Position numbers and translations under genes: made by a program. This document shows positions 1-64,000 of a stretch of 64,000 nucleotides of DNA, piece by piece. The notes under the pieces are model-generated. The model had not been told where the DNA came from. It worked only from the letters and a program-made list of their open reading frames with translations, and made no database searches. The stretch is from Squalus acanthias (Eukaryota). Every line of letters starts with the position of its first letter. Position 1 is the stretch's first letter. The stretch covers positions 42,222,001 through 42,286,000 of the forward strand of contig CM059446.1 of assembly GCA_030390025.1 (NCBI GenBank), written 5' to 3'.

Positions 1-255
1 TGGTGCGAGTTAGGACACGGGCAGCAGAGTTTTGGATGACCTCATGTTTATGGAGGGTGGAAAATGGGAGGCCGGTTACAAAAGCAGTGGAATAGTCAAG
101 TCTAGAGGTAACAAAGGCATAGATGAGGGTTTCAGCAGCAGCCGAGCTGAGGCAGGGTCGGAGAGGGGCGATGTTACAGAGGTGGAAGTAGGCGGATTTG
201 GTGATAGAGCGGATATGTGGTCAGAAGCTCAGCTCAGGGTCAAATAGGACACCAA
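1..255 (-). mobile_element. L2 (LINE2) ORF2 fragment
   Basis: The reverse strand encodes the L2 C-terminal RT region (TSRLDYS-like). Similar to 21230-21425. Confidence 0.7.
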
Positions 256-939
256 AATTAAAATCTCGTGATTGGATATGGTACAGATAAATCATAACTT
301 CATCATTTGCATGTGAAACGTTTCCACGTTTGAATAAATTCTATTTTTTATCTTTATATTTATGATGTCACCTAAGAATTCAAGTGGTTGAACACTTGAA
401 TCCCAACAAGAAACTTATCAGTATGAGTATCAAGGCTGTAACTTTAGCATTACAGTCCTGCTCTGACCCAACTCCGACACCCAGCGGTGTGAGACTCACT
501 TGGATTCAATACTTTTTAAATGTACCCACAACTGATTTAAAGGTTTACGAGCGTGCTGGCACCCTTGCCTGTGCTCTCAAAACATTTCAGTTTTAACAGC
601 TGGGAGGGTAGTAGTGGGAGCCGGTGAGTGTAAGCAATGTAGTGTCTGGCTGGAACCATGCTGCAGCAGCTATCAGTCACAGACAGGCCCTGACTCTAAA
701 GCTACAGTTGCAGCATAAACAGTTCTTGGTCTCAGACAAGACCAGCAGTTGCAGTATAAATGCACCACTGGATTGTAAGTGTTTAGCAATTGGGTTTGGT
801 CGGTCCATGCCCACGCTGGTGGAAAGAATGGCACGTAGAGGCAAAGAGTTGCAGAGGGGAGCAAATAAAAGTATGGGTGTAAATAGACTCTTTGAGAAAA
901 TGGGGGAGGGGAAGGTAAGCAGGAGTAAACTAACCTAAA

Positions 940-1167
940 CTTCTCCCCGGTGTCCTGGTCAATATTTATCCCTCAACCAACATCACTAAAACAGATTATC
1001 TGGTCATTATCACATTGCTGTTTGTGGGAGCTTGCTGTGCTCAAATTGGTTGCCTCGTTTCTTACATTACAACAGTGACTCCACTTCAAAAGTACTTCAT
1101 AGGCTGTAAAGCGCTTTGGGATGTCCTGAGGTCGTGAAAGGTGTTACATAAAATGAAGTCTTTCTCT
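940..1167 (+). mobile_element. Deu-domain SINE (SacSINE1-like), 5'-truncated
   Basis: ccggtgtcctggtcaatatttatccctcaaccaac...ctgtaaagcgctttgggatgtcctgaggtcgtgaaagg, shared with the full copies. Confidence 0.8.
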
Positions 1168-1209
1168 TAAACTAAACATATAGCAGCAGGATTAGACAGC
1201 ACTAGAAGA

Positions 1210-1350
1210 ACGTAAGATCATAAGAAATAGGAGCAGGAATAGGCCACTTGGCCCCTCGAGCCTGCTCCGCCATTCAATAAGATCATGGCTGATCTTGGGC
1301 TCAAAGCCACTTCCCAGCCCGCTCCCCATAACCCTTCACTCCTTTATCTT
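1210..1350 (-). mobile_element. CR1 LINE 3' tail
   Basis: cataagaaataggagcagg...cctcgagcctgctccgccattcaataagatcatggctgatc, as at 24912 and 31497. Confidence 0.8.
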
Positions 1351-2464
1351 GTAAAAGAATTAGAAGCCCAATTTCCCACATGATGAATTTCCAGTTTTGT
1401 TTTTTGGCGTAAGCGAGGGAAGGGGAGTAGGGCATGAGTGGCTGTCCATAGCAAGCTGAGTTACTCAAGGCTGCTTTCTAGCACCTTCTAACAGCACATC
1501 GCAGAGCAGGGTTCGACAGAGCCCTATTCTGTCTCTCTGAGCTGTGACGGGGGAAATAAGGTTTGAGGAAATTCATTAATAAAAGTGAAGGCAATTGGAA
1601 TGAAAATACTATGAACGTTTCAACTTTCTATAAGATCAGTGATTTATTTCATTCTAATAAAAGAAACAGTGTTTATTTTATAATAATTGAGTTACATGAC
1701 CAGATTAGTATAGATTTCACAGCTCAGTAATCACGATAGGAGATAGTTTCTGCGTTCTGTACTGAGGCAGAGATCTGTATCTATTTTAATACTGTAGTAA
1801 ATGTGACTCAGTTTCCTTATTTTATGCCTTAAAAATTAATCACACTCGAAAACTACATTAATGAGCAATATCCCAACGAATAACATCAGAAAAGCACTAA
1901 AAAAAAACCTTCATTATAATATGCATAAACTACACAAATCCTACAGGCTTTTACTTTTTACAACCACAAACCCAGTGATAAACAATTGGCATCTGGTTGG
2001 AGGTTCTTGCTTCTAGTCTTTTTCTTATTTTTATACTTTGTGATTTGTAAACCAAGTTGTAACTGTGCGCAAGACCTGGGGGGGAAAACTTACTTTCAGC
2101 TTTGACGTTTGCGTAAAACGGGCGGTGGTGGGTCGGCCGTGCGTGTTCGTTCCTGCCTGAGCCTCCTGTCCATTGGCTTCATAATAATTCTGATATTGTA
2201 TTACCATTTATGGGTATAAATCTTTGGGGAAAAATCTTTGCAGGAAACAAAATCTGAATTTAGATTAACTCAGAAGCTACAGATTAATTTGGTGAATGTT
2301 CTTAGCTGGAATGGGCGGGGGGGGGGGGTGGGGGGGGGGGGGGCGACGGCAAACAGAGGAGGAAGATTGTAAATGGTTCGTTTGGATCCTAAAAGAGGAC
2401 CTAAACAATAGGGTGAGCTGAATGCCATTCTCTAATTACTATTCTCACAAGTTCTTATGCAACA

Positions 2465-2952
2465 ACCAGAAGGGAGATTTATGAGGATGTTGCCAGGACT
2501 GGAGAATTGTAGCTATGAGGAAAGATTGGATAGGCTGGGGTTTGTTTTCTTTAGAACAGAGGAGGCTGTGGGGAGACTTAACTGAGGTGTATAAAATTAT
2601 GAGGGGCCTAGATAGAGTGGATAGGAAGGACTTGTTTTCCTTAGCACAGAGGTCAATAACCAGGGGCCATAGATTTAAAGTAATTGGTAGAAGGATTGGA
2701 GGGGAGTTGAGGAGAACTTTCTTCACCCAGAGGGTGGTGAGGGTCTGGACCTCACTGCCTGAAAGGGTGGTAGAGGCAGAAACCCTCATCGCATTTAAAA
2801 AGTACTTGGATATACACCTGAAGTGCCGTAACCAACAAGGCTGCGGACCAAGTGCTGGAAAGTGGGATTAGACTGGATGGCTCTTTGTCGGCCGGCACAG
2901 ACACGATGGGCCGAATGGCCTCCTTCTGTGCCGTAAATTTCGATGATTCTAT
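2465..2952 (+). mobile_element. CR1 LINE 3' fragment
   Basis: ORF 2515-2871 reads LFSLEQRRLWGDL...TRGHRFK...FFTQRVVRVW; tail ends in attctatg. Confidence 0.9.
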
Positions 2953-3591
2953 GAAGGGGAGGGGTCGAGTTGTTATGATCTGTGCACCTTGAATTTCTAA
3001 GTTCAAAGCAAATTGCTCCTTCACCATAATTAGAAGTTGAGGAACTGCCTTCAAGCCCCCTGCCTGTCCTTCTCGTAACTGGGCGCTACAGCTGAATGCC
3101 AAAGGAGAGGTGACAGTAACTGCCCTTGTAATCAAGGCAGTGTTTGACTGAGTATGGCACCGAGGAGCTGGAGCAAAACGGAGGTCAAATGGAACCCCTC
3201 CAGTGGCTGACTAGGCACATTATTAGGTTAAAATCAGAGACACTGTTAACTAGCAGGTTAAGATTTATGTGAATGAGGGTGTTTCCTTCTCCATCCCAAT
3301 AAAGCTTACAGTTTTTGTGATAATACAGCAGAGTATGTATTTCAGTAGTTTTTTTTTAGATGGAACAATTTGTAAACCCTTTGCCAAACACCCATCCATT
3401 TGTTATTCCTTATAATCAGACAGTGATTGTTATTGCATTTCCAATGTGGAGCAACAAAAGTCTCATTATTAATAATAATATTATTGGAACATTACCAATG
3501 TCTCGTAGGAGAAAAACACTCCTGGTGGGCTCAAGAATGACCTTTAACCTGATTTCAAGTTTAGTACACAACATGCTCTCCGAGTCACAAC

Positions 3592-4335
3592 GGGCTGGAT
3601 ATTAACTCGGAGGCGGGGAGGGAGTGGATGGGTGGGGAGGGGGCTGGATTGAGGTTGGGAAACCCAGAAGAACGGGTTTCCCTCAGGCTCTGCCAATTTT
3701 AACAGCAGCACCTGATTAACATTTTTTGTCTCCGTTTCCCAGCCACAGCCAACCAGATTGAGAGGCCGGCTGGCTGTTGGGCGGGTAGGCCTTTGGCACC
3801 AGGCCGCAGCCGGGCAGCGGAGAGGAGGGAGGGAGAGAGGGACCGGAAAGGCCAGGGGGAGCGGTGGGGGGAGGAAGATCGGAAGTCGTGAGCCGGGCAA
3901 CATCGTGGAGATCGGAGGCCAGAGGCCACAAAGAAGATTGGAGGCCAGAGCAGGGGGAAGATCAGAAGGATCGAGGGGGATGTCTGATCGTGGGGGGTGG
4001 TTGAAGTAGGTAAGCTGAATCCAGCAGGTAAGCGGAAAGGCACTTACCTCCTGCATCCAGCAGTCCTCTCCTCCCTTTAGCTGCCGGGTTTCCTGAGGCC
4101 CGGGAAACCCGGCCGGCCAGGGTTAAATTTAAAATGACTGTGCGGCTCACAGCCTCATTAAAATATTTAAATTGCCAACCCACGTCCTGTGAGCAAGTTG
4201 GTCGCCCACCCCTCCCCCCCATCCCACCTTTGTTAAAACCGGAAGTGGGCGGGTTGGGGTCGGGATTCAGATTTTTTACATTTTAACATCCCGCCCGACC
4301 CCAACCCGCCCGTTTTTGGGGGTTAAAATTCCCCC
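3592..4335 (+). mobile_element. GC-rich non-autonomous DNA element (MITE-like)
   Basis: Imperfect terminal inverted repeats GGGCTGGATATTAAC / GTTAAAATTCCCCC. CpG-rich interior with a sharp compositional edge. Termini are related to 15169-15516. Confidence 0.6.
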
Positions 4336-4711
4336 AATGACTTGTGTAGTTTTTGGTTACCAGATCAGGGACAGCCCATCACACTGAATGCCACCAAGGC
4401 AATTTTACCTCAGATTCGACCACTAGAGGGTGCCACAATCTATCACATCCACCCACCTTGCGAAGTGCACTTCACAGAATTACATAAACTCCACACGAGC
4501 CTCCTCCCACTCTAATTACCTCTTCCTATTCCTGCACTGAACGATCAAAAAACCATGAAACATTTATATAAACAGCAGGCCTAAAGAAATCAGTTCTATA
4601 GTAATAAAATATAAGAGATGAGCAATCAGACAATTTGGACCACAGATTCCAAGAGTCCAACATCCTCAAACTAACAATTATAACATATTTTTATTAATTT
4701 CTTCTAGGACT

Positions 4712-5182
4712 GTAATAGTACCAGAATGATACCCAGACTTCAAGGGTTAAGTTACGAGGAGAGATTACACAGACTAGGGTTGTATTCACTAGAATTTAGA
4801 AGGTTAAGGGGTGATCTGATCGAAGTTTTCAGGATATTAAGGAGAACAGATAGAGTAGATAGAGAGAAACTATTTCCGCTGGTTGGGGATTCTGGGAATA
4901 GGGGGCATAGTCTAAAAATTAGAGCCAGACCTTTCAGGAGTGAAATTAAGAAACACTTCTACACAAAGGGTGGTAGAAGTTTGGAACTCTCTTCTGCAAA
5001 CGGCAATTGATGCTAGATCAATTGTTAAATTGAAATCGGAGATTGATAGCTTTTTGTTAACCAAAGGGATATGGGCCAAAGGCGGGTATATGGAGTTATG
5101 TTGCAGATCAGCCATGATCTCATTGAATGGCGGAGCAGGCTAGAGGGACTGAATGGCCTCCTCCTGTTCCTATGTTCCTATG
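4712..5182 (+). mobile_element. CR1 LINE 3' fragment
   Basis: LSYEERLHRLGLYSLEFRRLRGDLIEVF; frameshifted; tail gttcctatgttcctatg. Confidence 0.9.
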
Positions 5183-6829
5183 TATAGCAATGTAACAGTA
5201 TAGGAATGTAGAGGTCCTAAAGTTCAAAAAATACTACCCTTTGCTCTATCTCATACCCCTCGATCACTTCTCATGACTCCAGTACCTCCCTGGTCAGTCT
5301 GTCCCACATATTCCCCCCCATCTGTGTGCAGCAGTTAAATTGAAACTGAAGATTGTTGAGCCAAAGTGCAGGCCAGCTGCAGGACACCAGAACAGTCAGG
5401 GGAAAGGCCACTATTCAGGCTCCAAAGATGTGGGTGTCAAGTCCACACTGGTCACTTTCCAAAACACACATCAGATTCTTGGAATTTGCAGAAGGATCAG
5501 AGAGCCACATGGTTCATTAAAGGAGGTGGTACACTTTCCTGCAGAATACTCCGAACCTGATGGATTCATTAGTCACACGGCAGCAGTTGTGCAAATCCAG
5601 TCATTTTTAGAAGCTCGACTGTTGTGGTTCCGCTGATGACCAGTAGAGGTCAGTACTGCCCTTTTAGTCTGTAACCTGTGACTCTGACACCCTTCAGCAT
5701 GGTCCGAACCAAACTCTTTGAGAAATCACAAAAGTAGAGTTTCCATTTATCTGCTCTTCATGTGCACTCTCTCCCCATGGGGATGCTTCCCATTTACCAT
5801 CGTTCAGAGAATTTAAGCACAGGTTGCAAGAGCCAGGATTTAGCATTCCCAAGTGTGAGTAATTCTACCACTGGAGTTTAACCAGCTAAAACCATGCATC
5901 TTATCAGCACAGAGCACTGGTAAGTTGCCCATTGCTAGAACAACATCATCCATTGAGGTAATGGCTTATATGGATGCCCGGAACTGAGTAGAAAGAATCC
6001 CAGTCCTATCGTGGTCTACTTCTCCAGGTACATTCAGTGAGATACATTAGGGGGTCAACCTTCAGTCATGGATTGGAGTACAGCAGGTCTGTCTGCTTCT
6101 GTGTGGGAGACTCCCTACAAATACAGACAAACTCCTGGGAAACCATTCTGCTAAACTCTAAAAGGCAATCACTACAGGAAATGCATTTTTGTTAGTACAC
6201 AGCAAGAGAAATAATGTGCTAGCGGGTTAACGAATACAGGAGAGTACAGAAATCTAATGGACAGAAAGCTGATAATGTCAGCGACCCCTTGCGGACCTCA
6301 GTTTGATTCGCCAGTCAGCGACAGGCAATCAGTTCAGTTCCAATTTGCCATTGGCAGGTGGGTCATCTTGGAGGCAGCTCAATCCCTCCCATCCCCCTTA
6401 AAGGAAGATAGTTGGCCATTAGACAAGTACCAAGTCTGGAGCAATATATCCGACCTTCTGTTAGCTCCTTACTCTGCCACTATAAATTGAGTGGTTTGAA
6501 TCCCTTCCACTGCTCCCACCACCTTTACCTGCTCAGTTTATTCACAGTGACAGATGCCGTAACAGAAGAAGGTGAGGCAGATTATTTGTTATTTGTTCCC
6601 TTTGTTTTAACAAACGATCTACCTCTTTTCTGTTACTCCTACAGCATTCCCTGCCCATGGTGGATGGCTGATGACCTGCTCCTGGGATTCTGCTAAAGTT
6701 GATCAGTAACCCAGGAAAAGTGCTCTGATTTTCTTGTTGAACCTGTGGTGAAGCATCTGGAATCAAATCAATGTCTTTCTTTTGTGTTGAATTAGTTACT
6801 TGCCACAGTCACAAATCTCTCTCATTTCC

Positions 6830-7582
6830 ATCCCTTTCAAAGTCACTAACGTCATTCCCCTTCCTAAAAATCCCACTCTTAGCCCCTCTATTTTCTCTAA
6901 CTACTCCCATATCTCCAACCCACTCTCCAGGATCTTTGAACATGTGGTTGGAACCCAGTCATGCAGTCACCACTCCCCGCTCGATTCCCTGCACTCTTGT
7001 TTCTGACCCACCGACAGGATTGAGATTGCCCTGGCCAAAGTCACGAATGGCATCCGAAGTGTCTGACTCTACTCGCTGTCCCTCTGCTGCTTTCAAAACT
7101 GTTGGATGCTCCATTCTCTTTGCAAGCCTCCCGAATTTCACCTTTCACAAACTTCAGTTAATCTACAGCCCATGCCCTCTCACACATCAGGTCCTGCCCA
7201 TCCATCCTTCCCATCTCTGCCGAGCTCCACTCGCTTATTGTCTCAGGACATTGATTCCAAGATCTTCAAAACCTTCCATGGCCTCGCTACACCTTACCTG
7301 GGTGGTCTCTTTCTACTCAACCATTCAGGGGCGAGGGGTGATCGCTAAGTCACAATTCTGTTTGGGGATCTCTCCCAAGACCACTTCTACTTCCTTGCTA
7401 CCTCCTTCTCTGCATTCAACCTCTCCCTACCCCCCACCCTTCTATAAAAGTACTTTGAACATGCCTGTGACATCCCTTTCAGCATTCCCTGCTTTTCCTG
7501 TTCAGTGTCTAGCTTCACTTCGTGAGGCATTCTGAGATGTCCTTTCATGTGAGTGATGCTCTACAATGCATGTTGTTGTTGT
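6830..7582 (+). mobile_element. Degenerate L2 LINE (RT start to 3' tail, internally deleted)
   Basis: VIPLPKNPTLSPSIFSNYSHISNPLSRIFEHVVGTQ resembles L2 PLLKKPTLDP..NYRPISNL..LSKVLERVV. L2-type tail ends in gttgttgttg. Confidence 0.7.
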
Positions 7583-8810
7583 GGTCACGGTTTGAGCTCC
7601 GGCAGTTGCTGAAACGGAAATCTGCTATCCATATGTGTGATGTTTCCACAGCTCTCAGCTAGCACATCAATGGAACGTCCATCCCACCGCAGGGACATCC
7701 ATCTCTCCAGCTACCGTGCTCCTCGCTGAGCCAGTGTCCTTCACTCTGAAAGTCATTGATTGTTCCTCCCCCACTTCCTGTGGGAAAATATCTCGTCTTT
7801 ACTTGATGCCTCTCCTTGATGGCCCAGACGACATTGTGTTCTGACCAGGTGTGAGACTGTATACACAAGCCCCAGTCTGTCATTTTGTGGCACAGCACAG
7901 CTTTATACTGTACCCTTCAGGTGACGGAAGACAAGAGACACTTTATGCACTGTGTTCTCTGCACAATCACCAACTTGGAAAGCTTTTGATAGAAATGTTC
8001 TCCCACTTGCCTTGCTTCGGTCGCCCTATGTCAGACCCCACCCCAAGTCAAAAGGGAGGGCAAGCAACCAGCTGCCAGCCCATCGCCAGCACTGCCGTCA
8101 AACAGGCTGACAACTTTCCTGCCCTGGCATTAAATGCCTCCCTGCTAGACCACAGCCGAGAGTTGCACCTCAATGCATGGACTGTGGGCGTAAACTGTAC
8201 CCTTGGTTACCATTACATTTTCTAACTTGAAAGAGAAGAAGCGATTTTAATTTACACAGCATCTTATCACTTCTCTCAGAAACATCTCAAAGCACTTCAC
8301 ATGCGATGAACTGCTTTGAAATACAGTGTAGGAAATTCTTTTATGTAAAATAAGTAAGTTTAATAAAGCACTGAACACAAATTAATATTGAAGTGTGAAT
8401 TGTCTAGTTGGTTGAATATTTAACTATTTTGTAGATGAAAAGGACCTTTGTTACACAGGCAGCACTGTCAAGCATTCCTGAGATTATGGGTTCAATACTA
8501 GTTATCAGGGTTATTGAGTTGATACAAGGCTCACTTCTGGTGAACAGATAACAGGGATATACAAAGTTGTGTTGTCAATGACACTGATGCACAGAAAGGA
8601 AGTATTCCTTTTAAGAGATTAACGGTCTGATTGTCTTCTATGATCTTTCGCAGAGGTCATAATTGAAGTGAAGTGAAAGTATGCAGAAGGGATGTTATAT
8701 TTTACACAGAAACTGAATCTACAGCTGGACTCAGAACTACTCCAGCACAGCTCACTCCGTGTACTGTTCCCAGCTCAGCATCACTTTCATTACTGGAGAG
8801 TATGGGGATA

Positions 8811-9272
8811 GGTGTCAGCTGTGGCTCAGTGGGCAGCACTCTTGCCTTGAGAGTCAAAAGGTTGTGGGTTCAAGTCCCACTCCAGGGACTTGAGCACATA
8901 AAGCTGGGCTGACACTCCAGTGCAGTGCTGAGGGAGCGCTGCACTGTCGATGGTGTCGTCTTTCGGATGAGATGTTAAACCGAGGCCCCGTCTGCCCTCT
9001 CGGGTGGATGTAAAAGATCCCATGGCACTATTTCAAAGAAGAGATGGGGATTTTTCCCTGGTGTCCTGGCCAATATTTATCACTAAAACAGATTATCTGG
9101 TCATTATCACATTGCTGTTTGTGGGAGCTTGCTGTGCGCAAATTGGTTGTCTCGTTTCCTACATTACAACAGCGACTACACTTAAAAAAAAAGTACTTCA
9201 TTGGCTGTAAAGCGCTTTCGGACTTCCAGTGGTCGTGAAAGGCGCTATAGAAATGCAAGTCTTTCTTTTCTT
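8811..9272 (+). mobile_element. Full-length tRNA-derived Deu-domain SINE (SacSINE1-like)
   Basis: A box tggctcagtgg and B box ggttcaagtcc. Deu domain gtctttcggatgagatgttaaaccgaggccccg...aaagatcccatggcact. L2-like tail. Confidence 0.88.
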
Positions 9273-11689
9273 TACCACAGACATGTGGCAACTTAAGAAG
9301 GTTGGTAGTGGGATGATACTGAGAAGTGCACTGGCACCCCTGGTTATCTGGAGAGGCAGCACACAGCAAAGGCAGATGCCAGCGTCCGATCAAACCTGTG
9401 TTTACACTTCACCTACACCAGCTTCGTATTGGTTTGAAACTCACAAATAGTGAGAGGCTATTTGTGTTGCTGTGACAGCAAGTTGAATTCTGGGTCGTGT
9501 TTAATTTCAGTGCGAGTACATGAAAGGATTGTCAGTCATATTGAAAGTGCTTTTCCCAGTGAAGTTTGATGTTAATGCACCTTGTGGCCCTTATAACTAA
9601 CACATCCTGATTCATGCAGCCATGCTGACCGGGTCCTCTGGATGGGGAATTACTTTGTGGTACACTTCCCTGAGCAATTGTTGCACAGATCTGTGCTGTT
9701 GGGAGAGCTTGTTTCACTTGGATCGCAGCACTCAGATTACAAGCATTTGCATAATGCTCGGCCTCCCGAGATCTCAGCATGCGCAGTTGCATAAATTGCA
9801 ATATACAATCATCAAATTTAGTGTCAGAGTAAATCAGGACATGTTCTACAAATTGCAAAGAACAAAAGCAGCCGCTGGGATAGGGTTGGTGATGAGATGA
9901 AAACTTTAAATTGGCTGCAGTTACTGGTTGTCCCTGACACACTCAGAGGATTCACCTACTTGGGTGGGATGGCTGGAGTGAAGCATGAACCATACCAAGA
10001 GGAAATAACTGTGGCTGGACATTCCCTCCATCCCCCAACCCCCCAACTCACAATCAATGGGAGAAATTTCCACCGGCTATTGTGTGTCTAGTCCCACGCT
10101 ATCATCACACAGCAAGCAGGCCTCAGTCTGTCTGAGCACAGAGGTCAGCCTGACCAGCGGGGTCAAAAGCTTTGTTGAAACTGCAGCTGTACAATCAGAT
10201 TTGTTCCAAATTTGCAGCTGTTTACAATCAAAATGCCCCCTTGTAAATTGTAGAAATTAACTTCTGATGAGAGCTTAAGAGTAAAACTTCCCACCTCCTG
10301 TCGGTGACTTTTAAACAGCTCCAAAGCGATTGGATTCAAATCACCGCTCTCCTTTTACTCTGTAACTCTGTAACCAGTAGTGTGTGTGTGACTGCGGTAA
10401 TGTGATACGGTCTCGGGGAAGAGGGAGAGCTGAGTAAACACTACCTGACTCTGACTCCATTAATATGGCACCTGATCCACAGTCACTGGGCAAAGTCAGT
10501 GGCTTCTTTGTACATTCTCAGCCACAAGAGTTGTGAGGTGGACGGGGGTAAGAAAAAGAAAAACAGCTGCTGAAAAAAGAGCACAGGTCAGGAACATCTG
10601 CTGCTCAGGACACAGCTCTGTCTTATGCTATGCTCCAGTCAAATTTACAAACGTTTCCAGATCTTCACAAAAATTGTTCGACACAAATTTTACAGCAATG
10701 ATCAGCTGCAGACCCATCCCCTCTGAGTAACAAGGCTGAAATGATTCACTGAAGCTATTTCTAAGCTACTGATGTCCCTAAATTCATTCACATTTTTCTC
10801 TGAAGGAGGCATTTACAACTACAGATTCATGTCTTGATTTTAACTACAAAACATTTAATACACACAGAATTTCAGATCTCTCAATGGCAAAGTTATTTTG
10901 AACTCGTGGTTTTCTGGACGAGCGAAGAAAACAGCTGAATTGAATCGTGTGCCTCAGCCTGTAACATTCTAGAGAAAGAAACTATAGACAATAATTGAAT
11001 AGGGCACTGCAGCAGAGCGGGCCGGCCACAGCACGTATTCCAGGCTGACTCGAGTGTGAACGTGTACCGTGAGTTGGTGTCACTGAACATCTCACGTACA
11101 ACTTTCTCATTGTCCAGTGAAATGGGTGTGTGGAATCTGCTGTCTTTAGTGATCAGTAGTGCTGCCTCTGTGAGTAGATGTAATGCAGAGTGGAATGGAT
11201 AACCCTGAGCCAATCACAGTAGGGTCACTCCAGATACTTATCTGCATTTTTGTGTTAGTTGGTGCCGATATCTATCGCCTGCATAACTGAGCGGTTCAAG
11301 TCATGGTAACAATTACAATCTGAAGGGTAAGACAAATACAACAACAACTACTTGCATTTATATAGCGTCTTTAGGTTTTAAGGATGTCTACACACATAAT
11401 GTTAATTTTAAGGACGTTATACACCTAATAAAGTCTGACTTTAGCTGTTAAGCTACTCTCTGTCGATAATATACAGAAAGGACACCCGGCCTATAAATTA
11501 TGATTCTGGACCAGCAGCATTTAAAAAAAGTTATAGATGGTTTTATGAATAATTTATAAGTTGCTCAAGCCCATATTTTTCTCCTCATTTGGTAATGGTC
11601 AAGTATGTAAACATCTCCATGGATGCTGTTGATGCAGTTTCTTAGTAAAGCCATTAGGGGATAGATTTAAATACTGGAAGGAGGGACAC

Positions 11690-12000
11690 TTCCCCTCCCA
11701 CCCCGCCCCTCCTCCCTCCCCTCCTCTCCCTCCCTCCTTCCCTTATCCCACCCCGCCCCTCCTCCCTCCCCTCCTCTCCCTCCCTCCTTCCCTTATCCCA
11801 CCCCCTCCTTCCCTCCCCTTCCCCATCCTACCCCCGCCCCTTCCCCCCCATCCCACCCCCTCCACTTCTTCTTCTTCTCTTCTTCTCCTCCTCCTCTTTT
11901 TCTTCTCTTCTTCTTCTCCTCCTCCATCTTCTTCTTCTCCTCCTCCTCCATCTTCTTCTTCTCCTCCTCTTCTTCATCTCCTCCTCCTCCTACTCTTCTT
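11690..12000 (+). repeat. Polypyrimidine low-complexity tract with an internal ~50-bp duplication and (CTT/CTC)n
   Basis: Almost pure C/T; cccaccccgcccctcctccctcccctcctctccctccctccttcccttat occurs twice. Confidence 0.9.
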
Positions 12001-13416
12001 AGAATACAACCAAACTGGTGAAACCTGCCCTTTAGGGGGAGCCTGGGTGTGACTGTTCTTCCACTGAAGATTTGACATTACTCTCAGTGCAGTGATTTAT
12101 TTTTCACCTATGAAGTTATTTTAATCATGCTTGTGAATAACCAACTCAATTGTGTTGAATGGCACCGTGGCCAAGTGTGAGGCAGTGGGGTGTCACATCA
12201 GTAACACATTGTTCCAAGGGTCGAGACACCTGGCTTCAGTGATATTTACATTTTAGCTCTCCCAACACAGCTAGTTGTTGATCTCCGCCAGACCTTCAGA
12301 CAGAGCCTTGGGTGAAGGCTTGTTGCTAAAGAATGGAAGACAGAAAGTGGGCCAGAGTCCTTAATGTGTTGCACTTTTGAAGTACAATTCAGTCAGGCTT
12401 CACCCTATATTGCCAGTGGTTGTAGCAACCCTTGTAAATCTTAAAGTTGTGTAGAATTAGAAACCATTCCATGTTTTTCTGTGAATCATTTGTTTTAAAA
12501 GAAAACCAAAATACAATTGCCAGCTCACTTAAGTTGAATATAAACTCCTGTGAAAGGGACCTGAATAAGATGCTGATGACTACACGTGCACATTCATTCA
12601 TGCATTTCCAGATTGGCTTCCATGGCAATGACCTATCACAGCAGGACCTCCGGTTGTTGTTATGGAAATCATTATTAGCCAATCAGAAAATTAATATTAC
12701 CCAGCCTCAATGAATTGCCATGTTCCTACTGTTCTCTCACACAATGCATACAGAGTTAAGTAAATGTGTGGCTTCAAAATTACTATTAGGCTCATCGGCA
12801 AACAGAAACATATAAAAGAGAACAAGTTGCGGGGTGGGTGGGGGCAGTGTTTCAGTGACTGAAAACATTGCATTTAGACGCAATTCTAATAGCCCACAGG
12901 ATTTATCGCGGCAAGTGAAGGACTGACGTGAACTTCCGACCCACATGTTGAAAAACAATAATGATTGTGGGCATCAGCGTGCACAAAATGACATGTTCAT
13001 CTTGTTAAAGGGGCACAGCTACTTAGCCTTCATATGCTGTGAATTTCCAGAGCTGAGTGTATAGGAAGCCATTGCTCGGTCGACATTCAACCTCTCTTAC
13101 TCTTCCTGCATAAATTAACAATCCTATTGTGGTATTCAGATTTGTGTGGCTGCTCTTCTGGTCTTGTCCATGTATTGTTTGAACGACACTGCAGTGCAGA
13201 ATGAATAGCTGACTCCGTGCTTGATCCCTCACAACTTGCATTGTCTGCTTAGCTCATTTTGTCTTTTGTCCCCCTCATTTAACTCGGATGACCCTGTTTT
13301 TCCTTACTTTTATTAATTTCTTTCTTTTTTGAATTAGCCTCGACTTCAAATGCACGAGGATTTCTCTGTACTGATTTCCAACATTCTACATGAGCTGCTT
13401 CACAGCATTTGGTTAA

Positions 13417-13615
13417 GAAAGAAAAAAGACTTGCATTTTATACAGCGCCTTTCACAACCTCAGGACGTCCCAAAGCACTTTACAGCCAATGAAATACTTT
13501 TGAAGTGTAGAAACTGTTGTAATATAGGAAACATGGCAGCCAATTTGTGCTCAGCAAAGTCCCACAAACAGCAATGAGACGATGAATAGATAATCTGTTT
13601 TTTCTTAGTGATGTT
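13417..13615 (-). mobile_element. Deu-SINE 3' half
   Basis: Reverse complement of the SINE tail seen at 9080-9270. Confidence 0.8.
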
Positions 13616-13621
13616 TAGCGG

Positions 13622-14478
13622 CAGGAGAGAGAGTAGGGATAATGGGCAGGTACTCAAATGGGCAGGATGTGACTAGTGGTGTCCCACAGGGATCTGTGTT
13701 GGGGCCTCAACTATTCACAGTATTTATTAATGACTTAGATAATGACATAGAAAGCCACATATCCAAATTTGACGATGACACAAAGATAGGCGACATTGTA
13801 GGCAGTGTCGATGAAAGTATAAAATTACAAAGGAATATTGATAGATTCAGTGAATGGGCAAAACTGTGGCAAATGGATTTCAATGTAGGCAAGTGTGAAG
13901 TCATCCACTTTGGACCAAAAAAGGATAGAACAGTACTTTCTAAATGGTGAAAAGCTAGAAACAGTGCAGGTCCAGAGACTTGGGGGGTCCAGGTACAGAG
14001 ATCATTAAAATGTTATGGATTGACTAGAATGATACCTGGATTCCAAGGGTTAAATTACGAGGAGAGATTACACAAACTAAGGTTGTAACAAACTGGAATT
14101 TTGAAGTTTAAAGGGTGATTTGATCGAAGTTTTCAAGATATTAAGGGGAACTGATAGGGTAGATAGAGAGAAGCTATTTCCGCTGGTTGGGGAGTCTGGG
14201 ACTAGGGACATAGCCTAAAAATTAGAGCCAGACCTTTCAGGAGTGAAGTTAGGAAACACTTCTACACACAAAGGGTAGTAGGAGTTTGGAACTCTCTTTC
14301 ACAAACGACAATTGATGCTAGATCAATTGTTAATTTTAAATCGGAGATTGATAGATTTCCGTTAGCCAAAGGTATTAAGGGATATGGGGCAAAGGCGGGT
14401 ATATGGAGTTGGTCACAGATCAGCCATTGAATGGCGGAACAGGCTTGAGGGGCTGAATGGCCTCCATCTGTTCCTATG
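13622..14478 (+). mobile_element. CR1 LINE RT and 3' fragment with deletions
   Basis: [32 protein letters not shown] motifs; CR1 3' tail. Confidence 0.9.
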
Positions 14479-14694
14479 CTGGTTGAGAATTTGTTTATGG
14501 CCTCTTAGATTTAACTCCGTTTTGTTAAATTCAACAGCCGCACTTGCTAGCAGCTTTTACTTTAATATCTGCAGATTTTAGCTTCCAGGACAAATATTCA
14601 AAGAGTAAAACTCATACTTTCTCCAGAGGCTGTTTCTGAGAGAAAAAAGGTTGGTAGACATGATGTTTACAACGGCACGATGGACCATGATACA

Positions 14695-15083
14695 ACCAAA
14701 ACTAGAGGCCATAAATGGAAGCTAGTCACTAATACATCCAATAAAGAATTCAGGAGAATCTTCTTTACCCTGATGCATTTAAGGGGAAGCTAGATAAGCA
14801 CATGAGGGAGAAAGGAATAGAAGGATATGCTGATGGGGTTAGATGAAGAGGGGTGGGAGGAGGCTCGTGTGAAGCATAAACACTGGCATAGACCAGTTGG
14901 GCCGAATGGCCTGTTTCTTTGCTGTAGATTCTATAACTATGTAGCAGACAGTGGGTTAGAATGTGGAACTCGCTACCACATGGAGTAGTCGAGGCGAATT
15001 GCATAGATGCATTGAAGGGGAAGCTAGATTTGAGGGAAAAAAGCAACAGAAGGATATGCAGCTAGGATTAGATGAAGTAAGGT
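14695..15083 (+). repeat. Left arm of an inverted repeat (CR1-in-CR1 composite)
   Basis: Reverse complement of 15934-16320, including the internal junctions. Confidence 0.9.
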
Positions 15084-15168
15084 CAGTGAGCACAGGAAGA
15101 TGCAGGTGGTAACAGTGGGAGATTCAGTGATTGGGAGATAGACAGGTATGTCTGTGACCAAGTCCTGT

Positions 15169-15516
15169 GGGGAATTTTAACGCCCATGACAGGCAGGAGA
15201 GGGGTGAAGGATCTGCCTATGATCGGGGTGGCGGGGGGAAGAAAAAGCTGACACTGCCCCTGCCGCACCCCCCCCCCACCCCCCAGGCCTCAGCTTGAAG
15301 TTGCAGATCAGGTCCCAATGACATAAATCGGACCCGATCTGCATATTTAAAGGACCCCACTTCCTTCCTGCGGGTGTCCTGCTCAAAAGAGCAGGTTAAT
15401 ATCAGGACACAACGGGAAGGAAGCGGGATCAGAGGAGTAAGTGACTGACTCGCATTATTTTAACTGCCATCCCTCCCCCAATTCCGCCAGACAGGTGGAG
15501 TCAAAATTAAGGCCCA
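15169..15516 (+). mobile_element. GC-rich MITE-like element nested in the old CR1
   Basis: Termini GGGGAATTTTAAC ... GTCAAAATTAAGGCCC, related to 3592-4335. Confidence 0.55.
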
Positions 15517-15857
15517 TGGTGTAAAAGGAGGGGCTTCAAGTCTGTGGGCACTGGGACTGGTTTCGTCACAGGAGGGGACTTTGCAGGAGGGATGAATTCT
15601 ACCTGAACTGAACTCAACTCAGCAACGATATACACCGAGGATAGAGCTGTTGATGTGTGTTTAAACTAATAACTTCAAGGAAGTGGGATAGAGTAATTAC
15701 CTCACTATTTTACTATCTCACTATCTTAGAGCAATGGGAAAAGGGTAAAAATGAGCGTCATGGAGGAAAGAATAAGGAAAACATAGAAGGGAGAAGGGTA
15801 CCAACAAATAACAATAGAGCATAAAGTGTGTATGAATGTATGAAGCAATATTACATA

Positions 15858-16441
15858 AAATTACATAGAATTTACAGCACAGAAACAGGTTATTTGGCCC
15901 AACAGGTCTATGCTTTACTCAAGCCTCCTCCCAACCTTACTTCATCGAATCCTAGCTGCATAACCTTCTATTGTTTTTTTCCTCAAATCTAGCTTCCCTT
16001 AAATGCATCTATGCAATTCGCCTCAACTACTCCATGTGGTAGCGAGTTCCACATTCTAACCCACTGTCTGCTACATAGTTATAGAATCTACAGCAAAGAA
16101 ACAGGCCATTCGGCCCAACTGGTCTATGCTGGTGTTTATGCTCCACACGAGCCTCCCCCCACCCCTCTTCATCTAACCCCATCAACAGATCCTTCTATTC
16201 CTTTCTCCCTCATGTGCTTATCTAGCTTCCCCTTAAATGCATCAGGGTAAAGAAGTTTCTCCTGAATTCTTTATTGGATGTATTCGTGACTAGCTCACAT
16301 TTATGGCCTCTAGTTTTGGTCTCCCTCACAGTGGAAGCATCTGTGTGTCTACCCTATCAAACCGCTTCATAATTTTAAAGACCTCTATTAGGTCAGCCCT
16401 CAGCCTTCTCTTTTCAAGAGAAAAGAGACCCAGCCTGTTCA
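15858..16441 (-). mobile_element. CR1 3' fragment with a second CR1 tail nested inside (contains the right arm of the inverted repeat, 15934-16320)
   Basis: Two successive catag..acagcacagaaacagg-type 3' ends at about 15865 and 16075. Confidence 0.85.
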
Positions 16442-17329
16442 GTCAGAGAACATTAAGGGGTCAGCAATTGTAACATAATTAGTTTTACCGTCAGAATAGA
16501 TAAAGAAAAAAAAACTGAGTCAAAACCAAAGCTGCTGAACTGGAAAAAGCAAGTTTTCGAGAGGGGAAAGGGGACGGAGTTCAGATTAATGGAAAAGTTG
16601 ACAGATAAAGCATGAGATGGGTATGGTACAGACTAAAACATTCGAAGCAGGCAAAGGCCAGAGTTCCATCGATGAATAAGAAGATTAGTCCCAAAAATAG
16701 TCTCAGAAGGAGGAATACTAAAAAATTAAGGTTAGTAACACAGAAGAAAATAAGGAGAAATAACAAAATCAAAGAAGTAGATTAGAATGGTTAAGAGAGA
16801 GTATGAAAAAAGATTTGCAAGCAACACAATGGGTCATAGAAAAGGCTTTTACAAGCACATCAAAGAAAGGGCGGGACCACTAAAGGATGAAGATGAAAGA
16901 ACAGCAGAGATGCTTAACAAATATTTCACCTCAGTATTTAGCAGAAGAGGCTGAAGGAATAACTGAAGGAGTTTCAGAGGCGGGCATGAAGGAACAACTA
17001 ATGAAATGAAATATTGAAAGGAAATGTTATTGAAAGACTTAATGGGACAAAGTTGATGAGCGACTAGACCTGCATGGTCTACATCTCCAGAATACTAAGG
17101 GAGGTTCGTGATGAAATAGCAGAGCCCTAATAATCTTACAGAATTCTTTCAAAACCGGTATTGGCAAAACCACTCCCTAAGACAGACAGCTCTGGCCAAC
17201 ATTGAGCATGAACAAAACTTGACAATTTCCTGCTTGCCGTGTTATTTTAAATCCCCTAATTAAGAGACCCGAGTGGCTCCGTCATCTTCCTCCTACTGGT
17301 CCCCAAACAGCAGTTCCAATGCTGTAGGA

Positions 17330-17705
17330 AGTAGAGTGAAAAGAAAACTGCTGAAGTGGTGAGAACAAGGCAAGAAAGGGGAGAAAAAAGGGAAGGAGGA
17401 TGGAGGGATGAAAACGAGTGAGGTGAGAATTAAAAATGAGCAGAGAAATGAAAATGAGGGAGGTGAGAAAAGTGGAGGAGAAATAAGTGATGGAGAGAAT
17501 GAGAAACAAAAGTGAGAGAGCAAAAAACAAAGTGAAGGAAGAGAGCAAGAAAACTAGAAGTAGAAAGCAAAACAGTGAAGGAAGAGATGGAGAAAGAGGT
17601 GAAGAAGAATGAAATGGATGTGAAAGAGGAGAGAGGGAATAGAAGAGGAGAGTGAAATCAGGAGGGAAGAACAGTGGAAATCAGGAGTGAAAGAGGAGAG
17701 ACAGA
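17330..17705 (+). repeat. GA-rich polypurine low-complexity tract
   Basis: About 370 bp of almost only G and A. Confidence 0.85.
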
Positions 17706-18299
17706 CTTAACACGGCCAGTAGATTTACCTGGAGGGATGCGAGAGGCTGAGTTTTTTGGTGGGGTCCAACCAAAACAGTTTGAGAATCACTGAATTGGTT
17801 GGTTTTGTTCTAAGTTTTTTTGTCAAGAATGTCAATTGGCTTGAAGAAGCTTGAGTGAAGCACTGTGGGTGGGCATGTGTGGTCAGGCCACCAGTGCCAC
17901 TACCATCACTTTGTCAGTGGTTGGTGAATATTACACCTCTGTGTAAAAAGGAAAAACAACCAACCAAGTAGCCTTGTGTTAGTAGCAAAACTACTGCGGA
18001 CAATAATAAGGGATAACATTAGCCCATACATTTTAAATATTCACTAATCAGCGATAGTACATTTTAGGAAAATTCATTCTATGTACTTCTACCTGCCTCA
18101 TTCCACACCTTAATTATTCGCATGTTCTGTGTCTCATATATATCTTTCATTTCTTTGACTTCTCTCATTATGTCTCTATTGTCCAATGCCAATCTCACTT
18201 CTACCATTTAATCATCGGTTTCCATTTCAGCACTTTACGTGTGTATGCCTTTGCTTTGTTCTGTTCCTTTGTAAATGCTGTTCAACGGTAATGTCTTCC

Positions 18300-18440
18300 A
18301 TTTCTGACAAAGACTTCATTCCCCAAAATATCAACTCAATTATCCTCTCCACAGATGCTGACCAACCTGCCGAGAGTTTCCAGCATTTTCTGTTTTTGTT
18401 TCAGATTTCGAGCATCTGCAGATTTTTTTGTTTCTTATTA
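18300..18440 (+). mobile_element. Degenerate Penelope-derived repeat arm
   Basis: ctctccacagatgctgaccaacctgccgagagtttccagcattttctgtttttgtttcagattt resembles 63200-63296. Confidence 0.65.
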
Positions 18441-18499
18441 CAAATGGAAATCTACTTTTAACTGGTAACATTCACAGTGGAGACAAGGCATAGGGAGAT

Positions 18500-18710
18500 G
18501 CAACAACAACTTTATATAAGCACCTTCAATGTAGCAAAACATCCCAAGGTGCTTCACAGGAGCACAATTAGACAAAAATTGACACCGAGCTAAAGAAGGT
18601 GATCACAGAGGTGACTTTTAAGGAGAGTCCTGAAAAGGAGGAAAGTGAGGTGGAGAAGTAGAGAAGCTAAAGGAAGGGAATTCCAGTGCTTAGGGTCTGG
18701 GCGACTGAAG
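18500..18710 (-). mobile_element. L2 LINE 3' end (left piece, split by CR1)
   Basis: caacaacaac tail plus L2 3' sequence homologous to 34318-34628; continues at 20915. Confidence 0.75.
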
Positions 18711-20908
18711 CATAGAAGATAGGAGCAGGAGTAGGCCATTCGGCCCCTCGAGCCTGGTCCGTCATTTAATGAGAGCATGGCTAATCATCCAAATTCAGTA
18801 CCCTGTCCCTGCTTTCTCCCCATATCCCTTGATCCCTTTAGCCTTAAGAAATATATCTAACTCCTTCTTGAATATATTTAAAGAATTGGCCTCAACTGCC
18901 TTCTGTGGTAGAGAATTCCACAGGTTCACCACTCTCTGGGTGAAGAAATTCCTCATCTCAGTCCTAAATGGCTTACCCCTTATCCTTAGACTGTGACCTC
19001 TGGTTCTGGACTCCCCCGCCATCGGGAACATCCTTCCTGCATCTAGTCTATCTAGTCCTGTTAGAATTTTATAAGTTTCAATGAGATCCCCTCTCATTCT
19101 TCTAAACTCTAACGAATATAAGCCTAATCGACCTAATCTCTCTTCATACGTCATTCCTGCCAGCCCAGGTATCAGTTTGATAAATCTTCGCTGCACTCCC
19201 TCCATGGCAAGAACATCCTTCCTCAGATAAGGCGACCAAAACTGCACACAATATTCAAGGTGTGGTCTCACCAAGGCCTTGTACCAACTGCAGCAAGACA
19301 TCCTTGCTCCTGTACTCGAATCCTCTCGCTATGAAGGCCAACATACCATTTGCCTTCTTAACCGCCTGCTGCACCTGCATGCTTACCTTCAGCGACTGGT
19401 GCACAAGGACTCCCAGATCTCGTTGCACTTCCCCTTTTCCCAATCTATTGCCATTCAGATAATAATCTGTCTTCCTGTTTTTGCCACCAAAGTGGATAAC
19501 CTCGCATTTATCCACATTATACTGCATCTGCCCAATCACCCAACCTGTCCAAATCATACTGGAGTTTCTCTGCATCCTCCTCACAGCACACACGCCCACC
19601 CAGCTTTGTGTCATCTGCAAACTTGGAGATATTACATCTAGTTCCCTCGTCTAGATCATTAATATATATTTTGAATAGCTGGGGTCCTAGCACCGATCCC
19701 TGCGGTACCCCACTAGTCACTGCCTGCCACTCGGAAAAAGACCCGTTTATTCCAACTCTTTGCTTCCTGTCTGCCAACCAGTTCTCTATCCAAATCAGTA
19801 CCTTACCCCCAATCCCATGTGCTTTAACTTTGCACGCTAACCTCTTATGCGGGACCTTATCGAAAGCCTTCTGAAAGTCCAAATACACCACATCCACTGG
19901 TTCTCCCTTATCTATTCTACCAGTTACTTCCTCAAAAAATTCCAGTAGATTAGTCAGGCATGATTTACCTTTTGTAAATCCGTGTTGACTTTGTCCGATC
20001 CTGTCACTGTTTTCCAAGTGCTCTGCTATTACATCTTTTATAATGGACTCTAGCATTTTGCCCACTACCGATGTCAGGCTTACCAGTCTATAATTCCCCG
20101 CTTTTTCTCTACCACCTTTTTTAAATAGTGGGGTTACATTAGCTACCCTCCAATCCATGGGAACTGTTCCAGAGTCTATAGAATTTTGGAAGATGACCAG
20201 CAATGCATCTACTATTTCTAGGGCCACTTCCTTAAGTACCCTGGGATGTAGATGATCAGGCCCTGGGGATTTATCGGCCTTCAATCCCGTCAATTTCCCT
20301 AACACCATTTCCCTACAAATACTGATTTCATTCAGTTCCTCCCTCTCATTAGACCTTATGTTCCCCGACATCTCTGGGAGGTTATTTGTGTCCTCCTTTG
20401 TGAAGACAGAACCAAAGTATGTATTTAATTGGTCTGCCATTTCTTTGTTCCCCATTATAAATTCCCCTGATTCTGACTGCAAGGGCCCTACGCTTGATTT
20501 CACCAATCTTTTTCTCTTCACATATCTATTGAAGCTTTTACAGTCAGTTTTTATGTTCCCTGCAAGCTTACTCTCATATTCTATTTTCCCCCTCTTAATT
20601 AATCCCTTTGTCCTCCTTTGCTGAATCCTAAACTGCTCCCAATCCTCAGGTTTGCTGCTTTTTCTGGCCAATTTATTTGTCCCCTCCTTGGATCTTATGC
20701 TATCCCTAATTTCCCTTGTTAGCCACGGTTGAGTCACCATTTTTGTTTTATTTTTATGCCAAACAGGGATGAACAAATTCTGTAGTTCATCCATGCGATC
20801 TTTAAATGTTTGCCATTGCCTATCCACCGTCAACCCTTTAAGTAACGCTCCCCAATCCATCCTAGCCAACTCGCGCCTCATACCATCGTAGTTTCCTTTA
20901 TTTAAATT
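18711..20908 (-). mobile_element. Young 5'-truncated CR1 LINE (2.2 kb ORF2 with RT; frameshifted)
   Basis: ORFs 19517-21211, 19255-19620 and 18795-19301 contain [46 protein letters not shown] and FADDTK. Frameshifts near 19530 and 19285. Confidence 0.95.
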
Positions 20909-20914
20909 CATAGA

Positions 20915-21515
20915 CGGCATGGCCACAAATGGTGGGGTGAAGGAAGTGGGGGATGGACAAGCAGCCAGAGTTGAAGTAACAGAGTTCTTGGAGGGTTGTA
21001 GGGCTGGAGGATTGGAGGGCTGGAGGAGGTTACAGAAATAGGGACAGGCAAGACCATGGCGGGGGAGTGGGACTAGCTGAAGTGCTCTTGCGGGCTCGAC
21101 AGGCCTTCTTCCGTGCTGTAACCATTCTATGATTCTATAATAGAACAAGGGGATGAGAATTTTAAAATCAAGGTGTTTGGGTATCGGGAGCCAATGTAGG
21201 TCAGCGAGCACAGTGGTGGGTGGACAGGACTTGGTGCAATTTAGGATACGGGCAGCAGAGTTTTGATGAGCTTAAGTTTATGGAGGACGGAAGATGGGAG
21301 TCTGGCCAGGGGAGCGTTGGAATAGTCAAGTCTGGAGATAATAAAAACATGAAGGTTTCAGCAGGTGGTCTTGGGAAATGAAGAGGATATTGGGTCGAAG
21401 CTCAGCTCGGGGTCAAATAGGATGCCGAAGTTGAGAACAGTCCGGTTCAGCCTCAGACAGTGGCCAGGGAGAGGGATGGAGTCATTGGCTAGGGAAGGGA
21501 GTTTGTAGCAGGAAC
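20915..21515 (-). mobile_element. L2 LINE fragment (right piece), containing a short plus-strand CR1 tail at about 21062-21138
   Basis: [18 protein letters not shown] is the L2 HWLP motif. Confidence 0.8.
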
Positions 21516-21681
21516 CGAAGGGAGGGTAGGAATCACCTACACCTTATGGGAAGACTCACCTCTATGCCATCATCAGACCACTGGTTTACAAAGAGAAGTG
21601 AAGGACATTCTGAATATGTGAATTAACCTCTCAGATTAGAGTAGTTACTTATGTAAACTTTCATCTCAAAGTAGCACATTA

Positions 21682-22231
21682 ATGGCTCAGATTTTGCAGT
21701 AAAAATAATGGTGAGGCTACCATCGCTCACCGTTATTATGGAGTAAATCGGACAGCAACTTCTGGCAACCACACATGTGCAGTTAAATGCAGAAATCAGG
21801 AAGTTGCCGTCCAAGTTGCCCTGCTCCTCCAGAAGGTTGCTACACCGATACCTCACCAAGAGACTCGGCATTCAAATACATGAAGGGTGTGAAGCTGAGG
21901 TACTTAAGTCTCTTAATCCCATCTTTCTTTCCCTTTCTCTATTTTGCTTTCTGTACATGATTTTACATTGAATTAGCTATTCTAACTTACATGTCCTGGT
22001 TCAGACTCAGCATGTCTCAGTAAGGATTCTTAAATCTGATTGGTTAAGGAGTCACACAGTTGCTTGCCCTGTTCACACAGGTCCCAGATCCCCTGTAGAG
22101 GGTGCTGCACTGTTTTAGATTTCTAATCTCCACAAGTTCCAGTAAAAAAGCCCAGAGAAGGTCTGTGGGCAAATGCAAGTGTAATGAACGGCTGGCGCTG
22201 TTTGTTTGCCACTCCGGGCAAAATCCGGGCC
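21682..22231 (+). mobile_element. Non-autonomous DNA element with short TIRs, flanked by TTAA
   Basis: TTAA-TGGCTCAGATTTTGC ... GCAAAATCCGGGCCA-TTAA. Confidence 0.6.
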
Positions 22232-22664
22232 ATTAATTTATTTATGTGGCAATATTAAGAGTAGACAAATGCATTGTATGATTTTTAAAATGGCGATATT
22301 TAGTAGCCCAATCATATTTTAAAAAGAGGATGCATTAAGATGGGAAAGAGAACCATCTACTGAAGACAGTACAAACTGTTGACATGTTTGAATTAATGTT
22401 TGAATAATGAACTTAATCAGTTCTTCCAACTGCTCATCAATTTAGGGTATCTACACCATTTCAAACAGACTCCCAAGAATAGGCTGGTTCCATGGATGAT
22501 ACTTGCGAACAGGTCAACATTCAGTTGCAGCCAAACTGTTCCCGTGACTCAGTTTTATCTACACAAGTTGCTGAATCTAGCTCTGGCCAGCAAAAGTTGG
22601 TTTTCACTTTGTTTTGGCTAGTTCCAATTAAAATATTAAGCCAGATCAAATCTGCTATAATTTA

Positions 22665-22758
22665 TCGTAAGGTCATCGACCTGAAACGTTAACTCTCTTT
22701 CTCTCTCCACGGATGCTGCCTGGCCTGCTGAGTTTTTCCAGCATTTTCTGTTGTTATT
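22665..22758 (+). mobile_element. Truncated Penelope-derived insertion with 14-bp target-site duplication
   Basis: ggtcatcgacctgaaacgttaac... as in the 63-kb palindrome; tctgctataattta at 22651-22664 and 22759-22772. Confidence 0.8.
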
Positions 22759-22799
22759 TCTGCTATAATTTAGGCTGTTTGAAAATTGGTTTAAATCAG

Positions 22800-23183
22800 C
22801 TTCTCCCAATAGCTCAGCTGAATAAAGGAGTGAGTTAGATATGTCATACAGACCAGAAAGGGTTGATCCCTGGTCTGTGCTTAGTTAGCTGATCTCAGTA
22901 GGAGTGACACAACAATTGGCTTCACTGCTCCTGGGTTAACAAGGAGATTACTGAAGACGATTTCACTCCCGATTGCTATCCAGTGACTTTTGCTGGATGC
23001 GTCAAGTGGATATCGGGTGCGGGCAGGATGCTGCCAGTGGTGACAAAGTCTGACACTCTCTTGGCTCGTACATGAAAAACAGGCACTCAACCAAAGTACC
23101 AGAGGGCACCTGTGGAACAGCAACTCTGCATGGAGTCAGTGTCCTTCAGATGAGGGAAGGCTAGGAGAAAACTGGCAGAAAAA
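22800..23183 (+). mobile_element. LF-SINE-like element
   Basis: ggtctgtgcttagttagctgatctcag..acaattggc..gattgctatccagtgac..ggagtcagtgtccttcag matches the recalled LF-SINE consensus. Confidence 0.6.
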
Positions 23184-23371
23184 GGTAGGATTTTATTTTA
23201 AACTGACCGAATTGGCATGAACTAGACCATCATCAGGGGGGTTTAGGCCTGAGAAAAGTTAATCACACTCGAAGAGACATGAATGAGTTCAAATATCTTG
23301 AAGAATTGTCTTGAAGATGATTATTTTTTTTCCATTAAATGTGTAGCAACAATGTATTTTTATGGAAAAAC

Positions 23372-23377
23372 TTTATT
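23372..23377 (-). terminator. Candidate distal polyadenylation signal AATAAA
   Basis: Minus strand reads TTTAAATAAAGTTTTTCCATAAAAATACATTGTTGCT: hexamer, possible CA cleavage site, then a GU/U-rich tract. The UTR-like sequence ends nearby. Confidence 0.45.
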
Positions 23378-24909
23378 TAAACTGTGCAATCGTTTCAAAA
23401 TTCAGACTATTTTACAACAGTTTTAAAACATTTTGGCTTTTAGACTAGTTATATTTTTTGGCATGACTTAGCAAAATTACAGATCAGGCACCTGAACTTG
23501 GAGGCGGCGTTCACTGTAACGCTATTATAAAATAGGAAAACACAGTTTCTCAGTAAAAAGTAGTTAAAGACATAAATGAGGTACATTCACAAATCAAGAC
23601 AAACGTTCATTCTCCTGCAGCAATGGACATGAAGTGAAGCCGATCCCCTGAGACAAATAAAATTTGATATAATCCAGGTCCACCGTCCAGTAGCAGGATC
23701 ACAAACACGGCCTTTACAAGACAATTGGCAATTGAAGATAGAAGGCTCAGAACACCTGAGATACATCATCAGACTGGGCCCTCCACTTCTTCCCTTTAGT
23801 TCACATCTTAACAGTAGGCTCTAAATCAAAAAACTAACACATTATTGTTTTGTTCTCATCACAAAGGAATAAAAACACAATAGCAAAAAAAGTAAAATGC
23901 AGATTACAGTTACTTTTCTTTCCCGCTCTGGTGTAATGAGTGGTCACATGACACACTTCAGTACCGCTACATCGGTTAGCTTAAGTGGATGTAGTAAATG
24001 TCACATGGGCACCCATTGCACCAGCCACACAAGTTTAATACATATATCAAAATGAAAATACAATTTCAGACAGTTTAACACACAATTCCAGATTAATGTG
24101 CATCAACAAATACTTAAATTCAAAATGAGGCAGTAGTTTCTACTTGTATTTCATCAACATCTCCTAGCCTCAAAGTATCGGCAAAATCTCATCAGCTCAC
24201 CAGCATATTTTCCATAGACTTACTGGACTAATTGGACATGGTTATCGCCTAAAACTGTGCTAACGTTTCCTAATGTGTTGATGTTGTCAGTAGCATGAGA
24301 TTTATCAGGCACCCTAATAAATTTAAAAGGCAGTTGCACAAATTAATACAATTAGTCCAAAGCACTTTGTAAAATTTGATGTGGCTGTAGATACAGCCTG
24401 ATGTATCACAAACTTCCCCAGCAACCAACAAAGCAGAATTTCTAGGGCGAGGTGTATTTTACAAGGATCTTGTCTGATAAACTCCCTATACCCTTTAATT
24501 ACATAGAGTAAATATCAGTATCTATCTACATAATATCTGAGACACAATTGAAGAGTCGGAAAATATGCTGGTGGCTTTTAACAGCAGTTCTCAGTCTTGA
24601 AGTACTGTACATTACATCTCAGAATGTATTACCTTCGTAGTATATTTCTGCTGACTGTGCATTTCTTGACCTACATTAAAAAGACCATGTGGGGGGTAGT
24701 ACAGAAGCTGCAATGATACAAAATCGACTTTCAACTTGTAAACACTACAGCAAATCCCAATAATGACCAAGATTGGCATAGTATTTTCCAGAAGACCTAC
24801 TTTGCTAGCCTGGGTCATGTAATGGATGGGGAAAAATATGGCATTGCCCTGATTGGTGTCCTCCTGAAATAGGACTACCACCTTTTACCGAGCCCAAAGC
24901 TGAATAGGA

Positions 24910-26186
24910 GTACATAAGAACATAAGAAATAGGAGCAGGAGTAGGCCAATCGGCCCCTCGAGCCTGCTCCGCCATTCAATAAGATCATGGCTGATCTGAT
25001 CCTAACCGCCAATCTACTATCTACTATCACAGAACCATCTCCTGCATCTAACAGAATTGCACACACGAAATAGGAGCAGAATCAGGCTACACGGTCCCTG
25101 GGCCCGCTCCACTACCCACAGGGCCATGACCGATCCGAACCAAGACTCATGTCCAAATTCCTGCCCGCTCCCCGTAACCCTTAATGCCCTTTACTTCTAG
25201 GAAACTGTCTATTTCTGTTTTAAATTTATTTAATGATGCAGCTTCTACAGCTTTTTGTGGCAGCATATTCCATGGACCTACCACCCTCTGAGTGAAGTAG
25301 TTTCTCCTCATCTCAGTTTTGAAAGAGCAGCCCCTTATTCTAAAACTATGTCCCCTAGTTCTAGTCTCACCAGTCATCGGGAACATCCTCCCCGCATCCA
25401 CCCGATCCAACCCCTTCACAGTCTTATATGTTTCAATAAGATCGCCTCTCATTCTTCTGAACTCCAATGAGTAGAGTCCCAATCTACCCAACCTCTCCTC
25501 ATATGACCACCCCCTCATCCCCGGGATTAACCGAGTGAACCTTTTTTGCACTGCCTCGAGAGCAAGGATGTCTTTCCTTAAGTAAGGACACCAAAACCGT
25601 ATGCAGTATTCCAGGTGCGGTCTCACCAATACCTTGTACAACTGAAGCAATACCTCCCTATTTTTATATTCTATCCCCCTAGCAATGAAAGCCAACATTC
25701 CATTTGCCTTCTTAATCACTTGCTGCACCTGCATACTAACCTTTTGAGTTTCGTGCACCAGGACCCCCAGATCCCTTTGCACTTCAGTACTCTCCAGTTT
25801 CTTGCCATTAAGATAATAAATTGCTCTAGGATTTTTCCTGCCAAAGTGCATCACCTCACACTTTCCAGTGCTGTATTCCATCTGCCAAATCTCTGCCCAC
25901 TTACTTAGCCTGTCTATGTCCCCTTGCAGGTTTTTTATGTCCTCCTCACTCACTACTTTCCCTCCCATCTTTGTATCATCTGCAAATTTTGATATGTTAC
26001 ACTTGGTCCCTTCCTCCAAATCGTTAATATAGATTGTAAAGAGTTGGGGACCCAGCACTGACCCCTGTGGAACACCACTAGTTACTGATTGCCAGTCTGA
26101 GAATGAACCATTTATCCCAACTCTTTGCGTTCTGTTAGATAGCCAATCCTCTATCCATGCCAGAATATTACCCCCAATCCCGTGAG
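24910..26186 (-). mobile_element. CR1 LINE (RT to 3' end) with an uninterrupted ~345-codon ORF2 remnant and a double 3' tail
   Basis: ORF 25147-26202 has [32 protein letters not shown] and LVRPHLEYC. Tail motifs aataggagcag at about 24928 and 25068. Confidence 0.95.
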
Positions 26187-26800
26187 TAGGAGGAGGGTGC
26201 ATGAGGGATGGGACAATGGCCTAATATCTTAGGCATGCTTATGATGAAAATTAATTGGAAATTCTAAATGATTAATGATGCCACCACATCATGAGATACA
26301 AAAGAAGGTAGGACAAATGGGCTTTTAACTTTTTTTTTTTTAAATGGCTTTGTGAACTTACATTTTCAAAATTTCCAACAGCACAATCAAAAACCAGACT
26401 GTTCAAAGCAATACCAAAAAGATGCATCTCTAGCCTGTAGTGTTGAGCAGAGTGACACTGACACCCTCCATAGGCTGAACCATAGCATCTCATACCTCAA
26501 CACGGTGGGAATGAGGGGACATGGAAACAAGCCGGGATTTAAACCAACCTCAAACAATGGCCATAATGATTATTCTGTGCACGGTAATGATTTTAGTGTA
26601 TACAGTACTTCAACATGACTGCTGTATATATGAAAAGATGCCGGATTTGACTCAGGATGTTATCCATGTACAGTTGTTGCTGCATCAAAATAAAAAGCAA
26701 GCATTTAAACATCATTTAAGAGAAGACACAACAATCTAGTCTTCTGGGAGTGAAGAACTAAACTCCTACTTTTGATACACAAAGGTGAACGAAAAATAAA

Positions 26801-26835
26801 TCTTTGGTTTTTATGGGCGGCTGATCTAGCTGTAT
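26801..26835 (-). promoter_or_regulatory. miR-9-5p target site with 8mer seed plus 12-nt perfect 3' pairing
   Basis: Plus strand TCTTTGGTT (26801-26809) equals miR-9 nt 1-9. ATCTAGCTGTAT (26824-26835) equals miR-9 nt 10-21. Confidence 0.75.
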
Positions 26836-29800
26836 TTGAAAATAAAATATTACTAATACTGAATTTATTGGGGGGTTTTTTTTAATTCAGAAGGAAGCAG
26901 CTTTATTTACTCACCGTTGTTCTGTGAAACTTGTGTAGCCAAGAGACAGAACCCTTTTATTGTTCAACATTGGTTACATTTTTTTTTTTTAAAGCTATTA
27001 CAAGAACCTTTTCTTTCACATACTCCAGACTGTCGTAACGTCATATGTAACCGCTGCAGACAATGTGACTGTCAGCCACAGAAATAATGCAGTCATCTTT
27101 GGAGAAGGCCTCAGCCAATCACATTGCAGCAATTCAACGGAATTGTTAAAGAAATTAAAGTGAATGTTAGACAGCTGGAGTATTTCACTTTGGTTTGCGC
27201 AGAAGAATTTGGTATTTCTTTTTTTTAAAAAAAGCTTTGAATTAGAATCTAGGTTCATCGGGAAAAATAGTTTGTCTCTTTAAAAATGGCAAATAATCAA
27301 TGATGCCTAAAGCATCTCATAAAGCTTCGTAGTTAGTCAGAGAAAGAGAATCCTCTTGTACTCAGTGATATTAAACAATTACTTATTGCAATATTGAGGA
27401 GAAATGCACATTTTCAAAATTACATTTGGAACTACAAGAGAATTCTCTTTTTTTTCATCCATCAACTCTATTGCAGGTTACATGAAAAGTGACACAGTTC
27501 TTGGGTCTGGAGTTCAGATACTGCATAGACACAGTGCCCTGTCAATATATATAAAAAAAATCCAACAAGGAAAAGTAAATCTTTGGATATAGACACATAT
27601 CATTTACCTTTGTATACCGCCTTGACTTACTAATACTATGGGATGACACTAATCTGAAAGACAAGTGCTAAACTGACTATTACTATAATTCTGATCTACG
27701 CTATAAAGAGCAGAGTGCAGCTAACCAGAAGTAGTACTCAGTAGTTAGTACTAAGGATCTTTCATTGAGCCGATACAAGGACATAATTCAAACATTAAAA
27801 CCTTTTGGATTTGGATAGGGCAAAGAACTGGTTTGTAACTAATTTTGGACATCAAAAGATTGGATATCTACTTAATATAATTCAAATTTTTCTATAACAG
27901 CCCTTGGGTGTTTTCACATCAATATAATTAGTTCCCCAAATCAGTTTTCCAATTACACTAGTGTAATATTGTATTGGAAAATCAATTTCTATTCAAACAC
28001 ATACAAGTCACTACTTCTGATTGATTAGTAACTATCATAAAATTAAGAGATTTAACTGTTAAAAATTAAATGGCCCAAAAAATCCGACAGGAAAAAAAAA
28101 GTTTATGTACATTTTCTTTGGTAAGCTCGTTTTAAAATAGTTTTGATATATCAGCGTCGCATAGGTGTGAACATTTACTGGCACATATTTCTAGAGATCT
28201 GTTCTAACTCTTAAAAGCTACACAGTAACTATTTTAAAATCAAAAATTCAAACAAGATACCCTGTCAGTACACCACACATTTCAGTGCGGCAGTTCAAAT
28301 GTAACAATTATTTGATCCCTGAGGTTAGATAAAGAATAACACTAAAATAGGTTTTTAAAAAGAGGTAGTATCAAACAGGAGGTGCAAGGCTAGAGCACAT
28401 GAGAGTAGCAGCTTCTATTCCCTGTGAACATTTTTTGGTATCATAAAGCTCTGTTTTATGCAAGCAATTCTAAAAACACAAATACAGTGAGGCACCAAAT
28501 GATACTCTTTGGATTGCAACTCTCAAGGAGTTACTTAATTTAATACCGATAAGCTGAAGTTGTTTTGTGTAGGAAGGTGAAAAGTTACTCGTCTGAATCG
28601 CAGTAGAGTTGTGTTAACAGGGATACAGTCATTGAACACTCGAGGTGATTTTGCTTCTCACACACACACACTTTTCACAGCAATCCCAACTGAAATACTC
28701 ACCATGTTATTTTAACATGTTTGTAGAAGTAACTCAGTATCCCTTTCAATTGGATAATAAATTAATTTTGGATTTATATTCATATATGATTCAGAAGCAG
28801 AAATGCTAAAATAGTGTAATCAAATCTAAAAAAAAGTTACTGCAGTATTCTGCTTATTTTTACACATCAGGAATCTTAAGTATTAATTAAATCAATTCTA
28901 TTGTGTCATTTTTTTGCATACGGTAGAAGTTTTCCTAATGACAAATGGTCTCATACTGTTATTACTTTGCATTTGGCAGGTTGTTGAAATAAGTGAATCC
29001 ATACACCATGGGGAACAGAAGGCAAGCGTTCTGTGCTGTAAATATGAAAAGGTATTTGACTGGAATTGGGGGGGGGGGGGCGGGAAGATGAAAAAGGAGG
29101 CTTCGGGTTAAATGGCGTAATAAACAAAGTATTCGGTTAATGAGTAGAACAGGTAGCAATGAAGTGAAAAGGAATTTTTACGCTTTACCCTGTGTTAAGT
29201 CTACCATGGCAGGAGTGTATTTCGAGCTTGGGTTTTTCGTAGTTCTGAAGCAGGTCCCGATTATACACAGGTTTCGGGACATTAGTTTGGGGAACCAAGC
29301 CACTTCAAAGCTGCAGAAAAGAAATGAAATAGGACTCTACATACTAATTTAAACAGGTCACTAAGTGATCAGTAGAAATGCCCTTGGAATAATAAACTTT
29401 TGATACAAATCACTTCATCTTCAATTAAATGCTTTACCCCAGTTTAGGATTCTTTCACTAGCCAGCGCCCTTGGGAATGGACCATCACGAAGGGAGGGAA
29501 TCCCACATTTACATTTTTTTTTAAATCCTACTGTAAACTGTAAAAAGGTGCCTATAAAAGTGAATATAAAGTAGGCGTGAATGAGTGTGCATATGAACTA
29601 GCCCGATGGATGTCATACGTGCTGAAATGGACCAAACATGCAGCTGTAGGAGTATCTGTTAGAATGCATGAAATCAGAATGCAACCAGGACAGCAGAAGG
29701 CCATGATATGGGTCACTGCAGGAGGCATGTTTTTCTTAATCTCTGCATCTGCATTGTATTTTCCAGTTTCTAGAACAGGAAGCATCTAGGTAATCATTCC

Positions 29801-30147
29801 AGTTAACCCTGGCTTGCTTCAATTTGTCTGTCGTGCCTCCCAACAGATATTCAATGAAACTGAATGTACCCGAAACATTTTAGGTTCAGATTGGGTAGTT
29901 CATTCAATCTGCTTGGAGAGTAACACGGGTATAGTTCCAATGTCTTTCAAATTAGCAGCATAGATGAGTTTATTACGTAGATGGATGTTGCACTGCACAA
30001 ACTCCTACAAGTATCTCTTCAAAGTCACTCAAACCAAAGCATTTCATCTCCCCTCTGATCAAACGTGGTTTACATTTTTCACAGCTCTATGTAAACCTGC
30101 ACTACACATAAACATAACAGCAGTGAAGCATGATCTTAAGTTTCATG

Positions 30148-30356
30148 ATGCGGAGATGCCGGTGTTGGACTGGGGTGGACAAAAGTGAGAAGTCGCACAA
30201 CACCAGGTTATAGTCCAACAGTTTTATTTGAAATCACAAGCTTTCGGAGCGCTGCTCCTTCGTCAGGTGAAGTCCTGACGAAGGAGCAGCCGCTCCGAAA
30301 GCTTGTGATTTCAAATAAAACTGTTGGACTATAACCTGGTGATGTGCGACTTCTCA
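30148..30356. mobile_element. Penelope-derived palindrome with minimal hammerhead motifs; 13-bp TSD
   Basis: Arms at 30183-30267 and 30274-30359; cttaagtttcatg at 30135-30147 and 30357-30369. Confidence 0.85.
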
Positions 30357-30974
30357 CTTAAGTTTCATGGATTGGGATTGTGACTTCAATACTCGCATTC
30401 AAACATTTGACTGGATCCTCTGTCTTATATAAAAAGTGAAAGCACAAAAGTGAATTAAGACAACTTCAGCTCAACGGTGTTGCATACGGCCCCACTTTAG
30501 AATGATACCTGCTCATGTAAACAGAGCTTTAGTCAAACACTCTCATGGCAATGTCCTTACAACCCCTACATCACAGCAGAACATCATCAACAAACATTTC
30601 TTTTCGTAAAACAACATATTTCTGTAAGGAAGTATCAGCTATTAGGCAATGGAGTCAAATACCTGTTAAATACTGGGAGTTTACCATTAGGTAACATTGA
30701 GGTAGATTTTTCAGCAGAAAGCCTGAAATATTATTTCTGCTCCAGTGATATACCTTTCAAAATAAAATCAAAAGAAATGTAACGGTCCTTTTCACATTTT
30801 TTGACATACAGACATTCATGGTGGGTAAAATAAAAAATGTAACATTCATAAAAACAAAAGCGTGTAAGAACCTGGAGTGATAAAAAGACCCAGATTTTCT
30901 TTCCAGAATGTTCTTTGGCTTACTGCACATTGTCCATTGTGCAGATAAATTATGGTCAAACTGGACTGGGTAAC

Positions 30975-31400
30975 TTAAATTGGAAATTCGTTGTTGGTGT
31001 TTTCACAAGCAGTTTTTGGAGAAGGCATCTGACACACTTGAGGTGGTGCCAGCAGGTCTGAGGTAGTAGAATGAGAAACAACCAACAGGAGTTGAGCTTC
31101 CTCGGAGGTAGACGAGACAGGAATGCTGGCCGTTTCTGCCTGGACAAATGGTCCCAAGAAGGTAGGTGTAGTACATGTGACAGAAGAAAGGTGAGCCATT
31201 TCCATTTCCTCCCTGGAATCGTGTGAGTATCGGCCTGAATCTCCAGTTTCATGGCTTCCGTCACTGTTGTGAGAATATTCCGTGTCTCCCGCAGCGCTGA
31301 ACACAGCCTGCAGAGATGTGGGTGGAATGAGTATTGAGCCGCCCGATTCTTCACAGGTCAGTTGGTAAGAGCTCATGCCACGCCCATTTCTTCTCACTGG
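30975..31400 (-). CDS. PRTG: Protogenin last coding exon (about 20): PVRRNGRGMSSYQLTCEES...GDTEYSHNSDGSHETGDSGRYSHDS...NNEFPI*
   Basis: GSHETGDSGRYSH matches PRTG GSHETGDSGRFSH, and PVRR matches PQRR. Tandem acceptor ttttgaTAG-CAG (alternative start 31403); TAA stop at 30975-30977. Confidence 0.92.
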   Translation of the reverse strand, partial: PVRRNGRGMSSYQLTCEESGGSILIPPTSLQAVFSAAGDTEYSHNSDGSHETGDSGRYSHDSREEMEMAHLSSVTCTTPTFLGPFVQAETASIPVSSTSEEAQLLLVVSHSTTSDLLAPPQVCQMPSPKTACENTNNEFPI

Positions 31401-31496
31401 CTGCTATCAAAAGAATTACACTCGTTACATTTCGCAAACACTTCGAATTCCAGCCAACTTCTTTTGTCCAGTAGACTCTGTAAACTGTTTTTAATA

Positions 31497-32073
31497 GAAA
31501 CATAGAAGATAGGAGCAGGAGCAGACCATTCAGCCCCTCGAGCCTGCTCCGCCATTCAATGAGATCATGGCTGATCATCCAAATTCAGTACCCTTTCCCT
31601 GCCTTCTCTCCATATCCCTTGATCCCTTTAGCTTTAAGAAATATATCTAACTCCTTCTTGAATATATTTAATGAATTGGCCTCTACTGCCTTCTGTGGTA
31701 GAGAATTCCACAGGTTCACCACTCTCTGGGTGAAGAAATTCCTCCTCAGCTCAGTCCTAAATGGCTTACCCCTTATCCTTAGACTGTGACCCCTGGTTCT
31801 GGACTCACCCGCCATCGGGAACATCCTTCCTGTATCTAGTCTGTCTAGTCCTGTTAGAATTTTATAAGTTTCAATGAGATCCCCTCTCATTCTTCTAAAC
31901 TCCAGCGAGTATAAGCCCAATCGACCCAATCTCTCCTCATACGTCATTCCTGCCATCCCAGGTATCAGTCTGGTGAATCTTTGCTGCACTCCCTCCATGG
32001 CAAGAACATCCTTCCTCAGATAAGGTGACCAAAACTGCACACAATACTCAAGGTGTGGTCTCACCAAGGCCCT
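31497..32073 (-). mobile_element. Young CR1 3' fragment in the last PRTG intron
   Basis: ORF ALVRPHLEYCVQFWSP...KGYGEKAGKGY; nearly identical to 18711-19280. Confidence 0.95.
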
Positions 32074-32597
32074 GAGGACTGTTGCTCTAAACTTTGGCAC
32101 GTTTGGGTCATCTGTACAAGCTACTGTATTATAAACCTAAATAATTGCAACAGGAAACTAGGATCATCTTGTTAGGCTTTATCTATAATTCTTTAAAGGA
32201 AAACATCATAGAAATGCAGGTGGTGGCCAAATAAGTGATCTTTGATGAGAGCGATACCAATGAGGCAAATTTCAAGCAATTAGATGGCGAGTAATTAAGG
32301 GAATTAATACTTCATTGTCAGATGATTGGGTGTGATTGCCCCTTAAAACTGTAAATGCAGGATATTTGCTAAACTTAGTGAGTAAATCAGGTCAAGCATC
32401 TGATTCTCACTGAAATTCACTGAATACAGATTGATTCTAATGCGAATCAACTGTCAGGCCAGCAAATTCCAAGACCAGTTCAGACAGTAGCAGCTCCAGT
32501 TACAGAAACTGTGTGAAGCATCAGCTGAAATGAGAGATAGAGTATTTCCATTTAAAGAATTTGTTTATGTCGAATTTGTGTAGAATTCTACACTACA

Positions 32598-32765
32598 ATC
32601 ATAGAATTACACAGAATGTACAGCACAGAAACAGGCCATTCAGCCCAACCAGTGTTCATGCTCCACATGAGCCTCCTCCCACCCAGTCAGCACAACCTTC
32701 TATTCCTTTCTCCCTTATGCGTTTATCTAGCTTCCCCCTCAAATGTATCAAGCGCATTCACTTCA
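32598..32765 (-). mobile_element. CR1 3' tail
   Basis: catagaattacacagaatgtacagcacagaaacaggccattcagccc; same family as 16075-16245. Confidence 0.8.
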
Positions 32766-32787
32766 ACAGTTAGGTTCCAAATCTTAC

Positions 32788-32898
32788 CTGCTTCTCTTTG
32801 TGTGCCTTCGTTGATTTCTTTTTTGATCCAAGAAACGACCATTTTTTTGTCTTTTCGTTTCCATGAGTAGAGCTGCTAACAATCATATCAGATCCGCC
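32788..32898 (-). CDS. PRTG: Protogenin cytoplasmic exon (about 19): GGSDMIVSSSTHGNEKTKKWSFLGSKKKSTKAHKEKQ
   Basis: Matches PRTG GGTDLIINS...KKKWFFFQDSKK. Acceptor acag, donor gtaaga; 111 nt, phase 0-0. Not in the ORF track. Confidence 0.9.
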
Positions 32899-33032
32899 CT
32901 GTTGGATACAAGAGAATACATTCAGACGGTTTAATTTTTGCTCAATCACAGCCTACTACTGCGATGCAGCAGGGAGCTTGAGTTACACTTTGTGCTATAG
33001 GTTTAAGTCCCGGTAAAGAAAGCCCTTCCAAC

Positions 33033-33162
33033 CAATGTTCCCTCTAATTTGCGGTCCCTTTAACATTTGCTGTGCGGTATCATCCAGCAGCAGCAGCTGG
33101 TGAGCGGCCTGTGCAGGACCTCCCGATTGGTGCGCGGCCGTGCGCCTTAGGGGAAAACATTG
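33033..33162. mobile_element. hAT-type MITE
   Basis: TIR CAATGTTCCCTCTAA / TTAGGGGAAAACATTG; 8-bp TSD cttccaac / cctccaac. Confidence 0.75.
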
Positions 33163-33639
33163 CCTCCAACCTGCCTGCTATAAAGCCGACCAATTTAATG
33201 CAATTTCAGCCACGAGGTCAGAAGAACACTCAGTGAGAGAGAGAGTTGACTGAACCCGTGTTGGATTTTAACGGTGCTCCCATATCCTGATCAAAGCTTC
33301 CCTATGCATCACTTCCCTGATATTTTCATTCATTTTCTCTTGTGTACACACAAGTGCAGATGCACCAAATGAACAAATATAACAAAAATACTTCCATATT
33401 GTCCTTTGTCTTGAGGTTAGAATGCAAGATGTGCAATTAAAATATTTACTCTCAAGTTGTTTTCTCTCCTCCCAATTTCTAATGTGCCTTTTTTCTTCCC
33501 CTTTGCCATATTCTGCGCGACACCTCCACTGTTTAAGCACAACATGCCTCCCAGTCATCTGATCTGCCCTGCTAAATGTCCGCTTGCTCCTGTTCTCACA
33601 GCCAGGGTTAGGGAACAGTACAGGCAAGTGGGGCCATTC

Positions 33640-34090
33640 TAGCCTCCCGTGTGACCTGAAACTGGTATAATCTCCAAACCAGGAAAGACCCAGGTTCAGT
33701 CTCTGGTGTGTGCTGAATTCGCTGATCTACATTATAACAGTGACTACAATTTAAAAGTACTTCATTGGCTGTAAAGCTCTTTGGGACGTCCTGAGGTCGT
33801 AAAAGGCGCTATTATAAATAAAGTCTTTAAGGGCATAAAAAAAACCACGGCCAGGGTTTCTGCTCCTGATAGTTATTCTGTAACCCCTGCTGGAAATGTG
33901 CATGTATGTATCTTGGACGAGGACAAGATTGAGCTTGGCCGCGATGTCTCCTGTCGTTGAATAGCCCAATATTGTTGAGGCTCACACATGAATAGTGGTC
34001 ACCTGAGCGAGGTAACACAGGTGGATCTGCTGCCTGTGGAACTGTACCCCAGCGAGGAATTAGCATCTTCGGGTGGATGGGAAGGGGAGA
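33640..34090 (+). mobile_element. LF-SINE-like element interrupted by a Deu-SINE tail (about 33751-33828)
   Basis: ggttcagtctctggtgtgtgctgaattcgctgatct ... gccagggtttctgctcctgat ... gtggaactgtaccccagc. Confidence 0.6.
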
Positions 34091-34317
34091 AATATAGCAA
34101 GAGAAAAAAGTTGTAAAAAAGAAACCAATCGACATATTGGACTGAAGAGGGACAAGGAACTATATCAAACTGGGAGTCGACTGATTCCATTTTCCCTCCT
34201 ATTCTCCTTCATATATACATGTTTAGGGAATGAAATTCCAGAAAACATGGGAATTCCCAGTTTCAATACTATGGGACTTGTACTGGTGTTGAGACTTTGA
34301 AGGAGTTTTGAACGAGA

Positions 34318-34628
34318 TATCTGCGCTCCTCTAATTCTGCCCTCTTGAGCATCCCTGATTATAATCGCTCAACCATTGTTGGCCGTGCCTTCTGTTGCCT
34401 AGGCCCTAAGCTCTGGAATTACCTGCCTAAAGCTCTCCGCCTCTCTACCACTCTTTCCTCCTTTAAGACGCTCCTTAAAACTTAACTCTTTGACCAAGCT
34501 TTTGGTCACCTGCCCTAATTTATCCTTATGTGGCTCGGTTTCAAATTTTTTTTGTCTTATAATACTCCTGTGCAGCACCTTGGAATGTTTTACTACGTTA
34601 AAGGTGCTATATAAATACAAGTTGTTGT
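34318..34628 (+). mobile_element. L2 LINE 3' end
   Basis: LRSSNSALLSIP..GRAF..LGPKLWN motif; tail ggtgctatataaatacaagttgttg. Confidence 0.8.
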
Positions 34629-34760
34629 GAGTTCCTAGTTTAGCTCACAATGCACTGGTATGGGATAGCGCAGTTCATTACTATAAAAAGGAAGAGTTTT
34701 TTTTTTAAAAGGGAAAGAGGTGGGCAAAGTAGGAATAAAAGTGAAAATAAAATGTATTAC

Positions 34761-34926
34761 CTTGGTATCCAAGAAACCATTTTCAGGCATCATTGGCATT
34801 AAGGTTTCCACATTTTCCTGCTGTTCATCCTGACTCTTATCAATATGGTTCCCATTGACCAGTGGCCTTGTCACATGTGCCAACTGCACATCTCCCTGTT
34901 GCTCAGCCTTGATAGCAGAAGATTTT
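34761..34926 (-). CDS. PRTG: Protogenin cytoplasmic exon (about 18): KSSAIKAEQQGDVQLAHVTRPLVNGNHIDKSQDEQQENVETLMPMMPENGFLDTK
   Basis: Ends match PRTG KSSA...ESLMPMIMPNSFIDAK. Acceptor ccag, donor gtaata; 166 nt, phase 2-0. Confidence 0.92.
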
Positions 34927-35315
34927 CTGGACAAACAAAAGTTCACCATGACAATGTAAATTGTCAAAAATGTAATAGCTAATAATGATCTCTGTTGACA
35001 AGTAGTCAGTGCTGGATATATTGACTGTTTATTCACTGATTCAACTGAAAATGGGTGGATGAGGTAAATGCAGTCTATCGCAGCAGGGAACATTTCAGGA
35101 AGAGCAATTCTTAAAATACAAGTAACGGTTGAAGACCGAAGGGGGTGGGGGTGAGGATTTACAGCAGAAGGCTAACATTTTGATTAGTAGAATTTTCCCC
35201 CCCTCACAATTAGATTCAAAACAGGGACAATAATTTCTAATATAAATCTTTGCCCTTTATCTTTAAGACTTTGCAAACTGCCCTAACACTGGTCAGTTGT
35301 ACTTTCAAACAATAC

Positions 35316-35439
35316 CTTGCTTTGCTTCGATAAAGAAGGATAAGGATGCAGATGATGATACAAGTCAGGGCGATGCAAACTCCCACAATAATTCCAGTCA
35401 TTGACTTTTGGTCCAGGTGGTAAAACACATCCGAGTTAG
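35316..35439 (-). CDS. PRTG: Protogenin transmembrane exon (about 17): [42 protein letters not shown]
   Basis: Matches [40 protein letters not shown] and contains a hydrophobic helix. Acceptor acag, donor gtattg; 124 nt, phase 1-2. Confidence 0.96.
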
Positions 35440-35482
35440 CTGTAGTATAAACAGAGCGATAACAGACATTAGAACGATTAAA

Positions 35483-35960
35483 GAAGAAGAAGAAAAGACA
35501 GACTTACATTTATATAGCGCCTTTCATGACCACCGGACGTCTCAAAGTGCTTTACAGCCAATGGAGTACTTTTGAAGTAGAGTCACTGTTGTAATGTAGG
35601 AAACACGGCAGCCAATTTGCGCACAGCAAGGTCCCACAAACAACAATGTGATAATGACCAGATAATCTGTTTTTGTTATGTTGGTTGAGGGATAAATATT
35701 GGCCAGGACACCGGGGATAACTCCCCTACTCTTCTTCGAAAATAGTGCCAGGGGATCTTTTACGTCCACCTGAGAGAGCAGACGGGGGCCTCGGTTTAAC
35801 GTCTCATCTGAAAGACGGCACCTCCGACAGTGCAGCACTCCCTCAGCACTGCACTGGGAGTGTCAGCCTAGCTTTATGTGCTCAAGTTCCTGGAGTGGGA
35901 CTTGAACCCACAACCATTTGACTCAGAGGCGAGTGTGCTACCCACTGAGCCACAGCTGAC
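35483..35960 (-). mobile_element. Full-length Deu-domain SINE (SacSINE1-like)
   Basis: Reverse complement of 8811-9272; lies about 45 bp upstream of the TM-exon acceptor. Confidence 0.88.
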
Positions 35961-36847
35961 AAGTGCCTCAAGTGTCTTCAGTCACAGTTGTCACTTTATC
36001 ACATATTTCTACCACTGATTTCAGTGGTGAAAATAAAATGAGGCCATACAGATGTGACAATATAACTCACTGCTACCACCACACACTATATTATTCAAAC
36101 AGATCCTGAAGTGTCACTGGGAACCATCAATATTGTTATTCGTAAATATAAGCTAATTAAATAAAATGTTAAATCTTTATAAACAAACAACTTTTTACAC
36201 ATTTAAATAGTAATGGATAATAATTTTCATAAAAGGCCTCTGTTGTATTGCCAGCGGCAACAATCCATGTAGGGCATGTGGACAGACATACATCATTTTA
36301 TGTTTAAAATCTTGGATAGAGAGATTTAAAAAAAATAGGGAGTATGCAGTGGGATGATTGTAGAATCAAAGAACACAGAATTCATCAGTTTTAAAGTATT
36401 TCAACCAGGTTTTTCCTCTAGCTTCTACCAGCACTATGCCCCAGTCAGTTTAAATTCAAACAATTCCAATTATGTTCAGCTTTATTTCCCTGCCCCACTA
36501 CTGTGCGATGTGATGTAACAGAACTTTCAAAATCAGCCGCTCCAATAAAGACTCCTGCATAGTCACCACAAAATATTACAACCGAAGCTTTTACGCATCT
36601 AAAGGTTCTCGCTTAGCCACAATAATTAGGCATAATTGTTCATTTCCAGTGGGATATCATCAAAAGCACCTTCAGCTACAGTTTTTAAAACTGCCCAGTT
36701 TAGATTCTTTCTTTGTAGCTCGCACTAACAGAATTTCACTGACAAGTATGCCCATGGAGTCTACTTTTAGAGAGAGATCTTGTCAGAAAGGCCTAAAAGA
36801 TTACATTAGTTACACACTTGCCTAATGGCAGCTGACTGTTTACTGAC

Positions 36848-37039
36848 CTTTGGCATCTCCACTGCTGAGAGAGTCAGACCACTTAGGCCCCTGGCTAAAG
36901 TATACAGTTTCCTTAGCCGGGATTGCTAGTTCGACAGCGTTTGAAAAGGGCCCTTCTCCTACTTCGTTAGACGCAGATATCTGAACGAGATAGACATTTC
37001 CTGGAAGGAGGTTCTCCAGCAAAGCCATAGTAATCGTTC
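36848..37039 (-). CDS. PRTG: Protogenin coding exon (about 16): [64 protein letters not shown]
   Basis: Matches [40 protein letters not shown]. Acceptor tttag, donor gtcagt; 192 nt, phase 1-1. Confidence 0.96.
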
Positions 37040-39376
37040 CTAAAAACAAAGATGACATTAATGGATCAAGGGCTAAAAAATGCAGTGAAGGCGGAATCAC
37101 TCATGGAAGCACTGTTGCGCAACAAATGATCTATTAGTTCCGCACCTCAATAGATCACACTTACTTTTCTCAAATTGGAATTAAAATATCTGGCACAGTT
37201 CTGCACCTGGCACACAAAGTCACCGGGACAGTGTGAAGCGACAAATCAGATTGAAGTTATTTATAAATAAAACAGATAGAAAAAAAAAGGAAATGTTTTT
37301 TTATTTTAAATAAAGTCAATAAAATCAAATGTAGCAGGGGCTTGCTAGATTGTCAAACAGCAGGACACTATTTCCATGCATGTTGCTGTCCCACAGCAAT
37401 GGATCATAACACAAAGTTATTGCATTTGGCTCGATTCCCCCCCCCCACCCCCCCAATCCCCCACCACCACCCTCGAGGAGAAAACCAAACTATTCTCCAA
37501 CAGGTTACTTACAAATTATATTCCACAAAATATTTCAAGTCCCTAGAATCAATTATTTTATAATTATACAAGATAATGATCAACAGAAAAATGCGCACAG
37601 AATTGCTAAACAAATTGAAAACATTTGCTTCTCAACTTTAGTGAGAATTGTGTGTCTATGGGTATTGTACATCTCAAAATACATCGTGTTATTTTGGAAT
37701 ATATAATTGATTCCTTGTACATTTCCACACTCTCCAGAGTATGATTAACTGTCTGAAACATTGATTTATATGTACACTCTATTGAACTATATTTCCTAAA
37801 TATCATGCACCCTTAGGAGATATATATGGAAATTTGGAACATAGATAAAATTCTGATAAAACACATTATTATTTTCTATGAATAGATACTGTTGAATGTT
37901 GCAGCCCAAGGGAGATGGGCTGGATTCCTAGAATGAGCTGAACTCTGCAGCTCAATAACTAGGTCACCGTGTATCCAGCAATATTAGTCATGAAGATTCC
38001 AGCAAGTTTTATGCTGGAATAACTGACAAATAGTTGATCAAAGGACTCCCGTTAGAGCTCACACTTTAAAATCAGTTTAAGCTCCTCTACTGCACCATAA
38101 ATCAAGGGACAACTTTTATTATAACAATGGTAAAAAAATCCTTTTGTCACACAACACTAATATCATAGTGAACTGCTCCCTGTCTGCCTCATGGATAACA
38201 CTGGTAATAAATGTCTGTATACAGCATGCAATGACAGTGTCAACACATGCCAATCACAGACAAAGACATACTTGGTGAAACAACTCAACTTTTATCAAAG
38301 ATGACTTTTACATGTATATGATGGAAATCAAATGTGTGGGAATATGTCACAGGCTAACCACAAGGTTCTGATAACACTATAAAAACAGTGTAAACAATGA
38401 GGTTATGATCCATTACTACAGGACAGCAACATACATGGATAATAAAAATGACTATTTCTGGTTTCAATAAAAGTCGTACTTCTAAGTGTGACTAAACTGA
38501 ACACAACATTCACCACCAGTGAGAGACAGGAGGTCAAGTTTCAGTATCAAACATCTATAGCTTGCCTTCATATGACTGGCAGCACTAAAAAGCATCCACA
38601 CTTGCCTTGTTACTGGAGATGTGAGCTTGTGATCCTCCTAACATCTGACCCTCTCAATGGTGGCTCAGAATAAACTGAGCATACTTCACATTGTGTAATC
38701 AATTAGGTTTTACTTCTACACACAATAAATATATAAATCAACAGCCAATCCAGAAAAACAATTCAACAGGACTCATTTATAGCGATTCATGGGAAGAAAA
38801 GTTCTTGTATTGATCACTAGCCATAAACCTATGATGTATATGCAGATGAACATAGCATCCATTTCTGTGTACTTCCTCACACTAATCATCTATCCTATGG
38901 CCTCCCTGAGCAAGGCTGCCAATTTGTGCCTAATTATTGGCAGATCTGCACCTGGGCTGAGATTTCACAAATGCGTTTTACTTGGAATCCTGGCAGAGGT
39001 GGAAGACTTTCGCTCCACCATCCTCAGCTGGATTCAAACCCAGGCTCCAAAAAGGTGAAGGGGGAAGTAGGCCACCTCTGAAATGCTACATTGATCTAAC
39101 TTTGCCAAAACCCATGCAATGTTTCTTAATGGGACATTACAGTGACACAATATGCTGGTATACAAATGTGCTGGACCATTCAGACAAAGAAAGCATATAA
39201 TAAAAAGTCCTGGACAACATCATTCGCCTTCTACTAGCCAACTCAAGAGCATTGTTGGTAGAGGTCTAGGGCTAGGTTACCTGACTTGGACAGACATGGG
39301 TGCATACTGATTGCATTGGGTTTCTGCATCCACACATGGACCCCAGCACCACGCCTTGTGGCACTCCACTCGGCAT

Positions 39377-39466
39377 ACACTCCACCCAGTCTGACATCAC
39401 ACTCCACCCAGTCTGACATCACACTCCACCCAGTCTGACATCACACTCCACCCAGTCTGACATCAC
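39377..39466 (+). repeat. Minisatellite, 4 perfect copies of a 22-bp unit (acactccacccagtctgacatc)
   Basis: Read directly from the sequence. Confidence 0.95.
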
Positions 39467-39519
39467 CTTTCATTCAGCCAATTCCATATCCACGCCCAGG
39501 TTTTATCTTAAATTGAAGG

Positions 39520-39745
39520 AATAGGACAGGGGACACAGGTTCAAACTAGTAAAAGGAAAATTTAGGACTAATATCAGGAAGTTTTTTTTCCCACACAGTG
39601 ATCAACACATGGATTGGAATTCCAGATAAAGTAGTGGAGGCGGAAACTCGAATAAAACATCCATCCAGAAAAGCCCTATAATCCCAACAAGGGTCTTGAA
39701 CTAAATTGGGCCTAATAGCCTTCCTCATCCATAATTATCTTGTCA
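39520..39745 (+). mobile_element. Degenerate CR1 3' fragment
   Basis: RTGGHRFKLVKGKFRTNIRKFFSHTVINTW-like remnant. Confidence 0.7.
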
Positions 39746-39969
39746 TATGGTTTTCCACTGTCTTGGGATGCTATTTCTCAAAAAAGTGTAGGAGGCTAGG
39801 TAGGCAAGCTAGCTGTTATTTACTACATAATTCTCATACAGGTAGCCCTGAGAATCAATCCCATTAATTTTCCAGATACTAATGTTTGGTTGATGGGTCT
39901 GTCGTTCCCCCCCCCGGAGTTAGATTTGAATAAGCGCAAAAGAATTCATGTGTTCGGAGTAAAGCTCAC

Positions 39970-40140
39970 CTTCCCTGTGAAGCACTTGCCACTCGCCTGC
40001 GATCCAGGCCTTTCTGGAAGCGTAAAGGATGGTGTAACGAGTGATGGCTGTGTTGGTATCTTCTGGGGGTTTCCAAGAAATTAGAGCAGTTCCTTCTTCT
40101 ATCAAAGTGGCTTTTACTCCTGAAGGTGGACTGACTGGAG
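39970..40140 (-). CDS. PRTG: Protogenin coding exon (about 15), FN3: [57 protein letters not shown]
   Basis: Contains the diagnostic [25 protein letters not shown]. Acceptor atag, donor gtgagc; 171 nt, phase 1-1. Confidence 0.97.
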
Positions 40141-40413
40141 CTATGGTAGAAAATAGTTAATGAAGGAAGTTACAAAAACACACAAAACACAGGTCAATTA
40201 TTTCGATAGAACTGTTTTAACTTTTGAGAAGATCCCTATAGAATCCTTCAAATAAAAGTGATCACAATACAGATTAGGATTTTTTGTAATGATGACCTAC
40301 TGCATCAGTGGAATATTTTTCCAATTCTGACACCAGCCATCCCGTGCTCAGAGTTAAGATTGCCAATTAGTACTGAATTTGGGAATGTTTTGTGCAGTAG
40401 GCTCATGCCATCT

Positions 40414-40873
40414 AAAAAGACTTGCATTTATAGAACGCCTTTCACGACCTCAGGACATCCCAAAGTGCTTTATAGCCAATGAAGTACTTCTGAAGTGTAG
40501 TCACTGTTGTAATGTTGGAAATGCAGCAGCCAATTTGCACACAGCAAACTCCCTCAAACAGCAATGTGACCAGATAACTGTGTTTTTTTAGTGATCTTGA
40601 TTGAGGCATAAATATTGGCCAGGACACCAGGGACAACTCCCCTGCTGCTCTTTGAAATAGTACCATGGAATCGTTTACGTCCACCTGAGAGAGCAGACGG
40701 GGCCTCGGTTTAATGTCTCATCCGAAAGACGGCACCTCTGACAGTGCAGCGCTCCCTCAGCACTGCACTGGAGTGTCAACCTAGATTTATGTGCTCAAGT
40801 CTCTGGAGTGGGACTTGAACCCACAACCTTCTGACTCAGGAGAGAGTGCTACCCACTGAGCCACGGTTGACAC
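40414..40873 (-). mobile_element. Full-length Deu-domain SINE (SacSINE1-like)
   Basis: Same head, Deu domain and tail as 8811-9272. Confidence 0.88.
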
Positions 40874-41734
40874 TCAAACTTTATTGCCCAATCTAACTTT
40901 ATGTGGGATACTTACAGCCAGGATACTTTCATCCCAATTTAGACTGGATTTAACCATGCCTCTTAGAATCATAGAATAATACAGCACCGAGGAGGCCGCC
41001 ATTTGGCTCATTGAGTCTGCGCCGGCTCTTTCGAAGAGCAATCCAGGTGAAAGACTAGTATCTAACCCACTATGTCACCCAGCTCGCTCAAGGACAGGCT
41101 GTTCTTAAGAGAAGATGCATAAAATGCAAACAGTATAATAAAACACAGCTACTATAAAATCATATGCGCACTGCCAACCATTTAGTAGTGCAATGCGCTA
41201 ACATGTCACAAAGCTGACAGACCTTATGATTTCCATTCTGTGGTCAAATGGAGCAAGAAACCTATTTACTAAAGGTGGTTTCGAGAGAGGATTGATGACA
41301 TTTGACATTACAATGAATTAGGTTGGAATGTTAATGATGGAACATGGGAGTATGGCCAGATGAGCAGATACCAGGTTAATGAAGAGTTTGACGTAACTTA
41401 AAAGATCTTCAAACAACCATAGATTTCATGAGCTGTGAAGACTGGCTGGTTAAATACTTTCTTTGGATGGGGTCATATTCCGTTGATCCGGTAAATTAAC
41501 TGATAACTTGACGGGATTTTATTTTTCAGTAAATTTCCTGCTAATTTATCATTGTGACTGGACATCTACTGCTTTGCAGCCACAAAGCTGCTTTATCCAT
41601 TTCTCAAAACATTCCCCATTACACGCTGTATAACCAAAGATGAGCTTAAAGCAAGGTAACCATTTGCTTTTCAGCAATGTGCCACTGGGTTATTTCATGT
41701 TCTGGAGGACGAGGTAGTTTGACAGCGTCCTTAC

Positions 41735-41862
41735 CTTCTGGCAATGTAAGCTGATAAACCACTGGGCTCCAGGGGCTGGAGAGCTGGTCTGCATGAAGAC
41801 GCACAGCAAACTCGTACTTGGTGAATGGTTGTAGGCCATGAACAAGCATGTGTGTTTCAGAC
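41735..41862 (-). CDS. PRTG: Protogenin coding exon (about 14), FN3: [42 protein letters not shown]
   Basis: Matches [40 protein letters not shown]. Acceptor atag, donor gtaagg; 128 nt, phase 2-1. Confidence 0.97.
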
Positions 41863-43704
41863 CTATTTAAATGAAAATAAAACGGAACTATTAATATACT
41901 CGAATCCAGAAAGGCCTATTATTAGAAGTGCTTTTCTGAGCATATGTATAAATGCCAAGCAATTTGTAATATAATCAAGCTTCTAATATGCAAGGAGCGT
42001 TAAAGGCTAAAAGGCCAATTTTACAAGTGACAACACTGGTGAGTGAAGTTACTTGCCAATAGCACACATTCATAAAATCAGCCTGCAAGTGTCTTTGAAC
42101 TCAGTGTAAAACTGAAGTCTTATGGAGATACTTAACATAAACTGCAGATAAACCAGGTCTGTTGATAAATGTCTTGATCATTCATTCAGCAATTCAATCT
42201 AAACCAAAATAGGACATCATTCACTCATGTGACTTTCTATATGTGTTGCTGTGTGCAGGTGAAATTTGAGAGCTCAGTGTTGTGTGCTGCATATTAAAAA
42301 CGGGATAACAAATGTATTTTGCTTTTGTATAACTAAAATGTACTGAGGCCATGGTTTTCTATTTAAGTGTTAAGCTTGGAAGTTGAATTCTATCAAAAGG
42401 AAGTAAATAGGAAGCAGTTTTGATGCATGGTAATTCTATACTTGGATCAGGAAAAAATTTATCTTAAGTGTTTGGCGTGGGTTAAAAATAAAAGCATAGA
42501 GGGGGTAACAAAGGATTAAGATAACCGATGACAAAGTATTCTACTCCACTCTGGAAGAAGCTCGGCAGTGTGATGCCCTTGTAAAAGCAAAAGGACCAAT
42601 TTATGACGGTACCACAAGAATTTTGATTGTGGCGATATTTCTTGGTACACTTGCAATTGAAACTTTCAGATTAACTACAAGGTATGGTCAGTCTCCCTGT
42701 GACTGCTGCTGTATCTCCCAAGTTCCACTATGCCAATCCCGACCCTCAGTGATGTAGTCTGAAACTTATTGTGGCTTGTGTTAAATATATTTTGAGCAAT
42801 AGTCTTCTTCAAAGTAACTAGAACTGACAATACGATAATTGTTTTCCCATGTATATCAGACTAAAATATAGCACTTCAAAAGGAAGAATAAAGTTTTTCC
42901 ACATCATAGGCACCCTTTAAAATGACTGGAGATGACAGTCTAATGAGGTTAAGCAGCAAATAAATTAATTTTTGCTTTCATGTATCCTTGTGTCAGCTTT
43001 AACATAATGATGTTTAACGAAATAAATTTCAGCATCTGAACCATTAATAAGCGAAACGCCTCAAGAATTCTGTACTTGGTGCATTGGCAATACTGCAACA
43101 ATATCATAGCAACATGAAAAGTCACGGAACTCCACCTTTTCCAATAAGAATAGTAAAAGGGACGAGGGAAAGAGAAAAGGAAAGGCTGAGCTGCTCCGCC
43201 AGGGGAAAGGGTCACACAGCAAACACAGACTTGCACACTTGTAATAAAAGTAAGTTCCGAATTGTTAAACAAAAAATGGTTTAGTGCCATATCTTAAAGA
43301 AAATCAGAAGTGAGAGTTTATGGTGCTTGTCTATAAAAGTTCTATTTAGTTAAAAGCTTCACCCTGGCTGCAGCTTTCATACTTTCACAGAGTAAACAAG
43401 TATCTGGTCTCATGTCAGAGGGAGCCAATTATCTCGTTCACATCGACAGACAACAAGGGGTAGTCTGACATTCTTTTTTGCTGTGCGATTAGATTGGAGA
43501 GGTTTGCAAGGATGGGTTGGTACTGAACAGCACCATCTAGAATCACCCTGGGCAGACAGGGACAAATGCAAGGCATAACAAATGAATATGTTTGCAAAGC
43601 TTAAAGGAATTAATTGCAAAGAAATAGCATGCGTTGCACTGCACTGAGATACACCAGTGTAAATCTTAAATGGCTTTCTCAAATAGTTTCATCTCGACTC
43701 CAAC

Positions 43705-44041
43705 GGTAGCACAGTGGTTATGTTACTGGACTAGTAATCCAGAGGCCTGGACTAAGGAGTTCAAATCCCACCACGGCAGCTGGGGAATTTAAATTCAGTT
43801 AATTAAATAAATCTGGAATAAAAAGCTAGTATCAGTAATGGTGACCATGAAACTACTGGATTGTCGTAAAAACCCATCTGGTTCACTAATGTCCTTACCC
43901 GGTCTGGCCTATATGTGACTCCAGACCCACAGCAATGTGGTTGACTCTTACCTGCCCCTCTGAAATGGCCCAGCAAGCCATTCGGTTGTCAAGAAGGGGC
44001 TCACCACCACCTTCTCAAGGGCAATTAGGGATGGGCAATAA
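43705..44041 (+). mobile_element. tRNA-derived SINE of a second family
   Basis: A box tagcacagtgg and B box gagttcaaatcc; body aaacccatctggttcactaatgtcc; tail gggcaattagggatgggcaataa. Confidence 0.7.
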
Positions 44042-44488
44042 GTGATTTTTAAAAATCTAGCTATGTAGGGTGTTATTGCAAAAAATGGACTCTTTACCCT
44101 CTCTCAATACTTGGGAGTATGTATCTCCCAAAAAGATTTCTATAATCAGATTTTTGACGAACAGAGAAAATGGGCTTCCCTTGTATTAAGCAGAATTGGA
44201 AACCTTCCTTAATTTGGGGGAAGGCGGAAAGAGATCTAAATTAAACACTATGCTTTGATGCAAGCATCAGTATATTTGAGACAATCTCTTATCGTGGCTC
44301 TATTGCTTTTTGTCAGTTACATAAGCTGAGCACAGATGTACCTGTGCAAGAACTCACAGCAACACACTGCTACACTTGGGAAGATTATGCAGTTCTATTG
44401 TACAATTAATAACCCCAAATGGCAAACTGTTACAAAAACAATTGCAACACCTTGTAATATAGATATGCAAATAGAGGCATCAACTTAC

Positions 44489-44675
44489 GTCTGAAGGTAC
44501 ATGACGAGGGAAGCATTCTGCAGCCCCACGGGGTTGCAGCGGACAGTATAGTTGATCATTGGTGCAGCAGTAAAGGCTGGCTTCCCCCATTGTAAGGAGA
44601 TGGAAGATGAACTATTGGCTTTTGCATACAAGTGATGAGGTGGGGGTGGAGGAGGCACCATGCGATCCCGAACAG
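44489..44675 (-). CDS. PRTG: Protogenin coding exon (about 13), FN3: [63 protein letters not shown]
   Basis: Near-identical to recalled PRTG. Acceptor acag, donor gtaagt; 187 nt, phase 1-2. Confidence 0.97.
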
Positions 44676-45800
44676 CTGTCAAGTAAGAACACAGCTTTTT
44701 TAATCTGTTTAAGGCTTTAAAAATATATTTAAATACCTGCAGTATTTCATTAAATCGGAAATGCGGTTTGAATTTTCATTTGAAGCCCCATGCCAAGAAA
44801 AATGTGCGCTCTCCACAAGTATTTATCAATTTGAAAAAGAGATAACTGTTTCTATGGAGAACAGCAGCAAGCTGCATGCAAATTCTGTACTCAAGGGGCA
44901 AGTTGCTATCAAACCCCTCAGAAATGGTCAAAATAAATTCAGCAAGAAAGGTTTTCAAAGTATGCATGTTGGTTATCTGAAGACGGAACAACATATGCAC
45001 CTTTGAAACATATCTATCACAGTTTTCCAAACATTTTGAAGCAAAGATGTTGAACAATAATGTTGAACGTTATTCAAGCTCTGCAGCAAAACCAACGTCT
45101 TTAAAGGATGCTTTAGGGTGATTAAAAAGATGAAGAAATTTAGGAAAATTCTGAAGATTTTGCCAGCCAACTGAACAGTAAAAGTATTAATTTTTTTTAA
45201 ACTGTAAAGACGTGCAAAGGGCAGACACAGAAATGGTTTAAACTCTGACAGAAATATTCTCCAATTTACTGAGTTACTGTGGCCTCAGTGTACTGCTGCT
45301 GACAATTTGGATTTGGAGTTTTGTGATAAGAAGTTACACTTCTCAATAAGTGTTGCATTGCAAACCTATCTCCCTCCACACACAAACTGTTATTTGCTGC
45401 AGTTTTTTTTTGTTTTTGCCAAAATTAAAATCTTCACTCTTGACAATCAAAAATAATTTATAAAACACAAAACAAAACATGACCCAGTTTCCTATAAATC
45501 AGAAGTGATTGATGGGAGATGGTGACTCTAAAATAACTAACTGGCTGCTTTAGTTGTGATTGACCGGGTGGGGGGGGGGGGGTCTTTGGTTTACAAAGGG
45601 CATTAATGACAGCATTCTCATTTAACGTTTAGGTACCTGAATTAAAGATTTGGGGGTGGGGGTAGCATTTTAGCAAGGTTCACTTTAAAATATATAAAGC
45701 TTTCCTGGTCAAAAAGTTCCTGGATTTTTCTGGAGATCAGCAATCCAATGTCTGACACTCGGCACAATTCTAAATGGAGAATCAAAGGCAAATCACTTAC

Positions 45801-45896
45801 ACACACATCCTGGGGTGCTTACAGTCTGGTCCGCTTGGTAGCCTTCACCCATATAATTGTACGCCAGCAAACGCATATGATACTTTCTTCGAGGAT
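45801..45896 (-). CDS. PRTG: Protogenin coding exon (about exon 12 by human numbering), FN3: (D)[31 protein letters not shown]
   Basis: Translation closely matches recalled human [36 protein letters not shown]. Acceptor ttag at 45897, donor gtaagt at 45800; 96 nt, phase 1-1. Confidence 0.95.
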
Positions 45897-46804
45897 CTAA
45901 AAAGAGCAAACGAAAACATTTCATAAAACAAATGTTTGAAAAGCAGTGTCATTTTATAATTACTTTATTGAAAGACTGGTGTATTTCCCGCCCCCACCCC
46001 CCCCCCCACCCACTTTTTTGGTCACTGTATATCCGCATTGTCACGCATCCCCTTGCATAGAAGCTTTGTCCTGCTGACACAGATTAAGAAGAATTAATTA
46101 TTGTGCAGCATAATTTAGCCTGCAGAATATTTTTAGTAATTCATGTACATGCTTAATCTGGAAAGTATAAAGCAATGTGTTAAAATGTTAAGGAAATATA
46201 AGTTCTATGTGAAGAAGTGTGATTCCAGATACCATGGGATTTATAATAAGTTTAAACATATCTAAATATGGACTATGATGGAGGGGGAGGGGGAGAAATC
46301 AAAAACATAAGCAAAGTTACAAAAAAAACCTCTCAATGATATTAAAGTTCAATAGTGTCCGCTCACATTTAGCACGTGCCGGTTTATGCTTTTTGAGAGC
46401 TTAAACTCTCCTCTTGTCTTCGTTAGTTTAGTTGCGCTCTTGACTATATCTCACACGGAGTCCCAGTTAGTGGTGTACAATATCCCTTGTCCATTCTGCC
46501 TTTACGTCTCTTTACCAATTTTGCCACAATTAGAATGCACTTCGTCCATTCCTTCCGCCTTTATGTTTTCTGCTATTTTTCCACCAACAGTGGAACAGGT
46601 CTCCTTCACAAACCCTACATTCTGGTATCCAGAGTACCACCAGCCTTTTGCAATGTTTCAACTTAACACAGGAGTGTACAAAATCAGAGAGACCGTTGCA
46701 ATCCATCTTGGCCAGTCCCAAAGTTCAAAAAAACACCACACACACGACGACCTCCGATATTTGCCAATCATTTTCTCGGCCCAATATTTGTTCAGCGGAT
46801 AGTG

Positions 46805-47450
46805 TTCAATTTTCCAACACTATCCGCCTCCCCAGGCAGACTCTTCTATATATTCATCTCCCTCTATGCCTTGTGATTATGCCAAACATATTAGGGTTCA
46901 ATTTATCTGTATCTTGCAGAACCTTGAACAACTCAATAAGATCTCACCTGAGCCTTCTTTCTTCCAAGTGGAAACATTCCTAATTTCAGTAGCCTCATCG
47001 TGTAGGTCAGGTGGCCAACACAAGTCATCAATTTAGTTACCCTTTGCTATACACTCTTAGCGAATATGTAGTGCAATGGCTGGAATTCTGTGCAGTAGAA
47101 TGCTGGACCAGTGCTTTGTAGAAGATCATTATCAACCTCTATGCTCTATCTTGCTGGTTAAATACCTTAACATCTTGTCTGCTTTCTTTAATATGTTTGC
47201 CACATATTGTTCTAATGGATTCAGTGAGCTAATCAGAAGCACCCAGGTCACTTTCCTATGTTGTGTTCTGTCAACTAATTACATTTAGTTTAGTTTATAG
47301 TCCCACACTGCTTATTCCCCTTTCTTAGTCTCATCACTGTGCATTTATTTACATTAAAACTTCCTATTTTGCCCAAATTCTTTTATATCCACTCCACTAT
47401 TAATTATGCGCAAAAGCTTCAATTTGTTTTCAGCAAATTTTATACCCAGA
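46805..47450 (-). mobile_element. Old degenerate CR1 fragment
   Basis: Remnants such as ttccacttggaagaaagaaggctcaggtgagatcttattgagttgttcaag on the minus strand (FSLE.RRLRGDLIE). Confidence 0.55.
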
Positions 47451-48679
47451 TCCAGTGGCACATCCTGGGTCAGCATTTGAATCCAGATGTGCCAATTTAA
47501 TGGAATTGCTCTCATTATTCTGGTGAGCAGTCCCTCTAAATACTTTTTTTTTTAATGTTCATGTATAAGCAAAGTGTGCATACAACATAGGCGTGTACAT
47601 AATAGGTATTCCAATCACAGGCCACATTGCCATTTTATGCTGGCAGCACCAGTGTCTCCTCCATCACTGCTGATTTAGAACCTGAGCATTTATAGCAGCA
47701 AGCCAAGCTGTAATTTTGGGTCCCAGTGGACTCGGTTTTCCCCTAGAAAAATTCCATTAGGCACTTCTACAAATAACCCTTTTTCAAACACTGTACACTT
47801 TCAAGTGGGTTTCCTGGATTCTGAAGAAAGTTAACTTGAATATTCACATAAAAAACAACAGAAAGTCAAACTCCTCTATTAGCAACAATCAACATTAAAC
47901 AAACTTAATAGTGCTTAGCATCTGCGTATTTGTCCAGAGTTCTCAGTATCAATATAAAATATTCTTCTGAAAAAGTAGGAAATAAATACTACAAAATAAA
48001 AGCATTGGGTAACTAGCTTAAGGATCTTTCTACAAAACAACTTATCTACAAGGGACCCCTGCTGACTTGTTGAATGCCAGAGGATGGCCACACTAACCAT
48101 TTATCATACTGTCAAATGGCTTAAAAATGTCTGCTGGCCTCCCGAGTGGTCATCCAGAACCGGTCACTGTTCCATTAAATGGAGACAAGTGAAGGTCTAA
48201 TGTCAACATAGAATTGCCCTTCCCCAGAAAGAGATACTGCTTACAGCAATGGTTTACACAATGCATCTTAACACATGGGGCCTCTCTTTGTAAATGCAAC
48301 CAATCCATCACTCCACACAGCTCTATAAAGTTTAAGATTTTCTTATCCAAGATTGCAAAGTGACAGTATTCATCATTTTGATGACCTTTACACGCTATAT
48401 GTAGTGGGAATTTGTACAAACTGAAGCCTACGCAACGTCCAGTTTGAACATAACTTTCTTTAGAAAATTCAAAATGAGTAGTGGAATCAGTCTATTAACA
48501 GGCTACAAGTAGTTTTATTTATGATGCACAGCTAGTTGATACTAAAGTGACGCATGTTCTCCTCAAAGACGCTTCAAGTCTGCTTAATGAATTCAAATTC
48601 ATTTAATTAGCAAGTGTTATGGATAACAATTACTGATATTTTTAAATACAGCCTTACAACAAAAGATTTCCTCTCTTTC

Positions 48680-49015
48680 TCCCCACCCCCCACCAATTTT
48701 ATCCCATTTTCCTCTGAAGTCAGTGACTCTCACTGGGGCACAGTTCCATCAGTGTTAGCAGCCTTCTGGCACCTCAGCAAAGTGAGACTCCAGGATAAAT
48801 GTCAATAGGGTACTTGATCATGAGAATATCCATGCGGGAGCACTCTCCAGCAGAGGTCACCAGATAGCAATCAGGAGCATGAACCTAGCTGGATTCTCCC
48901 CTCCTTAGCCAGAGGCACGAAGGATAATTGTAGCACCCCCCACTACCACTCTTACCAAGATGAGCTGAGCTAATAAGAGTACAGTCTGAATGGCTCCCAC
49001 ATCACATGAGCCACC
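48680..49015 (-). mobile_element. LF-SINE-like element
   Basis: Reverse-complement similarity to 22800-23183 (ccagcagaggtcaccagatagcaatcaggagc, aattgtagcacccc). Confidence 0.55.
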
Positions 49016-50940
49016 GGAGGAGAAGCCTGGGTTTGGATTTCTGTTAGCTACCTATTAATTATTATACTGACCAAGAACTTATCATGGCCAGCATAATGAA
49101 TGGCAGGATTAATCGGTTAATATTACGAAGTAAATGCTGAAACTTCAGTTCATCGTAACTTCCCCACTCCGCAAAGGCCTTCAATTATTATTATTTTTTT
49201 TTATAATGAACAGGGTGGTGGATCATCAATACACAGTTCCACAGGGCGAGAGGATGCAGATTCATGCCCGACGCTCAGTCTTGATCCAGCCAAGCTATGC
49301 GAGGAAGAAAATCTGCAGGAGGAATCGTCACTGGGCTGCTGTTCCAGTGGTCTGGAAGCAGACAGTTTCCCTGTCTCTCTCTTGACATATGGGCTCAAAA
49401 AGGACTTAAGGGGGCAAATGTTGGGAAAACCTGATGGTGCGTGCCCTTCACTGAAAAGATTAAATAATTATATTGACAAATTACAGATTCTATATAATGC
49501 AAAGTACCTGTACTTAGCTTTTAAGTAAATGAATGCATTACTTAAGGATACTTATTGGCATGTGAAGTGGATGAGAAGTACACTTCATTGAAGAAAAAAA
49601 TAGCACATTTAAGTTAAGTCATTGAAACAAATCGACAACAAACATAAAATTACCAAACCAACAAATGTATCACTGTGTGCAAGGGTAATAGTCAGAAAAG
49701 CACCTAATAGACTAGCAGAAGTGCTTTCACAGCAGTTTTGATTCTACTCACCAAAAAAAAAGTTTCTACTTTAAGGTCTTCTGAGCACAATAAAAACACA
49801 CGGCAACAGTGAAACACCCAATAAAAATCAGATGACGTGAATAAGTGTGTGAATAAATGGTTGATTTTCCCCACTAACTTGGATGTGGGGAGCTCCCATT
49901 ACACAGCATTACTTCTGCTGCTGCTGTTAATGGATCATCTAAAACAAAAGCACATCTTTTGCTGTTTTAATGGTTTCTGGTAACCAGATAACCTACAGGA
50001 GGCTTAGATGCAGAACACTTGTAGTGCGTTCAAATAATCCCCATAAAACTCGAGAGCCGCCACTTATCAGGAGATCTACTGCAGACCATTATTTATTATG
50101 CACCATCTCCGTTAAAAGTTCAAACAGTGGTAACAGTGGAAATCTTTACCTCGAGATAACACACTGTCTTAGCTAAAGGACTGTGGAGTTAATGCTGCAC
50201 TATTATTGTCTCCACCAATATTCAGACGACCTTTCTGTTAACTCCTGCTAGAGATGATCTTCTGTCCCCTTGTTTGTTATTTTTACTCTAAAACTGAAGA
50301 CTATACCTTTAAAAGAATGAACATTTCTTGCTACGGTCCCAAATGGTCCAACATATAGTTACATAATAAGAAACACTGGAAGTAGCCAGTGGAATTTGTA
50401 TTGTGTTTCCATATGAAAGGCAGGTTAAAAATAAGCCATGTGACACTGGAACATACGCAGTCAGTATATTATTTATTTCTCGGAGAAAACAACCAAATCA
50501 CTGATCATATTTTTAATGATACACTGACTGGTATTTTCATTTCAAATAGGAGTCCCTTCGAGTGAAATGTGAGGCGGTAACACTGCTATATTGGTGCAAT
50601 TTGTGTTGTGCGATTCAGTACTTGGTGGAACATAGAAATTTGCTTCTCTGGGCCCAAGTATCTTGCATAAAGAAAACTGAGAAACAGGCAGTTGCCTGGT
50701 GAAAAATACAGCTCAAATATGAATGGAACAGAAGGTCAGAAAAAGACATACTGAAGAGTGTAGTGAAAATGAGATACAGGAGTGTTGGGGGGGGGGGGGG
50801 GTCACAGGATGGCAACGGTAAGAGGTAGGCCCACTTCAAACTGTGCAGCTATAAAAGGAGAAAGAACAGAAGTGTGGTCAAAGGGTAGATGGGTGGCTGC
50901 AATGCCTTCCAGTGGAAGATCCAGTGCAGTGGGCTTATTA

Positions 50941-51296
50941 CAGGAAACTCTCTTTTAACCGGCACCCAAATAACCGGAAATCTCTCTTAACCGGCAAAAT
51001 TCTTGAGTAGGTAACCGGGGTTTTCCTTCATCTCTCCTTTAAAAATAACTTAAAAAAAAAACCCCGAGGCGTTTGCCTTGTATCGGAGCGTGTAGATTGG
51101 GAGGGGAATGTGCAGCCCGGGTAGGCAGCGGACACGACAGATGGTCAGCTGGCGGTCCCCGGGGAGACGGAGCTCCCAATGCAGGCGCATGTCAATGTGT
51201 ACGGGGCTCTCGTACGTTGGGAGATATAACTCTCCGTTATCCGGACTTTTTGATTAACCGGCACCACGCCAGTCCCGGTTAATAAAGAGTTTCCTG
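50941..51296. mobile_element. Tc1/mariner-pogo (Tigger-like) MITE
   Basis: TA-CAGGAAACTCTCTTTTAACCGG ... CCGGTTAATAAAGAGTTTCCTG-TA; subterminal TAACCGG repeats. Confidence 0.85.
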
Positions 51297-51324
51297 TACT
51301 ACACAATTCTGTGAATTTATAATT

Positions 51325-51600
51325 CTCCCCTTGCCCTTCATTTCCTGAAGGCAACAACACATATTGGGATACAGTTGTGGAGGGGCCAGCAGCCCTCAGA
51401 TTCCTCACCCAAGCAGTAATTTTTCCACATATGAGCCTAAACACTGAGTGATGGCATGCTATTCAACTGTAAGGGTATCATAGTTGAACCCAATCCTGTC
51501 CTCACTCGATATCCAGACACTGCCAGCAATGGTCATTGCATAGAGCTCAGGAACAGCGAAGTTTTCTCAATTTTGCCCTGAAGACACCAACCAATTATCA
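51325..51600 (-). mobile_element. LF-SINE-like element
   Basis: ctcccc..tcctgaaggc..caatcctgtcctcactcgatatcc..ccagcaatggtcattgcatag. Confidence 0.55.
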
Positions 51601-51611
51601 CACTTCGTTGT

Positions 51612-51627
51612 CACCCGTGGCTCAGTG

Positions 51628-51658
<31 letters not shown>

Positions 51659-52065
51659 GTGGGTTCAAGTCCCACTCCAGCGACTTGAGCACAAAAACCT
51701 AGGCTGACACTCCAGTTCAGTACTGAGGGAGTGCTTCACTGTCAGGGGTGCCATCTTTCGGATGAGTCGTTAAACCGAGGCCCCGTCTGCTCTCTTAGTT
51801 GAGATGAGTGTAAAAGATCCCATTTCGAAGAAGAGCAGGGGAGTGATCCTGGCCAATATTTATCCTTCAATCAACGTCAATGAAAAAAGAATTATATGGT
51901 CATTGTCATGTTACTGTTTGTGGGACCTTGCTGTGCCCATTGGCTGCTTCATTTCCTACATTGCAACAGTGATTACACTTCAAAAGTACTTCACTGGCTG
52001 TAAAGTGCTTTGGGACGTCCTGAGGTCGTGAAAGGCGCTATAGAAACGCAAGTCTTTCTTTTTTA
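51612..52065 (+). mobile_element. Full-length Deu-domain SINE (SacSINE1-like)
   Basis: A and B boxes, Deu domain and tail as at 8811. Confidence 0.85.
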
Positions 52066-53402
52066 TTGCAGTTACTGATGAAAGCAGCCAACTCAGCACA
52101 GAGCAGCCTCAAACCGGACATCATCTTGATCGGTTCGGTTCAGTACCGGCCTGCATGGGCAGTCACCTACTGGGCCATTAGGGAAGTAAATCCAGATTCT
52201 AGCAAGAAGCCAACACCTTCACGAGAGGAGAAAATTGGCAAAGAAACAAAAGTAACTCACTCATCTCAACTAAGGAGACATTTTGCTATTGGGCCCACAA
52301 AAAGTTATTTCCTCAGGCAGATAAAGGACGACTGGTTAAAAAGACCGAAGATCCACAAATTGTCCTGCTTTGTGATGATGGGAATATCAAACAGTTTACA
52401 CCTAAGTCATTGATTTAAAAAAACCAAGTCAATTCCAGAGCCAGCTGGTCTGCTGCAACAAATCTCTGCATGGCCCAGCATCCTGCTATTAGCACATTAA
52501 AACCCAGAATAAAGCCATCACTGAAGATCCGATTGATCTTTCCAACAGCTGCAGAAGTTACAGAACGTTGCCACCATCAAGTGCAAACAGAACAATCCCA
52601 CATCAGAGCAAGACAGTCACAAACATAGAATTGCATGTTCAGTAAGTGCGTAGTGCACAAACATTCCACAGTAGATCTCACTAGTTGAGTATTTTATGTA
52701 TCTAAAATGAAAACAAAAAGCCTACTCTATTAAATCCAGTAGCTAACTTAGGATTTTGGTTTATAATTGAACTTTTACTTCAGTTATTCTACTTACTGAA
52801 TTCCAAATTAGTTACGGTTCAAAGGTTCTTCCCACTCATTTTGATTTTAGACTCTTAAAATAGACAAACAACTCATTTGACAATAAATATTGGAATTTAA
52901 ATAAACCAACTAGATATGTGGATGCTGAGAACGGAGAACAAGTATCAAGACGACACAGAGTGATCTGGCATTGGAGATGCATGTTCTAGAATAGCAGAAT
53001 GAAGCGGCTTGCTTCCTCACTCCTCGGAGACTTCCACAGAATCTGTTGAATCTCTCAGACTAATGAGACACTGTCTCAAAAGGATTTTTAAGAGTCTTTA
53101 ATATTTTAAAGTATGTCACAGTTCATTAGGCACAATCCTCTGCATGAATGGAGTCACTCAGATGCAATCTACAGCATCAATGCAGCAGAGGTAAAATTTA
53201 ATTGCTTGTCCATTTTGTAAGTGAAGCCCTAAGGACCGCTAACATTTCACGACAACTTAAACAGATTCATACAAGATCATCGGATCATGTTAACTATCCC
53301 ATTTTTAGTTCTTTCAAAAAAAAAAATCTAGAGCCAAAATTACAAATATTGTTTTTAATGCTAAATAGAATGGAAATATTAAATATATAAACACATCTTA
53401 AA

Positions 53403-54030
53403 ATCATAGAAATTTAGCACAAAAGGCCATTTTGGCCCATTGTGCCGGTGCCCTGCCAGCTCCACACCAGAGGTAACTACTCCAATTTACCTTTTCCCTG
53501 TGCCTTTTGATAGTTTTCTTCAAGTGTTTACCTAACTCCCTCTCTAACAAGTTAATTAAATTTGCTTCAGTAGCCACTTGTGGTAATGTATTCAATGTTC
53601 TAATAACCCTTTCTATGATTTTGGTTTAGCCTTCCCCTTTATGCTTCTAGTACTAATCCTAAATTTATGCCCCCTTGTTACTAATTACTGACAAGTGGAA
53701 ATAATCTTTCACCATCTACCTTCTCCAACTCTTTCACATTGCACCAACATCCTTTCTATAATGGAATACCCCAAACTGCGCACAGTACTCAACTGAGGTT
53801 TAAATAATGTTCTTGCAAAAATTCATCATTCTCTCCTTATTTTTGTATTTACTGCCCTTATATATAAAGCCGAGAATCCCACTTGTCCCTTTTATGGCTT
53901 TTTCTACCTGCAATCCTGCCTTTAAAGATCTGTGTATCTGTACCCATACAACTCTCAATTCTTCTGCTTGACAGAGATTTTTTTTTCTATGTTTCCTCTG
54001 TTCTTTTTCAAAAAATATACCACTTCACAT
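53403..54030 (-). mobile_element. Degenerate CR1 fragment
   Basis: atcatagaaatttagcacaaaaggccatt tail; ccccaaactgcgcacagtactc (EYCAQFG). Confidence 0.65.
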
Positions 54031-54644
54031 TAACCACATCGCTGCCCACTCTTGACAGAGGAGGGATGATTTTGTAGGAGAGAGAAAAATATTGCTTTCA
54101 AAGAGATGAGATCTAGTATAAAAAGAAACTGATTATACAATGCATATGTTGTCAAATGGAATAAATTGGAATTTACTGAAAATAACCGGAGATATCAGAG
54201 GATGAAAATTGACTTTGCAAGTCTCTGTGTGGTTCTTTCATTCCCACCTGGATACTGGATGAAAATTGGCAATCTCGAACTCTATACTGTGGCACAATGC
54301 ATTTACCCGATAGCTTCTAACATTATACTGCAGCACGTTGGAGCTACCCAACAACCACCTGTGGAACTTACTCAATCAGGACAAGACTCTCCCATGCCTA
54401 TTTTTGGGATTGCCGGTTGTTGTCCTGCACCCAAGTGGGAATTAAAGACGGACACAAAGACATGCAAGTTCAATGCCCCATGCCCACTTTTGGGTTACTT
54501 CACCCCCACGTTTCACATCTCCTCCAGGCCATACTCCAGACATGCATCACTCTGAGTGGAGTACCTCCAATATTCCCTCCTTTTTGGGAAGTGTCTTGGT
54601 TGCTCTGAGCACCTGCCCAGGTTTAGATCAGAAGCTTGCATTGG

Positions 54645-55150
54645 TCCCCCAATAGGTCAATGGATAAATGCACTACCTGCTGTGACACTGGGTCATGCAG
54701 GAATCCTTGTCTGTGAGGAGTTAGTTGATCTCAGCTGGATAAGGTGGAAATGCTGCAGTGCATTTCTGTTTCCAAAGGGTAAAAGAAAAATGCTTGCATG
54801 TCTATAGTGCCGTTCATGGCCTCAGGATGTCCCAATGCGCTTTAATAGCCAGTGAAGTACTTTTTTTTTTTGAAGTGCAGTCACTGTTGTAATGTAGGAA
54901 ACAGGGTACGCAGGAAGCGGGGAAAACAGAAATCAGCCAAGGTTTCTGCTCCGGACTGCTATTCAGTGAACCTATTGGAAAGCACGTGTGTGGTTCTCAG
55001 CTAAGAACAGGATTAGGCTTGGTAGCGGTCAAACAGCCCATCAACATGTGAAAACAGCCACGTGGGGAAGTAATGGAGAATGGTTGCCACCCTTGAAACT
55101 GTATCGCAATATGAACTATGGCTTTAAGGAGAGGAAGGTAACGGAGAGAA
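54645..55150 (+). mobile_element. LF-SINE-like element with an inserted Deu-SINE tail (54780-54903, minus strand)
   Basis: gagttagttgatctcagc ... aaatcagccaaggtttctgctcc..gctattcagtga. Confidence 0.55.
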
Positions 55151-55651
55151 AATATGAACTCTAGGCAGTAATGGGAATAAAACCCATATCCTAGCTGGCT
55201 CAGTGTATTTGTAAACCAATGTGTCATGCCTACTTTAACAAGTATGAGTAGTTCAAAGCTAGGTTTCAAACCTGCAACATAGAGGAGTCACTGTTTAATC
55301 CAATAGTTGCTGGATGACAAACTTTTACTTAGAAAACTTCCTCAGAATAAGTAGATTTTTGGAAAAAGAAAATTAAGTTTTCACATGGTATACTTTTTCT
55401 TCAATTGCACGATCAAAGGCTTTTATGAAATGTTTGTTGGTGTTAATCCTCCCTTCCTGCTCAATAAAAACATGGTACATTATTGTTGTGATCATAAATG
55501 ATCTTAGCAGTGTCCCATGGTAAGATTTTACTGCACTGTATCTTCAATGTCCACAGTGACAGAGTGCACGGTTTCTGGCACCAGTCTGCCGGATTAGAAT
55601 GCTATAGCCACACCTGTAAAAAAAAAAGGTTATTTGGAAAAATTAAGTTTT

Positions 55652-56110
55652 AGCTCTCCCATAAGTCCAGTGGGTAAAGATACCACCCAGTGTTATCCTA
55701 AGCAATATCCTTCCCAAAAGCCCTAGGTTTGATTAATGGCCTGTGCAGAGTTGCTGATTTCAGCCAGGGTAGAAGTTGGGATGGTAAAATTGAGCCAAGC
55801 ACCCCTCGGATAGGTGAGGGCAGAAGAGAGGGGGGGGGGGGGGGAGGGGGGGGGGGGAGGGGGAGAGAAGGGGAGCAGAAGTTAGTCAGAGCTCCCACTA
55901 CTGATCGCCATCCAGTGACTTGCGTCCGATAGTTCAGATGTGTTAATGTTGGATAAGAACTGGATTGACCACCCACCCCCACCACGGCCTGTCGACCCTA
56001 GCTATCCATGCTGCCAAATGAAGAATGGCTAATTTGGCATGGCACCAGAGGCTTGCTGGCACCCGTAGAACTGGACCTCAGCAAGACTCAGCGGCTTTGA
56101 GAGGGAGGGC
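55652..56110 (+). mobile_element. LF-SINE-like element with an expanded G-run
   Basis: ggcctgtgcagagttgctgatttcagccaggg ... gatcgccatccagtgac ... gaagaatggc..ggcacccgtagaac. Confidence 0.6.
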
Positions 56111-56239
56111 AGAAACTGTGGGGGGAGATTGTGCAGTAGAGGCAGGTACAGGAGAGCAACTGTGTTTTCACAACTAGTGATCCATGTGATTAAACATATT
56201 TGTGGCTGCACCGTGAGGAATCATCAGTTGTGATTTTTT

Positions 56240-56550
56240 TTGTCTTTCCTTTTATCCCCATGGTTTTCCCAGAAGTTGGTGGCTCTTGCGTGGTGCAGTA
56301 CAGCGGGCAGCAGCAGTCCTCTGGTGCCTTGTCCAAGGGCTTATTATTCAGTGTGTACCTCAACCGTGAATATTGACGGGCTATTTGACTTTGGGGTCCA
56401 TCACAGTAAAGCCCCATCATCAGATGGCCACATACATTTTGCAGCAGTGGTCAATCAGAAGCAGGAACTCTGGCTGACTTTTCCTTTCCCTCGCCCAGAG
56501 ACACTGAAGCCAGCTAGTCTGTTCATATCATGCTGAGAAATGTCACTCAT
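56240..56550 (-). mobile_element. LF-SINE-like element, inverted relative to the preceding copy
   Basis: cctctggtgccttgtccaagggc ... agcaggaactctggctgacttttcctttccctcgcccagagacactgaagcc. Confidence 0.55.
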
Positions 56551-59500
56551 CTGCTATCCTCAAAATCTCATTTGGATCTGTAAAAATTGCCCTGTTTTCT
56601 ATTAGTAACCTTCCACTCAGTCACCTCAATCATGAACGAACTGTAGCAGTGTGAACGGGAGTCCTAAATTGCGGTATAAATGAAAACAGTGTACTTAAAC
56701 TTTTCTCTTTCAGCATCAGTAAAGCACCGCATTGGAGAGTCTAGGAGACTGGTAATTGTTCAATTAAAAGTTGCACCAACATGTCAGCAAAGCATTTTGG
56801 ACTACTTGCCAAATGCATCATTGCCGGCAAATGTTTGCTCACCATTCATTCCCAGTGACAAGCTGTAAATAGCTTTACTTCAAAAAGAAGGCGATTCCCT
56901 CTTCTGTTAGAAATATTTGCAAATCTCCAAAGTCCTTCAAAAAAAGAGGCTAGCAGGTCAACAGTAAGGGGAAAAAATAAGATGAATCTGGGGTCAAAAC
57001 CATGGAGAAATGTTTTTCTGAAGGGTCATTCCACCCACACTAACCTTCATTTAGTGGTGATAAAGACAAAGGCAAAACCCTGAAAAACCAGACCTCTCAG
57101 CTCTAAACAGGTCCCCTCTGGGACCAAGCAACAGATAAGGGCTGGCTAGACAAGACAAAAACAGGGCCTGCACAGAAAATTTACAACCACAGTGTTTTTT
57201 AGCTGAGTACTTAACACAAGATGGGGCTTATCCTAGTAAGGCCGGCACAATTCTAGCCTGCGATCCAGGATAAAGTTTTGACTGCAAGCAAAAAGTTGCT
57301 GCCTTCTATGCTGTCCAGTTTCTAGCGAGCTCACAGTATATTGTCCTGCAACAGTCCAGTGGGCTAGCCTGCTGGGGTGAATACAGTGCCCCAAGCCCAT
57401 TCTCAGAATACAATAAAGCTGCAGCAATTATGCAGGAAAGAATCCAACCATGTTAGATGGTGACATCTGGGCCATGCCCTTTGACACGCTTAGAATCTGC
57501 CTTGACTAAAGCCTGCTTTTGAAGCAATTGAGAGACGGAGATCTGGGGGACTGTAAAGGGAGTAGTGACACAACAAAGCCTAAAGTAAGCTGTATGATGT
57601 TACAGAAACCTCCTAAAAAGGTTAGTTTTTCTACTCATAACAACTGGACTACAGATATTGCTGGATTTAATTTGAGAAATCAGTGCATGTACATCTAGGT
57701 GCTGACTATCAGTACAAGTAACAACCAACCCACTCAAAAAGTAACCCATTCATAAAAAAGCTATTAAAACATTTGCCCCATTTTGCAGCACAGTAAACGC
57801 GGCACGGCACATGGGGATAAATTTATAGCAGGCCACATTCCATTCAGATCCAGGCAATTCAAACTAAGGGCACAAACTCACTCTGCATTTACTGCGGTGC
57901 CTTCATTCAATATAAAATGATCAGTTTGACACATACTGTATTTACATTTGCCATACAAAAGGAGAGAGAGATGTGCACAGTGTGCCTGATACAGCAAATG
58001 TCCGATCTGGCAGCAGCAGACAGAGGTGAGAGTTTATACTCCAAACCAAACTGGGAATGAATAATTCCTCCCCGTCTACATCAAACCATTTATTGTGGCT
58101 CAACAAACTCAAATTTGCAATTGTAGTGTAAACCAGGTTGGAGAGATTTAATTGCTGCTCCCATTGTAAATCCTTCCACTTCTTCATGGTCACCTGATGT
58201 TTATGATTTATTTGTGTAATCCTGCCTATCTTGAGCCTTTGTTCTGCCCCCTTTGAAGGCCTTCGGGGTCAAACACTCCCTTCACCCCACCCCCATCTCC
58301 CAAAATAAATGGTTCCTTTTCTACTGGGCAGTGTTATTTGGAAGTGAAAAAAAAACCTTAATCAAGATAACAACACCAAAAGAGAGAAAAAAAATCATTA
58401 AGGGTGGTCTAGAAATGACAGACTCATTTGCAACATTATAAGTAACTCACCCAGTACAGAGTAATTGAGGTCCAGCTGATATTTCAGTATGTAACATAAA
58501 CCATTGTAAATAGCAGTGTTAAGACACTGGGAAAAGGGAGATATCCACTTTGTCCAATCTGTGCCCTCAGGCCTAGAAATACATTTTCTTCTAGAATCAA
58601 CACGGCTCTATTAGTTTTTCATGGGTTAACTACCATTGTGACCTTGTAATAGAATGAAAACTTACATTTATCAAACTGGTTAAATTAAGACAACAACCTT
58701 GTGCCTGATACAAAGAACAGAACTATTGGACACAAGTATTCGAACTTAACTACACAACTTCGCTAGCTGCAATAACTTTCTTCTCAACATTACTTCTGCC
58801 TCTCTACAGCTGCGACTCGTTCAGCACTGCACAATTTAGCATGACTTAGAGATTTGCATTTTTACTTTTAAGAATCTACTGTTAAATGGAAACGCGTTTT
58901 TCCACCATCAACTTTTCACTCAATGTAGTTTATATAAAATCGCCTCACCGAGAAGGGATTATTAAAGTTATATCACAAATGAACAAATCTTAAACATTCA
59001 TTCTCAAGACGTTTGTTTTTTATGTTGGATTTTAATGTTTCCTTTTAATCAAAGTTAATTTAGACTTAAATAGCTGCCATCAGTGTCCTCTCAATGGTAC
59101 TCGAGTAACTGCAATACAAGTAAAAGAGTCCTTTTAACTCTGGTGTTGCGGTTAGGAGTTGGGCCTAATTCCGGACGTAGAAAGATCTGTTCAAATGAGC
59201 CAGGGGACACTACCGGCATTGGTGAATAAGCATCATTTCCCCCGATGCACTGGTGGCGGGGTGTCTCCACTCTCTAGTGGTCAGAGGTGACTAGTCTACA
59301 TCTGTTTTCCTGGCAGCCTAAGGGATGGCAAGTGTTATCCATATTTCCTGAGGCCTATGGAGGCACATATGCCAGTCTGTGTTTGGATTTAGCTTTGCAA
59401 GTATTTGGATTAAGGGGGAGTTGTGTGTATGTGGGGGAGGGGGGGTTAAGAAACATTTTTCCCTCTCATTTGATAGTTTTATGTTTTCCAAAAAGAATTA

Positions 59501-60669
59501 GTGCGCATTTTTATACATTTCTAAATTTTGGATAACTGGTAGTTCAACGCTGTTCAGCTTAATGGATTTCAAAATGAACAAGAAGAACAAAGCAGCTGAT
59601 TAAGGTGACCCAAATCCCTCAATTGTTTAATATCCATATAACTCGGAAGCCACAGCAACTTTTTTTTTTAAAAAACACCAGCGCATAAAATTCTTCTACA
59701 GTATAAACACACGTGCATAGAATTTGCACAGATGAAGGATGAACGGTTACCCTTTGAAAAGACTGTGGCATTGCCATTGGTCTGTGGCTCAAAAATGCCC
59801 CAATCCTGAAGCCTTTGAGGAGAGGGCAACTGAGGGCACTTTTCTGTCTTTTTAATACAATGGAAAGGAAATGATGAGAGAATTTACTATCAAAATAATC
59901 TAACCACAATTCTCCCTAGTACATTTTACTAAATTGGTTGTTTAAGCAAAAAGTTTGGGCTGAAAACATTTTTTTTATTATATATATATATATATCTCCA
60001 TTATCTTACATAAAGCAGCTTTCCTCTGTCAGTTCTTTCTGGACAAATTGTCTGTGTCTGTAAGATAATGGTCCATTTCATTTCACACTCAAGACTGGCG
60101 TTTCAGGAGCGATTAATCAGATAAAATGAAAACCCCAAAAAAAAGTGAGTACTGTTTCCCAACTCTCCTATATGGGTTAGATGCTTCCTAAAGTTGTCAG
60201 TTAAAAATAGATCTTGGAATCAATAGGAAATCTTATGACAACATTTTCCTCAGAAGTTTTTTTTTGAACTGGGGCAAGAGGTCTCAACAAGCATGTGTAA
60301 GATTTCTATAGCAAGCACCAATAATTACAGAATGTGAAGTCTTCAAACAGCAAACAAGGAATTTCATATCTCACCACTAAAAATAAACAAAGTCATTCCA
60401 AAAACTAATATCTGTGTTCATACCACAGTCCAAAGCAGGCACCTCTAATGATCCAGGGCTGATTTGATGATGGGAACTACAGTTGAGAGAACTGCTCTTG
60501 GTTTGGGATCCTGGGTGTGATCTGTGCTGATTGCTGCCTAAACTCAAATGGACCACTGAATTTGAGGAGCTAAACTTAGTAATACAATGAAAATGCAGCA
60601 TCAGTACCACATTCTCTGTTACATGTTAGGGGTCTAAAAAAAGTACTGGTTATACACATTAAATAGAAA

Positions 60670-60970
60670 AGAAAAACCTTTAGTACCCTTTTACATCCTC
60701 GAAACAACCCAAAGCACTCTCAGCCAATAAAGTACTTTGAGTGTAGTCACTAGTGTTATGGAGGCAAACGCAGCAGCCAATTTGTGACCAGTAAGGTCCC
60801 ACAAACAACAAATGAGATTAAAGACTAATTTGTTCTTTCTTGGTTAAGAGATAAGCGTTGGCCAGGACATCAGGAGAACTCCCTGCTCTTCCTCGAATAG
60901 TGCCATGGAAGTTTTTACATCCATCTGAACAGGGAGACGGGGCTTGGTTTAACATCTCTTCCAAAAGAAG
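60670..60970 (-). mobile_element. Deu-SINE 3' two-thirds, diverged
   Basis: ggccaggacatcaggagaactccctgctcttcctcgaatagtgccatgg. Confidence 0.75.
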
Positions 60971-61674
60971 CACACAGTTGTTTCAAAAACTATTAACTTT
61001 TAAGGATTCATACTGTACACAGCGTTAAGAGAATTGAAGGCCAATTGTCATCTTTGGGTGAAAGGGTGTCAGGGACCGAGGGATAATTGGACCAGAGTCC
61101 CTATTTTAAAGTCATACGTTCTGTCCTTATTTCTATATTACACTTTGTAATGATGAGAAGTTTATATGGCAGTTTCCGTTATAAGTATGAACATAGAAAT
61201 TTATAATGGGAAGAAAAACTAACAGAAAAAGCACACAGATGCACGATTTTGATTATATAGCCAGGTATAGAATCACAGAGCAAATCATGAACAGTGGTGC
61301 AACACAGCATTAGTTCAAATGTAGTACACTTTAATTGACCTGACTTAATAATCTATGAGAAATAGCATTAAACATCTTTTATTCATTTATTCAAAAGTTT
61401 CCATCATTTATTGGCCCAATTTTTAACCCTGCTCAAAATATTAATAAATGTTATTTCTTAGTGGTCAGTGAAAACTGCTGCTCTTCCCATGCCAAAAAAA
61501 GTCAGAACTGAGCAAACTGAATATTAAAATAAAGCAATTTTCTGCCCTGGTTTTATATAATCTTTCGAATATCTGCTTTTGGTTGGGGTGGGGGGGGGGG
61601 GAGGAGGAGAGAGAAGAGGAATGACATTGGGCAGACACCAAGCTCAACTCAATCCAAGATATTTGAAGCTTAAG

Positions 61675-61796
61675 ATGTACTGTAATAACTTTGTTAAATT
61701 CAAATTACAACCCCCTCTCCTCCTCCGCCGCTAAATGTACTGTAATAACTTTGTTAAATTCAAATTACAACCCCCTCTCCTCCTCCGCCGCTAAAT
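61675..61796 (+). repeat. Perfect 60-bp tandem duplication
   Basis: atgtactgtaataactttgttaaattcaaattacaaccccctctcctcctccgccgctaa occurs twice. Confidence 0.95.
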
Positions 61797-63058
61797 CATC
61801 TGGCACCAATGTGTTAAAGTCTCGTTCAGGGAAAATATGAACCAAAAACAAAACAATTTTTATATCTATATAAATTATGTCACTTCGACAATGGGGTATG
61901 TCGATGATTCGGAGTATGCCCATTTTACTGATAAGAGTAGGAGACTAATAATAGTTGGTTGAAATGTTTGGAGGTGAATGTTAAGATCTATAGACAGTCA
62001 ACACATATGTATAAATACCCCTCCCTCAATAGGGAGGTGTGGGGCTATTTAAATATTGGGCAGAGGGCTGGGACAATGTCTCCCTTTGGTGCATATAAAG
62101 CCTTTCACCCTTGGAAAAAAAACATGCTAAAGTTCGCTTGTACTAGCAGAAAGTAACTGGCTATTAAATGTTACATGTTTCGATTTATAATGGAAAAAAT
62201 CAATAGCACTGGTTGACCGCGCCAATGTCAAAATTAGGCTCCATATGTTTAGTAAACTTGCTCATTGATTCATGCAATTCTTGTAATATTTTAAGAGGCA
62301 CTATTATTTACACATTTAAAAAAAGTATATGATTTTAGAAGACTATTCAATTTATAAAGTGTGAATGAAATGGCTTTAAAGTACCTTCTATGCAATATGT
62401 ATATTGCATTTAAGTTTAAAAACAAATTAATTGCAGTGAAATTTTGTATTTAAAAATTAAACATCAGCAAACATTCCGATCCGACTTTGTGGAAACACTC
62501 AAATTTGATTTCTCAGCTGAACAGTTTCAATTTCTCAACAGCCTTCACAACCCTTTCATGTGAGAAGTTGAAGCATCTTTTCAAAGCTATGCACCTTTGA
62601 CTTAGTTACACCCTAAAGGACCTCACACATCTGAGGGATTCTCATTCTTCTGAGAATAATCAATGAAGAGACACATCTTGCCTTACAATTTGATTAAATG
62701 AAGAGAAATTAGTCAGCTCAAGCTTCGCATTTAGATGACCTCTTGTTTTGTGTAATGCTCGAAAACAAATCATTTGATTTTAAAAGTTGCTCACAATCCC
62801 TTTAAAACAGTTCTACGCAATCTTTTTGTAACACTAATAAAGTTACTAACTTGAGAAATTCTACACTAGGTAGCCTTCCACTTCGAAATGTAGAAAACCA
62901 ACAGATTCCCGATAAGGATAGACAAACATTCTGAATGTCTAATAAAACAAAAGATGTCCAAAGTAGAAATCCTTTGTTCTTGCAACGTTTTGTTTACATA
63001 AAGCAGCGCAAGAGCAGAATCAGGGCAGTTGGGTCCTTAAGACGGGAGTCTTCATTAC

Positions 63059-63296
63059 AGGAATAAAAACAGAAAATGCTGGAAATACTCAGCAGGTCAG
63101 GCAGCATCTGTGGAGAGAGAAACAGAGTTAACGTTTCAGGTCGATGACCCTTCGTCAGAACTGGGTTCTGACGAAGGGTCATCGACCTGAAACATTAACT
63201 TTGTTTCTCGCTCCACAGATGCTGCCTGACCTGCTGAGTATTTCCAGCATTTTCTGTTTTTATTTCAGATTTCCAGCATCCGCAGTATTTTGCTTT
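63059..63296. mobile_element. Penelope-derived palindrome (second family) with hammerhead motif; 12-bp TSD
   Basis: Arms 63062-63161 and 63165-63264 differ at 3 positions; agtcttcattac at 63047-63058 and 63297-63308. Confidence 0.85.
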
Positions 63297-64000
63297 AGTC
63301 TTCATTACGGGTACTTACTTCACAGTCTTGGCAGAAAATATGCTATTCTTCCGATTATCTAGCATGGATATGGTATAAACAGTGCTCAACCAGAATCAGA
63401 AAGGGATTTGCACGGATGTGCTTTATTGCTGATAAAGAGGATTGGTTCCCTATCCAGAAGTACTGCTGCAGTTTCCCGGGTATGTCCACATCTAGTCACT
63501 GTATAGATTTTCATTAATACAGTAACATGTAAAATGAATTCAGCAGCAGGCCATTACTAACGGTTTAACGATAGCCAGAGCACTTACTGATGGGCATTAC
63601 CATACATTAGCCAACCAGCATTTAGGTCACTCCAAAGAAAAGTGTATTACATTAATGATTTACAAAAGGTAAATATGGCAAGCTATTAACTGTGTTTACA
63701 AGTCATTCTAATATTTACTTATATCATTACTTGCTCATCCACCGGTCTTATCTTTCGTTTACTCAAACAGAATCTTACAGTCTTGCTGATAATTAATCAG
63801 ATAAAATTAGGCCTTTTTTTTTGATCTCACTGCACGGTGATAAAGCCTAATGCCATAAATTAAGTGCAATATTTTGAAGATGTCCCTTCATCAACTAATA
63901 GTGACCGACCTTTGGATTTCTAACAAACACATGGCCTCATTTCTGAAGCAAGGAACAGCAGATGCTTTGATGCTGCACTTATTTTCTGCTACAAAGAACC

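Follow-up and report, generated by a model that had tools for sequence, protein, structure and literature searches.

A 64,000-nt stretch of the Squalus acanthias genome (referred to below as the window) carries a split complement of miR-9-5p in what is very likely the 3' untranslated region (UTR) of the protogenin gene (PRTG). On the plus strand the match consists of two blocks separated by a 14-nt spacer, so that the PRTG-sense (minus-strand) RNA is complementary to miR-9-5p nt 1-9 and nt 10-21 with a 14-nt target loop between the two paired segments (Table 1). With moderate confidence, we interpret this arrangement as a 3'-supplementary site of high affinity, bridged by a long loop, which would add to the repression of PRTG already known for miR-9. 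It is likely that the site makes the PRTG mRNA of the early embryo unusually sensitive to miR-9 rather than destroying miR-9.

The miR-9-5p sequence was taken from the mir-9 genes of Squalus itself. An Rfam search of the whole genome containing the window found four mir-9 hairpins, and the joined blocks are identical to nt 1-21 of the 5p arm in three of them; the fourth differs at nt 1, and nt 2-23 of miR-9-5p are common to all four. In the deviating hairpin (C2240:4884-4960), C replaces U at nt 1 of the 5p arm, and the 3p arm is altered as well. The first-pass annotation, prepared from the sequence of the window alone, had given the block coordinates and spacer length exactly, and the miR-9-5p sequence that it had used agrees with the genome's own 5p arms (three of the four over nt 1-21).

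Table 1. Features of the PRTG 3' region in the window, listed in mRNA direction (positions refer to the window).
Feature	Position	Strand	Basis or remark
PRTG last coding exon	30975-31307	-	Stop codon 30977-30975; 5' boundary placed at the splice acceptor visible in the sequence
Seventh miR-9-5p site, 7mer-A1, shortly downstream of the stop codon	30912-30918	-	Seed scan
let-7 sites	28362-28368, 30698-30705	-	Seed scan
miR-9-5p site, 7mer-A1	28506-28512	-	Seed scan
Three miR-9-3p sites, 7-8mers	26989-26996, 27320-27326, 28444-28450	-	Seed scan
miR-9-5p site, 8mer	28115-28122	-	Seed scan
miR-9-5p site, 7mer-A1	27580-27586	-	Seed scan
miR-9-5p site, 7mer-m8	27188-27194	-	Seed scan
miR-9-5p site, 7mer-A1	27096-27102	-	Seed scan
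Three poly(A)-signal hexamers	26956-26961, 26902-26907, 26864-26869	-	30-130 nt upstream of the split site in mRNA direction
47-nt run identical in organism E among the differences listed	26799-26845		Next longest identical run in the same aligned piece, 17 nt
12-nt block complementary to miR-9-5p nt 10-21	26824-26835	-	Offset +14
Second register in the loop	26820-26823	-	Four bases match miR-9 nt 15-18 as well (offset +5; from sequence)
14-nt target loop	26810-26823	-	Unfolded by itself in the predicted duplex; identical in organism E
miR-9-5p 8mer seed site and base opposite nt 9	26801-26809	-	Sequence match; 8mer proper 26801-26808
Candidate distal poly(A) signal	23372-23377	-	Putative end of a UTR of ~7.6 kb

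The host gene was identified as PRTG on the minus strand, as the first-pass annotation had proposed. The best matches of the minus-strand frame ending at 30975 are protogenins from sharks, rays and chimaera (39 hits), and the last-exon frame shares 88% identity with basking-shark protogenin A. The split site is located 4,139 nt from the stop codon, downstream in mRNA direction. The sense strand of the region 26231-30974 contains seven miR-9-5p 7-8mers against 0.79 expected, a number reached in 0 of 1000 shuffles, and the antisense strand contains one. These sites form the densest miR-9-5p cluster of the window, which is headed by the split site. The UTR also contains three miR-9-3p sites, an enrichment that is not significant (72 of 1000 shuffles reach three); their calls depend on an assumed 5' end of the 3p arm. 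The two let-7 sites show no 3' pairing comparable to that of the split miR-9 site (best -8.9 kcal/mol). Positions 28316-28323 (minus strand) hold a putative miR-125 8mer; a lin-4-family hairpin was sought to confirm its seed and was not found. Since miR-9, let-7 and miR-125 are the miRNAs reported to repress Prtg, the stretch downstream of the stop codon is very likely the PRTG 3' UTR. The strand specificity of the miR-9 cluster and a bridging contig from a sequencing run guessed to be RNA (see below) point to the same placement, which had also been suggested at first pass.

The inferred UTR contains an inverted-repeat element at 30183-30359, with 69-nt arms that are 99% complementary, which would fold as a long RNA hairpin. 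Beyond the split site, a LINE fragment in PRTG orientation (24920-26220, minus strand) includes a 357-aa frame matching Pfam RVT_1; it lies ~580 nt past the site, possibly inside a long UTR isoform. This reverse transcriptase was the sole clear Pfam match among the eight ORFs scanned, and no convergent gene became apparent. Three poly(A)-signal hexamers precede the split site, and a scan for two hexamer types found none between the site and the LINE; thus short PRTG isoforms lacking the split site are possible. Polyadenylation at 26864-26961 would remove the split site alone and keep the six other miR-9-5p sites.

The split site combines a perfect 8mer with 12 contiguous 3' pairs that include nt 13-16; a canonical seed with Watson-Crick pairing to nt 13-16 is characteristic of a 3'-supplementary site. 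The duplex energy predicted with RNAduplex is -26.3 kcal/mol, compared with -10.4 to -17.1 kcal/mol for the six other miR-9-5p sites and -36.7 kcal/mol for a perfect miR-9 complement. The 3' part of the duplex alone, from nt 11, contributes -16.7 kcal/mol (ViennaRNA), and nowhere else in the window is the miR-9 3' region matched over a greater length than by the 12-nt block. Among the six miR-9 seeds scored, that of the split site has the highest predicted accessibility (0.35 versus 0.01-0.10). The accessibility of the 12-nt block is middling (65th percentile), with part of the block paired in predicted local folds. We also considered whether internal structure of the loop might make the bridge shorter; this was not supported, and in the predicted duplex the loop does not fold by itself.

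The target bridge of the split site comprises 14 nt, or ~17 nt in the AGO register. Previously, purified Ago2 has been reported to tolerate bridges of 1-15 nt, with a GC-rich supplement increasing affinity more than 10-fold and reporters being more strongly repressed; a weak, AU-rich supplement behind a 10-nt bridge gave only a 1.9-fold gain (10.1101/476960). For long 3' sites of let-7a, the affinity optimum was found at offset +4 (PMC8940178). Several points weigh against a supplementary function here. The offset of +14 is far from the usual optimum, and the bridge of 14-17 nt compares with bridges of up to 15 nt that worked with strong supplements, the ~17-nt AGO-register bridge exceeding what was reported to work (10.1101/476960). 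The hexamers just upstream and the partial pairing of the block in local folds count on the same side.

Conservation of the split site was analysed in sequencing data. Eighteen runs matched the region, none of them on record as RNA and 12 of them guessed to be RNA, and the contigs of four of the 18 were compared with 26450-27650 at 80% likeness. One run (X7; 73 million contig letters) comes from a diverged species, organism E; its RNA status is a guess and its contigs are strandless. It provided a single contig of 1,943 nt (depth 197), which aligned in four pieces over 26630-27625 and bridges both the hexamers and the split site. Differences in the piece covering 26630-26912 amount to 33 substitutions and 27 gap letters, and every one of the latter falls outside 26799-26845. 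No substitution occurs in 26792-26876 among the places listed; 12 of the 52 X7 substitution places are not among these and, judging from the per-piece tallies, probably lie beyond 27474. Both the 12-nt block (12/12) and the loop (14/14) are identical in organism E, and the identical run overhangs the split site by only 2 and 10 nt. Outside the site the piece differs by 14.7% substitution, which corresponds to P ~0.004 for 35 identical nt (the whole site) and ~0.15 for the 12-nt block alone. The same contig spans the hexamer stretch, where a deletion in organism E overlaps part of the last hexamer (26864-26869). Three of the five other miR-9 sites checked in this stretch lie within aligned X7 pieces and two lie outside.

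The three remaining runs do not cover the split site (the alignments of X1 and X11 end at 26773 and 26767, respectively, and X4 has no piece there), and these gaps are uninformative. The X11 contig, from organism F, extends 1,665 nt beyond 26450, which is consistent with a long PRTG UTR. No contig of the four runs aligned to 26450-27650 joins the split site to a PRTG coding exon. Coverage of the site in just one of four runs, with guessed RNA status and strandless contigs, is a further point against the supplementary-site reading. The first-pass annotation had anticipated that both blocks would be conserved while the loop drifted. The blocks are indeed kept in one other species, but the loop is identical as well. 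With the loop and the 10-nt flank kept to the same degree as the blocks, selection on the pairing itself cannot be separated out from conservation in these alignments.

To estimate chance expectation, a split pattern of 19 letters (miR-9 nt 1-8, a gap of 0-30 and nt 10-20) was scanned against the 3.71 Gb genome. Four matches were found, namely three mir-9 genes and the PRTG site, and the reversed control gave none. From composition, 1.5 matches per genome are expected with 19 letters, and 0.12 when all 21 are required. Thus, a match somewhere in the genome is not remarkable, and the split match is notable for its location, not for its existence in so large a genome. The probability of finding the 12-mer within 30 offsets of any of the seven seed sites of this UTR is ~2e-5, in line with the earlier statement that a chance 12-mer near a seed is very unlikely. 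A looser pattern gave ten matches in this genome (four mir-9 genes, the PRTG site and five others) and two in the control. Metagenomes contained 67 split-pattern matches, four of them with the full 9+12 letters. None of the 67 is homologous to the window or its PRTG UTR (best E 0.16), which shows that the split pattern does arise by chance in large data.

Two other loci of the genome have related geometries. A second long-loop match, at C10:30137217-30137252 (plus strand), combines a 7mer-m8 with an 11-nt block that covers nt 11-21 (offset +16). It sits among four same-strand miR-9 7mers in ~620 nt, with none on the opposite strand of the 3-kb locus. Inspection of 30 kb at this locus revealed no host gene, and the match may be due to chance. 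The locus C9:71463276-71463299 (minus strand) matches miR-9 nt 2-9 together with nt 12-21, and with its offset of +4 the geometry is trigger-like.

These results bear on an alternative that we judge unlikely, although it is the most probable of those considered: only the 8mer would matter for miR-9, the 12-nt match would be coincidental, and the 47-nt run would be kept for another reason, such as an RNA-binding-protein site, local structure or 3'-end processing. The equal conservation of the loop and flank fits this explanation. So does the chance expectation of about one 19-letter split match per genome, given a very wide scan over many genomes and miRNAs, which also counts against the supplementary-site reading. 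The six non-gene matches of the looser pattern against two in the control, and the four full matches in metagenomes, agree with it too. On the other hand, the sole non-gene match to the split pattern in 3.7 Gb falls on an 8mer of the densest miR-9 cluster in the window, within a known miR-9 target and at a probability of ~2e-5 for this UTR, and the identical run extends very little beyond the split site on either side.

Because the plus strand reads as miR-9 sense, the match could in principle be a decayed mir-9 gene copy with a 14-nt insertion, antisense to PRTG. This origin is largely refuted, and we give it almost no weight. The Rfam model RF00237 has no match in the window at the gathering score while it recovers four real hairpins elsewhere, no 3p arm or hairpin flank follows the blocks, and the 261 nt that surround the site are single-copy. 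Moreover, the t1-A 8mer and the surrounding site cluster indicate target function.

The first-pass annotation had described PRTG as a reported miR-9 target, and the literature agrees. A human PRTG UTR reporter was repressed by miR-9, with mutated sites at 2436-2465 and 3067-3102 (PMC3848287). The second of these spans 36 nt and would fit a ~13-nt bulge; it is a possible counterpart of the shark site, which we regard as a lead only. Prtg has been tabulated as a target of let-7, miR-9 and miR-125 with antiparallel expression (PMC9918188). It is also upregulated in Dgcr8 mutants and predicted to be a miR-9 and let-7 target in a study whose accessible part makes no mention of TDMD or ZSWIM8 (10.64898/2026.10.02.755877). 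No description of the split site, or of PRTG and miR-9 in the context of TDMD, was found in the open-access literature searched.

The first-pass annotation had put first a candidate miRNA-degradation (TDMD) trigger within a mutual-repression timing switch. Spelled out, such a scheme would make PRTG mRNA a conserved, atypical long-loop trigger of ZSWIM8-dependent miR-9 destruction. Abundant early PRTG mRNA would free the miR-9 3' end from PAZ and bring in ZSWIM8, so that the earliest miR-9 is destroyed as it appears, and the rise of miR-9 would be delayed until PRTG transcription drops. We consider this improbable, although much of the architecture is suggestive. The 8mer has A/U flanks, the 12 contiguous 3' pairs reach nt 21 of 23, and the 3' energy of -16.7 kcal/mol corresponds to the strong end of the range of validated triggers (-9.6 to -17.1 kcal/mol, calculated with another program; PMC10899785). 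The site is very likely non-coding, and Prtg and miR-9 are expressed in antiparallel fashion (PMC9918188). With nt 2-23 common to all four mir-9 hairpins, family members can be recognised alike without 3' pairing, which is thus not required to tell them apart, and a conserved loop is compatible with a geometry-sensitive element. In addition, current screens would miss long-loop triggers (reviewed in PMC10899785): TDMDfinder retains only bulges of 2-8 nt (PMC8887481), and the scheme of Lin et al. assigns the split site a score of just 4.0, after a 5.5-point offset penalty (PMC13041716).

The split site thus shares with triggers a canonical seed, at least six contiguous 3' pairs and a 3' energy in the validated range, and departs from them in its central loop. 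Loops of validated triggers measure 3-11 nt (PMC10899785), against 14 nt here, or ~17 nt in the AGO register; for this reason we do not class the site as a TDMD trigger, and the caveat of the first-pass annotation that 14 nt exceeds most trigger bulges was well founded. Loop length matters in Cyrano, where changing the loop from 4 nt to 0, 2, 6, 8 or 10 nt substantially reduced ZSWIM8 binding and AGO2 ubiquitylation, and where flank contributions are not sequence-specific (PMC13083262). Furthermore, miR-9-5p is absent from the ZSWIM8-sensitive lists for mouse E18.5, MEF and iNeuron, appearing in the all-miRNA sheet only; there, the paired forebrain values are near-equal at 146,836 and 142,294 CPM (PMC10620050). 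Together, loop length and absence from the mouse lists disfavour the trigger proposed at first pass.

The main text of PMC10499020 contains no miR-9 match beyond miR-99 and miR-999. The TDMDfinder supplement lacks a PRTG:miR-9 pair, its two Prtg rows referring to other miRNAs (PMC8887481). PRTG does not occur in the supplementary files of Li 2021 that were searched, which exclude files 1, 13 and 14 (PMC8653786), nor in the CLASHub main text (PMC13369745), and no PRTG:miR-9 trigger is present in the accessible part of PMC13041716. In the CLEAR-CLIP supplement (PMC4674787), two of the three hepatoma PRTG rows involve other miRNAs, and the tissues are uninformative. The literature searched yielded no early-embryo data on the miRNA response to ZSWIM8 loss. 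PRTG is largely switched off by E18.5, and this stage is probably too late for testing a PRTG-driven effect.

A variant in which miR-9 is sequestered without decay appears less probable still. Early PRTG mRNA would bind miR-9 tightly enough to titrate a small initial miR-9 pool, with tailing, trimming or unloading and without ZSWIM8-dependent loss. The strong duplex, the six further 5p sites on the same RNA and the antiparallel expression are compatible with such titration. However, each mRNA carries one such site while miR-9 reaches ~1e5 CPM in brain (PMC10620050), and PRTG mRNA is itself repressed by miR-9 (PMC3848287).

The high-affinity supplementary site, which the first-pass annotation had named as the alternative to a trigger, is supported by the predicted duplex, the site cluster and the identity in one other species. 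In the mechanism that we propose, AGO-miR-9 would dock on the 8mer seed site, and the target would loop out 14 nt, or ~17 nt should the AGO cleft keep guide nt 9-11 from pairing, allowing the 12-nt block to pair through miR-9 nt 12-21. Slower release of miR-9 would let a low, rising miR-9 level begin PRTG repression early, with the split site adding to the effect of the six other miR-9-5p sites and of the let-7 sites. The long loop may give the 3' helix a trajectory that ZSWIM8 reads poorly, and miR-9 would be held, perhaps tailed or trimmed, and mostly not destroyed. The sequence, its complementarity and rarity, the site cluster and the identity in one other species are observed; that the mature mRNA of Squalus retains the site, that AGO occupies both blocks, and that repression increases while ZSWIM8 is weakly recruited are inferences.

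While miR-9 repression of PRTG is already known, a natural, conserved site that forms 12 perfect 3' pairs with an offset of +14 falls outside the scoring of current predictors, which apply a bulge filter of 2-8 nt (PMC8887481) or a penalty past offset 3 (PMC13041716). The split site represents a natural test between high-affinity repression that escapes ZSWIM8 and an overlooked trigger class. If it raises affinity alone, it suggests a way for a progenitor gene to answer the first, low levels of miR-9 without consuming the miRNA. If a decay trigger were true, it would, together with the reciprocal repression of PRTG by miR-9, provide a timing switch for a central neurogenic miRNA, setting the early-to-late progenitor change, and PRTG would be the first member of a trigger class that screens drop by loop length.

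Like the long-bridge supplementary sites described previously (10.1101/476960; PMC8940178), the shark site has a canonical seed, pairing at nt 13-16 and an unstructured target loop. Supplementary sites pairing from nt 10-11 need a positive offset, and that of the shark site is likewise positive, although at +14 it lies far from the values of +2 to +4 that were optimal for let-7a (PMC8940178). The published long bridges are synthetic with a short supplement (10.1101/476960), whereas the shark site is natural and forms 12 pairs extending to nt 21. The gene and miRNAs of the shark UTR, with miR-125 represented by a putative site, are the same as in the known let-7/miR-9/miR-125 repression of Prtg in progenitor timing (PMC9918188; PMC3848287; 10.64898/2026.10.02.755877), but these works treat seed sites alone, in the parts accessible, and the shark site adds a 12-nt 3' block. 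With the ZSWIM8 triggers Cyrano/miR-7 and Nrep-libra/miR-29b (PMC10899785, PMC13083262, PMC13041716), it shares the 8mer, at least six 3' pairs, strong 3' energy, a probable non-coding location and conservation, the latter in one other species for the shark site. It differs from the known triggers in that, according to the thermodynamic model, its unpaired bases are all on the target side, and in that six more canonical miR-9 sites are located on the same RNA.
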